NCBI GenBank assembly: GCA_014730175.1
Contig: WJIR01000031.1
Coordinates: 1 to 51,376 of the forward strand
Length of the DNA: 51,376 bases
Origin: Candidatus Zixiibacteriota bacterium
Lineage (GTDB): Bacteria; Zixibacteria; MSB-5A5; UM-FILTER-46-8
Direction: 5' to 3'
The notes beneath the pieces were generated by a model. That model was given only the letters and a program-made list of their open reading frames with translations, searched no databases and had not been told where the DNA came from. The stretch's first letter is position 1. Each line of letters starts with the position of its first letter. The position numbers and the translations under genes were made by a program. This document shows, one piece after another, positions 1-51,376 of the stretch.

Positions 1-142
1 AGAGATGGTGATGCCCGGGGATAACGTATCGGTAAAAGGAGAGTTGATAACACCGATAGCGATGGAGGAAGGGCTGCGATTCGCGATAAGAGAAGGCGGA
101 AGAACTATCGGCTCGGGCGTTATCAGTAAGATAATCGAATAA
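1..142 (+). CDS. tuf: Elongation factor Tu, 3' end only (gene starts upstream of window)
   Basis: The frame from nt 2 reads [46 protein letters not shown], then TAA at 140-142. This is the conserved EF-Tu C-terminus, in the canonical position just upstream of rpsJ. Confidence 0.9.
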
Positions 143-174
143 TAGTTAGATTGTTTAAATATTAAGAGAGAACG

Positions 175-492
175 ATGACGAACTTAGAAGGTCAGAAAAT
201 TAGAATACGATTGAGGGCGTACGACCATAATGCGCTGGATCGCTCCACCAAGGAAATCGCCCGGACGGTTCAGAGAACCGGTGCGAAATTAAAGGGTCCG
301 GTTCCTTTACCGACCAAAAGAACTGTATATACTGTCTTACGTTCTCCGAATGTTGACAAAAAGTCGCGGGAGCAATTCGAAACCCGGATTCATAAGAGAT
401 TAATTGACATATACGAATCAAACCAGCAGACCGTAGATGCTTTGATGAAACTGGATTTACCTGCTGGAGTTGATGTTGAAATCAAGGTTTGA
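175..492 (+). CDS. rpsJ: 30S ribosomal protein S10
   Basis: 105 aa with the S10 signature ([25 protein letters not shown]). First gene of the S10 operon. Ends in TGA, which shows TGA is a normal stop in this genome. Confidence 0.96.
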
Positions 493-513
493 TAGACCGC
501 GATTGGAGTAGTT

Positions 514-1362
514 ATGGCAGACGAAAAAGAACAACAAAAACCCGAAGAATCGGCCGTAGAACAGGAAGAACCGAAAGAGACTCCGGAGGATAATACTGAG
601 GAGCAGGCTTCGGCTGAGGCTCAAGACAAGGCGCCGGAGGAATCGGCTGCGGAAGAACCGCCGGTCGAGACTGTGGAAGAGAAGTCTGAAGAGGAACCGA
701 AGAAGAAACCCGTTTTTCCGGTTAAATTTATCCTCGGAAGGAAGCTGGGAATGGGCAGCGTCTACGATGTGGACGGGAATGTAATACCGGTAACCTATAT
801 CGAAGCCGGTCCATGTTATGTAACCCAGATAAAAGACACTGATAAGGACGGTTATAACTCGGTTCAAATAGCGTTCGGTTCGAAAAGGAAAAAGCACATA
901 AATAAACCGCTGTTCGGTCATCTTAAGAAAGCCGGTATCGAATCGGCCAAGCACTTAAAGGAAGTGCGAGTTAACGATACCGCGGATATTGAGCTCGGGC
1001 AGGAGGTTAAAGTTGATATTTTTTCCACTGGCGACATGGTGAACATTACCGGTACCAGCAAGGGTTTGGGATTTCAAGGCACGGTGAGAAGACACGGTTT
1101 TGCCGGAGGCCCAAAAACCCACGGCCAGTCGGATAGACTGCGCGCCCCGGGCTCGATCGGGCAATCTTCGGATCCATCCAGAGTTTTCAAGGGGATCCGC
1201 ATGCCAGGCAGAATGGGTAATGATACGGTTACCACGAAGAACCTCAAAGTTGTTGCCATTGACGAGGAGAACAACTGCTTGGTTGTAAAGGGTGCGGTAC
1301 CGGGAAAAAGAAACAGTTTCGTGAAAGTAGCGGTCTCTAATCGGACTCAAGCTCAGGCTTAA
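514..1362 (+). CDS. rplC: 50S ribosomal protein L3 with an acidic N-terminal extension of about 70 aa
   Basis: The conserved L3 core starts at ILGRKLGMGSVYD and includes GFQGTVRRHGF..GP.THGQSDR.RAPGSIG. GGAG lies 6 nt upstream of the ATG at 514. No alternative start lies near the conserved core. Confidence 0.93.
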   Translation: MADEKEQQKPEESAVEQEEPKETPEDNTEEQASAEAQDKAPEESAAEEPPVETVEEKSEEEPKKKPVFPVKFILGRKLGMGSVYDVDGNVIPVTYIEAGPCYVTQIKDTDKDGYNSVQIAFGSKRKKHINKPLFGHLKKAGIESAKHLKEVRVNDTADIELGQEVKVDIFSTGDMVNITGTSKGLGFQGTVRRHGFAGGPKTHGQSDRLRAPGSIGQSSDPSRVFKGIRMPGRMGNDTVTTKNLKVVAIDEENNCLVVKGAVPGKRNSFVKVAVSNRTQAQA

Positions 1363-1373
1363 GGATTTAGAAG

Positions 1374-2003
1374 ATGTTAGAAGTTCAAAGTTATTCAAGC
1401 GATGGCGTAGAGAAGGGAAAAGTGACTCTACCCGAGAGTGTATTCGGAAAAGAGGTAAAGGAAGCACCGGTACATTCGTATGTTAAAGGTTTTCTCAGAA
1501 ATCAGAGGCAGGGCAGCGCTGATACGCTGCAGAGAAATGCTGTTCGGGGCGGAGGAGCCAAGCCCTGGAGACAGAAGGGAACCGGTCGATCCAGGGCTGG
1601 AACGAACACATCGCCGCTCTGGATTGGTGGAGGACGGGCTTTCGGTCCTCATCCACGGGATCATAGTCGTAAGATGCCCAAAAAGCTCAAACGCGCTGCG
1701 CTGGTTTCATCTCTCTCGGATAAGGCACAGGACGGTAAGGTGGTTGTCCTTGAAATACCGACTTTCGAATCTCCTCGCACCAAATCAGTGGCTTCACTTT
1801 TGGAAAGAATGGGAGTATCGAAAAATAAAGTCTTATTTCTCTTGACTGAAAGGAATGATAACTTTATACTGTCATGCCGGAATCTAAAGAATGTACAGTG
1901 TATTAGGGCTACACAAGCTAATGCCTACAGTGTACTTTGGGCTGATTACCTGCTTGTTTCACCTGATAGTATTTCGACCTTAGAGGAGATGTTTGGAAAA
2001 TGA
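1374..2003 (+). CDS. rplD: 50S ribosomal protein L4
   Basis: 209 aa with L4 motifs (RGGG.KPWRQKGTGRSRAG...SPLW.GGG..FGP). Operon order is as expected. Overlaps rplW by ATGA. Confidence 0.95.
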   Translation: MLEVQSYSSDGVEKGKVTLPESVFGKEVKEAPVHSYVKGFLRNQRQGSADTLQRNAVRGGGAKPWRQKGTGRSRAGTNTSPLWIGGGRAFGPHPRDHSRKMPKKLKRAALVSSLSDKAQDGKVVVLEIPTFESPRTKSVASLLERMGVSKNKVLFLLTERNDNFILSCRNLKNVQCIRATQANAYSVLWADYLLVSPDSISTLEEMFGK

Positions 2004-2290
2004 AGCAACACCGCGACATCTTACAATTAGCAATGATTACCGAGAAAGGTTCTAACCTTCAGGAGACCGCTAACCAGTACTTTTTTAAGGTTGCGCCTGA
2101 AGCCAATAAGATAGAGATAAAAAGGGCGGTGGAGAAGCTCTTTGACGTAAAGGTGAAGTCGGTTCGCACCATGAATATGCGTGGTAAGATAAAGACTTTG
2201 GGCAGGTTTTCCGGCAAGCGACCTAATTGGAAAAAAGCAGTGGTTACGCTTCACGAAGGACAGAAAATAGACTTGGTTGAGGCGATCTAA
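2000..2290 (+). CDS. rplW: 50S ribosomal protein L23
   Basis: 96 aa with L23-like sequence (ITEKGS....NQYFFKV...ANKIEIKRAVEKLF.VKV). Operon order is as expected. Confidence 0.94.
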   Translation: MKQHRDILQLAMITEKGSNLQETANQYFFKVAPEANKIEIKRAVEKLFDVKVKSVRTMNMRGKIKTLGRFSGKRPNWKKAVVTLHEGQKIDLVEAI

Positions 2291-2304
2291 TTTAGCGGAG
2301 ATTA

Positions 2305-3129
2305 ATGATGGGACTCAGGAAATATAAACCATATACACCAAGCCTTCGCTGGAAGCAAACATCCGATTTCGAGGAGATAACTAAATCCAAACCGGAGAAG
2401 TCTCTCTTACGCTCGCTGAAGAAACACGGCGGCAGGAATAATCATGGTCGGATCACCACCAGGCATCGCGGCGGCGGGCACAAAAGACGCCTGCGGATGG
2501 TCGATTTCAGAAGGGATAAAATCGGTGTAGCTGCTCATGTTATAGGTATCGAGTATGATCCTAACCGTTCGGCAAACCTGGCATTGCTTCAGTATGAGGA
2601 TGGCGAGAAAAGATACATCCTGGCTCCGCTTGGATTGCGGGTGGGCGATACGGTGAAATCGGGCGAGGATGTTGAATTCAAGGTCGGTAATGCGATGCCG
2701 CTGGCGAGAATACCGCTCGGTTTGAGTGTTCATAATATTGAATTACAGAAAGGCAAGGGAGGTCAGTTAGCTCGCAGCGCCGGTTCGTTTGCGGAATTGG
2801 TAGCAAAGGAAGGGAAGTTCGCTCACCTGAAATTGCCGTCTGGAGAGGTTAGACTGGTGCATCAGGTGAATTATGCAACCATTGGTCAGATAGGTAATAT
2901 TGATCATGAAAACGTGGTTTCCGGTAAAGCCGGTCGATCCCGCTGGTTGGGTGTCCGTCCTACGGTTCGAGGGGTTGCGATGAATCCTGTCGATCACCCG
3001 ATGGGTGGCGGTGAGGGACGCAGTTCCGGCGGCAGGCATCCTTGTTCTCCTTGGGGCAAACTGTCTAAGGGGATGAAAACCCGTGGTAGGAAACAATCGG
3101 ATAGATATATTGTCAAACGCCGAAAGTAG
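2305..3129 (+). CDS. rplB: 50S ribosomal protein L2
   Basis: 274 aa with L2 motifs ([47 protein letters not shown]). The start may be the second ATG at 2308. Confidence 0.95.
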
Positions 3130-3154
3130 AGAATTGGTAGAGGAGTTGTTATAG

Positions 3155-3442
3155 ATGGCAAGGTCTTTGAAAAAGGGTCCATATATTGAACCGAACTTGA
3201 TGAAGAAGGTGGAAGAATTAAACAGAACGCATGCCAAGAAGGTTGTAAGAACCTGGGCGAGACGATCGACCATTCCGCCGGAATTTGTGGGCCATACTAT
3301 AGCTGTGCATAATGGGAACAAATTTATTCCTGTATTCATTACGGAGAATATGGTTGGTCATAAGTTGGGCGAATTCGCCCCGACCAGGATATTCAGAGGA
3401 CACGGCGGTAAATTGACCGAGCGGAAACTATCTTTAAAGTAA
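3155..3442 (+). CDS. rpsS: 30S ribosomal protein S19
   Basis: 95 aa, [12 protein letters not shown]...[28 protein letters not shown]. Confidence 0.96.
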
Positions 3443-3454
3443 GGGCAGAGTACC

Positions 3455-3865
3455 GTGGAATTTAGAGCGAAGCTGAAATATGTAAGAATGGGTCCGAGAA
3501 AGATACGAAGGGTCGCCGAGCTGGTCAAGGGGATGTCTGTGGAAGAAGCCATGGAGACTCTTTATTATATACCGAAAGCGGCCGCCCGTCCTTTGATGCA
3601 GACGATAAAATCGGCGACATCCAATGCGCTTAATGCCGAAGATTCAGGCAAAATGAGAACCGAGGATTTATTCATAAAGGAGATTCGTATCGACGGCGGT
3701 CCTATCTGGAAACGTATCCGTCCGGCGCCGATGGGCAGGGCGTATCGAATTCGTAAGCGCACCTCGCACCTGAGCGTAAGATTGGGAGTCGATCCCAAAA
3801 GGGTGAAAGCGATTCAGAAGGAGAAAGCTAAAGCTAAAACAAAAGCTAAATCCTCGAAGGTTTAG
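3455..3865 (+). CDS. rplV: 50S ribosomal protein L22 (Lys/Ala-rich C-terminal tail)
   Basis: GTG start, 136 aa. L22 core: A.LKYVRMGPRKIRRVAELV.G....EA...L. Confidence 0.94.
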   Translation: MEFRAKLKYVRMGPRKIRRVAELVKGMSVEEAMETLYYIPKAAARPLMQTIKSATSNALNAEDSGKMRTEDLFIKEIRIDGGPIWKRIRPAPMGRAYRIRKRTSHLSVRLGVDPKRVKAIQKEKAKAKTKAKSSKV

Positions 3866-3930
3866 TTGAATTTACCGTAGACAGGTTGATTATAATGTAT
3901 GCGACGAAAGTAAGGTTTTTGGAGGAATAA

Positions 3931-4830
3931 TTGGGACAGAAGACACACCCGGTTGGTTTTAGATTAGGAGTAATAAAATCCTGGAACTCGAAGTGGTTCG
4001 CGGAGAAAAATTTCGCAAACCTTCTCGAAGAGGATCTTCTTATAAGAAGGTATACGGAGAAGCGTCTGGAACATGCCGGGCTATCCAGGATTGAGATACT
4101 CCGTGCGCCTAAGAGGGTGACTGTTGATATTCATACCGCAAAACCGGGCGTTGTGATCGGGCGAAAGGGCGCTGAAGTCGACAAACTGAGAGAGGAGCTT
4201 CAGCTTCTGACCAGTAAAGAGACGTTGCTTAATATTATAGAAGTTAAGAAACCGGAGCTGGATGCCAGCTTGGTCGCTCAAGGCATCGCCAAGCAGCTTG
4301 AGGGACGAATATCATTCCGTCGCGCCATGAAGAAGGCTGTAACTGCAGCCATGAAAATGGGAGCGGAAGGTATAAAAGTGATGTGTGGCGGTAGGCTTGC
4401 CGGCGCTGAGATCGCACGGACCGAGAAGTATCACCAGGGCCGGGTTCCGCTTCATACTCTGCGCGCCGATATCGACTACGCCACAGCTACGGCGAGAACA
4501 ACTTACGGCGCAATCGGAGTCAAGGTTTGGATCTGTAAAGGTGAAGTGTATGGTGCAATGGATGAGCAAGCAGAAGAGCTAAGCGCACCGGAGAGAAGGC
4601 CAGCCGAGGGCAAAAGGGGCAGGACGAAGAAAGGTGAAGCGCCAAAGCGTCGCAGGCGGAGAAGAAGACCTAAGGGCGCCGAACGAGGCGAGGGTAAACA
4701 ATCAGCGGAACGTTCGAAGCCGGAGGATAGTAAAAGCGCTCCCAGGAAAGATTCCAGCAGAGGATCTAAGGATTCCAGACCGGCCGGCGGCGAAGATGTA
4801 AAGAAGGAGGACGGCGATGTTAATGCCTAA
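3931..4830 (+). CDS. rpsC: 30S ribosomal protein S3 with a charged C-terminal extension of about 90 aa
   Basis: TTG start preceded by [30 protein letters not shown] and the KH domain are present. The conserved core ends near [11 protein letters not shown]. The rest is an R/K/E/S-rich tail that includes RRRRRRP. Confidence 0.94.
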
Positions 4831-5224
4831 GAGGGTCAAGTACCGCCGACTGCACCGTGGTAGAATGACCGGTAAATCTTATAGAGGTTCAAGGGTGAGT
4901 TTTGGTGATTTCGGTTTGAAAGCTATGCAGTCTGCATGGATCACCAACAGGCAAATCGAAGCTGCTCGTGTGGCATTGACCCGGCATATTAAAAGAGGCG
5001 GAAAAGTTTGGATCCGTATTTTCCCCGATAAATCTATCACAAAGAAACCGGCCGAAACTCGAATGGGTAAAGGAAAGGGCGTTCCCGAGGGATGGGTTGC
5101 GGTAGTGAAACCGGGACGTATTATGTTTGAAGTACAAGGAGTCCCCGAGGAATTGGCGAAGGAGGCAATGCAATTAGCTGCATCCAAATTACCGATCAAA
5201 ACGAAGTTTGTAGGCCGTACTTAG
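4817..5224 (+). CDS. rplP: 50S ribosomal protein L16
   Basis: 135 aa, [17 protein letters not shown] with an L16 core. Overlaps the 3' end of rpsC by 14 nt. Confidence 0.95.
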
Positions 5225-5236
5225 AAAAGAGTGAGG

Positions 5237-5500
5237 ATGGAGATGTTTACAGCGAGTCAGATACGAGATATGACCATAGATGAAATCAAGCATCAACTAA
5301 GCGATATGGAAGATGAGTATTTCAATCTGAGGTTTCGTCGTTCATTCCAGCAGTTGGAGAATCCTCTAAAAATAAGGACCCTAAGACGGGATATAGCGCG
5401 GATCAGGACCATACTTCACGAGCATGAGATCGGCGTTAGAGAGCTTCATACGGCTACGGAGGATATAGTCGATGGGTCTGTCGAGGAAGAATCGAAATAG
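5237..5500 (+). CDS. rpmC: 50S ribosomal protein L29 (with C-terminal extension)
   Basis: L29 core: IRDMTIDEIKHQL.....EYFNLRFR......ENP.KIR..RRDIARI.T. The start is ambiguous: GTG 5231, ATG 5237 or ATG 5243. Confidence 0.9.
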   Translation: MEMFTASQIRDMTIDEIKHQLSDMEDEYFNLRFRRSFQQLENPLKIRTLRRDIARIRTILHEHEIGVRELHTATEDIVDGSVEEESK

Positions 5501-5515
5501 TATTTGAGGATATAA

Positions 5516-5773
5516 ATGTCTGAGAGAAGTTACAGAAAAGTCAGGATTGGCAAAGTAGTTTCCAATAGAATGAACAAAACTGCGATAGTCACTTTCGAGC
5601 GGAGAAAGCAGCATCCGGTTTATGGTAAGACAGTAAAGGCCACATCGAAGTTGTATGTGCACGATGAAAAAAACGACTGCAATATAGGAGATATGGTAAA
5701 GGTTATGGAAACCCGTCCAATTTCGAAGCTTAAGCGATGGCGTCTGGTTGGGGTCTTGGAGAGAGCTAAATAA
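5516..5773 (+). CDS. rpsQ: 30S ribosomal protein S17
   Basis: 85 aa with S17 motifs (G.VVSNRM.KT..V...R...HP.Y.K.....K...HDE.N....GD.V...E.RP.SK.K.W). Confidence 0.95.
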   Translation: MSERSYRKVRIGKVVSNRMNKTAIVTFERRKQHPVYGKTVKATSKLYVHDEKNDCNIGDMVKVMETRPISKLKRWRLVGVLERAK

Positions 5774-5817
5774 ATTTGGACTTATGCCGTGGATTGTAGA
5801 ATTGGTTTGAGGAAAAG

Positions 5818-6186
5818 ATGATTCAGGAATATTCGAGATTGACAGTTGCCGATAATTCGGGCGCCAGAGAAGTTATGTGTTTTCGCGTCCTCGGCGGTTC
5901 CAGGCGAAGATATGCTCGAGTTGGCGACATAATCGTGGTTTCGGTGAAAGACGCCATACCGGGCGGAGCCGTTAAGAAGAAGGATGTTTGCAAAGCGGTT
6001 GTGGTGCGAACGAAACGCGGAATCCGTAGAAGGGACGGATCTTATATCAGGTTCTCCGATAATGCTGCGGTAATCATCAACGAACAGAAAGAGCCTCGGG
6101 GAACCCGTATCTTCGGCCCGGTTGCCAGGGAGCTCCGTGAGAAGCAATTTATGAAAATCGTTTCCTTAGCGCCGGAGGTTTTGTAG
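5818..6186 (+). CDS. rplN: 50S ribosomal protein L14
   Basis: 122 aa, [31 protein letters not shown]. Highly conserved L14. Confidence 0.96.
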
Positions 6187-6205
6187 CTCGAGAACGAGGT
6201 TGATT

Positions 6206-6514
6206 ATGAGAATCAAAAAAGGTGATAATGTTAAAGTAGTAGCAGGAAATGACAAGGGTAAAATAGGTAAGGTTCTTGTCGTGTATCCTGAACGGAATCG
6301 AGTAATCGTGGAAGGTGTAAACCTGATTAAGCGGCATACACGTCCCACAACCAGGAATAGAAAAGGCGGGATCATTCAGAAAGAAGCTCCGATCAGCGCC
6401 TCTAATGTTATGTATTACGATACTGTGAATAATCACGTATGCAAAATAGGTATGAGGAAATTGGCGGACGGCAAACGAGTTCGGATCAACAAAAAGTCCG
6501 GCGAGGTTATTTAG
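6206..6514 (+). CDS. rplX: 50S ribosomal protein L24
   Basis: [22 protein letters not shown] (KOW motif). GAGG lies 6 nt upstream of ATG 6206. The ORF track starts at TTG 6200. Confidence 0.93.
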
Positions 6515-6530
6515 AGGTAAGGCAGAAGTT

Positions 6531-7100
6531 ATGGCAAGATTAAAGGAACGATATCTAAATGAAATACGCCCTGCTTTGATGAAACGGTTCGGGTACAAGA
6601 ACATAATGGAAGCGCCGTATATTCAGAGAATAGTCGTCAATGTTGGCGTGGGCGAAGCAATTGTTAACGCAAAGTTATTGGAAGCGGCGGTTGCGGAATT
6701 GACATCGATCACCGGGCAGAAGCCGATCATCAGGCGAGCCCGCAAGTCGATCTCGAATTTCAAGTTGCGTGCCGGTATGCCTGTTGGGGCATGTGTGACT
6801 TTACGAAGAGAGCGTATGTATGAATTTCTGGATCGATTTATCAGTGTCGCGATACCGCGAATCCGAGATTTCCGTGGTTTGAATCCAAATGGTTTCGATG
6901 GGAGAGGCAACTACAATATCGGTATTACCGAGCAGATTGTTTTTCCCGAAATAGATTATGACAAAGTGGAGAAGGTGAGGGGTCTGGGAATTACTTTCGT
7001 AACTTCGGCTAAGACCGATGAAGAGGCTTATGAACTACTGAAGTTCTTCGGTATGCCGTTTCGCAGGAGTAGCGCCGAATCGGAAGCGGCAGTAGCCTGA
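6531..7100 (+). CDS. rplE: 50S ribosomal protein L5
   Basis: 189 aa, [21 protein letters not shown]....IV.N.GVGEA. Ends in TGA. Confidence 0.95.
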
Positions 7101-7122
7101 TCACCTATCCGGAGAAAGATAT

Positions 7123-7308
7123 ATGGCAAAGAAATGTAAAGTTGAGAAATGGAAGCGTAAACCGAAATTCAAGGTTCGGCGGCATAATCGTTGTCATTTA
7201 TGCGGGCGACCTCGAGGATATATCAGGAAATTCGGTATATGCAGAATATGCTTTAGATTGTTAGCGCTCAAAGGGGATATCCCCGGCGTGGTTAAAGCGA
7301 GTTGGTAA
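7123..7308 (+). CDS. rpsN: 30S ribosomal protein S14, short zinc-binding (type Z) form
   Basis: 61 aa with a CxxC...CxxC zinc ribbon ([20 protein letters not shown]) and the C-terminal KASW. Confidence 0.95.
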
Positions 7309-7342
7309 GATTAAGTTGCGAGGATTACGGAGGACTTATTAA

Positions 7343-7741
7343 ATGTCAATGACAGATCCCGTTGCGGATATGTTAACAAGAATTCGGAATGGATCTAAAG
7401 CGAGAAAAAGATTCGTTGATATTCCAGGTTCAAAGATAAAAGAACAGATCGCTCGCGTGCTTCGCGACAGCGATTTTATCTCAAAATATGCTGTCGTTCC
7501 CGACAATAAACAGGGAATTCTGAGAGTTAAGCTGCGATATACGCCCGAACATGAAGAGGTCTTCTCCGGCTTGGCAAGAGTGAGTAGACCGGGACGCAGG
7601 ATTTATCTGTCATGTGATCAAATCCGCGCCAAGAAACGGTTGTTAGGAACACTCGTCATTTCGACCTCGCAAGGCGTAATAACCGAGGAGGAAGCTATCA
7701 AGAGAGGTATCGGCGGCGAAGCGGTTTGTAGAATTTGGTAA
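7343..7741 (+). CDS. rpsH: 30S ribosomal protein S8
   Basis: 132 aa, MSMTDPVADMLTRIRNG with an S8 C-terminus (GGE..C..W). Confidence 0.95.
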   Translation: MSMTDPVADMLTRIRNGSKARKRFVDIPGSKIKEQIARVLRDSDFISKYAVVPDNKQGILRVKLRYTPEHEEVFSGLARVSRPGRRIYLSCDQIRAKKRLLGTLVISTSQGVITEEEAIKRGIGGEAVCRIW

Positions 7742-7766
7742 CGCTTCAGATTAAGAGGATTTAAAA

Positions 7767-8306
7767 GTGTCTCGTATCGGAAAAGCACCTATAGAAATAT
7801 CGAAAGGCGCCAATGTGGAGTTAAAGGGCAGGAAGGTTCATGTATCCGGGCCCAATGGTGAGCTCGATTATACCTTGAATCCCGGAATTGATGTTAAGAT
7901 AGAGGATGATCAGGTTGTGGTAACCAGAGCATCCGATTCAAAGCCGCATCGTTCACTTCACGGTTTAACCCGGGCGCTTATCGCTAATATGATTACCGGA
8001 GTAACCTCCGGTTTTACTAAAGAACTTGAGATATTGGGCGTGGGATTCCGCGCCGAGTTGTCTGGCAATTTGTTAAAGCTGACGCTTGGTTTCTCGCATG
8101 AGATATTGCTGCAACCGGCTCCGGGAATCAAGTTCGTACTCGAGGGTAACAACAAGATTAAAGTCACCGGACACGATAAACAGCTTGTTGGCGAAACCGC
8201 TGCCTTCATTCGTTCGTTAAGACCACCCGAGCCTTACAAGGGCAAAGGGATCAGGTATGCAGGCGAACACGTCAGGAGAAAAGCGGGTAAGACTGCCGGA
8301 GCATAG
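7767..8306 (+). CDS. rplF: 50S ribosomal protein L6
   Basis: GTG start, 179 aa. MSRIGK.PI...........G....V.GP.GEL and PEPYKGKGIRY.GE.VRRK.GK. Confidence 0.95.
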   Translation: MSRIGKAPIEISKGANVELKGRKVHVSGPNGELDYTLNPGIDVKIEDDQVVVTRASDSKPHRSLHGLTRALIANMITGVTSGFTKELEILGVGFRAELSGNLLKLTLGFSHEILLQPAPGIKFVLEGNNKIKVTGHDKQLVGETAAFIRSLRPPEPYKGKGIRYAGEHVRRKAGKTAGA

Positions 8307-8332
8307 TTGTTGATTTGTATAATGGGTAGATT

Positions 8333-8707
8333 ATGGCTGTAAAAACTATTGAAAAGGCTAAAAAGCTTAATAAACGGAAACTAAGATCCAAGCGCAAAGC
8401 GGTGGGTACTGCCGAAAAACCCCGAATGTTCGTCAGTAAATCTTTGAAGCATATTTATGTTCAGTTGATAGACGATGTCGCCGGCAAAACCTTAGCCACT
8501 GTTTCCGATCTTACTCCCGATGTCAGAAGCCAGGTTGGAGAGAAAGACAAAAAGACCGAGGTCGCAACCAAGGTTGGCAATGTGATCGCGGAGGTCGCCA
8601 AGCAGAAGGGAATTGAAGAAATAGTATTTGACCGCGGCGGTTTTCGATACCACGGTCGAGTCAAGGCGTTGGCTGAGGGAGCTCGTAAGGGCGGATTGCG
8701 ATTTTAG
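8333..8707 (+). CDS. rplR: 50S ribosomal protein L18
   Basis: 124 aa with L18 motifs (PR..V.KS.KHIY.Q.IDD..G.TLA, VFDRGGF.YHGRVKALAEGAR..GL.F). Confidence 0.95.
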   Translation: MAVKTIEKAKKLNKRKLRSKRKAVGTAEKPRMFVSKSLKHIYVQLIDDVAGKTLATVSDLTPDVRSQVGEKDKKTEVATKVGNVIAEVAKQKGIEEIVFDRGGFRYHGRVKALAEGARKGGLRF

Positions 8708-8749
8708 GAAAATCATTCAGGTATATTTATAGATTGAAGGATACCGAAT

Positions 8750-9316
8750 TTGTATAAACAAGATGAAGAACTATTAGAGTTTCAGGAAAAGGTAGTACAT
8801 ATCAACCGTGTCGCCAAGGTGGTAAAGGGTGGACGCCGATTCAGCTTCACCGCGTTGGTGGTTGCGGGTGACCGCAGAGGTAAAGTCGGAGTCGGTCTGG
8901 GGAAGGCGAATGAGGTTGCCGAAGCAATACGTAAGGGAACCGAAGCGGCTCACAAAGCCATGGTGGAGGTTCCGATTCAGGAAGGCACCATTCCTTTTCA
9001 GATCAACGGTCGTTTCGGTGCGGCACAGGTTCTACTCAAACCGGCGGCTCCCGGTACCGGCGTAATCGCAGGAGGGGGCGTCAGAGCTGTGTTGGAAGCT
9101 GCGGGCGCTACGGATATTTTGACAAAATCAATAGGTTCGCCAAATCCCCATAATATAGTAAAAGCTACTATGAACGGGCTTTTGGAATTGAACAAAGTAA
9201 CCAATGCTATAGATGTAAGAAAGCGGCAGGCTGAACGCGAACGAGAACGGGAGCAACGCAAATCGGCTGCGGCGGCGGATGCGGCAGAGAGTGTTGAAAA
9301 GAGCGATGAAGATTAA
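8750..9316 (+). CDS. rpsE: 30S ribosomal protein S5 (charged C-terminal tail)
   Basis: TTG start. S5 core: [35 protein letters not shown]. The tail is [32 protein letters not shown]. Confidence 0.94.
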
Positions 9317-9485
9317 GATTACTCAAATAAAAAGCGCCATCGGGCGAAAACAGAATCAAAAAAAGGTTTTGACTGCATTGGGTATTCATAAGATGCACCA
9401 GACAGTCGTTCACGAGGATTCACCCACCATAATGGGAATGGTGGACAAAGTTAAGCATCTGGTAACAGTTGAGAAACAGGATTAG
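9306..9485 (+). CDS. rpmD: 50S ribosomal protein L30
   Basis: [28 protein letters not shown]. The ATG at 9306 is in frame inside ORF 9279..9485 and overlaps the rpsE 3' end by 11 nt. Confidence 0.9.
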
Positions 9486-9505
9486 CGATTTAACCAGAGG
9501 TTAAG

Positions 9506-9946
9506 ATGAAATTAGGAAATCTGAGAGCCACACCCGGATCGGTAAAAAAGACCAAGCGCCTGGGCAGAGGCGCCGGATCCGGTAAGGGCAAAACATCCGG
9601 TAAGGGTCATAAAGGTCAGAAGTCCCGTAGCGGTTACAAAACGAAAGCTTATTCCGAAGGCGGTCAGATGCCTCTACAACGGCGTCTGCCCAAAAAGGGC
9701 TTTACAAATCCCTTCAGAGTCGAATATCAGCCGGTTAATCTCGAATCCCTGGAGAGATTGGGGAAAGAAGATGTGAAACTTGGCGACATTTACGACGCTT
9801 CATTAGCTCGTAATAGAAACCAACCGGTTAAGATTCTGGGCAGAGGTGAGATCACCAAAGCGATTAACGTATCCGCCCATGCATTCAGCAAATCCGCTAT
9901 ACAGAAGATAGAAGCTGCCGGGGGAAAGGTGGAGGTAATAAAGTGA
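9506..9946 (+). CDS. rplO: 50S ribosomal protein L15
   Basis: 146 aa, MKL..L....GS.K..KR.GRG.GSG.GKT.GKGHKGQK.RSG. Confidence 0.95.
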   Translation: MKLGNLRATPGSVKKTKRLGRGAGSGKGKTSGKGHKGQKSRSGYKTKAYSEGGQMPLQRRLPKKGFTNPFRVEYQPVNLESLERLGKEDVKLGDIYDASLARNRNQPVKILGRGEITKAINVSAHAFSKSAIQKIEAAGGKVEVIK

Positions 9947-11256
9947 TAGCAAGCCTTCGCTCTATATTCAAGATTCAGGAACTCAGAGAACGGATCCTTT
10001 TTACGCTGGGGATCTTAATAGTTTACAGGATAGGCGGACATGTGCCTACACCGGGTATCGACCCGGCGGCTTTGGGCGAATTCTTTGCGCAGGCACAGGG
10101 CTCCTTGTTCGGGCTTTATGATATGTTTGTCGGGGGCGCTTTCAGTAAAGCCACCATTTTTTCGTTGGGAATAATGCCGTATATATCGGCTTCGATTATT
10201 ATTCAGTTGCTCGGATCGGTTATCCCCTACTTCCAGAAATTGCAGAAGGAGGGAGAAGAAGGGCGTCGTAAGATTACTCAGTACACCAGGTATGGAACTG
10301 TTTTTATCGCCGCCATGCAAGCGCTCGGTACCAGCATATTTTTGGAATCGATCACAACAACCTCCGGCTTGAAAGTTGTGCCGATACCGGGGATGGGATT
10401 TAAGCTCCTGACGATGCTGACATTTACTTCCGGCACGATTTTCATTATGTGGCTGGGCGAGCAGATCACCGAAAAGGGGATAGGTAACGGTATCTCGTTG
10501 ATAATATTTATCGGCGTTATAGCTCGATTACCTCAAGCCGTGATGGATGAAGCAAGACTGCTGTTTAGTGGTCAGAGGAACCTGGTGGAGCTGCTGTTCA
10601 TAATCGCTTTTATGCTGGTGGTTGTGGCGGCTATTGTTGTGGCGACACGATCTATGAGGAAGATTCCGGTTCAATATGCGAAACGAGTTGTCGGTAGAAG
10701 GGTATACGGTGGACAAAGTACACATATACCGCTCTCGGTTAATTCCGCCGGTATCATTCCGATTATTTTCGCACAATCGATAATGTTTGCGCCGTCAACG
10801 CTAACCTCCTTTTTTCCGGACTCGGATTTCATGCAGAATTTCGCCGGTTACTTTGCGCCATCAAGTATCGTGTACAACATATTTTTTGCTTTGATGATCG
10901 TTTTCTTCGCATATTTCTATACTGCGATTGTTTTCAATCCGGTGGATCTGGCGGACAATATGAAAAAGAACGGTGGCTTTATTCCCGGTATACGTCCGGG
11001 TAAACGCACATCGGATTACATTGACAGGGTGTTAACAAGGATAACACTGCCCGGGGCGATATTTTTCGCTATTATTGCGATATTACCGAACATTATGTCG
11101 ATGACGATGAACGTTACTTTCTATTTCGGTGGAACCGGCTTGATTATTGTAGTCGGCGTCGCCCTGGATACACTGCAACAAATTGAATCTCACCTCATCA
11201 TGCGACATTATGATGGCTTCATCAAGAAAGGTCGTTTGAGAGGTAGGTATGCATAA
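9943..11256 (+). CDS. secY: Preprotein translocase subunit SecY
   Basis: 437 aa with multiple TM helices and SecY motifs (GIMPYISASIIIQLL, WLGEQITEKGIGNGISLIIF). GTG start overlaps the rplO stop (GTGA). Confidence 0.95.
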   Translation: MIASLRSIFKIQELRERILFTLGILIVYRIGGHVPTPGIDPAALGEFFAQAQGSLFGLYDMFVGGAFSKATIFSLGIMPYISASIIIQLLGSVIPYFQKLQKEGEEGRRKITQYTRYGTVFIAAMQALGTSIFLESITTTSGLKVVPIPGMGFKLLTMLTFTSGTIFIMWLGEQITEKGIGNGISLIIFIGVIARLPQAVMDEARLLFSGQRNLVELLFIIAFMLVVVAAIVVATRSMRKIPVQYAKRVVGRRVYGGQSTHIPLSVNSAGIIPIIFAQSIMFAPSTLTSFFPDSDFMQNFAGYFAPSSIVYNIFFALMIVFFAYFYTAIVFNPVDLADNMKKNGGFIPGIRPGKRTSDYIDRVLTRITLPGAIFFAIIAILPNIMSMTMNVTFYFGGTGLIIVVGVALDTLQQIESHLIMRHYDGFIKKGRLRGRYA

Positions 11257-11271
11257 AGTGGAGAGTCGCTG

Positions 11272-11913
11272 ATGAGATTGATTTTTTTGGGACCTCCGGG
11301 TTCGGGAAAGGGAACACAGGCGAAGATAGTCGCCGGTAAGACCGGAGCCAAGCATATTTCGACCGGAGATATTTTACGGGAAGCTGCCGCTGCGGGAACC
11401 GACCTCGGCGTTAAGGCTAAAAGGTATATGGATGCCGGCGACTTAGTGCCCGATGAGGTATTGCTTGGCTTGGTGGAAGAAGTGTTATCGGATGCTAAGA
11501 CATCGGAGTCGTTTATACTCGATGGTTTTCCGAGAACCATTCCTCAAGCTGAGGGATTGGATGAGATATTCGGCAAATTGAATCTTAATCTTGACTGGGC
11601 AATCAAGCTTGACGTTCCCGATCAGGCAATTATCGATCGGTTAACATCAAGATATTTCTGTGCAAATTGCAAAGCTGATTTTAACACGAAAACAAAGCCT
11701 CCCAAAGTTGAGGGAGTGTGCGATAATTGCGGAGGAACCTTAGTCCAGCGAGATGATGATAAAGAAGAAGTAATCAAAAATCGTCTCAAGGTTTACCATG
11801 AGATGACTGCGCCGATAGAGGATTTCTATTCGGCGAAAGGTAAGTTGAAAACCGTTCCGGGAGACAGGGAGTTCGATGAGATTACTTCGGATATTTTGAA
11901 TGTAATTTCATAG
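11272..11913 (+). CDS. adk: Adenylate kinase with a Cys4 zinc lid
   Basis: P-loop GPPGSGKGTQA. The lid domain carries CANC....CDNCGG. Confidence 0.95.
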   Translation: MRLIFLGPPGSGKGTQAKIVAGKTGAKHISTGDILREAAAAGTDLGVKAKRYMDAGDLVPDEVLLGLVEEVLSDAKTSESFILDGFPRTIPQAEGLDEIFGKLNLNLDWAIKLDVPDQAIIDRLTSRYFCANCKADFNTKTKPPKVEGVCDNCGGTLVQRDDDKEEVIKNRLKVYHEMTAPIEDFYSAKGKLKTVPGDREFDEITSDILNVIS

Positions 11914-11920
11914 CTCTGAG

Positions 11921-12670
11921 ATGATTCCGATAAAAACTCCGCAAGAAATTGAGTTGATGACGAACTCCGGTCGTCTCGTAGCACAATGCTTCGGAGAAAT
12001 CGAGAAGGTTATCAAGCCCGGGATAAAGACCAGGGATATTGATAGGTTAGTTAGCGAATTTATTGGAGATCACAGAGCGGTAGCCGCTTTTAAGGGTTAT
12101 AACGGTTACCCTGCAAGTATTTGCGTATCGATAAATGAACAGGTTGTTCACGGAATTCCCGGAGAGAGGGAAATCCGGGAATCGGATTTGGTTTCTATCG
12201 ACATAGGAGTATTAAAAGACGACTACCACGGAGATGCAGCCAGGTCGTACCTGATGCCGCCGGAGGATGTCGAGAAAAGAAAATTAGTAGATATTACCGA
12301 AAAGGCTCTCCGGGAAGGGATAAGCGCAGCGCGGTTGGATAACCACCTCTCGGACATCTCTTTTGCGATTCAGAATTTTGTGGAATCCTACGGTTATTCG
12401 GTTGTCCGGGACTTGGTAGGACATGGTATCGGGAGAAAGATGCATGAAGAGCCTCAGATACCTAATTTCGGTAAACCGGGAAACGGCCCGATACTCAAGG
12501 AAGGAATGACTCTGGCAATAGAACCGATGGTGAATATAGGAACCTGGAGAGTTGAAACTCTCGACGACAAATGGACCGTAGTGACAAAAGATCGAAAACT
12601 CTCGGCACATTTTGAGAACACTATCGTTATTACGAAAGACGGACCGATAATTTTAACTATTGATAAGTAG
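11921..12670 (+). CDS. map: Methionine aminopeptidase, type I
   Basis: 249 aa with pita-bread fold metal ligands in context (D..GV..DDYHGD, VGHGIG...HE, LAIEPM, HFENT). Confidence 0.94.
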
Positions 12671-12671
12671 T

Positions 12672-12890
12672 ATGTCGAAGGAAGAAGCGATAACAGTTGA
12701 CGGAAAGGTTCTTGAACCGTTACCGAATGCAATGTTTAAAGTTGAGCTCGATAACGGACATCAAGTACTGGCTCATATATCCGGAAAGATGAGGATGAAT
12801 TTTATCAAGATACTCCCCGGGGACAGGGTTACTCTGGAGTTATCGCCGTATGATCTCAATCGAGGACGCATCGTTTACAGATACAAATAG
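12672..12890 (+). CDS. infA: Translation initiation factor IF-1
   Basis: [68 protein letters not shown]. The ATG at 12672 lies inside ORF 12660..12890. Confidence 0.95.
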
Positions 12891-12913
12891 AGATTAATGA
12901 AATTGAGGATAAA

Positions 12914-13027
12914 ATGAAAGTACGTTCTTCGGTAAAAAAACGCTGTGATAAATGCAAGATTATCCGGCGAAAAGGTGTGATAAGAGTAATCTGTCAGAAT
13001 CCCAAACATAAGCAGAGACAAGGCTAA
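12914..13027 (+). CDS. rpmJ: 50S ribosomal protein L36 (zinc-binding form)
   Basis: Not in the ORF track because it is under 60 aa. Hand translation gives [37 protein letters not shown] then TAA. GAGGA lies upstream. Confidence 0.93.
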
Positions 13028-13054
13028 TTGGTTTATCAGGATAGGAGGTTTTAA

Positions 13055-13426
13055 TTGGCACGTATTGCGGGTGTCGACCTACCAAAAAACAAGAGAATCG
13101 ATGTCGGTCTGACCTATATATACGGTATCGGTCAATCGCAGGCTAAGAATATTGTGGAAGAAACCGGTATCAACCCGAGTAAAAGAGTACATGAGTTAAC
13201 CGACGAAGATGTGGCGAAGATAAGGGCTGCTATCGATGCCAATTATAAGGTGGAGGGTGAACTTCGCACCGAAATCGCCATGAATATCAAGCGGTTGATC
13301 GATATAGGCTCCTACCGTGGATTGCGTCACCGAAGAGGACTACCGGTAAGGGGACAGAATACAAAGAATAACGCTCGTACTCGGAAAGGTCCTGGCAAGG
13401 CGATTGGACGCGGTAAGAAGAAATAA
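13055..13426 (+). CDS. rpsM: 30S ribosomal protein S13
   Basis: TTG start after [19 protein letters not shown]....LTYIYGIG and [19 protein letters not shown]. Confidence 0.95.
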
Positions 13427-13449
13427 TTTAGTTAAGAAGAGGAGATAAA

Positions 13450-13842
13450 TTGGCGGATCCTAAAAGAAGAAAAGTTAGGAAGAAAGGCAAGAAGGTAGAT
13501 GCGCTGGGCATAGCCTTTATTAAATCTACCTTCAATAACACAATAGTAACCCTGACTGATACCAAGGGGAATGTAATCTCCTGGGCTTCGGCCGGGAAAT
13601 CGGGTTTTAAAGGTTCCAAGAAATCAACACCCTTTGCGGCTCAGTTGGCGGCTGAGACATCGGCAAAAGAGGCTATTGAAATGGGATTGAAAAGGGTTGA
13701 AGTGCGAGTTAAGGGACCCGGTTCCGGTAGGGAAGCGGCAATTAGATCTCTTCAGGCGGCAGGACTGGAAATTATCGCCATCAGAGACGTTACCCCTATC
13801 CCGCATAACGGCTGCCGCCCGCCTAAACGTCGAAGAGTTTGA
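13450..13842 (+). CDS. rpsK: 30S ribosomal protein S11
   Basis: TTG start after GAGGAG. FNNTIVT.TD..GN...[17 protein letters not shown] and [14 protein letters not shown]. Confidence 0.95.
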
Positions 13843-13877
13843 TATAAATTAATTCGGACTATTACTGGAGTTTGTGA

Positions 13878-14507
13878 ATGGCAAGATATAGAGATGCAAA
13901 TTGTAAACTTTGTCGCAGAGAAGGTGAGAAGCTGTTCCTGAAGGGTTCTCGCTGTTTTTCCGAGAAATGCGCTTTCGATAGACGTGCGTATCCTCCGGGA
14001 CAGCATGGTAAAAACATCAGGAGAAAAGTTTCCGAGTATGGACTGCAGCTAAGAGAGAAGCAAAAAGCGCGTAGAATTTATGGCATCCTCGAAAAGCAGT
14101 TCAGGAACTATTTCTTCAAAGCGGCGAAATTGAAGGGCATTACCGGCGAAAATCTGCTGGCGATGTTGGAGTGCCGCCTGGATAATGTAGTTTACCGGCT
14201 CGGATTCGCTCCATCCCGGAAATCGGCTCGTCAGCTCGTTTTGCATCGACATTTTATGATAAATGGAAGAACTGTCAGTATTCCATCGTATCAATTGAAA
14301 CCAAAAGATATAATCAAAGTCAGGGATAAAAGCGCAAATTTGGAGATAATCCACGACGCTTTAAAAGCCTCCGGCAGAGGAACCGATCTAACTTGGTTGA
14401 GAGTAGACAAGGCAAAGCTCGAGGGCGAGTTGCTTGAGGTTCCGCGTCGAGAAGATATCCCTGTTACAGTACAAGAACAATTAATCATTGAGCTATATTC
14501 CAAGTAG
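13878..14507 (+). CDS. rpsD: 30S ribosomal protein S4
   Basis: 209 aa, [25 protein letters not shown] with an S4 RNA-binding domain. Confidence 0.95.
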
Positions 14508-14543
14508 TTCTGAACCTTTATTACTTCGGAGGGCTTTCGTACA

Positions 14544-15533
14544 ATGAAGTGGAAAAGCCTACAGATGCCGCAGGAGATCGATTACGATCAGGATACTGCG
14601 ACCGATTTTTATACTAAATTTCACATTCAACCGCTCGAACGCGGTTACGGTATGACTTTAGGCAACGCTTTACGTCGAGTCTTACTTTCATCCATTCAGG
14701 GCGCTGCTGTAACCGCCATCAGAATCGATGGAATTAAACACGAGTTTTCGACCATCCCGGGAGTTCTGGAGGAAGTTACACAAATAGTCCTGAATGTAAA
14801 GCAGATTAGAATTAAGCTGCACGGTGATCCTCCCAAGAAAATGACGCTCAATGTGTCCGGTGCAGGAGATTACACAGCAGGTGATATCGAACTGGATACC
14901 GAAATCGAGCTCCTCAATCCTGATTTACATATCGTTAAGTTGACCGAAGATGTAAGTTTCAGGATGGAGATGGAAGTTGGAAGCGGCAGAGGATTTGTAC
15001 CGTCGGAAGTACACGAGGAAATCGATGCTCCGATAGGCACCATATATATCGATTCATTTTTCTCGCCGGTCGTCAAGGTCAACTATAAGGTAGAGCATAC
15101 ACGCGTCGGACAGCGCACCGATTTCGATCACCTGATCCTGGAGATTTGGACCGATGGAGCTATCAAACCGGAGGAAGCGTTGACGTTCTCGGCAAAGCTC
15201 CTCAAGGATCATCTTGGTTTATTTATCCAGATGGATGAAGAGCTGCCGATCGCTCAAGAAGAAGTGGTGGATGAGGAAACCATGAGGATTAGGAATCTCC
15301 TGAAGATGCGCGTTGACGAATTAGAATTATCGGTTCGTTCCTCTAACTGCTTGAGAGCAGCTAATATAGTGACTATCGCCGATCTTGTCCAAAAAACGGA
15401 ATCGGATATGTTGAAATATCGTAATTTCGGTAGGAAATCCCTCACCGAGTTGAACGCTATTTTAAGCGAAATGGGGCTCTCATTTGGGATGGATGTGAGT
15501 AAGTACTTGGAAGAGCAGCCGGCGGAAGCTTAG
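14544..15533 (+). CDS. rpoA: DNA-directed RNA polymerase subunit alpha
   Basis: 329 aa. N-terminal domain: PLERGYG.TLGNALRR.LLSS..GAA.T. C-terminal domain: LELSVRS.NCL..ANI.TI.DLV...E.DML...NFG.KSL.E. Confidence 0.95.
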   Translation: MKWKSLQMPQEIDYDQDTATDFYTKFHIQPLERGYGMTLGNALRRVLLSSIQGAAVTAIRIDGIKHEFSTIPGVLEEVTQIVLNVKQIRIKLHGDPPKKMTLNVSGAGDYTAGDIELDTEIELLNPDLHIVKLTEDVSFRMEMEVGSGRGFVPSEVHEEIDAPIGTIYIDSFFSPVVKVNYKVEHTRVGQRTDFDHLILEIWTDGAIKPEEALTFSAKLLKDHLGLFIQMDEELPIAQEEVVDEETMRIRNLLKMRVDELELSVRSSNCLRAANIVTIADLVQKTESDMLKYRNFGRKSLTELNAILSEMGLSFGMDVSKYLEEQPAEA

Positions 15534-15562
15534 CGAGTGAGTTTATTTTTTGAGGTTATGTG

Positions 15563-15976
15563 ATGAGACATAGAAAGACAGTGAAAAAACTCGGTGTCAA
15601 AAAGAACCATCGTCAGGCGATGATGAGAAACATGGTGGTATCGCTTCTTGACCATGGAAGAATTACCACCACTCATGCAAGAGCGAAAGTTCTAAAGTCA
15701 CTTGCAGATAAGATGATAACATTAGGCAAGAACGATACCGTATTTTCACGGAGAGTAGCAGGTAAGACAATTCAGAACCGGGAGACACTCAAGAAACTTT
15801 TCCACCAGATTGCCCCGGAATTCGCAGATAGGAACGGTGGTTATACCAGAATCATTCGGGCTGGTATTCGCAGGGGCGATAACGCAGCTCTCTCTATGGT
15901 CGAACTGGTAAACTACGAACCCAAGGTCGCAGAAAGCGACGAGAAGGAAAAAAAGAGCGAAGAGAAGAAGAAGTAA
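15563..15976 (+). CDS. rplQ: 50S ribosomal protein L17 (Lys/Glu-rich tail)
   Basis: MRHRKTVKKLG....HR.AM.RN.V.SL..H.RI.TT..RAK. GAGG lies 7 nt upstream of ATG 15563. The ORF track starts at GTG 15560. Confidence 0.94.
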   Translation: MRHRKTVKKLGVKKNHRQAMMRNMVVSLLDHGRITTTHARAKVLKSLADKMITLGKNDTVFSRRVAGKTIQNRETLKKLFHQIAPEFADRNGGYTRIIRAGIRRGDNAALSMVELVNYEPKVAESDEKEKKSEEKKK

Positions 15977-16059
15977 TTTTCGTATAAGATAGTGGGCAAC
16001 TTCACCGATTCTATTTCCGATGAATTGTTGATTTTCTGACGAATTAATACGATTCCCTT

Positions 16060-17232
16060 ATGATAAAAAGAATTATTCTAATTATACTCGATGCCTGTGG
16101 CGTAGGCGAACTTCCTGATGCTGATTTGTATGGGGATGCCGGCTCCGATACATTGGGCAATACCGCTCTAATTGTTGGGGGGCTGAACCTTCCCACATTA
16201 GCGTCACTCGGTTTAGGAAAAATAAATGAGATAAAAGGAGTGCCTTCCGATAATGAAGCCAGAGGCTGTTACGGGAAACTGGCCGAACTCTCGCCCGGCA
16301 AAGACTCAACTACCGGTCATTGGGAGTTAATGGGATTAGTTCTTGAAAAACCTTTCCCCGTTTATCCCGATGGTTTCCCGGATGACGTTATAAAGCGATT
16401 CACGGAAGTTACCGGATACGAAGTTATCGGGAACAAACCCGCTTCGGGTACCGAGATCATCCAGGAGTTGGGTGAAGAACACATGAAAACCCGTAAGCTG
16501 ATCGTATACACGTCCGCAGATTCGGTTTTTCAGGTAGCCGCGCATGAAGATATAGTCCCTATAGATGTCCTGTATCGGATTTGCGCTTCGGCAAGGGAGA
16601 TGTTAAAGGGGGAACATGGCGTTGGAAGGGTGATAGCCAGACCGTTTGTCGGCAAACCCGGCTCGTTCATTAGAACCGAAGGGCGGCATGATTTTTCCCT
16701 CAAACCGCCTCAAAGAACCGTGCTCGATTTTCTCAATGAACGCGGTGTACCGGTTATTGCGGTCGGTAAAATCAACGATCTCTTTGCCGGTGAGGGAATA
16801 CGAACATTCCTTCACACAAATAACAATAGAGATGTTATGAGCACACTTGAACGCTCCCTGGATAATTACTCCGAAGGATTGATTTTTGCTAATCTTGTCG
16901 ATTTCGATATGCTGTGGGGTCATCGCAACAATTATGAAGCCTTTGCCGAAGGATTAGAGGAATTCGATCATTTCCTTAAAAGATTTCTTGGAAAACTGAA
17001 ATCGGATGACTTGCTCATTATAACCGCTGACCACGGGTGCGATCCTACCACCAGTTCAACCGACCATTCCCGGGAATATGTGCCTCTGCTGCTTTTTGGA
17101 GACCAAATTAAATCCGGCATCAATCTCGGTGTAAGAAAAACCTTCTCGGACGTAGGCGCGACAATTTCCGAGGTTTTCGGAACCAAGAGCCCGATTTGGG
17201 GCAAGAGCTTCTATGGAGATATTAAGAAATGA
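16060..17232 (+). CDS. deoB: Phosphopentomutase
   Basis: 390 aa. Alkaline-phosphatase-superfamily phosphopentomutase pattern (ILDACGVGELPDA..YGD.GSDTLGN, GKDS.TGHWE, FANLVDFDM.WGHRN, ITADHGCDPT...TDHSREYVPLL). Confidence 0.9.
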   Translation: MIKRIILIILDACGVGELPDADLYGDAGSDTLGNTALIVGGLNLPTLASLGLGKINEIKGVPSDNEARGCYGKLAELSPGKDSTTGHWELMGLVLEKPFPVYPDGFPDDVIKRFTEVTGYEVIGNKPASGTEIIQELGEEHMKTRKLIVYTSADSVFQVAAHEDIVPIDVLYRICASAREMLKGEHGVGRVIARPFVGKPGSFIRTEGRHDFSLKPPQRTVLDFLNERGVPVIAVGKINDLFAGEGIRTFLHTNNNRDVMSTLERSLDNYSEGLIFANLVDFDMLWGHRNNYEAFAEGLEEFDHFLKRFLGKLKSDDLLIITADHGCDPTTSSTDHSREYVPLLLFGDQIKSGINLGVRKTFSDVGATISEVFGTKSPIWGKSFYGDIKK

Positions 17233-17627
17233 GCGAGGCTGATCGCAAGCTCATTGATTCCGCACTGAATGTACTGAAACAATCATATTCTCCATATTCC
17301 AAATTCCGTGTAGGGGCGGCTCTACGAACCACAAATGGCGAGATCTTCGATGGTTGCAACGTGGAAAACGTCTCCTATGGACTGACAATCTGCGCTGAAC
17401 GCAACGCAGTCTTTAAAATGGTCTCCTTCGGAGAGAGGAAATTAGAATCTATTGCTGTGGTCACCGACTCCGAATCCATCGTTACCCCTTGTGGCGCATG
17501 TCGCCAGGTGATAAGGGAGTTTGCCGATGATGATTGCCGAATTATCTGTGCTTCACCCAATGAAGTTCGTGTCTTTGCATTAAATCAGTTGCTACCATTT
17601 AGCTTCAAACCATCCGATTTAACATAG
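17229..17627 (+). CDS. cdd: Cytidine deaminase
   Basis: 132 aa with zinc motifs CAERNA and PCGACRQ. Overlaps deoB by ATGA. Confidence 0.92.
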   Translation: MSEADRKLIDSALNVLKQSYSPYSKFRVGAALRTTNGEIFDGCNVENVSYGLTICAERNAVFKMVSFGERKLESIAVVTDSESIVTPCGACRQVIREFADDDCRIICASPNEVRVFALNQLLPFSFKPSDLT

Positions 17628-17636
17628 GATATCTTT

Positions 17637-18941
17637 ATGGCTTTTCAGGAAATTATAGCCCGTAAGCGTGATGGCTATCAGCTTTCCAGGCACGAAATAG
17701 AGGAGCTTGTGAGCGGTTATACCGATGGGAGTATTCCCGATTATCAGGTATCCGCCATTCTGATGGCGATCTGCCTGAAGGGTATGGATGTTGAAGAGAC
17801 CTATTACTTGACCGATGCCATGCTCAAATCGGGCGAAACGCTTGATTTATCCGGGCTGGGTGGAGCTAAAATCGATAAGCATTCCACCGGCGGAGTCGGC
17901 GATAAAGTCTCCCTGGCATTAGCTCCAATTGCGGCATCATGCGGTCTGGTCGTACCGATGATTTCCGGCAGGGGACTCGGACATACCGGCGGAACCCTTG
18001 ATAAACTGGAATCCATCCCCGGATACAGAACCGATCTCAGCGTCTCTGACTTCCGGTCCGTTTTGTCCAAATGCGGAGCTTCTATTATCGGACAGACTTC
18101 GGATGTTGCCCCCGCGGACAAAAAGTTATATGCTCTGCGGGATGTCACCGCTACCGTGGAGTCCATTCCCTTGATAACCGCCTCCATCTTATCCAAGAAA
18201 TTAGCCTCGGGTATCGATGGAATTGTCTTCGACATTAAGTGCGGGAGCGGTGCGTTTATGAAAACATTCGACGATGCCGCCTCTCTGGCGAAATCGTTGG
18301 TGGATACGGCTAAGAGATTCGATAAAAAATGCAGAGCATTGATCACCGGTATGGATGAACCTTTAGGAAATGCAGTTGGTAATTCACTGGAAGTGATGGA
18401 ATCAATCGACTATTTAAGAGGGAATTTTATTTCGGATTTACATGAGATAACCGTTAGTCTGGGTGCCCAAATGCTCATTATCGGGGAGGTTGAGTTATCT
18501 GAAGATAAAGCAAGGCAGATGATTGAGGATTCTATATCTTCAGGTAAGGCGCTGGATGTTTTTAAGCGGATGGTTGAGTTACAGCATGGGGATCAGAGAA
18601 TAATCGATGATAATTCATTACTCGATCTCGCCGAGACCAAAGATGAGTTTCTATCACCAAGCGATGGATATATATCCGAAATAGAGACCCGGGATGTCGG
18701 TTTGGCGGCTAATGCTCTTGGCGCTGGACGCCAACGAATCGAGGACAGCGTTGATTTTGGCGTGGGGTTTAATTTTCGGAAGAAAACTGGTGACAAAGTT
18801 TCTAAAGATGAGCCGATTGCTGAAATCTTCGCTCGGAATATAACCGATATTGCTATGGCTAAAGATAAGCTTCAGCGCGCAGTGGAGATTTCACCCGAGA
18901 AACCGCCCACTGATGGAAAAGTCCTGCGGTTAATTGAATAA
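17637..18941 (+). CDS. pdp: Pyrimidine-nucleoside (thymidine) phosphorylase
   Basis: 434 aa with family motifs (DKHSTGGVGDK, SGRGLGHTGGTLDKLE, DV.PADKKLYALRDVT). Confidence 0.92.
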   Translation: MAFQEIIARKRDGYQLSRHEIEELVSGYTDGSIPDYQVSAILMAICLKGMDVEETYYLTDAMLKSGETLDLSGLGGAKIDKHSTGGVGDKVSLALAPIAASCGLVVPMISGRGLGHTGGTLDKLESIPGYRTDLSVSDFRSVLSKCGASIIGQTSDVAPADKKLYALRDVTATVESIPLITASILSKKLASGIDGIVFDIKCGSGAFMKTFDDAASLAKSLVDTAKRFDKKCRALITGMDEPLGNAVGNSLEVMESIDYLRGNFISDLHEITVSLGAQMLIIGEVELSEDKARQMIEDSISSGKALDVFKRMVELQHGDQRIIDDNSLLDLAETKDEFLSPSDGYISEIETRDVGLAANALGAGRQRIEDSVDFGVGFNFRKKTGDKVSKDEPIAEIFARNITDIAMAKDKLQRAVEISPEKPPTDGKVLRLIE

Positions 18942-19007
18942 TCCGCTATTTACATCCAATTATCAACTACTTCAACTGATCTGGTCGCTATTTCATCATC
19001 AAAACCA

Positions 19008-19037
19008 TTGACTTAATTGAGATAGTTGGTTTACTAT
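19008..19037 (+). promoter_or_regulatory. Sigma-70-like promoter candidate upstream of the lapA-like gene
   Basis: TTGACT (19008-19013), 18-nt spacer, TACTAT (19032-19037), about 35 nt upstream of the ATG at 19073. Pattern match only. Confidence 0.35.
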
Positions 19038-19072
19038 TCAGGCAGCATATATTTGAATAAGGAGGATTCCCA

Positions 19073-19417
19073 ATGTGGGTTTTTAGGTATTTCATTATAA
19101 CTGTTATCCTATTAGTAATTGTAGGTTTCGCCATACAGAATTCCTACCAACGAGTTGATATAAATCTTCTTAACAAACGTTATATCGATGTTCCGCTGAT
19201 TCTGGTTTTATTCGAAGCGTTTGCTATCGGTATATTCTTCTGGTTCGTTATTTCAATAGCTCATTTTCTCAAGGTTCATCGAGCGCTTAGTAAGCAGAAA
19301 CGGGAGAATGATAAACTACTTGAGGAGATAACAACTATACGAAACATGCCGCTTCAGGAAAATGATGAAAAACCGGAAGATTCGGGATATGATGATCAAA
19401 GGGATTCAATGTCATGA
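19073..19417 (+). CDS. LapA-like small inner-membrane protein (LPS assembly protein A domain)
   Basis: 114 aa with two predicted TM helices followed by a charged coiled tail. GGAGG RBS. Lies upstream of a LapB/YciM-type gene, as in the E. coli lapAB arrangement. Confidence 0.65.
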   Translation: MWVFRYFIITVILLVIVGFAIQNSYQRVDINLLNKRYIDVPLILVLFEAFAIGIFFWFVISIAHFLKVHRALSKQKRENDKLLEEITTIRNMPLQENDEKPEDSGYDDQRDSMS

Positions 19418-19439
19418 ATTGACTGCCTTAGCAAATTTC

Positions 19440-19468
19440 TTGACTTTCGGAGATGGTTTAAATATCAT
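19440..19468 (+). promoter_or_regulatory. Sigma-70-like promoter candidate in the lapA-lapB spacer
   Basis: TTGACT (19440-19445), 17-nt spacer, TATCAT (19463-19468). Pattern match only. Confidence 0.35.
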
Positions 19469-19706
19469 GTTGCGATTTGGCCCGGATAGTTCATAAAAGC
19501 TACTAACCGGTAGCCGAAGGCTTGTCCTTCGGAAATTAAATTGAAGTCGTTTATTTACAGATTGGAATTGAAGATTACAAAGAAACACCGGAAGCGCAAA
19601 TTCGCCAGAGGCGCATAAAGCTTCCGCTACCGATTACCAAATTTATGAATAATCCGGATTGGCTGTAAGTAGTTGTGATAACATAAATTCAGGTTAATTA
19701 AAGATT

Positions 19707-20855
19707 GTGGAAGCAAACCAGTTAATAATATCGATACTGATTCTGGCGGTTCTTATCGCTTTGATTCTATATTTCTTTTCGCGGACCAAAAAGAAACCGC
19801 TTGAGTCACCGCAGGAAAACTACATTTTGGGCCTAAAAGCGTTGCTCCAGGGGCAGGATGATGACGCATATCGCTTTTTCAAAAATGCGGTATCGGGTGA
19901 TACTGAAAATGTTGATGCGTATTTGCGATTGGGTGAACTACTGCGGAAAAGAGGTGCGATGGATCGCGCTTATCAGATTCATTGGGAACTATCGCTGCGC
20001 AGGAATCTGACCGATTCGGAGCGTATGGATGTTAATCTCGCCATGGTTGATGACCTGTTCGCAAGCGGCAGATACAATGAAGCTGGCAAGATGCTTCGCG
20101 AGTTGCTGAAAAAGGATAGCAGGAATGTCAGGTTCTTGAAGAAACTTTTAGAGGCGTACATACATACCGAGGATTGGGTTAATTCTCTGCCTACCGCTGA
20201 GAAATTGGCGAAGTTGGATAGAGGCAATTATAATGAGGGTACGCTTGCGCTTTTCAGGATACTCGAAGGACTGGCTAAATCCAAGGATGGAAATCATCAC
20301 AAGGCTCGACTCACATATAGGAATGCATTGCACTATGATCCGGAGTGTGCCTATGCGTACCTTTATATGGGTGATGCCTATCTTGCAGATAATAGGCCGG
20401 AGGATGCCGTTGACTGGTGGCGTAAACTATGTGAGAAAGTACCGTCGAAGGCTTATTTAGCTTTCGAGAGACTGGAAAGCGTCTTGTTCGAGTTAGGTAA
20501 ATTCACTATCGTAGCAGAGATTTATCTCGATATACTGGAACGTGATCCCAATAATACACGCGCAATGAGAGCGCTGGCTAAAATACAGGTAAAGATGGGC
20601 AAGATAAACGAAGCGATCAAGAATCTACAGCAAGCCCTATCAATTGACAAAAGCAACCCTGCCATAATCTCCGAACTGATCGATTTGTATAAGCAGGCAG
20701 ATCAATCAGAAGATATAGTCAAACTTGCCGAAAAATATTGCGTAAGTCCTGATTCCCGTTCCGATAAATTTGAATGTTCGGTTTGCCATGAGATTATTAA
20801 CCAACCGGAAATTATCTGTCCATCATGTCACAATGTTGGAACCGTCGAGATATAA
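19707..20855 (+). CDS. lapB: LapB/YciM-like TPR protein with a C-terminal rubredoxin-type zinc finger
   Basis: GTG start. N-terminal TM helix, TPR repeats, and the C-terminal CSVCH...CPSCH metal-binding pair typical of LapB. Confidence 0.8.
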   Translation: MEANQLIISILILAVLIALILYFFSRTKKKPLESPQENYILGLKALLQGQDDDAYRFFKNAVSGDTENVDAYLRLGELLRKRGAMDRAYQIHWELSLRRNLTDSERMDVNLAMVDDLFASGRYNEAGKMLRELLKKDSRNVRFLKKLLEAYIHTEDWVNSLPTAEKLAKLDRGNYNEGTLALFRILEGLAKSKDGNHHKARLTYRNALHYDPECAYAYLYMGDAYLADNRPEDAVDWWRKLCEKVPSKAYLAFERLESVLFELGKFTIVAEIYLDILERDPNNTRAMRALAKIQVKMGKINEAIKNLQQALSIDKSNPAIISELIDLYKQADQSEDIVKLAEKYCVSPDSRSDKFECSVCHEIINQPEIICPSCHNVGTVEI

Positions 20856-20868
20856 GAGCAAATTTAAT

Positions 20869-21885
20869 ATGTTAAGGGCTTCAATACTTTTACTGGTCGT
20901 ATCCTCGTTTTTGATTTCGACTCAGACTGTCCTTGCTTATGCACCACTTACGGACTTGCTGATGGCGGGGAAAATCGAGGAGGCTAATCAACTGTTATCA
21001 AACAGCGATGGCAACAACCTCAGTGAAGAGACCAAGGAGTATTATAAGGGTGTTCTGGAGTTTAATGGTAAGCTCTCCGCGGATTTCCTGAGAGAATCTC
21101 TCCGCGGCGACAAGGATTTTACCGAGAGATCCCTATCGGTTTTGCGATTAGCTCAATACTATTACTCAATCGGTTTCTATGTAACCTGCGTGAACTATCT
21201 TGAGGAATTTGAGCAGAATGGTCTTAATTCAAAATATATAGACCAAATTCTATGGCTACGAGGATTTGCGAACATGAATGCCGGTAGATACGAAGAAGCG
21301 AAATCGGATTTCTCCAGGCTTATCGACTCATACCCGTCATCCGATATGACTCTCTGGGGTTTTCTGGGAATAGGATACTGCTACTACAAAGAAGGGGATT
21401 TAAGCAGCGCAATTAAAAGCTTCGAGCGGGTAAAAGATACCGACACTCATCCGGCATTTCCACAGAGCCTGCTGGCATTATCGACCTGCTACAAGCAGAT
21501 CGGAAACAGCCGGCGCACAGAACATTATCTCGATATTTACAATCGTAAATATCCAGGTTCCTTTATCCCGGACATGGATTTAGCGGCTGAACCGATGATG
21601 CAGTTTGATATACCTTTGCAGCAAAGCGATATGGATGCGGAAGAATTGGTGCAAGCGTTGTATTTTATTCAAGTCGGTTCATTCTCTTCCAGGCAAAACG
21701 CTCAAAGAATGATGAACCGGTTAGAACAAAAGGGATACAACTCGACAAGGGAAGCCTTTTACGAAAACAGGAAGATTTTTTATCGAATTTTAGTCGGTCC
21801 GTATACAAACAGGGGCGAAGCTCGAAAACACGAGAAAAAGCTGGAATCATCGGAAGGAGATGATTTCATAATTATCCTCAGATAG
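20869..21885 (+). CDS. Secreted TPR-repeat protein with a C-terminal SPOR (peptidoglycan-binding) domain
   Basis: The ATG at 20869 gives the signal-like N-terminus MLRASILLLVVSSFLISTQTVLA. TPR-like repeats follow. The C-terminal YFIQVGSFSS..NA......L...GY..........YR.LVGPY....EA matches the SPOR pattern. The ORF-track start at 20770 overlaps lapB and is unlikely. Confidence 0.75.
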   Translation: MLRASILLLVVSSFLISTQTVLAYAPLTDLLMAGKIEEANQLLSNSDGNNLSEETKEYYKGVLEFNGKLSADFLRESLRGDKDFTERSLSVLRLAQYYYSIGFYVTCVNYLEEFEQNGLNSKYIDQILWLRGFANMNAGRYEEAKSDFSRLIDSYPSSDMTLWGFLGIGYCYYKEGDLSSAIKSFERVKDTDTHPAFPQSLLALSTCYKQIGNSRRTEHYLDIYNRKYPGSFIPDMDLAAEPMMQFDIPLQQSDMDAEELVQALYFIQVGSFSSRQNAQRMMNRLEQKGYNSTREAFYENRKIFYRILVGPYTNRGEARKHEKKLESSEGDDFIIILR

Positions 21886-21924
21886 TAATCCTCGGAGGTT
21901 CCTCTGTCGAAGAAATTAACTCCG

Positions 21925-24513
21925 GTGATGGAGCAATACCATCGAATCAAAAGCCAATATCCCGATAAGATACTTTTTTTCAGGTTGGGTGATTTCTATG
22001 AGATGTTTGGCGAAGATGCTAAAATAGCATCCAGAGCGCTGAATATCGCCCTCACTTCCCGTGCCCACGGTAAAGGCGCCGAAAGAATTCCATTAGCCGG
22101 AGTACCTTACCATTCCGCGGACAAATATATAAACGCTCTTCTTCAAGCTGGTCATAAGGTGGTGGTTTGCGAGCAGGTGGAGGATTCCCGCTACGCCAAA
22201 GGTTTGGTGAAAAGAGAAGTAGTGGAGATTGCCACCCCGGGCACTACTATCGCCGCTGAAGACTCCGCCGAAGGCGGATGTCTGATTGCTGTGAGTCTAA
22301 CGGATAAAAAGGTCGGCTTAGCGGTGGTGGACTTCACATCGGGAGAATTCTCGGTCGATGAGTTATCCCCGGATCATCTTGCGGAGCGGTTGAGGATATT
22401 GAAGCCGAATGAACTGCTAATCAACACCGAATCGTCCTCCAGCAAGCTATTCGAAGAACTTGGTTCGGAAGTCGGTTGCAAAACCGAAGTGGAGGCGCAT
22501 CGTTTCACGCTAAGCTATGCACGAAGAACTTTGACTGACTATTTCGACGTGCATGATTTCGACGGTTTCGGAATTACAGGATTGAATTCAGCAATAGTAG
22601 CCGCAGGTGTCGCCCTGTCTTACCTTCAAGAGACAAAACAAAACAAGATTAAGCATCTCAATCCTCCATCACGTTACATCAAAAGCGGACAGATGTTTTT
22701 GGACTCCGCCACCATCCGAAACCTGGAACTGGTGCAGCCTTCCATCCCTAATCGAGGAAGGAGCCTTTTCTCAGTCGTGGATTTCGCATTGACTGCGATG
22801 GGGAAAAGGTTGCTGTCCAACTGGCTAACTGCTCCGCTTAATGATATTGACGCAATTCTCCTCAGGCAGCAGATTGCCGATGGTTTCCTCAATGATGCAA
22901 AGCTACGGGACAAGACTTCCGAATATCTTAAGGCGCTTCCGGATATTGAGCGTTTGATTGCGAAACTCGGTTCCAGCCGAATTACTCCGCGTGAACTGGG
23001 CTCCCTGCTTTCCGCCGCCGAAACATGCTCGGAATTGAGAGGGCTGTCAAGCGAATCCCCTCAGCTTGAAGCTAAATTCAGAGAACTCCCCGACCTCGGT
23101 GAGTTAATCAAGCAATTAAAATCCGCTCTATTGGATGATCTTCCGAACGTTGATAATAACGGAGGAATTATCAGAGATGGTTTCGATAACAGATTGGATG
23201 AGCTTAAAGCTTCCATTAGCGAATCGAAAAAATGGATCGCCGGATTGCAGAATCTGGAGCGTTCACGAACCGGTATACAGAATCTTAAAGTCGGCTATAA
23301 CAAGGTTTTTGGGTATTACATTGAAGTCAGCAGTTCCCACCTAAACGAAGTACCGGATGATTACATTCGTAAACAGACCCTGGTCAACGCCGAAAGATAT
23401 ATCACAGAGGAGCTCAAAAAACGGGAATCCGAAGTACTGAATGCCGAGGAGAAGATTAACGACCTGGAGGAAGAGCTATTCAATGAACTGGTAACCAAAA
23501 TTGAACGGTATATACCATTACTTAAAAACAATTCATCGATAATTGCTCAACTTGATGTATATCAGTCTTTTGCAAATCTCTCCTTGAAATATAATTACGT
23601 AAAGCCCGAGATCAACGATTCCGATCATATTCTGATCAAGGATAGTCGTCATCCGGTTATTGAACTTTCCGTCTCTGGCAAACGGTTCGTACCCAATGAC
23701 CTTGAAATCGGCGGAGATAACGGATTTCTCCATATAATTACCGGCCCAAATATGGCGGGTAAATCTACATATCTTCGTCAAATAGGCCATATAGTGATTC
23801 TGGCGCAAGCAGGATGTTATGTCCCCGCTGCCGAAGCTCGAATCGGGATAGTTGACCGTGTTTTTACTCGAGTAGGTGCATCGGATTTACTCGCCGAAGG
23901 CAAATCGACATTTCTGGTCGAAATGAATGAAGTTTCAAATATTTTAAACAACGCCACTAACCGATCGTTGGTGTTGCTGGACGAAGTCGGAAGGGGGACT
24001 TCCACCTACGACGGGCTTTCTATCGCCTGGGCGGTTTCGGAATATATACACGAAAAAGATAACCTCAAATGCCGTACGCTCTTTGCTACTCATTATCACG
24101 AACTAACAGACCTTGCTTCCCGTTTTCCCGGTATCAGGAATTTTCAGGTTGCCGTGCGGGAATGGGAGGATCAGATTGTATTTCTGCATCGGATAATTCC
24201 CGGAGGGTGCGATGATTCCTATGGAATTCAGGTTGCCAAATTGGCGGGAATTCCATCCGAAGTAATCGGCAGAGCCAGACAGATACTCCAGCATCTTGAA
24301 ACAGGCGACCTTTTCAGCGCCAAACGTATGCTGGATAAACCACCAAAATGGATGAAGAAATACAATCGCGCACAAATGAGTTTATTTGAAACTGACCATG
24401 AGGAATTGATTGAAAAGCTAAAAAGAGTCGATCCAATGGCGATTACCCCCATCGAAGCTCTACAATTCCTGACCGAAATGGTAGAAATCTTGAAGAAAAG
24501 TCAGCAAAAATAA
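21925..24513 (+). CDS. mutS: DNA mismatch repair protein MutS
   Basis: 862 aa. N-terminal TPVMEQY..IK...PD.ILFFRLGDFYEMF, Walker A GPNMAGKST, DE.GRGTST.DG. The true start may be CTG 21904 (see findings). Confidence 0.94.
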   Translation: MMEQYHRIKSQYPDKILFFRLGDFYEMFGEDAKIASRALNIALTSRAHGKGAERIPLAGVPYHSADKYINALLQAGHKVVVCEQVEDSRYAKGLVKREVVEIATPGTTIAAEDSAEGGCLIAVSLTDKKVGLAVVDFTSGEFSVDELSPDHLAERLRILKPNELLINTESSSSKLFEELGSEVGCKTEVEAHRFTLSYARRTLTDYFDVHDFDGFGITGLNSAIVAAGVALSYLQETKQNKIKHLNPPSRYIKSGQMFLDSATIRNLELVQPSIPNRGRSLFSVVDFALTAMGKRLLSNWLTAPLNDIDAILLRQQIADGFLNDAKLRDKTSEYLKALPDIERLIAKLGSSRITPRELGSLLSAAETCSELRGLSSESPQLEAKFRELPDLGELIKQLKSALLDDLPNVDNNGGIIRDGFDNRLDELKASISESKKWIAGLQNLERSRTGIQNLKVGYNKVFGYYIEVSSSHLNEVPDDYIRKQTLVNAERYITEELKKRESEVLNAEEKINDLEEELFNELVTKIERYIPLLKNNSSIIAQLDVYQSFANLSLKYNYVKPEINDSDHILIKDSRHPVIELSVSGKRFVPNDLEIGGDNGFLHIITGPNMAGKSTYLRQIGHIVILAQAGCYVPAAEARIGIVDRVFTRVGASDLLAEGKSTFLVEMNEVSNILNNATNRSLVLLDEVGRGTSTYDGLSIAWAVSEYIHEKDNLKCRTLFATHYHELTDLASRFPGIRNFQVAVREWEDQIVFLHRIIPGGCDDSYGIQVAKLAGIPSEVIGRARQILQHLETGDLFSAKRMLDKPPKWMKKYNRAQMSLFETDHEELIEKLKRVDPMAITPIEALQFLTEMVEILKKSQQK

Positions 24514-24701
24514 GAACAATGCTTTTCATCTTCAGATTTCGCTTGCTAAAATCCAACCTTCTTATTAACTTAATGCAAAATACCCAATATTAAACAATCA
24601 ATTGTATTCTTTCGGGTAGGTTCTTTATCATCTGTATAGAGCAAATAGCTTGATTTCAAGGATGGGGTCTTGTGAGTCATTCATTGACAAGTTGTTGAAT
24701 T

Positions 24702-27512
24702 ATGGTTAAATCCATCGTTAATAGGCTTACTTTTATATCTTTTTTTCTCCTTTTGTGGACATGCGAATTGGTCTATGCCGAGCAAATCGGATTCGATGAT
24801 CCATGGGGTGAGTTCGGCTTTAATGTGTTAGATCAGAATTCGTCAGGAGTAGAGATTATTCACTCCCTGCAGTCGGTTAAGATTGAAGATATAGATACCG
24901 GACATGGAGTTGAAAAAGTAGTCACTGTGCCGGGTATCTTACTGCCAAACAATGCGTTCGCACCAAACCTTCCCGGTACCGGTCGCTTCCTTGCCATTCC
25001 TCGTCATTCAAAACCTACAGTGGAGATACTCGACAGCCGCTCAACTGTTATCCAGGATATAGATATCGCTCCGGCGCCGGAAATGAAGATGGTTGATGAT
25101 GATTCGGGACTGGAATTTATCAAGGATCCTGAGATTTACAGTACGGATGCATATTATCCGGCAAAACCAGTGACAATTTCGCAGCCTTCCAGGATGAGAG
25201 GAATGGATTATGTTATTCTGGGCATTACCCCATTCCGATACAATCCTGTTGACCGTAAGTTAATAATCTACCATGATTTGCGAATAAAGGTCAGTTTTAA
25301 TTCGGGTAGCGAGCACTTTGGAGAGGATAGGCTGCGTAATCGGTTTTGGGAGAATCTGTATCGCAGTCAATTTCTAAACTACTCATATTTGCCGAATTAT
25401 AGGTCTCGGAATTCAGAATTGTCCCATACTCAGGGCGGAAATTGGGAGTATGTTATTATTGTCCCTGACGATTCCAATTTTATTGCTTGTGCGGATACAT
25501 TGCGGAAATGGAGGATCAAGCAAGGAATATCTACCGGAGTGGTAACACTTTCACAAATTGGAGGAAATGACTCTACTTCCATCAAGAACTATATAAACCA
25601 TGCTTATTTCAAATGGGAGATCCCACCGGTTGCCGTATTATTGTTAGGGGACTATGCTGATCATCCCGATGATGTTGGTATATTTTCACCTCTGTGGCAT
25701 AACCTGATGATCTCGGATAATATTTATTCTGATATGAGTGGTAATGGCTTACCGGATTTAGTTATATCGCGGATCACCGCTCGTGATAGTGTGGATTTAG
25801 CCATAACCACAAACAAAATCTTAAACTATGAGCGGTTTCCTTCGATGAATGCGGACTTTTACCAGCATCCCATGATTGCCGCTGCCTGGCAGGATGAAAG
25901 GTGGTTTGTGCTATGCGGGGAAGTGGTTTATGGTTTCCTTAACAATGAATTGGGTAAGAGTCCCGTAAGAGAATATGCCATTCATTCCGGCACGCCCGAT
26001 TCAACCTGGTCAACCAATCCCAATACCTATATGATAGTGGACTATTTCGGACCGGATGGTCTCGGATATATCCCATACACGGCGGAATATCTTGACGATT
26101 GGGGGGGGAGCGCCTATAGAATCACCAACGATATCAATAACGGGGCGTTTATCGCTCAGCACTTCGACCATGGCAGCATTTACGGATGGAATTACCCTCT
26201 TTATAGAATCGAGAATCTGGTTGGACTTGAGAATGAAAGTCTGCCGTTTGTTCTATCCATCAACTGCTCATCCGGTAAATTCAATGATGTTGAAACCTGT
26301 TTTACCGAGGCTATGCACCGGATGGAACATGGCGCATTGGGACTTATAGCCGCAACCGGCACCTCGATTTCGTTTGTTAATGACACTTTTGTTTGGGGAT
26401 TTTATGATTATCTCTGGCAGTCCTTTGATCCCGGTTACGGTCATGGGGGAATCAATCATTTGTCAGCATTCGCAAACGCCTCGGCTAAATACTATCTCAA
26501 AGCCTCCGGTTGGCCTTTCAATCCGGAGCACAAAAGTGTGACTTATCATTTATATCATCATCACGGCGATGCCTTTACACGTTTGTATTCAGAAGTTCCA
26601 CAGAATTTAAGCGTTTCTCATGCTCCAGTACTGTTTCCTGGCGCAGACCATTTTGACGTATCCGCAAATCAGGGCGCTACAATCGCACTCACTGTGAAAG
26701 ACCGTATCATCGGCTTAGCTCAAGCAACAGGTGGTACTGTATCGATTCCAATAAGCCCGCAGTTCCATAGCGATACGATGATTGTTACCGTAACTCGCGA
26801 CAATTACAGGCGTTATGAGCAATCCGTACCGGTGCGCTGGCCCGAAATCGATCTTATATTCCAGCCGGTTAATCCCCCGATTTCAGTACCGCAGGGAGGT
26901 GAATTCCAGTATCATGTGACTGTGGTTAATGGCGATCTGGGCGCTGAGGTGGATGGCAGGATTGATCTGAAGTTGCCAAATGGACATATCTTCGGGCCTA
27001 TCAGCGCATTTTACGATAGGTATTATCCGCCGAACGATACGACTATAATTCTGTATGCAGTTCAGCAGATTCCGGCTGAAGCGCCCCTTGGCGATTATCT
27101 TTATCTGGGATATATCGGGCAGTTTCCCGAAGCGATTTATGATTCCACCTACTTTGAATTCACGGTTGTACCATCGGCATCACTCCATCCGAAGGCTGGC
27201 AACTGGTTTACGAATGCATGGTCGTTGATCGATGATCAATCGGCGCCCCAATATGACTACTTTCTGAGCAACTCCCCGAATCCATTCAACAACATCACAT
27301 CAATCGAGTTCGGCCTGGCTGAAGCTTCCTATACTAAGCTTGAAATATTCAATCTGTTGGGCAGGAAAATCACAACACTCGTTGATAACTATCTGAATGC
27401 CGGCAGGCATGTTGTGAATTGGCACGCAAGCCGGTATTCTTCCGGCATGTATTTCTACCGATTAACCAGCGGCGATTACATCAAATATCAAAAGATGATT
27501 TTGCTCAAATAG
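24702..27512 (+). CDS. Secreted gingipain-like cysteine peptidase (family C25) with a T9SS C-terminal sorting domain
   Basis: 936 aa with a signal peptide (FISFFLLLWTCELVYA). C25 layout with the putative catalytic His in FDHGSIYGW (codon 26169-26171) and Cys in SINCSSGKF (codon 26265-26267). The last ~80 aa (NSPNPFNNITSIEF...LEIFNLLGRKI...GMYFYRL...KMILLK) form a type-A T9SS CTD. Confidence 0.85.
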   Translation: MVKSIVNRLTFISFFLLLWTCELVYAEQIGFDDPWGEFGFNVLDQNSSGVEIIHSLQSVKIEDIDTGHGVEKVVTVPGILLPNNAFAPNLPGTGRFLAIPRHSKPTVEILDSRSTVIQDIDIAPAPEMKMVDDDSGLEFIKDPEIYSTDAYYPAKPVTISQPSRMRGMDYVILGITPFRYNPVDRKLIIYHDLRIKVSFNSGSEHFGEDRLRNRFWENLYRSQFLNYSYLPNYRSRNSELSHTQGGNWEYVIIVPDDSNFIACADTLRKWRIKQGISTGVVTLSQIGGNDSTSIKNYINHAYFKWEIPPVAVLLLGDYADHPDDVGIFSPLWHNLMISDNIYSDMSGNGLPDLVISRITARDSVDLAITTNKILNYERFPSMNADFYQHPMIAAAWQDERWFVLCGEVVYGFLNNELGKSPVREYAIHSGTPDSTWSTNPNTYMIVDYFGPDGLGYIPYTAEYLDDWGGSAYRITNDINNGAFIAQHFDHGSIYGWNYPLYRIENLVGLENESLPFVLSINCSSGKFNDVETCFTEAMHRMEHGALGLIAATGTSISFVNDTFVWGFYDYLWQSFDPGYGHGGINHLSAFANASAKYYLKASGWPFNPEHKSVTYHLYHHHGDAFTRLYSEVPQNLSVSHAPVLFPGADHFDVSANQGATIALTVKDRIIGLAQATGGTVSIPISPQFHSDTMIVTVTRDNYRRYEQSVPVRWPEIDLIFQPVNPPISVPQGGEFQYHVTVVNGDLGAEVDGRIDLKLPNGHIFGPISAFYDRYYPPNDTTIILYAVQQIPAEAPLGDYLYLGYIGQFPEAIYDSTYFEFTVVPSASLHPKAGNWFTNAWSLIDDQSAPQYDYFLSNSPNPFNNITSIEFGLAEASYTKLEIFNLLGRKITTLVDNYLNAGRHVVNWHASRYSSGMYFYRLTSGDYIKYQKMILLK

Positions 27513-27709
27513 GCGAGGATCCCGCTCCCTTTTCCTTAAAAAATGAAACCATGATTATCTACGATCTGTATATTCGAAGAGTCGCAGGCTTTTCGGTATT
27601 GCGAAATCTGATTAAATTGCTATATTTGTTTATTGAAGAGATGGATTATTATGATATCGATTCCCTTTATCTCTTCGGATGATCTAAAGTGCCACAATCG
27701 AGGTGTTTA

Positions 27710-30532
27710 ATGAAACATATTACTCTTATATCAATTCTTACTCTCCTGCTTCTTTCAAACGGCATCTCCAATGCTACAGCCTCGCCTAAGGATTTAGTCG
27801 CATTTGATCGCGCATCTATATATCAGATGAGGACGAAATGTGACGTAAACGTAATTGCAAAGCTGGATGATGTTGCTGTTGGTTTAATTGAATCGTCGGA
27901 TTTGTCTGATGCGTATGAACTTAAAGTATCTGTGAACTTGCTGGAAGCATCCGCAGATATCAGTGATTTATGGATCGACGCTGTCAAGTATCAACCATTG
28001 GGTTTTGAAGAGATTTTGTTAGAAACCGAGAGTTTTCGGTTGATCAGGATAACTAATATGCAGGCGAGGAGTTTGATTGATGCAGGTCACGAACTCGTAA
28101 AATGTATGCCCCTCGACCTTCCACCGGATAAACCGTTCGATATTCCGACTGAGATTCGAGTGAAGCAATCCATTCTATCGGAAATCGATTCACTCATGTC
28201 ACTGGTTTCCATCGACTCTATCACCACTTATCTCACCAGGCTTCAGGCCTACCACACGCGTCTTAGTTGCACCGATTCTCTCTGGAATGCGGGAGATTGG
28301 ATATTCGATAAATTTAATGCATGGAATTACGACAGCGTCGCATTTGAATTATTCCATATCGGCGGATGGAATTGTGATGCGCGCAATGTTGTTGCTACCA
28401 AGTTCGGACATGAACAGCCAGATAAGATTATAATAATGGGAGGGCATTACGATTCCTATTCAATGGACAGCGATCCATTTACCATAGCGCCTGGCGTGGA
28501 CGACAATGCAACCGGTACGGTTATGGCGATGGAGATAGCGCGTGTACTCAAAGACTACCCATTCGAAAAGACCGTACGGTTTGTTCCGTTTTCAGCGGAG
28601 GAACTGGGATTGATCGGGAGCGAATATTACGTGTGGCAGGCGTTGGAGCGTAATGAGCAAATTGAACTGATGTTTAATGCTGATATGATCGGTAATGAGC
28701 ATCAAGGGGATTGGGAGTTTTATATCAAGTGCAATTCCGGCGGCTCAGCGTACGGCGAGATAATGGAGCAGATAAGCGCGGAAGGCACACCATTGATTCC
28801 TATAGTACAAATCGGCGATTTCGGTAGTTCGGATAGCTGGCCCTTCGGTCAGGCGGGATTTCGCACCATTTGGTCTCAGGAATATGAATTTTCTCCGCAT
28901 TGGCATTCGGTGCATGATAGTATCCCGAATATTAATATTGAGTACATGACCGAAATTGTTCGCGCCAATTTGGGCACTTTGGTGATTGCGATGAGTCTGC
29001 CATCACCGGTCGCTGGTTTGCAGGCGTTAAATATGGGGAATGGTCAGTCGGTATTTCTTGAATGGGAGCCGAGCGCAGACGATGATGTAATCGGCTATGA
29101 GGTTTATGCCGGTACATCGGAGTCAAATATCGATATAGCCGATACCGCATATACCGCCGCTGATACAATTTCCTCTCTGCAGAGCGACACGACATATTAC
29201 TTTGCGGTTTCCGCTTTTACTGCGGATGGAACTCAAAGCTTGATTGACGAAATAGTCTCCTGTGTACCCCGCATACATCCGGTGACCCCTGATACTTTGA
29301 TAGTAACGCCGGAACCATGGCAGTTGAGGATTCAATGGACCGAATCGCCTGATCTTGATTTGGATCATTACAACCTGTACCGCAAAGAGGGTGAATGCGG
29401 CGGTTTCGAATTCTATCGTGAGGTAAGGGGAGAGGCTGAGTTCATCGACTCGGGACTTGAGTCGAACCTCAAATACTTTTATTACGTGACCGCGGTCGAT
29501 TCCACCGGTCTGGAAAGCGATCCGTCCAATTCGGATTACGCAAAGATAATCAGCCTGGATTCCGGGATATTGCTGGTGGATGAAACCAGGGAGATGACCG
29601 GTATGCCCAGCGATTTCGAGCAATTCGAGTTTTATATCGGTATATCGGAGGGCTATGAAATGATTCTACACGAAGTGGCTGAAAGCGGTTTGCTGAGGAT
29701 TAACGACCTCGGCGCTTTCTCCACTGTGGTTTGGTTCGATGAAGATCCTTCACATAATATGCTGGCATCAGCCGACACCGCTCTGGCAAAGTATCTCGAT
29801 TTCGGAGGGAATCTCCTGTATGTAGGATGGTGTTCAATGTATAGCTATCATAACTCCCGCCCGATTGTATTCGAGGAAGGCGAGTTTCCTTATGAATATC
29901 TCGGGATAAACCGGGTTGACAATACCGATGCAAGGGACTTCAGAGGAGGGATAGGCATGGGTGGCTGGAATGACCTGAATGTTGACACTCTCCGTTCATG
30001 GTTCAATAACTATCTCGGTTGGGTGGATATTCAGGAGTTGCAGGAGGAACCTTCCATTATCTACACCTTTAATTCGGAATCCGGCGATCCTGAATTTCAG
30101 GATAAACCGGTGGGAATCGCAATTGAAAAGGATGACTACAAAGCGATCTATACCTCATTTCCATTATACCCGATGGGTGAGGCAAGCGCCCGCGAGTTCT
30201 TCGTAAAAGCCATGAGCTATTTCGGTGAACAGACCGGCGTGGACGACGAAGAACATTCCGGGGTACTGCCGGTTTTGAAACTCCATCAAAATTACCCGAA
30301 TCCATTTAACGCCAACACGACTATAACCTTCAACCTGCCTCAGAGATCGGAGGTTAGCTTAAAGGTGTACAACATTCTGGGACAGGAGATAGCGCGTTTA
30401 ATGCATGGTAGTCTGGATGCAGGTTCACACAGCATCAACTGGGATGCCTCCGATTATTCCAGTGGAATTTATTTCTACAATTTATCGTTCAATGATGAGA
30501 ACATAACCAAACGAATGACACTGATAAAATAG
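27710..30532 (+). CDS. Secreted M28-family zinc peptidase with an FN3-like module and a T9SS C-terminal sorting domain
   Basis: The ATG at 27710 follows GAGGTG and gives the signal peptide MKHITLISILTLLLLSNGISNATA. M28 motifs: GGHYDS, GVDDNATG, FSAEELGLIGS. An FN3-like segment follows (WEPSADDDVIGYEVY...YYFAVSA). CTD: QNYPNPFNANTTITF...LKVYNILGQEI...GIYFYNL...RMTLIK. The ORF track starts at GTG 27689. Confidence 0.85.
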   Translation: MKHITLISILTLLLLSNGISNATASPKDLVAFDRASIYQMRTKCDVNVIAKLDDVAVGLIESSDLSDAYELKVSVNLLEASADISDLWIDAVKYQPLGFEEILLETESFRLIRITNMQARSLIDAGHELVKCMPLDLPPDKPFDIPTEIRVKQSILSEIDSLMSLVSIDSITTYLTRLQAYHTRLSCTDSLWNAGDWIFDKFNAWNYDSVAFELFHIGGWNCDARNVVATKFGHEQPDKIIIMGGHYDSYSMDSDPFTIAPGVDDNATGTVMAMEIARVLKDYPFEKTVRFVPFSAEELGLIGSEYYVWQALERNEQIELMFNADMIGNEHQGDWEFYIKCNSGGSAYGEIMEQISAEGTPLIPIVQIGDFGSSDSWPFGQAGFRTIWSQEYEFSPHWHSVHDSIPNINIEYMTEIVRANLGTLVIAMSLPSPVAGLQALNMGNGQSVFLEWEPSADDDVIGYEVYAGTSESNIDIADTAYTAADTISSLQSDTTYYFAVSAFTADGTQSLIDEIVSCVPRIHPVTPDTLIVTPEPWQLRIQWTESPDLDLDHYNLYRKEGECGGFEFYREVRGEAEFIDSGLESNLKYFYYVTAVDSTGLESDPSNSDYAKIISLDSGILLVDETREMTGMPSDFEQFEFYIGISEGYEMILHEVAESGLLRINDLGAFSTVVWFDEDPSHNMLASADTALAKYLDFGGNLLYVGWCSMYSYHNSRPIVFEEGEFPYEYLGINRVDNTDARDFRGGIGMGGWNDLNVDTLRSWFNNYLGWVDIQELQEEPSIIYTFNSESGDPEFQDKPVGIAIEKDDYKAIYTSFPLYPMGEASAREFFVKAMSYFGEQTGVDDEEHSGVLPVLKLHQNYPNPFNANTTITFNLPQRSEVSLKVYNILGQEIARLMHGSLDAGSHSINWDASDYSSGIYFYNLSFNDENITKRMTLIK

Positions 30533-30608
30533 GGTATCCAACACCCGGAAATAAAGATAAGCTTCGCATTAATAAATAAATATTAACCATAGCTCAGGAG
30601 AAACACCT

Positions 30609-32036
30609 ATGAAAAACAGCGTAATTTTGCTGGCGCTGGTTACCTTCCTGTTTGGCGCGATTGCGGGTAATTCGCATGCGGTACAGCGACTGGTAATTCT
30701 GGAGAATCAAACCAATCATGGTTGAGGCGGATGCCGCTATGCTGATCTGGTCTTAGATCAGCTCGCCGAAGACTATCCCGAACAACTGGCGATAGTTACC
30801 TATCACACCCACGGGCCCCTTCCTGGAGATCCATTCTATGATTACAATCCCGAAGAAAACCGGGCACGCCTTTATTTCTACCCACCCCATTATGATGGTT
30901 ACTATTATGTGCCTTATGCCTGGATAGACGGCTTTGTCAGAGCCAGTTACGAGTATAACAATTGGGAAAATCTGATGCTGGATAGATATGAGGTCGATGC
31001 TCCGCTCGAGATTCAGCTTAACGGGTGGTTCAGCGATACCGAGCGGGAAGGCAATCTCGATTTATCCATTACTGCACACGAGCCGATTACACAAACCGGA
31101 CTACGTGTGAGGATTGCGTTAACCGAGGATAGTCTTTATTACGAAGCGCCCAATGGCACAAACTGGCACAACAATACCATGCGTGACATTATCCCGGATA
31201 CGCTCGGTATTTTCCTGGAGATATCTCAAGGGCAGACCGTGGAGCTTTCGCAGCCGTTCGAATGCCCGGAACCTTTGGTTATCGAGCAATGCGAGTTAGT
31301 GGCTTGGGTTCAAGCTGATTACAGCGACCTGGAGATATTGCAGACTGCGAAAGTCAGTTTGACCGATCTCGCGCAGTGCGTTTGTGATGTGGGCATGATT
31401 CCGGATGAGGATCCCGTTATCGTCCCCAGAGGCGGGAACTTCGGGGTAACAGGCACCATCAGCAATCCATGCGATGAGTTTATGACCACCGACGTCTGGT
31501 ATGGTGTTCATGCCATGGATGAATTCTTCGAGCTTGGTAATATAAATAACATACCGATTAATCCGGGACAATTCCTACAGGGACATTTTTATCAGCATGT
31601 ATCCATACATGCGCCGACGGGTGAATTTGAATACATGGCTTATTGCGGCGACAGTCCGGATGTGAAGAATGATTCATTTTCTTTCATGGTAACCGTCACG
31701 AACAATCGCATTTCCGGTGGCGCCGAGGAATGGCATACCGAAGGCAGCTTCCTAAACCAAACGGTTTTGCCGGAAGAAACCGGTTCATTGGAAGTTTATC
31801 CCAATCCCTTCAACGCGTTTTCTACCATAAACTTCGATTTAAAGGAGGCAACCAGTCTGAAGCTTGACATCTATAATATCGCAGGCCGCAAAGTTGTTAC
31901 ACTTGCCGACGGTGAGTTTGAGAGAGGTGAGTATTCGTTGAGTTGGGATGCATCGGAATATCCCAGCGGAGTCTATTTTATCAAGTTAGCGGCAGGCAAT
32001 TATATCACCACAAAACGGATGACGCTTTTGAAATAA
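30609..32036 (+). CDS. Thioredoxin-fold/Omp28-like T9SS cargo protein that requires read-through of an in-frame TGA (candidate selenocysteine, U39)
   Basis: The ATG at 30609 follows AGGAGA and opens a signal peptide. A single in-frame TGA at 30723-30725 lies in the motif HG-U-GG-C. The frame then stays open into the called ORF 30909..32036. Omp28-like features are present (WHNNTMRD). T9SS CTD at the C-terminus: VYPNPFNAFSTINF...LDIYNIAGRKV...GVYFIKL...RMTLLK. Confidence 0.6.
30726..30767 (+). promoter_or_regulatory. SECIS-like stem-loop immediately 3' of the in-frame TGA
   Basis: Lower helix GGCG 30726-30729 / CGCC 30764-30767. Upper helix is a perfect 8 bp, GCTGATCT 30741-30748 / AGATCAGC 30755-30762. 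Apical loop GGTCTT 30749-30754 contains the GU step seen in the E. coli fdhF SECIS loop (GGUC). Confidence 0.55.
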
Positions 32037-32047
32037 CCTGAAGTCGT

Positions 32048-32074
32048 GGGTCGAAGCCCTTGCGGTTTCGACCC
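32048..32074. terminator. Hairpin between convergent genes
   Basis: GGGTCGAA 32048-32055 / TTCGACCC 32067-32074, 8-bp stem with an 11-nt loop. No clear U-tract. Confidence 0.3.
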
Positions 32075-32096
32075 TGCATAATTCAACAGCAAGTAG

Positions 32097-32119
32097 GCCG
32101 GACATCCCTCTCCGGCTTT
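32097..32119 (+). terminator. Rho-independent terminator candidate after the TGA-containing cargo gene
   Basis: GCCGGA 32097-32102 / TCCGGC 32111-32116, followed by TTT. Confidence 0.4.
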
Positions 32120-32170
32120 GAATGATTAATCGGGTTCTCTGTCAGAATGCCTGTAGTTACGACACACTCG

Positions 32171-32836
32171 CTATTCTTCAATCCCAAAAATTGAATAATC
32201 GATCAACATGTTATTGGTTAGATCAGGTATATCGTCTCTTTTTCTCTCACCGTGAGGGTAATGCTCCCAGCGATTTAGCGACATATACAAAACGCCGATC
32301 AGGTCATCGTCATTTTGCCTGAGATTGTTGGCTAAGGATTCTGTTACAAACTTCCCAATTGCCGCCGCCGCCAGGTAATGGGGGTTCGCTGCTCCGGCAA
32401 GCAGCATCACCAAATTGTTGGCGAATACGCTAAAATCCTTATCGTGGACGACATTTCTCATCTCGGCTCCAAGTTTTCTGACGTCTCGATCCGATTCGAT
32501 CGCCATAAAAACCCAGTTGAAATCTTGCGGGATATTTTTGGAGCGATACAGCACGTACCCGGTATCACCAAAACTAAGGATGTGGTTATCTTTTACGTTT
32601 TCAATCGGCACCGTTTTCCTGAAACCAACATACTTTTCGGTCGCAGACTGGATGATCTGACGTCGTCTAACTTCATTGTCACAATGCAGGAATTCGTCCA
32701 TATCGGGGAGTGTCGTTTCTTCGGTGGTTACAAAGCTGAAGAATTTAACTTCTGCATTGGAAGGTCCAACCAGCAGGAAGCTGCGCCCCTCACGATTATT
32801 TTTGATTTTAACCTGATTGATCCTGAAATAAAACAT
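32171..32836 (-). CDS. Hypothetical cytoplasmic protein, 221 aa, no family recognised
   Basis: ATG preceded by GGGAGAG. Balanced protein-like composition, no signal peptide and no TM helix. The opposite-strand ORF 32378..32986 looks like a shadow ORF. Confidence 0.6.
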   Translation of the reverse strand: MFYFRINQVKIKNNREGRSFLLVGPSNAEVKFFSFVTTEETTLPDMDEFLHCDNEVRRRQIIQSATEKYVGFRKTVPIENVKDNHILSFGDTGYVLYRSKNIPQDFNWVFMAIESDRDVRKLGAEMRNVVHDKDFSVFANNLVMLLAGAANPHYLAAAAIGKFVTESLANNLRQNDDDLIGVLYMSLNRWEHYPHGERKRDDIPDLTNNMLIDYSIFGIEE

Positions 32837-32982
32837 ACTTCTCTCCCTATTTTGAATGACGTATGCTTATATATTAGTTTTAAATATTTACGGTTTTACT
32901 TCGGTGGTCAGTCCTATGGGCTGACGCAATTATATCTTCAGCGCAGGTCCGCTGACCATCGGATTACTTGTCTTACCGCCTT

Positions 32983-33528
32983 TTAGAAGTCTATGCCCTT
33001 CTGAGCCAGAATACCTTGCGTATAAGGATGTTTGATTTCAGTCATTTCAGTTACCAGGTCGGCTTTGTCTATAATTTCCTCGGAAGCGCCCCTGCCGGTT
33101 AACACCAGGTGTACTTTATCCGGTTTTTCATCAAACAGTTTCAGAACATCCTCAACTTCGAGTAAACCAAGCTGCATAGCAACATTTACTTCGTCGAGGA
33201 TTATGGCGTTGTAGTTGCCGGAGGTAAGTTTACCTCTCGCAAAATCGAGGGATTCTTTGGCTGCTTTCTGATGCTCCTCAAAAGGGAGTTCATCATCGAC
33301 TATCCCGACAAATCCCTTGCCCAGAGTATGGAACTCCACTTCGGGAGCCAACCGCTTGATACCGTCAATCTCGCCGTATTTCCAGGAGCCTTTGATGAAC
33401 TGGATCATGCACACTTTATGTCCGTAACCGACCGCGCGAACGCACAATCCCAACGCCGCGGTTGTTTTCCCTTTTCCGTTTCCGGTATAGACAATAACTA
33501 ATCCCGTCTCTTTTGATTCCTCAGCCAT
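32983..33528 (-). CDS. cobO: Cob(I)yrinic acid a,c-diamide (corrinoid) adenosyltransferase
   Basis: 181 aa with P-loop GNGKGKTTAA and the CobA/CobO/BtuR pattern (QF.KG.W..GE, ILDE......G., VLTGR.A, DLVTEM...KHP...G..A..GI.F). Confidence 0.88.
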   Translation of the reverse strand: MAEESKETGLVIVYTGNGKGKTTAALGLCVRAVGYGHKVCMIQFIKGSWKYGEIDGIKRLAPEVEFHTLGKGFVGIVDDELPFEEHQKAAKESLDFARGKLTSGNYNAIILDEVNVAMQLGLLEVEDVLKLFDEKPDKVHLVLTGRGASEEIIDKADLVTEMTEIKHPYTQGILAQKGIDF

Positions 33529-33550
33529 TTTTGCACCTACCTAACTTAAA

Positions 33551-36277
33551 TTATCCTTTAACCAATAATATGGGATGGACGCTCTCAGCATCTTCCTGCT
33601 GGTATTTAAACTGTAATATACATGTGGGACAGCAGGATGCCACAACTTTTGCACCGGATTCTTCCAAAGCATCTCTTTTTACATTGAAAATTTTACCCGA
33701 TTCAGCCGGATTACTGAAATAATGCGTTCCCGCAAATCCGCAGCATCTATCCGCATAGTCCATTTCAACGAAATCAGCCCCAATCTCACGCAGGAATCGC
33801 CTCGGTTCGGCTGTCACTCCTGAGCATCTCAAGTGACAAGAATCGTGATAGGTAACTTTCGCCTGAGACTCTGTTCGGAGGTTGTTTCCGTGTCTAAGTA
33901 AGAACTCACTAACTTCATATACTTTAGAAGCCAGTTTCTTAGCTTCGGTATAAAAAGGATCGTTAGTGCGGAATAGATGGGGATATTCTTTCAGCATATT
34001 CACGCAAGTTCCGCAACTGGCGATTATGTAATCAAAACGATTGAGCGACTCGATATTGATCATCGCTGATTTCAGGGCATACTCCTTGAATCCGTAACTC
34101 TCAGCCGGAACACCGCAGCAAACCTGAGTCGGGATAGCAAGCGGCGTATTCTGCTCATCGAACACTTTTAGGATTTTCCATGATGTTGGATTCTCCAAGT
34201 AGCCGTCAGCGCATCCGAAGAAGTATGCTACTTTTGCCTCGGGATTTTGATTTTCCTTCATTTTGGATGCAAATGGATTAACGGCAGGTTCCGGCAGAAT
34301 TGCATCTTTGCTTATTCTCATCGCCCGCTCGCTGATTTTCTCCAGAAGTTCCCTGGTGGCTTTATTCTGTGCGAAACGCAAGCCGACCGCGCCCAGCGCA
34401 TTCCCGGAACGCATAATTAACGGATGTGTCATCGCGTAAAACATCGGTTCAAGTAATATGCGACGACTTTCTCCTTTAAAATCATTGGCATCGGTTGATG
34501 CGTCGCAATCAGCAGGGCAGACTATTTTACAGTTCTTGCAGTTTATGCAGGTTTCCAGAGATTCCTTCCTGTCGGTTGTTATCAGTCCGGGGAAATTTCT
34601 CATCTTAATTCTGCCGCGGGGACTATATAACTCACTTCTGTGCGCTTCGAATGAAGGACAGGATGGCACGCATTTTCCGCATTGAGAGCAGTCCCAATTT
34701 AGACGAAGACCATCTATATTTTGAGTGATGTCGGTTTCTGAAGTTAGTTTTACGCCGGGATTGAGAATGTTATCGGGATCAAGAATATGCTTGATTTGCC
34801 GGAAGATAGAATATACTTCCTCACCGTAAACCAATCTAAGAAATGGCGACCGTACTCTTCCATCCGCATGTTCCCCTGATATCACGCCTCCAAGTCTTAG
34901 CACTTCATTATAGATTTCGTAGGAAACTAACTGCATCTTCCGTCTGTCATCTGCATCAGATGCATCAACTAATGGCTTTAAATGTATATTACCATCACCT
35001 ATATGGCCAAAGCCGCCGTATTCTATACCATATTTATCGAATACCTCTCCAACGAATTCAAACATCTCCGGTAATTTCTCGGGCGGCAGGCAAGCATCTT
35101 CGACAAACGATAACGGCTTTTTAACCGGGTGGTGTTTATAAAAAGCCGGCAGAAGCGCCTTCCTCGCTGCCCATAATTGCTTCTGTTTTACCGGATCGCT
35201 TTCGATTACCGGAGGAATTGACAATTGGGATGGATCGACAATGCGGTTGATACTATTCTTGATTTCTTCCTCCATACCGAGTTCGAATTGCATCAACAGC
35301 ATAACATCGGCATCTTGCGGAATGCCGTACTCTTCCCGACCGATTAGATCCATCGAATTTTTATCAGCGACTTCAAGCGAGTAAGGCTTTAATTTTAGTA
35401 ATCGGGATATCACAGGCGCTACGTCTTTGAACGCTTTATAATACAATAACACGGTGAAAAACCGAGGGGGGAGAGGTTCAAGCTGCAAATGGGCGCTGTC
35501 GAAGATACAGAGAGTACCTTCCGAACCAACTAAAATTTTCGTGAAGTCTATCCATCCCTGGTCGTATCTGTCAATAAACGACCATAAATCATATCCTGTG
35601 GAATTCTTTCTGACGTTTCTGCGCCGCGGTAGGATGATGTCACGATTCCTCAGGATAAGATTCAGGATTTCCTCAAACTCGGGATTTTCGATAAAAAAAT
35701 CGTGGGCTTCCGGACTGTCGATTTTTAACGGCTCGATAAATAACCTTTTTCCGGAGGCGGTTACGATTTCCAATCCCGTTGTATAATCCCTGGTAGTGCC
35801 ATATCGCACGGTTCGCGAACCGGATGAATTATTGCCCAGCATGCCGCCTATTCTGCAGGAATCACCGGATGAAGGATCCGGCGGGAACATCAATCTATAT
35901 TTGGCTGCCCTGAGGTTCAGATCATCATAGATCACGCCGGAGGAGACTTGCGCAATTCGGTTGATTCCATCTATTTGAATCCCTTGGTCATAGTCGCAGA
36001 AATCGAGAATAACGCCGTCTCCAACCGCGCCTCCTGCCAGTCCTGTTGCTCCCGCCCGCGAAGTTATCGGGATACCGAGCTTGCGACAAGCATTAACGCA
36101 ATCAACTATGTCTTCGGCTTTTTGAACGGTGACTACTGCTGTTGGTTTGATATTGTATATCGATGCATCGGAGCTGTAAACTGATATAAATGCAGAATCT
36201 ATATGAATCTGATCGATCGGTATGAAGCGGGATAACTCCTGCTGGAACAATATCTGACTATTTTCGTACGACATCAC
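33551..36277 (-). CDS. Fused FAD-binding oxidase / 4Fe-4S / CCG-domain oxidoreductase (GlcD-GlcF fusion, YdiJ-like)
   Basis: 908 aa. N-terminal FAD_binding_4-type domain (RAGATGLAGGAV). Two ferredoxin-type clusters (CSQCGKCVPSCP, CINCKNCKIVCP). Two Cys-rich CCG-like repeats at the C-terminus. The substrate is not inferable. Confidence 0.8.
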   Translation of the reverse strand: MMSYENSQILFQQELSRFIPIDQIHIDSAFISVYSSDASIYNIKPTAVVTVQKAEDIVDCVNACRKLGIPITSRAGATGLAGGAVGDGVILDFCDYDQGIQIDGINRIAQVSSGVIYDDLNLRAAKYRLMFPPDPSSGDSCRIGGMLGNNSSGSRTVRYGTTRDYTTGLEIVTASGKRLFIEPLKIDSPEAHDFFIENPEFEEILNLILRNRDIILPRRRNVRKNSTGYDLWSFIDRYDQGWIDFTKILVGSEGTLCIFDSAHLQLEPLPPRFFTVLLYYKAFKDVAPVISRLLKLKPYSLEVADKNSMDLIGREEYGIPQDADVMLLMQFELGMEEEIKNSINRIVDPSQLSIPPVIESDPVKQKQLWAARKALLPAFYKHHPVKKPLSFVEDACLPPEKLPEMFEFVGEVFDKYGIEYGGFGHIGDGNIHLKPLVDASDADDRRKMQLVSYEIYNEVLRLGGVISGEHADGRVRSPFLRLVYGEEVYSIFRQIKHILDPDNILNPGVKLTSETDITQNIDGLRLNWDCSQCGKCVPSCPSFEAHRSELYSPRGRIKMRNFPGLITTDRKESLETCINCKNCKIVCPADCDASTDANDFKGESRRILLEPMFYAMTHPLIMRSGNALGAVGLRFAQNKATRELLEKISERAMRISKDAILPEPAVNPFASKMKENQNPEAKVAYFFGCADGYLENPTSWKILKVFDEQNTPLAIPTQVCCGVPAESYGFKEYALKSAMINIESLNRFDYIIASCGTCVNMLKEYPHLFRTNDPFYTEAKKLASKVYEVSEFLLRHGNNLRTESQAKVTYHDSCHLRCSGVTAEPRRFLREIGADFVEMDYADRCCGFAGTHYFSNPAESGKIFNVKRDALEESGAKVVASCCPTCILQFKYQQEDAESVHPILLVKG

Positions 36278-36405
36278 AGTGATTTATACTGGTTGCGAAA
36301 CCAATTTGTGCCAAAATAAACAATAAATAATCAATAGCAAAGAGTAATTGTTCTAATACAGATTAGTTTAATTGTGAAAAAAATAACAATCTTGCTGATT
36401 TTCTA

Positions 36406-36434
36406 TTGACAGTTGCAATTCTATTTACTAAATT
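36406..36434 (+). promoter_or_regulatory. Sigma-70-like promoter candidate for dcd
   Basis: TTGACA (36406-36411), 17-nt spacer, TAAATT (36429-36434), in an AT-rich divergent intergenic region. Confidence 0.45.
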
Positions 36435-36467
36435 GAAATCTATTTTGCTTAAAACTTTGGGTTAAGT

Positions 36468-37025
36468 ATGTCTGTAATGCCTGACAGTTGGATAAGGAAG
36501 ATGGCGCATGAGCATAAGATGATCGAGCCGTTTGTGGACGAACAAGTCCGCACCGGTGCAATCTCTTATGGTTTGTCATCTTATGGCTATGATATTCGAG
36601 TGTCCGATGAGTTTAAAGTTTTTACCAATATTAACTCGACAGTTGTCGATCCGAAGCGATTCGACGAAAAATCGTTTATCAGCCATAAGGGCGAATATTG
36701 TATAATTCCCCCGAATTCATTCGCACTGGCAAGAACAGTTGAATACATGAGAATTCCCCGCAATATAATTACACTTTGCGTGGGAAAATCGACTTATGCT
36801 CGTTGTGGGATAATCGTAAATGTAACCCCGTTCGAACCGGAGTGGGAGGGTTACGTAACTCTTGAGATTTCCAATACTACGCCGCTCCCCGCTAAGATTT
36901 ATTCGGGGGAGGGGATAGCGCAGGTTATATTCTTCAAGGCTGACGATATTTGTGAAATTTCGTACGCCGATAAAGCAGGCAAGTATCAGAAACAGAGCGA
37001 CATAACTTATCCCAGAGTGGATTAA
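36468..37025 (+). CDS. dcd: dCTP deaminase
   Basis: 185 aa, [11 protein letters not shown]....F..F and the trimeric dUTPase-like fold pattern (GKS.YARCGI.VNVTP.EP.W.G..TLE..N). Confidence 0.9.
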
Positions 37026-37099
37026 TAACAAGCGATTTTATTACGATATGATAACAAAACGAAAGTGCAAGGGCGCTTTAAAATAAATAGGAGGAATTT

Positions 37100-37645
37100 T
37101 TGAAAGAAATTAGAATACATGGTCGAGGAGGTCAGGGCGCTGTTACCGCTGCCGTGTTGTTAGCGGAGGCGGCGTTTTACGACGGTCTGTTTGCGCAAGC
37201 ATTCCCTTCGTTCGGTTCCGAGAGAATGGGGGCGCCGGTACAGTCGTTCTGCCGCGTCAGCGATAATAGAATAAGGAGCCGGGATCAAGTTTACACTCCC
37301 GACTATTTAATTATCCAGGACTACACGCTTCTCGGTGCTGTGGATGTGTTGCAGGGTTTGAAGGGAGATGGATTGTGTTTGATAGATTCCGAGAATCCAC
37401 CGGAAGAATTCAAACTCAAAACCGAAGCAAGAGTAGTTACCATACCGGCAACGAGTATCGCTCGTGAGATACTCGGAAGACCGATACAGAATACCACATT
37501 AGTCGGAGCGCTTGCGGGAGCAACGGGTCTGATTTCGGTCGATGCGATCAAGCGTTCGGTTACCGAAAAGTTCCCGGGACCGGTTGGCGAGAAAAACGCT
37601 CAGGCTGTACAGAAAGCTTATGATTTGATGAAAGGAGGTCGGTAA
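37100..37645 (+). CDS. porG: 2-oxoacid (pyruvate):ferredoxin oxidoreductase, gamma subunit
   Basis: TTG start after AGGAGG. IRIHGRGGQGAVTAA.LLA.AA. Order gamma-delta-alpha-beta. Confidence 0.85.
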   Translation: MKEIRIHGRGGQGAVTAAVLLAEAAFYDGLFAQAFPSFGSERMGAPVQSFCRVSDNRIRSRDQVYTPDYLIIQDYTLLGAVDVLQGLKGDGLCLIDSENPPEEFKLKTEARVVTIPATSIAREILGRPIQNTTLVGALAGATGLISVDAIKRSVTEKFPGPVGEKNAQAVQKAYDLMKGGR

Positions 37646-37647
37646 TT

Positions 37648-37911
37648 ATGGCACGACCAAGACCTGCAGGATATGTAGCTGAACCGGGCTCCAGTAAAGC
37701 TAATAAAACCGGTAGTTGGCGTACCGAAAAACCGGTGTTTTTGCATGATACATGTACTGATTGCCGTATATGCGTGCTGGTTTGTCCCGATGGTATTATA
37801 TTTGGCGCTGATAGTATATACGATGCGGACTTCGATTTCTGCAAAGGATGTGGAATCTGCGCAGCCGAGTGTCCCGTCGATGATATAGAAATGGCTCCGG
37901 AGGTGCGATAA
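37648..37911 (+). CDS. porD: 2-oxoacid:ferredoxin oxidoreductase, delta subunit (2x[4Fe-4S])
   Basis: 87 aa with CTDCRICVLVCP and CKGCGICAAECP. Confidence 0.85.
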   Translation: MARPRPAGYVAEPGSSKANKTGSWRTEKPVFLHDTCTDCRICVLVCPDGIIFGADSIYDADFDFCKGCGICAAECPVDDIEMAPEVR

Positions 37912-39086
37912 TGAAGGAATTTATTGAAGGTTCAATGGCAGTGGCGAGAGGTGTAGCGGTTTGCCGTCCTCACGTGGTTTCGGCATACCCGATTACGCCC
38001 CAGACCCATATCGTGGAGCACCTTTCCGAGATGGTCGCCGATGGGGACCTTGATTCCCAGTTCATTAATGTTGAGAGTGAGTTCGGAGCGGCTTCGGTTG
38101 TTCTCGGAGCGGCGGCAGCCGGCGGGCGTTCCTATTCGGCAACCACTTCACAGGGATTGCTTCTCATGGGCGAAGTGCTCTTCAATATTGCCGGTTTGAG
38201 ATTACCGATCAGTATCACGGTTGCAAATAGAGCGGTTTCCGCTCCCATTAATATCTGGAATGACCATTCCGATGCTATGGTATTCCGTGATGCCGGCTGG
38301 ATTATGCTTTTCGCTGAGGATAACCAGGAAGTGCATGATATGCAGATTCAAGCTTACAAAATCGGCGAGAATCCGGAAATCATGCTGCCGGTCTTAGTCA
38401 ACATGGATGGTTTCATTCTTACACACGCCTATGAAACCGTTGAGACTATTAGCCAGAAGGAAGCCGATGATTTCCTGCCGCCGTTTAAACCGGAATATTA
38501 TCTCGATGTTAATAAACCGATTACAATGGGCGTACTCGGCGATCCCAATTACTACCTGGAAACCCGCTATAGCCTTCAAGAAGCAATCGATGAATCCCGC
38601 GATGTAGTCAAGCAGGTGGCAAGGGAATTCAAGGAGAAATTCGGGCGCTGGTACGGAGACCTTATCGATACTTATAGAACGGAAGATGCCGACACCGTAT
38701 TCGTAGCGATGGGTTCGCTGGTCGGAACCATCAAGGATACGGTCGATGAACTGCGTGACAAAGGCGAGAAAGTCGGGCTTTTGAAGATACGTTGCTATCG
38801 TCCGTGGCCCGGTGAAGAAGTGGTTGAAAGTCTCAAAAATATTGACAATGTGATAGTGCTGGAGAAAGCGGTTTCGCTGGGAGCTTCTGGTATGATGGCA
38901 GACGAGATCAAGGCATCTCTTTTTGATACTCCACACCGCCCCAAGATATCCAATTTCTTTATCGGACTCGGCGGAAGAGATATACCGAAAGAATCTCTGA
39001 TCAAAGTATACAATCAGGTTAAAGAGAAACCGCAATACAATCAATTCGTTGATTTAAAACCGGAATTACTTGAATACCCAAGTTAG
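37911..39086 (+). CDS. porA: 2-oxoacid:ferredoxin oxidoreductase, alpha subunit
   Basis: 391 aa, G..A.A.G........V.SAYPITPQT.I.E.L. The start overlaps the porD stop (TAATG). Confidence 0.87.
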   Translation: MKEFIEGSMAVARGVAVCRPHVVSAYPITPQTHIVEHLSEMVADGDLDSQFINVESEFGAASVVLGAAAAGGRSYSATTSQGLLLMGEVLFNIAGLRLPISITVANRAVSAPINIWNDHSDAMVFRDAGWIMLFAEDNQEVHDMQIQAYKIGENPEIMLPVLVNMDGFILTHAYETVETISQKEADDFLPPFKPEYYLDVNKPITMGVLGDPNYYLETRYSLQEAIDESRDVVKQVAREFKEKFGRWYGDLIDTYRTEDADTVFVAMGSLVGTIKDTVDELRDKGEKVGLLKIRCYRPWPGEEVVESLKNIDNVIVLEKAVSLGASGMMADEIKASLFDTPHRPKISNFFIGLGGRDIPKESLIKVYNQVKEKPQYNQFVDLKPELLEYPS

Positions 39087-39106
39087 AAAATATATGGAGT
39101 AGATAG

Positions 39107-40036
39107 ATGAGTGATACTAAAACCAAAAAGAAAAGAAAAGAGAAGCCGCCGATCGAAGAACCGCTGTTGGCTCCCGGACATCGCGCCTGTTCCGGCTGCG
39201 GTGAGTCTCTGGGGGCGAAACTGGTGATGGATGCAGCAGGACCCAACACCTATGCGACTTGTTGCACCGGTTGTCTGGAAGTGTTCTCAACTCCGTATCC
39301 CGAATCGGCATGGAAGATGCCCTGGATCCATTCTCTATTCGAAAATTCGTCTGCGGTTGCGGCGGGAATAGAAGCTGCCCTCATTGCACAAGGACGGGAT
39401 AAAGATGTCAACATTATCGCTATGGGCGGAGATGGCGGTACCGCTGATATCGGAATCGGGTGTCTTTCCGGGATGCTGGAAAGAGGTCATAATATTCTGT
39501 ATGTTTGCTTCGATAACGAAGCCTACATGAATACCGGCGTGCAGAGAAGCGGTTTGACTCCGTTCGATGCTCGTACCTCAACCAGTCCTCCCGGTAAGAG
39601 GTCGTGGGGTAATAAAACCACAAAGAAGAACCTACCCGGTATTGCCGGAGCGCATGGAATCCCCTATGTGGCTACCGCTACTGTGGGTTATCCCAATGAT
39701 CTGATAAATAAGGTGAAGAAGGCTCTTAAAATCCAGGGACCTAAATACATGCAGGTGCATGTACCATGTCCGCTGGGCTGGATTCATCCGACCGATCAGA
39801 CCATCGAGATTGCCAAACTCGCGGTCTTAACCGGGCTGATCCCGATTTATGAGATGGAGTATGGCGAAGTTACTCGTGTCCGCAAGATCGGTAAGAACAG
39901 AAGACCTGTCGAGGATTATTTGAAGCCACAGGGAAGGTTCCGTCACCTGTTCGCCAAGGGCGCCGAAGCCGAGGAAGAGCTGGAGAAAATTCGCCAGATC
40001 GCTGAGGATAACATCAAGAAATTCGGATTAGCTTAG
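39107..40036 (+). CDS. porB: 2-oxoacid:ferredoxin oxidoreductase, beta subunit (TPP-binding)
   Basis: 309 aa with CSGCG and the TPP motif GGDGGTADIG......N..Y.CFDNEAYMNTG.Q. Confidence 0.87.
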   Translation: MSDTKTKKKRKEKPPIEEPLLAPGHRACSGCGESLGAKLVMDAAGPNTYATCCTGCLEVFSTPYPESAWKMPWIHSLFENSSAVAAGIEAALIAQGRDKDVNIIAMGGDGGTADIGIGCLSGMLERGHNILYVCFDNEAYMNTGVQRSGLTPFDARTSTSPPGKRSWGNKTTKKNLPGIAGAHGIPYVATATVGYPNDLINKVKKALKIQGPKYMQVHVPCPLGWIHPTDQTIEIAKLAVLTGLIPIYEMEYGEVTRVRKIGKNRRPVEDYLKPQGRFRHLFAKGAEAEEELEKIRQIAEDNIKKFGLA

Positions 40037-40215
40037 CCACAAGCTAACGTACCATGACGGATTCGCCCGTCGAGGATTTAGTAGCCTAAGGCTGTGCTTT
40101 CGGAGATAAATCGAAGGTCGAAATCGTTGAGATTTCGATCCGGATTGATTGGTTTGCGCCGACGTTTTCGTCGGCGCACATCTCTCAAAAAAATTGAATA
40201 TTTCCCTTAAACGAT

Positions 40216-40243
40216 GGCGGGTGACCACCCGTCTTTATTATTT
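40216..40243 (+). terminator. Rho-independent terminator after porB
   Basis: GGCGGGT 40216-40222 / ACCCGTC 40227-40233 (one G-U pair), loop GACC, followed by TTTATTATTT. Confidence 0.55.
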
Positions 40244-40289
40244 GAATTAAACTAAACAAAAACAAAGTGATTAGGTAGGAGTAATAGAC

Positions 40290-42536
40290 ATGATAACTAA
40301 ACAACAAGCTTTAGATTATCATTCCCGAGGAAAGCCGGGCAAAGTGGAGATAAATCCCACGAAGCCCTGCATGACCCAATTAGATCTTTCGCTGGCATAC
40401 ACACCGGGCGTGGCGCAGCCCTGTCTGGAGATAAAAGAGAATCCGGCGGACGTTTATAAATACACTGCTAAGGGTAACCTGGTGGCGGTCGTTACCAACG
40501 GTACCGCTGTGTTGGGACTTGGTGATATAGGCGCAGCCGCGGGTAAACCGGTGATGGAAGGGAAGGGCGTTTTATTCAAACGTTTTGCGGATATCGACGT
40601 ATTCGATATCGAGTTGAATACAACCGACCCTGAAGAGATCATTAAATGCTGTCAGCTTCTCGAACCGACTTTTGGCGGTATAAATCTCGAGGACATCAAA
40701 GCCCCGGAATGCTTCCATATCGAGGAAACGCTAAAGGCAACCACCAACATTCCGGTTTTCCATGATGATCAGCATGGTACCGCGATCATCTCCGGAGCGG
40801 CTTTGCTAAATGCGCTTGAGTTGGTTAAGAAGGATATAAGCGAGATAAAGGTGGTCTATGCTGGCGCTGGCGCAGCCGGTATCGCCTGCGCTAAACTTTA
40901 TTGCACGCTTGGCGTTAAGCCTGAAAATATCCTGATGACTGACTCCAAAGGAGTGATGTATGAGGGACGCGGTGATGAGTTCAACAAGTACAAAGCGGAG
41001 TTCGTCCGTAAGACCAGCGCACATACATTAGCTGACGCTCTGAAAGATGCCGACGTTTTTGTGGGTGTTTCTGTGGCTAACACTGTCACTCAGGAAATGG
41101 TGAAATCGATGGCGCGCAACCCGATTATCTTCGCCATGGCTAATCCCGATCCCGAAATTACCTATCCCGATGCGGTTGCGGCACGGAAGGATATTATCAT
41201 GGCAACCGGCCGCTCCGACTTCCCAAATCAGGTAAATAATGTTTTGGGATTCCCCTTTATATTCAGAGGGGCGTTGGATGTTCATGCTACCGCAATCAAC
41301 GATGAGATGAAAATCGCCGCTGTGCAGGCATTGGCAAATCTCGCCAAAGAGGATGTTCCGGACGAAGTAGCTCAAGCATACGGAGTTGATTATTTCAAGT
41401 TCGGTAGGGAATATATCATCCCTAAGCCTTTTGATCATAGGGTTCTGACATGGGAATCCGCTGCGGTAGCGAAAGCTGCAATGGATTCCGGAGTAGCTCA
41501 GAAGCAGATCGACATCGAGGAGTATAAAACGCAGCTCTCCGGAAGAATCGGGCGCGGACGGATAATTATGTCCGTAATCACCGATAAGGCCAAGAAGAGT
41601 CCTAAGAAGATCGTTTTTCCCGAAGGGGAATCCACTCGGATACTCCGAGCCGCCCATATTATCGCATCCGAGGGTATAGGCACTCCCATTGTTCTCGGAA
41701 ACAAGTATAAAATACTCGAAATAGCGGATGAAGGTGAGATTGATTTAATCGGACTGGAGGTTATCGATCCTAACGAATCTCCTAAGCGGGAAGTGTATGC
41801 GGAGAGATTTTTTCAGAAGCGCTGTCGCAGAGGTATCACTATAGATAAAGCTCAGGCAATGATGTATGATCGTACCTATTTCGGCATAATGGCGCTGGAG
41901 ATGGGTGATTGCGATGCTGTACTTTCAGGAGTTACATCGGAATATCCGGCAACCATGCGCCCCGCTCTGCAGATTATCGATCTCAATCCGGGTATCACAC
42001 GGGTCTCGGGATTGTACGCGATGATCGATAGAGACAAAGTGTATATGTTTGCGGATACCACGGTGAACATCAATCCCACAGAAGATGAACTTGCGGAGAT
42101 TGCGATCAGCGCATCCCGCGTTGCAAAAGCATTCAATATTGAGCCGCGGATTGCAATGCTGTCATTCTCCAACTTCGGCTCGGCTCGTTATCCCGAATCG
42201 GAAAAAGTAGCCAGAGCTACCGAAATTGTCATGCGGAAGGCTCCTGATTTAATTGTCGATGGTGAAATGCAAGCGGATACAGCATTAATGCCGGAATATA
42301 TTAAGCGGTATTTCCCGTTCTCGCACCTTAAGGAACCCGCCAATGTCTTTATATTTCCGGAACTAAACTCCGGGAACATCGCTTACAAGCTGCTGCAGCG
42401 TATAGGCGGATTAACAGCGGTGGGACCTATCCTCATGGGATTATCCAAACCGGTTCATGTCCTGCATCGTACTCTGGACGTAAATCAGATCGTAGACATG
42501 GCAGCGATAGCGGTAGTTGATGCCCAGTCAAGCTAA
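40290..42536 (+). CDS. maeB: NADP-dependent malic enzyme, MaeB type (malic enzyme plus C-terminal PTA-like domain)
   Basis: 748 aa. N-terminal malic enzyme and NAD(P)-binding region ([30 protein letters not shown]). C-terminal phosphate acetyl/butyryl-transferase-like domain of about 330 aa. Confidence 0.9.
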
Positions 42537-42586
42537 TTCGGTAAGATATGGATGGCTCCTTAAACCAGCTTTTATTGATAGTAACA

Positions 42587-42617
42587 AAAGCGGCTGCACA
42601 TGTTGTGCAACCGCTTT
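42587..42617. terminator. Bidirectional terminator hairpin between convergent maeB and gdhA
   Basis: AAAGCGG-C-TGCACA / TGTGCA-A-CCGCTTT with a TGT loop. A-run on the 5' side and T-run on the 3' side. Confidence 0.55.
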
Positions 42618-42741
42618 ACAGTTGCGATAATTAAGTCCGGATAGGAATAAGCCGAAGGCTTACAAGTGTCCTCGCTCGGTAAATAGTCTTCTTGATATGC
42701 CGAACAATTCCGCTCAATTCACCTTCTAATTTGAAAATCGA

Positions 42742-44130
<1,389 letters not shown>

Positions 44131-44137
44131 TTATACT

Positions 44138-44166
44138 ATATATCAGTCTTTCTATCTATAATTCAA
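44138..44166 (-). promoter_or_regulatory. Sigma-70-like promoter candidate for gdhA
   Basis: On the minus strand: TTGAAT (complement of 44161-44166), 17-nt spacer, ATATAT (complement of 44138-44143). Confidence 0.3.
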
Positions 44167-44205
44167 TCATAATTCCGGGTATGAAATTCCCTTTTCACCA
44201 TCTCT

Positions 44206-44221
44206 TGTGAACATTTTCACT
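44206..44221. promoter_or_regulatory. CRP/FNR-family-like palindrome upstream of gdhA
   Basis: TGTGA-ACATTT-TCACT. Matches TGTGA-N6-TCACA in 9 of 10 half-site positions. Confidence 0.4.
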
Positions 44222-44420
44222 TATTCAAGGGATAATACGAACATATTACATTTATTGCAATAGGTATATCTATGGATTTAAAGCGGGAATATTATGTATT
44301 AACTTTATAAACGCAAGATAAATTTCTATTTAATTCAATATGAATCCCGCAAATGTAATCCTGTCCATTATTAAAGGTGCTTTTTAGGTTGAATCTTAGA
44401 GGTTAGTTCCTCAATATCAC

Positions 44421-44449
44421 TTGACAAAAGTGAATCAATTCACTAATTT
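44421..44449 (+). promoter_or_regulatory. Sigma-70-like promoter candidate for kbl
   Basis: TTGACA (44421-44426), 17-nt spacer, TAATTT (44444-44449). Confidence 0.45.
44429..44444. promoter_or_regulatory. Second CRP/FNR-like palindrome, inside the kbl promoter spacer
   Basis: AGTGA-ATCAAT-TCACT, with perfect GTGA-N6-TCAC symmetry. Lies between the candidate -35 and -10 boxes. Confidence 0.4.
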
Positions 44450-44534
44450 GCCCAACCTGAATATTAATTCTATTAACAAAACCCATATTACACAGAAACG
44501 AATAATTAAAACATAAACCATTGAGGAGTAATTA

Positions 44535-45725
44535 ATGTACGGAGTTGTCAAAGACCAGCTTCAGGAAACATTGTCCGAAATCAAAGAAGCCGGGCTTTTT
44601 AAAGATGAAAGAATAATCGTCAGTAAACAAGCTGCTGAGATTAAGGTAAAATCCGGGCAGGAGGTGCTTAACTTCTGCGCCAATAACTATTTAGGATTAG
44701 CTAACAACGAGAGATTGATTAAAGCCGCTAAAGAAGGATTGGAGAAGTACGGTTACGGATTGAGTTCTGTCCGTTTTATCTGCGGTACGCAGGATATTCA
44801 TAAGGATTTGGAACAATCCATCGCCAAATTCCTGGGCACCGAAGACACCATATTATATTCATCCTGCTTCGATGCTAATGGCGGGTTGTTCGAAACGTTA
44901 TTAACGCCGGATGATGCGGTGATATCCGATGCTCTCAACCACGCCTCCATCATCGATGGCATCCGCTTGTGTAAAGCTCAACGTCACCGTTTTGTCCACA
45001 ATGACATGAACGATCTGGAACGAATCCTGAAAGAAACGCAAACCGCCAGAAGGCGCATGATCGCCACCGACGGGGTTTTCTCGATGGACGGAGATGTAGC
45101 AAAATTAGACCAGATCTGCGATCTCGCGGAGAAATATAACGCGATGGTCATGGTGGATGATTCTCATGCTACCGGATTCGTCGGCAAGACAGGCCGCGGA
45201 AGCCATGAATACCGGGGTGTTATGGGGCGTATTGATGTAATAACCTCGACTTTAGGTAAAGCTTTAGGCGGTGGTTCCGGTGGTTTCACCTCCGGGCGCG
45301 AGGAGATTGTGGCTCTTCTCCGCCAGCGCAGCCGCCCCTATCTGTTCAGCAATACTCTGCTTCCGGCGATTGTCTATGGCGCTATCGAATGTTTCAAGAT
45401 GCTTTCGGAAACCACCGAGTTGCGCGACAAGCTGGAAGACAATACCAAATATTTCCGGGATAAGATGACAGCCAATGGATTCGATATCCTTTCCGGTGAT
45501 CATCCGATCGTTCCGATTATGCTGGGCGATGCCAAACTGGCTCACGATTTCGCGCATGATATGCTGGAGCTCGGAATCTATGTTATTGGATTCAGCTATC
45601 CGGTGGTGCCGAAAGGCGAAGCCCGTATCCGCGTTCAGATATCCGCTGGTCACGAGAAAGAACATCTGGACAAAGCAATTGATGCCTTCGCCAAGGTCGG
45701 AAAGAAATTGGGAGTAATTAAGTAA
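44535..45725 (+). CDS. kbl: Glycine C-acetyltransferase (2-amino-3-ketobutyrate CoA ligase)
   Basis: 396 aa, alpha-oxoamine synthase family. [26 protein letters not shown], and the PLP lysine context TLGKALGG. Confidence 0.88.
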
Positions 45726-45785
45726 TTCATCAAAATAAAGCCGAATACTGTATGATTCAGGTATGGCGGCGATAACTCATATTGG

Positions 45786-45813
45786 AAGCCGAAGTATATT
45801 GCTTCGGCTTTTT
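45786..45813 (+). terminator. Rho-independent terminator after kbl
   Basis: AAGCCGAAG 45786-45794 / CTTCGGCTT 45802-45810, 7-nt loop, followed by TTT. Confidence 0.75.
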
Positions 45814-45867
45814 AAATGGTCACATGCAGATAAATTCGAATCGCGTAAATTTAGCTTGCTTCTATAG

Positions 45868-48264
45868 CTATTTTAACAATGTCATACGCTTCGTGAGCGC
45901 TCTATCGCCAACAACTAACTTATAGAAATATATTCCGCTGGCATATTCGGAGGCGCTCCAGATAACGGTATGATCACCGGCATTTAGCTGCGAGTTAATT
46001 AGAATGTCAATCTTCTGACCCAATAGGTTATAAATTTCAAGTCTGGCAATTGAGGTCTCAGGGATGCTAATTTCAAATCTGAAACATGCATTGGATGGAT
46101 TAGGCGTGCATGTCACCTCAAAATTCTCCGAGGGTTTATCCGGGAGATCTAAGGGACTTGGACTACCGATCAGGATGAGGGCTGTATCCTCCACTACATG
46201 AAGTCCTCTGTCTTCGATAAGACAGGTAACGGTATCGATCACGTTGTTTTCACCATTATACTCAGGTGCCGTATAGATCACTGCGGGACTATGTAAACTA
46301 TCGATGGTCCCATAAACCGTTTGCCATGAAATGGTTAAGCTATCCCCCCGACCGGAATGCAAATCCACATCGAAAATGTCCAAGATAATGGAATCAGACT
46401 CGCACCAATCCAAGTATTCCGGATAGGAGTCAAAATGTGCGTAAGGTTGATACCCCCAATCCCAGGAGAACTTAACTTCATCGATGTATGCTTTGAAAAC
46501 TCCGGTCTCAGCACTGCTGCCATCATCATACCCGATTAATAGTTTGGAAATATCTTTGCCGTAAATCGGTTCCAGGTCAAAGGCATAAAACCTCCATTCA
46601 CCGGAAGTAACCGTAAGATTCTCTGGCCCGATCTGTTCATCGAATTGGCTGTATATCGGAAGATCATGCAGCCAGGCGCCTGCTTTTGTGATACCATCCA
46701 AACAGATATGACCCAAGTCACCGGGAGATTCTTCTACATGGATTATAAACGAAAGAAACCGCCTTGAAGAGTTTATTGGTATGTCATCGTCCATAAGCGT
46801 GCAGTAAACCCGGCTATCCGCTAATGGGGAAACATCTTCACCCTTTATACCGTAGACGCGCTTATTCCTTATATACTCACTGATCCAGGATACCCTAACA
46901 GGCGTATGCTTGACTGGAATTATACGCGCTACCACATCCTGACAATTTGCAATGTCAACAACGGTATTCTGTAGCGCGCGGGTATCCATGAGTTCAAATC
47001 CTGTATATGAAAATGCAGGTTTATAGGAAGGATTGACTGCAATCTGCATCCCGGGATCACCATAGAGATTAAACTGGAAAGCGCCTTGCCAATTGTAGGC
47101 GTAAAATTTCGGAATATAATACAGCCGACCCAAATTCATCGCCTCTCTTTCGAAGAACGTTTTATAAAAATGGGTGGTTAGAGTGCGGTTGTCGATTTGA
47201 GCGGTAGCGGAGGAAGGAGATATCCAGGCAATCGCTCCGGCGTTTTCCGTAAACAGGAAATTCTCGAAGTGGCTTTCGAATTCATGTGTAAGGAACGGAT
47301 CGAACCTGCCCAGGTCGCAACTGGCGGCATACACTACCGGGTATTTCAGGTAATTGTTCAGGTCGGTATCGGCATCGAAGTAGTCGCTTTCGATGTAGTA
47401 GCAGAAGTTTCGCTGAGTAGCTCCTGTGCCCAAAGCGCTCATAATCAATTGACCATCGTTGAGGAAAAGCGCTAATGAATCGCTTCTAAGCTGCTTGTTT
47501 TCATCTCCCGGACAAGCCGTATAATAAAGTATCTTGGATTCCCAATCCTGCGGTACATACATATCTATAACATCCTCTGAGGTAATACGAACACCACCGG
47601 GGCAAGGGGTTGATGGGCATGGAGGTTCTCTCATTTTATCGCCAGCTACCACGAGTATATTGTCCTTCCATGCTGCGGGATCAGTGTTGGCTTCGTAATC
47701 AAGTAGTTTGTTTATAAATATGGATACCTGATCTGTGTTCTTAGCGGGAATCCTTCCGATATACAGATCGGGAAGGTATGGAGTATATGCCTCGATCGGC
47801 TCGTCATCATCCACCCTCGCGTACACATCATCCATAGCGATCATTCTCGCTGTATGATCATACTCATTTGCCCATTCCCAGTAGGAGGGTATATAATTAT
47901 TGGTCGCCGAGTTAACTATATCCCAATTGAGCGTATCATCGCAAGCGTTACCAATGAGTAGGACGTGCAGCAGTTGATAGGAATTATATGCCGGATTATA
48001 ATGACGTTTTATTCCATCCTTAATATCATAAAACGTTAGTCCGTCGTTTACCTCTTGTATATATACGGAATATCCCTGCTGAGTGCGCCAGGAAGCCAGA
48101 TCGTCCACCGCTTGGCACATCAGATCCTCATTCACTATTATCAGGTACTCGCTCTTATAATCGGTGGGGCCCTGATCCGCTAATACAAAACTGGAAAGCG
48201 CAAATACAAAGCCAATTATCGACAGCCAGGTTATAGAAGCTATCGTTTTCTTGGAAATTTTCAT
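45868..48264 (-). CDS. Secreted C25 (gingipain)-like protein with a T9SS CTD; the catalytic His appears substituted
   Basis: 798 aa with signal peptide MKISKKTIASITWLSIIGFVFALSSFVLA after GAGGTG. C25-like N-terminal layout. The Cys motif YAASCDLGRF is retained, but the segment aligning to FDHGS reads LGTGA. CTD: TPNPSNACFRFEI...LEIYNLLGQKI...GIYFYKL...RMTLLK. Confidence 0.8.
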   Translation of the reverse strand: MKISKKTIASITWLSIIGFVFALSSFVLADQGPTDYKSEYLIIVNEDLMCQAVDDLASWRTQQGYSVYIQEVNDGLTFYDIKDGIKRHYNPAYNSYQLLHVLLIGNACDDTLNWDIVNSATNNYIPSYWEWANEYDHTARMIAMDDVYARVDDDEPIEAYTPYLPDLYIGRIPAKNTDQVSIFINKLLDYEANTDPAAWKDNILVVAGDKMREPPCPSTPCPGGVRITSEDVIDMYVPQDWESKILYYTACPGDENKQLRSDSLALFLNDGQLIMSALGTGATQRNFCYYIESDYFDADTDLNNYLKYPVVYAASCDLGRFDPFLTHEFESHFENFLFTENAGAIAWISPSSATAQIDNRTLTTHFYKTFFEREAMNLGRLYYIPKFYAYNWQGAFQFNLYGDPGMQIAVNPSYKPAFSYTGFELMDTRALQNTVVDIANCQDVVARIIPVKHTPVRVSWISEYIRNKRVYGIKGEDVSPLADSRVYCTLMDDDIPINSSRRFLSFIIHVEESPGDLGHICLDGITKAGAWLHDLPIYSQFDEQIGPENLTVTSGEWRFYAFDLEPIYGKDISKLLIGYDDGSSAETGVFKAYIDEVKFSWDWGYQPYAHFDSYPEYLDWCESDSIILDIFDVDLHSGRGDSLTISWQTVYGTIDSLHSPAVIYTAPEYNGENNVIDTVTCLIEDRGLHVVEDTALILIGSPSPLDLPDKPSENFEVTCTPNPSNACFRFEISIPETSIARLEIYNLLGQKIDILINSQLNAGDHTVIWSASEYASGIYFYKLVVGDRALTKRMTLLK

Positions 48265-48309
48265 GGTTACACCTCAATTAAGTAATTTACTACTCTAAAT
48301 ATAATTACC

Positions 48310-48918
48310 TTACTTAAGCAATGTTAATTTGCGAATGTCGGTTTTATCTCCCCATTGCATTCTGACAAAGTAGATGCCGCTGGGCAGCGCTTCACCGTCT
48401 TCATTTTGAGCTCTGAAATCCAGACTATATTCTCCAGGCTCGCAGACCTGATCCCTGATAATCTTAACCTGCCTGCCAAGTATGTCGCACAAACGCATAT
48501 CCAGTCGCCCACTTTTCTCTCCATCCAAACAGTATTTAATGGATGTGCTGCTGTTGAACGGATTGGGTTGGATGCTATTGATGGTAAAAACAAGCGGTAA
48601 CAACCGATTCTCATCATCTATCCCGACTACTGGCGAGTCTCCGGAGATATTGCCCCATACGCAATCGGGAGTAGGGCTATTGTCTTCCAAACAATCGTCT
48701 TGAATACCTTTCACCTCTATACCCAATACTTCGTCTGCCCGGTCATAAGGCAAAGACCATGAAAATAGATCCCATTTACAGTAAATAATTCTGGGATTCT
48801 CGGGGCTGTAACTCTGCGGCGCCATGTATACCGTTCCCGCTTCGGTCGTGAATGTGGAATCTTCGTAATCATAGTCGTCAGGCAAGCGGTGGTCAAAATC
48901 GATGCTGTCCTTTATCAT
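48310..48918 (-). CDS. T9SS CTD-bearing ORF without a signal peptide; probably the 3' part of the upstream M23 peptidase gene
   Basis: 202 aa ending in a CTD (QPNPFNSSTSIKY...GIYFVRM...RKLTLLK). No SD and no signal peptide. The same frame stays open for 43 more codons up to the TAG at 49048-49050 that ends the M23 ORF. Confidence 0.6.
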   Translation of the reverse strand: MIKDSIDFDHRLPDDYDYEDSTFTTEAGTVYMAPQSYSPENPRIIYCKWDLFSWSLPYDRADEVLGIEVKGIQDDCLEDNSPTPDCVWGNISGDSPVVGIDDENRLLPLVFTINSIQPNPFNSSTSIKYCLDGEKSGRLDMRLCDILGRQVKIIRDQVCEPGEYSLDFRAQNEDGEALPSGIYFVRMQWGDKTDIRKLTLLK

Positions 48919-49047
48919 ATCTTCCCAAAAGTAACTGTAGGCATGCAGAATTATTCGGTTCAGATCCTGATCAGCGTTGTAATAGTCATAATCCGTGACG
49001 ATGTTAAAGGTAACCGAGTCGATATCATCGCCCCAGTACGAATGTAC

Positions 49048-49563
49048 CTATAGGCTCTGGATATGGCTGTGACTTGCCATGCCTGAGTACGGTAAGCGAT
49101 GTAATGGATTTACGAATGTATCGAGCGGAGAGCTACCGAGTCGGAGACCCAAGTGCAAGTGATATTGGTCGTTCCCCCCGGTGTTTCCACTTAGTGCGAT
49201 CTGCTGTCCTTCTTGTATTATTTGCCCCTCAGAAACCATTATCTCGCTAAGATGGCAATAACTGGTAAGGAAGTTGTAACCGCGGTGGTTTATCCGAATC
49301 CAATCGCCGGCTTCTGGATGGTCTGTTCCAACTGCATCAACTTCACCCTCCTCAATGGAATGCACGGGCACCGGATAGTATGCTCGAAAATCAAGTCCTT
49401 CGTGAAATTCATATTCTTCTGATATTACTCTTGGTCCAAAACAGCTGGTTATAATATCTGGGTTGTATGGATTTCCAGTGAGAGGCCAAACTGACTGACC
49501 AAACGAGTTATTAAATGATATCATTGCAAATATTATTAAAGAATAAACTCTTATATACAACAT
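49048..49563 (-). CDS. Secreted M23-family (LytM-type) metallopeptidase domain protein
   Basis: The ATG at 49563-49561 overlaps the upstream stop (TAATG) and is preceded by a G7 run that could act as an SD. Signal peptide MLYIRVYSLIIFAMISFNNSFG. M23 motifs HEGLDF and QYHLHLG. The ORF-track start at TTG 49587 is less likely. Confidence 0.8.
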   Translation of the reverse strand: MLYIRVYSLIIFAMISFNNSFGQSVWPLTGNPYNPDIITSCFGPRVISEEYEFHEGLDFRAYYPVPVHSIEEGEVDAVGTDHPEAGDWIRINHRGYNFLTSYCHLSEIMVSEGQIIQEGQQIALSGNTGGNDQYHLHLGLRLGSSPLDTFVNPLHRLPYSGMASHSHIQSL

Positions 49564-50753
49564 TATTCCCCCCCTTTTTTTGTCCAATAATTAATGCAGG
49601 TCTCTCCTATCTCAAGAATGTCGCTGGAGCCGCAGAGGGGAAAACTTTGGTTTACGATAACATTGCCGGACATAACTTCCGGTAATTCCGGATCGAAGCT
49701 AACTATATATGATTGCTGCTGACGGACTGTGGGACGGGCATCCGGATCAATAAGATAAGTATATTCGTATATAACCTTATTCTTCGTGCATCGTGTGGTT
49801 CTGCTTATCCCGGAATTCGGCTCCAGAATGATCTCCATTTCATCAACTAAATCCCCATTTCTGGCATAAAGAAGCGTATTGTTCCTGACGAATGCTGTTT
49901 GACCTGCTTCAATCCATGTCCGAATATAGAGAAATTCGGGGTAATCGCTAAGATAGGCTGCGTCTCTTATCCGCGCATGAGATTCGATCTTAGTTAACCA
50001 ATTGAGAGATTTGTCCATAAGTACCGCTTCACTTCGATTCCAACAGAGGATTTTTTTAGGGCTACGGGATACCGTTAGATATTCAATACCCGGCGATGAA
50101 ATAAATTCCTCATTAGATTTCTTATGTAAGAATTCTCCGGTATTGACATTAATGATCGATAATGCTTGGCGATCGTAAAATACCAGAGTTGAGTCATCCA
50201 AAGCCTCTGCTAATCTCCATTTACCGGAGCTACATGAATAGACGGTATCTCCGTTTTCAGTTAAGAGAATAAAAGGGACAGGCCATTCCTCCCATGACCT
50301 GGAATAAAAAAAATTACCGTTCGGCGAACTCATTAATATCGCTTCTCCAACCCGAAAGCTATGCAAGTGATTGCCGAAGTCATTGTAGACTTCTGCTACC
50401 ATCGAATGTTTGCCATGCTGCATTATAACCCGGTTGCCGGTTGGTGAAACCGAGATCCATCGGATATCGTAATCAAAATTCTTAGTGTTCCAGAGCATTT
50501 TCCCCGACCTGTCAAAATGAGCGTAGGAAAAATTACCCAGATGGCCCATCCTGATTCCGAAATATCCATCGCCGGTGTACACAGCGGTAACTGCGGTATC
50601 CGGCAATTGGCTTTTGGGTATCTCCCAGACTTTCTCATAATCAGGAAACGCTTCCTGGAAAGTGAGAACTTCCTCGCTTAATGCATTTCCTGGGATCAGC
50701 AAACAGAGCAAGAGGAAGGGAAGAAAAATAAGTTTCCTCAACTCGTAGTCCAT
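49563..50753 (-). CDS. Secreted hypothetical protein, 396 aa (possibly beta-rich or propeller-like)
   Basis: AGGAGG RBS. Signal peptide MDYELRKLIFLPFLLLCLLIPGNALS. No recognisable catalytic motif and no CTD. Confidence 0.65.
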   Translation of the reverse strand: MDYELRKLIFLPFLLLCLLIPGNALSEEVLTFQEAFPDYEKVWEIPKSQLPDTAVTAVYTGDGYFGIRMGHLGNFSYAHFDRSGKMLWNTKNFDYDIRWISVSPTGNRVIMQHGKHSMVAEVYNDFGNHLHSFRVGEAILMSSPNGNFFYSRSWEEWPVPFILLTENGDTVYSCSSGKWRLAEALDDSTLVFYDRQALSIINVNTGEFLHKKSNEEFISSPGIEYLTVSRSPKKILCWNRSEAVLMDKSLNWLTKIESHARIRDAAYLSDYPEFLYIRTWIEAGQTAFVRNNTLLYARNGDLVDEMEIILEPNSGISRTTRCTKNKVIYEYTYLIDPDARPTVRQQQSYIVSFDPELPEVMSGNVIVNQSFPLCGSSDILEIGETCINYWTKKGGE

Positions 50754-50832
50754 AAAACCTCCTAAAAAAATCTAAAATGATTGTAGCATGAATTTGAATC
50801 ACATCCCACGCCGGGAGCGTTTCATAATTCTT

Positions 50833-50861
50833 AAAATAACTTAAGATATTTGTGATGTCAA
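50833..50861 (-). promoter_or_regulatory. Sigma-70-like promoter candidate for the 50753-48310 operon
   Basis: On the minus strand: TTGACA (complement of 50856-50861), 17-nt spacer, TATTTT (complement of 50833-50838). Confidence 0.4.
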
Positions 50862-50918
50862 GGAAACTCTATTTTCGATGACTAATTGGGACGACTTAGC
50901 TTCAATCGCGCCCATAGT

Positions 50919-50946
50919 AAAAAAGGCAGCCGCGCAGGCTGCCTTT
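50919..50946 (-). terminator. Rho-independent terminator after the partial CTD gene
   Basis: GGCAGCC 50925-50931 / GGCTGCC 50937-50943, extended by flanking A/T pairs. On the minus strand it is followed by TTTTT. Confidence 0.7.
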
Positions 50947-50966
50947 CAATCAGGAGAAGAATAAAT

Positions 50967-51376
50967 CTACTTAAGAAGTGTCATCCGCTTCGTGAACTCC
51001 TTTCCCCCAACTTCCAATTTATAGAAATACACTCCGCTGGCATACTCCGATGCATCCCAGGTAACTGAATATTCTCCGGTAGATTTCTCACCATCAACCA
51101 GCGTGGCAATCTTCTGTCCAGCAAGATTATATATGCACAAACTCACATTACGCGCTTCGCGTAATTGATAGGTGAAGGTAGTCGTGGCGTTAAATGGATT
51201 CGGTGAATTATCAATCGAATATGCCGGGGGCAAGCCCGCCGACCTACGATCATCGATACTTCCGCCGGTTGGCGCTCCAGCGCCGACGGTGGTTTCCATA
51301 ACACTCCATTCGCGGTTGCCGTCTGCCAAAGGCGCGCCTTCCACCGTAAAATCAAACCATACCGAATCGCATTTGG
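50967..51376 (-). CDS. 3' end of a T9SS cargo gene (5' end lies beyond the window)
   Basis: The frame is open to the window edge (..KCDSVWFDFTVEGAPLADG..). The 'M' in the ORF track is an internal GTG. CTD: SPNPFNATTTFTY...LCIYNLAGQKI...GVYFYKL...RMTLLK. Confidence 0.8.
   Translation of the reverse strand, partial: KCDSVWFDFTVEGAPLADGNREWSVMETTVGAGAPTGGSIDDRRSAGLPPAYSIDNSPNPFNATTTFTYQLREARNVSLCIYNLAGQKIATLVDGEKSTGEYSVTWDASEYASGVYFYKLEVGGKEFTKRMTLLK

Follow-up and report, generated by a model that had tools for sequence, protein, structure and literature searches.

A conserved in-frame TGA very probably encodes selenocysteine in a secreted, Omp28-like thioredoxin-fold protein of Zixibacteria

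Does the TGA codon at 30723-30725 of a Candidatus Zixiibacteriota contig end a gene, or is it translated? The question arises from the stretch of 51,376 nucleotides analysed here (contig WJIR01000031.1, hereafter the window), in which a mechanical list of open reading frames calls just 30909..32036 at this locus, beginning at a GTG codon. The same frame can be followed upstream, across the TGA, to an ATG at 30609. Our analysis indicates that 30609-32036 is very probably one gene for a secreted selenoprotein and that its in-frame TGA almost certainly encodes selenocysteine (Sec) at the active site of a thioredoxin-like surface protein.

Read from ATG 30609 to TAA 32034-32036 on the forward (+) strand, on which all features described here lie, the full gene (30609..32036) comprises 475 codons including one Sec codon and is open except for the single TGA, which is preceded by 38 codons. 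A Shine-Dalgarno-like AGGAGA (30595..30600) is located 8 nt before the ATG, and relatives of the gene display GGAGG at the corresponding place. The hydrophobic N-terminus, which reads MKNSVILLALVTFLFGAIAGNSHA/VQ, was judged by eye from its sequence pattern as a signal peptide covering residues 1-24 (30609..30680), with a likely cleavage at SHA/VQ. A hydrophobic leader is present in 40/40 TGA-bearing relatives and ends just ahead of a conserved Q/E-R-hydrophobic-V motif, QRLV in the window gene. The preliminary description of this locus had listed the AGGAGA, the ATG, the leader, the 38 codons, the TGA and the open frame down to the TAA, and direct reading found each of them as described. The codons around the TGA (HG-TGA-GGC-GGA-TGC) would be translated as U-G-G-C, placing the predicted Sec as residue 39 (30723..30725), at the first position of a UxxC motif (30723-30734). 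Also in agreement with that description, TGA is an ordinary stop elsewhere in the window: it terminates 7/46 long open reading frames, and genome-wide reassignment of the codon is therefore excluded. A scan of the window for frames split by a single TGA yielded none with a redox context besides 30723, and a promoter and terminator scan gave no signal beyond shuffled expectation.

The identity of the residue was approached by comparison with homologues. The TGA had been proposed to occupy the position of the first Cys of a redox motif, and the alignment of the broad family agrees: this column is Cys, the first of CxxC, in 73/76 homologues, including the close full-length orthologues P0001, P0004 and P0007. 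TGA itself is found at the same column in 40 distinct genes of Zixibacteria-type metagenome-assembled genomes (MAGs), on about 30 contigs, with same-frame coding conservation on both flanks. Codon by codon, in 19 TGA genes, the invariant residues R, V, E and T upstream and C, Y and H downstream are each encoded by 2-6 synonymous codons. Among the TGA-bearing genes whose 3′ end was read, 19 carry a type IX secretion system (T9SS) sorting domain at the C-terminus and two an apparently dockerin-like C-terminal tail. Since the TGA recurs in 40 genes from about 30 different contigs, an assembly error at 30723-30725 was ruled out.

Residues 1-251 of the window protein are collinear with the orthologues in the alignment. 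The N-terminal 100 residues are conserved among homologues, as the proposed start requires, and the homologues that are called as truncated all have this same in-frame TGA upstream, preceded by a called mini-ORF of 35-38 amino acids. In some close relatives the redox pair is incomplete through loss of one residue (ExxC in P0005 and P0006, CxxS in P0016 and P0018), so that redox catalysis is not obligatory for every member of the family. Overall, the selenoprotein reading of 30609-32036 is strongly supported by this comparative sequence evidence.

Immediately 3′ of the TGA lies a candidate SECIS hairpin, GCUGAUCU-GGUCUU-AGAUCAGC (30741..30762), corresponding to nt 19-40 if the U of UGA is taken as nt 1. 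Its helix, 30741-30748 paired with 30755-30762, is paired without mismatch over 8 bp, its arms enclosing GGTCTT; in the RNAfold prediction an extra G.U closing pair extends it to a 9-bp stem (nt 19-27 / 32-40) with a GUCU loop. The element can thus be drawn as CUGAUCUG-GUCU-UAGAUCAG or with the hexaloop GGUCUU. Taken alone in the window sequence, the hairpin is only mildly unusual, the 56-nt fold energy being -21.4 kcal/mol (z = -1.97 versus shuffles), and its significance therefore comes from comparison. It occurs at an equal distance behind an in-frame TGA in 40 distinct genes, where 96.9% of cells are paired, a share that falls to 16-34% once the 3′ partner is shifted 1-3 columns out of register. 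Compensatory changes were observed at three pairs (C-G to U-A, A-U to G-C and U-A to A-U), together with G.U intermediates, and the observed covariation score was reached by 0/500 shuffles. Among 19 genes, just 1-3 codon variants occur at codons +6 to +12 downstream of the TGA. Conversely, the hairpin is broken in the Cys orthologues L004, L019 and L020 despite a similar peptide. Given this codon-level conservation, the compensatory changes and the decay in Cys forms, the hairpin behaves like an RNA structure that is under selection together with the TGA. Distant Sec members harbor other hairpin sequences at the same place, with GU in each loop (CUUGACA-GUGU-UGUCAAG in L021; CUCGACC-AGUU-GGUCGAG in L018 and L131).

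The preliminary description had drawn the hairpin in two tiers. The upper 8-bp helix stood, being both perfect and conserved. The lower one, GGCG 30726-30729 with CGCC 30764-30767, did not: it is present in the 56-nt fold and absent from the 66-nt fold, and its columns vary among relatives. It was rejected as a part of the SECIS and is probably a feature of this window only, outside the element.

A likeness of the apical loop to that of the Escherichia coli fdhF SECIS had also been proposed, and it holds. In both cases, the hairpin lies directly 3′ of the UGA within the coding region and displays the apex GGUCU; G27, G28, U29 and C30 are invariant in the 40 sequences, and the fdhF sequence was confirmed in 5419/5426 E. 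coli genomes. In E. coli, SelB contacts the G and U of this apical loop. The two elements differ in that the fdhF SECIS has a bulged U whereas the window stem is a perfect 8-9 bp without bulge, and in that GGUC starts at nt 27 in the window versus nt 22 in fdhF, which sets the window apex 5 nt further from the UGA. Models of the bSECISearch type expect, just 3′ of the UGA, a stem-loop whose apical loop contains G (GU) and lies some 16-37 nt away from that codon; the window hairpin fits them, with GU in its loop and a loop starting at nt 27-28. Rfam returned nothing relevant, either in a gathering search of the whole window or in a permissive search of 30650-30850. This result was considered uninformative because Rfam, as far as we know, contains no family for bacterial SECIS elements in general.

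The 18-nt hairpin core, present once in the window, was scanned against 185,579 species genomes and gave 32 matches. A TGA is located exactly 20 nt upstream in 27 of them, all in MAGs labelled Zixibacteria, Ignavibacteria or uncultured bacterium; the remaining five belong to other taxa and lack the TGA. The nearly invariant SECIS can serve as a simple 18-nt probe for family members, with no false positives among the TGA-carrying matches. The 18-nt hairpin of L018, used in the same way, gave mostly chance matches in GC-rich genomes and one Zixibacteria match, L131, which is UxxC, not UxxU. L018 itself may carry a UxxU diselenide centre.

These comparisons have to be weighed against readings in which selenium plays no part. 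The UGA might be read through without it, the hairpin stimulating near-cognate decoding (Trp, Cys or Arg) or another form of recoding. RNA structures 3′ of stop codons can promote read-through in other systems. Searches for the selenocysteine machinery at these loci leave room for such a mechanism: tRNA-Sec was not found in the window or in about 40 further loci, selA, selB and selD were not found among the 20 window ORFs scanned or in the relatives' loci examined, and our literature search returned nothing tying Zixibacteria to this machinery. Against read-through of this kind, the recoded site is exactly the catalytic Cys column, a position at which Sec/Cys exchange is a known pattern (PMC9312934), the invariant GGUC apex equals that of the fdhF SECIS, and the lineages that replaced the TGA took TGY (Cys) and then lost the hairpin. 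We therefore regard it as unlikely, though it is the best placed of the alternatives.

Less probable still is a broken gene, stopped at 30725 and either expressed only as a protein starting at GTG 30909 or decayed to a pseudogene. Mechanical and public gene calls do agree with it in form, giving a mini-ORF of 35-38 amino acids plus a truncated protein. It is contradicted by the comparative data: the break is conserved in 40 genes in which the amino acids are kept while synonymous change is free on both flanks. Furthermore, no Shine-Dalgarno sequence was seen ahead of 30909 on reading the sequence, and, according to the model of P0001 described below, a protein begun there would have no signal peptide and would lack strand 1 and helix 1, together with the greater part of the thioredoxin fold. 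A comparably slim chance is left for a hairpin conserved for the peptide ADLVLDQL or for mRNA stability or regulation beside a coincidental TGA, since the Cys orthologues, which do partly retain DLVLDQL, keep a similar peptide but lose the helix, synonymous sites are frozen inside the helix only, helix changes are compensatory even where the amino acid alters (D to G with GAU to GAC; L to Q with UUA to CUU), and the helix comes with the TGA in 27/27 family matches and without it in five unrelated chance matches.

Under the selenoprotein reading, the architecture of the product can be described from a structural model. The fold was read from the AlphaFold model (pLDDT 90.4) of P0001, a Cys orthologue 61% identical to the window protein, which combines a thioredoxin fold, a β-sandwich and a T9SS C-terminal domain. 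Its thioredoxin part follows the order β-α-β-α-β-β-α (β29-35, helix 40-55, β60-66, helices 75-88, β103-106, β110-112, helix 116-127), with the CxxC at the N-terminus of helix 1. By correspondence, the thioredoxin-fold domain of the window protein would span about residues 25-130 (30681..30998), with U39-G-G-C42 opening helix 1 and P102, invariant in 85/85 aligned sequences, preceding strand 3. It is followed by the β-sandwich half of an Omp28 domain, at about residues 131-251 (30999..31361), delimited by the Pfam match, by the model strands at 133-250 and by invariant columns that include E173, H187 and R192.

An insert of about 144 residues (252-395; 31362..31793), Cys-containing and without Pfam match, is found only in this copy; it resembles neither of the longer relatives, P0016 and P0017, and the other relatives, 341-361 residues long, lack it. 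A T9SS type A sorting domain (residues 396-471; PF18962, TIGR04183) and the last residues occupy 31794..32033. The two domains announced by the preliminary description were thus recovered above threshold: PF11551 (Omp28) scored 41.5 bits over residues 100-250 against a gathering threshold of 34.9, and PF18962 scored 47.8 bits (cutoff 27), with TIGR04183 at 45.5 bits (cutoff 23). T9SS sorting domains are also encoded by three further genes of the window, two of the C25 type and one of the M28 type.

A sequence search of the PDB gave no match. The top Foldseek match of the P0001 model was HBP35 from Porphyromonas gingivalis (PDB ID: 5Y1A; E = 7e-15, TM 0.56/0.63), which likewise joins a thioredoxin-like CxxC domain to a β-sandwich and a T9SS C-terminal domain, at about 13% sequence identity in the structural match, and which has Cys where the window protein has the predicted Sec. 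HBP35 reduces insulin disulfides in vitro whereas its C48S/C51S mutant does not, and one modified form was found on the cell surface (PMC2907840). It is secreted by the T9SS (PMC3120885). HBP35 also binds hemin via its C-terminal part.

The same concept, an Omp28-type thioredoxin-like protein with Sec, exists in NCBIfam as the curated model NF045500, 'Omp28-related selenoprotein', for which we found no publication. NF045500 is the best NCBIfam match of the window protein (E = 8.5e-16, residues 26-268 versus profile positions 38-285), where it outscores the plain Omp28 lipoprotein model, and it ranks best or second-best for the relatives tested. All scores stay below 200 bits, the curated cutoff: the window protein reaches 58.3 bits and Sec-bearing relatives 41-77 bits, while of two other relatives P0028 reaches 35.2 bits and P0017 gives no match. 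Over the last approximately 90 profile positions there is no alignment with the T9SS domain of the window protein, and the model's name appears on none of the 120 matches listed. Judged by these scores, the window clade is a separate clade that NF045500 does not capture, and, lying far under the cutoff, it stays unannotated.

Selenoproteins of the DsbA, DsbG and MtrB/PioB types are exported, as are predicted ones of the thiol:disulfide interchange type, which, like the DsbA- and DsbG-like ones, carry signal peptides. All of them are listed in Table 1 of a 2022 review of 87 prokaryotic selenoprotein families, which contains no Omp28 family and whose text mentions neither secretion nor signal peptides (PMC9312934). 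Export, which the preliminary description had considered uncommon among bacterial selenoproteins, is in this respect less exceptional than it implied. The DsbA-like, DsbG-like and thiol:disulfide interchange selenoproteins share with the window protein a UxxC in a thioredoxin fold. They differ from it in being periplasmic and in containing other Pfam domains, and none of them is given many tandem paralogues in the review (PMC9312934). Our literature search found no mention of an Omp28 selenoprotein.

We propose that, in translation, the hairpin at 30741-30762 serves as a bacterial SECIS: it would bring SelB with Sec-tRNA(Sec), a machinery assumed here, to a ribosome pausing on UGA 30723, which would insert selenocysteine as residue 39 where it would otherwise terminate, as the comparative evidence suggests. 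The product would comprise, in order, a Sec-type signal peptide, a thioredoxin fold with U39-G-G-C42, the Omp28 β-sandwich, the 144-residue insert and the T9SS domain. It would cross the inner membrane via the Sec pathway and the outer membrane via the type IX secretion system, and may then be released or anchored at the cell surface, by analogy with what was shown for HBP35 of P. gingivalis. From its fold and motif, the most likely role is that of a selenol/thiol-disulfide oxidoreductase, in which nucleophilic attack would fall to the selenolate and resolution to C42.

The family is centred on Zixibacteria. As many as five Sec paralogues were seen in one genome, and the closed genome of a relative (CP070813.1) carries at least five family genes. 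Sec paralogues often lie downstream of genes for a TlpA-like redoxin and a DUF6029 β-barrel; in several genomes, one to four tandem Sec-Omp28 genes directly follow this pair. Quite speculatively, Zixibacteria could possess a selenium-based redox system dedicated to the extracellular space, with this family as its outermost limb, a view that we hold with low confidence. A periplasmic TlpA-like redoxin and the DUF6029 outer-membrane barrel would pass reducing power to T9SS-anchored selenol oxidoreductases, whose possible extracellular substrates include protein disulfides, polysulfide, and metal or metalloid species.

Genes of this family are routinely cut in two by gene callers. Public calls consist of a mini-ORF of 35-38 amino acids and a truncated "T9SS type A sorting domain-containing protein", and the redox domain is therefore invisible in databases. 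Recognition of the split genes would add a family missing from the published list (PMC9312934) and would give at least five selenoproteins to a single genome of a little-studied candidate phylum. With this family, selenocysteine would also reach the cell surface via the T9SS, for which we found no report in the papers searched. Finally, its coexisting Sec, Cys (with decayed hairpin), ExxC and CxxS forms would offer a natural series for Sec/Cys exchange.

Mechanical ORF calling in the window retained 30909..32036 alone, starting at a GTG. As the preliminary description had proposed, the same frame can be read from an ATG at 30609, which is preceded at 8 nt by AGGAGA (30595-30600) and opens a typical leader, MKNSVILLALVTFLFGAIAGNSHA/VQ. 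This frame runs 38 codons to a TGA (30723-30725) and then stays open until a TAA at 32034-32036. When a Cys is put in place of the TGA, the product of 475 aa scores 41.5 bits against Pfam Omp28 (aa 100-250; cutoff 34.9) and 47.8 bits against the T9SS sorting domain (aa 396-471; cutoff 27), in agreement with the Omp28-like, T9SS-sorted protein first suggested. These domains are separated by an extra Cys-containing insert of 144 aa (aa 252-395; 31362-31793), which is missing from other family members and for which neither detectable relatives nor a Pfam match were found. Since TGA is the stop codon of 7 of the 46 long ORFs of the window, it is not reassigned, and genome-wide recoding can be dismissed, as previously argued. 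Taken as a selenocysteine (U) codon, it would make 30609-32036 a genuine, mis-called selenoprotein gene, a reading that we consider very probable.

A protein search returned 15 close relatives, among which P0001, P0004 and P0007 are full-length and have the first Cys of a CxxC motif where the window gene has TGA. With a profile, 1253 Omp28-related proteins were reached. When 85 sequences were aligned, 73 of the 76 rows occupied at the TGA column, the expected site of the first redox Cys, had Cys there, and 74 rows had Cys at the second position of the motif. Most remaining close relatives are called as N-terminally truncated proteins. In all three whose DNA was examined, a 35-38-aa mini-ORF is called directly 5' of the truncated protein, and reading on through this break gave a TGA, again in frame and in the column of the window TGA, in the contexts TS-U-SGC, TG-U-GGC and TS-U-PSC. 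Public calls split the genes at L001:212-328, L002:2821-2937 and L003:2836-2943 and that of P0014 in this way, one truncated product being named 'T9SS type A sorting domain-containing protein' at NCBI. Some close relatives in the same alignment lack one redox residue, having ExxC (P0005, P0006), CxxS (P0016, P0018) or a G at the Sec column (P0017). Not every member can be a dithiol or selenol-thiol oxidoreductase.

Immediately 3' of the TGA, a perfect 8-bp helix (30741-30748 / 30755-30762) encloses GGUCUU. RNAfold extended this helix by a G.U pair to 9 bp around a GUCU loop (-21.4 kcal/mol, z = -1.97). This upper tier of the two-tier hairpin originally described is conserved; the lower helix was rejected as part of the element, as it appears in a single fold context and its columns are not conserved. 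In 19 distinct genes, the codons GCU GAU CUG GUC UUA GAU CAG each show one to three variants; at invariant residues elsewhere, synonymous codons are freely used (six for R, four for V, four for T), and both available codons occur at invariant E, C, Y and H. Across 40 sequences, 96.9% of cells are paired, versus 16-34% with the 3' partner slid. Counting the U of UGA as 1, compensatory changes were found at pairs 20-39 (C-G to U-A), 23-36 (A-U to G-C, with a G.U intermediate) and 26-33 (U-A to A-U), one more pair changing from C-G to U.G, and the observed covariation score was equalled in none of 500 shuffles. Some helix changes also change the amino acid, so that the RNA constraint overrides the peptide. 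G27, G28, U29, C30 and U32 are invariant in the 40 sequences, loop position 31 being variable. These comparisons show the hairpin to be an RNA structure under selection and linked to the TGA.

Its claimed resemblance to the E. coli fdhF SECIS, whose sequence we confirmed under fdhF in 5419 of 5426 E. coli genomes, holds for the GGUCU apex; in the window family this apex is 5 nt more distant from the UGA, and the hairpin has no bulged U. In the Cys form L004, the locus of P0001, two substitutions break the helix and GGUC, and the Cys forms L019 and L020 have no helix despite a similar peptide. The broken copy in L004 (3115-3180, GCUAAUCUGGUUUUAGAUCAGC) is still recognizable in this closest Cys orthologue, which looks like a recent Sec-to-Cys replacement. 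Distant Sec members form other hairpins with GU in the loop, CUUGACA-GUGU-UGUCAAG in L021 (1606-1660) and CUCGACC-AGUU-GGUCGAG in L018 (1606-1653) and L131 (5070-5117). The hairpins at this position 3' of the UGA are unrelated in sequence, which indicates that structure, not sequence, is kept across subfamilies. L018 (metagenome contig Ga0214473_10012582) contains two in-frame TGAs at 1606-1617 (TGA CCC GGC TGA), a candidate diselenide motif U-P-G-U; the 342-aa gene is complete in other respects and encodes a leader and a T9SS domain. L131, the only relative found to share its hairpin, has U-P-T-C.

Protein-guided scans of species genomes and metagenomes, together with a DNA scan for the 18-nt hairpin core, yielded, among the matches listed, 40 distinct genes with TGA-N6-TGY at the same position. 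All 40 encode a hydrophobic leader, and every gene read to its 3' end also encodes a sorting domain at the C-terminus, of the T9SS kind in 19 and a tail that looks dockerin-like in two. Among 32 hairpin-core matches, 27 have a TGA exactly 20 nt 5', within a conserved E-x-x-T-x-x-x-U-x-x-C, and belong to MAGs labelled Zixibacteria, Ignavibacteria or uncultured bacterium; the other five (Amphibacillus, Sulfobacillus, Rifleibacterium, Patescibacteria and an actinomycete) have neither the TGA nor this context. The closed Zixibacteria genome CP070813.1 carries four tandem family genes and a fifth elsewhere (L025, L035), and L006/L041, L007/L034 and L015 carry three tandem copies each. The SecY of the window shares 72% identity with that of the Zixibacteria MAG SCS6bin.4, which has at least three of the family genes. 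Several MAGs that carry genes of this Zixibacteria type bear the label 'uncultured Ignavibacteria', and Acidobacteriota is the label of the best window SecY match among those listed (75%). Such bin taxonomy appears unreliable, doubtful cases being L007/L034 (CAZFSN01), L023, L024, L027, L031, L039 and L048 (DATKYL01). The Sec paralogues L022:2360-3553 and L046:4851-6059 end in Cys-containing tails (...GGP...C.DCPP / ...GGPG...CPSCPP) instead of a T9SS domain; these look dockerin-like, a neighbour gene of L022 has a Dockerin_1 match, and the tails suggest alternative modes of surface attachment.

Two T9SS cargo genes lie directly before the window gene. The one at 24702-27512 encodes a gingipain-like peptidase of family C25, the one at 27689-30532 an M28 peptidase that also has an fn3 domain; a second C25 gingipain-like cargo lies at 45868-48264. 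A recurring order in Zixibacteria is a DUF6029 β-barrel gene followed by one to four tandem Sec-Omp28/T9SS genes. An AhpC/TSA-redoxin gene (WCxxC) precedes DUF6029 and the family genes in L025:1-6903 (CP070813.1) and L003:652-3900; DUF6029 alone precedes the family gene in L026:1-3555 and L002:1-3885, within the upstream sequence covered or annotated, and in L032:1-1651 a putative barrel just 5' is recognized solely by its conserved C-terminus ...FSRF. This arrangement suggests that redoxin, DUF6029 and family genes may form a functional module. The window copy lies outside any such cluster.

The AlphaFold model of P0001, the 61%-identical Cys orthologue (mean pLDDT 90.4), built with the 85-row alignment, comprises a thioredoxin fold (strand 29-35; CxxC 39-42 opening helix 40-55; invariant Pro102 before strand 103-106), a β-sandwich (133-250) and a T9SS domain (268-356). 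No PDB match was found by sequence; by fold, the best was HBP35 of Porphyromonas gingivalis (5Y1A; E = 7e-15, TM 0.56/0.63). One modified form of HBP35 occurs on the cell surface, and recombinant HBP35 outpaces E. coli thioredoxin in the reduction of insulin disulfides, an activity lost in the C48S/C51S mutant (PMC2907840). Its secretion needs the Por/T9SS system (PMC3120885). Given the thioredoxin fold and the redox motif, the window protein is most likely a surface or secreted selenol/thiol-disulfide oxidoreductase.

No selA, selB, selD or tRNA-Sec was found in the window or in the other loci examined. The literature searched held no mention of an Omp28 selenoprotein, and the 87 prokaryotic selenoprotein families listed in 2022 include no Omp28 entry (PMC9312934). 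Omp28-related selenoproteins are already recognized by curators: the best NCBIfam match of the window protein is NF045500, "Omp28-related selenoprotein", at 58 bits against a cutoff of 200, with no tested relative above 77 bits. This model does not capture the window clade, which explains the truncated public annotations. The gene would belong to the Omp28-related, thioredoxin-fold UxxC selenoproteins, and what is noteworthy in it is the predicted T9SS surface destination, the strong paralogue expansion in Zixibacteria and the unusually invariant SECIS.
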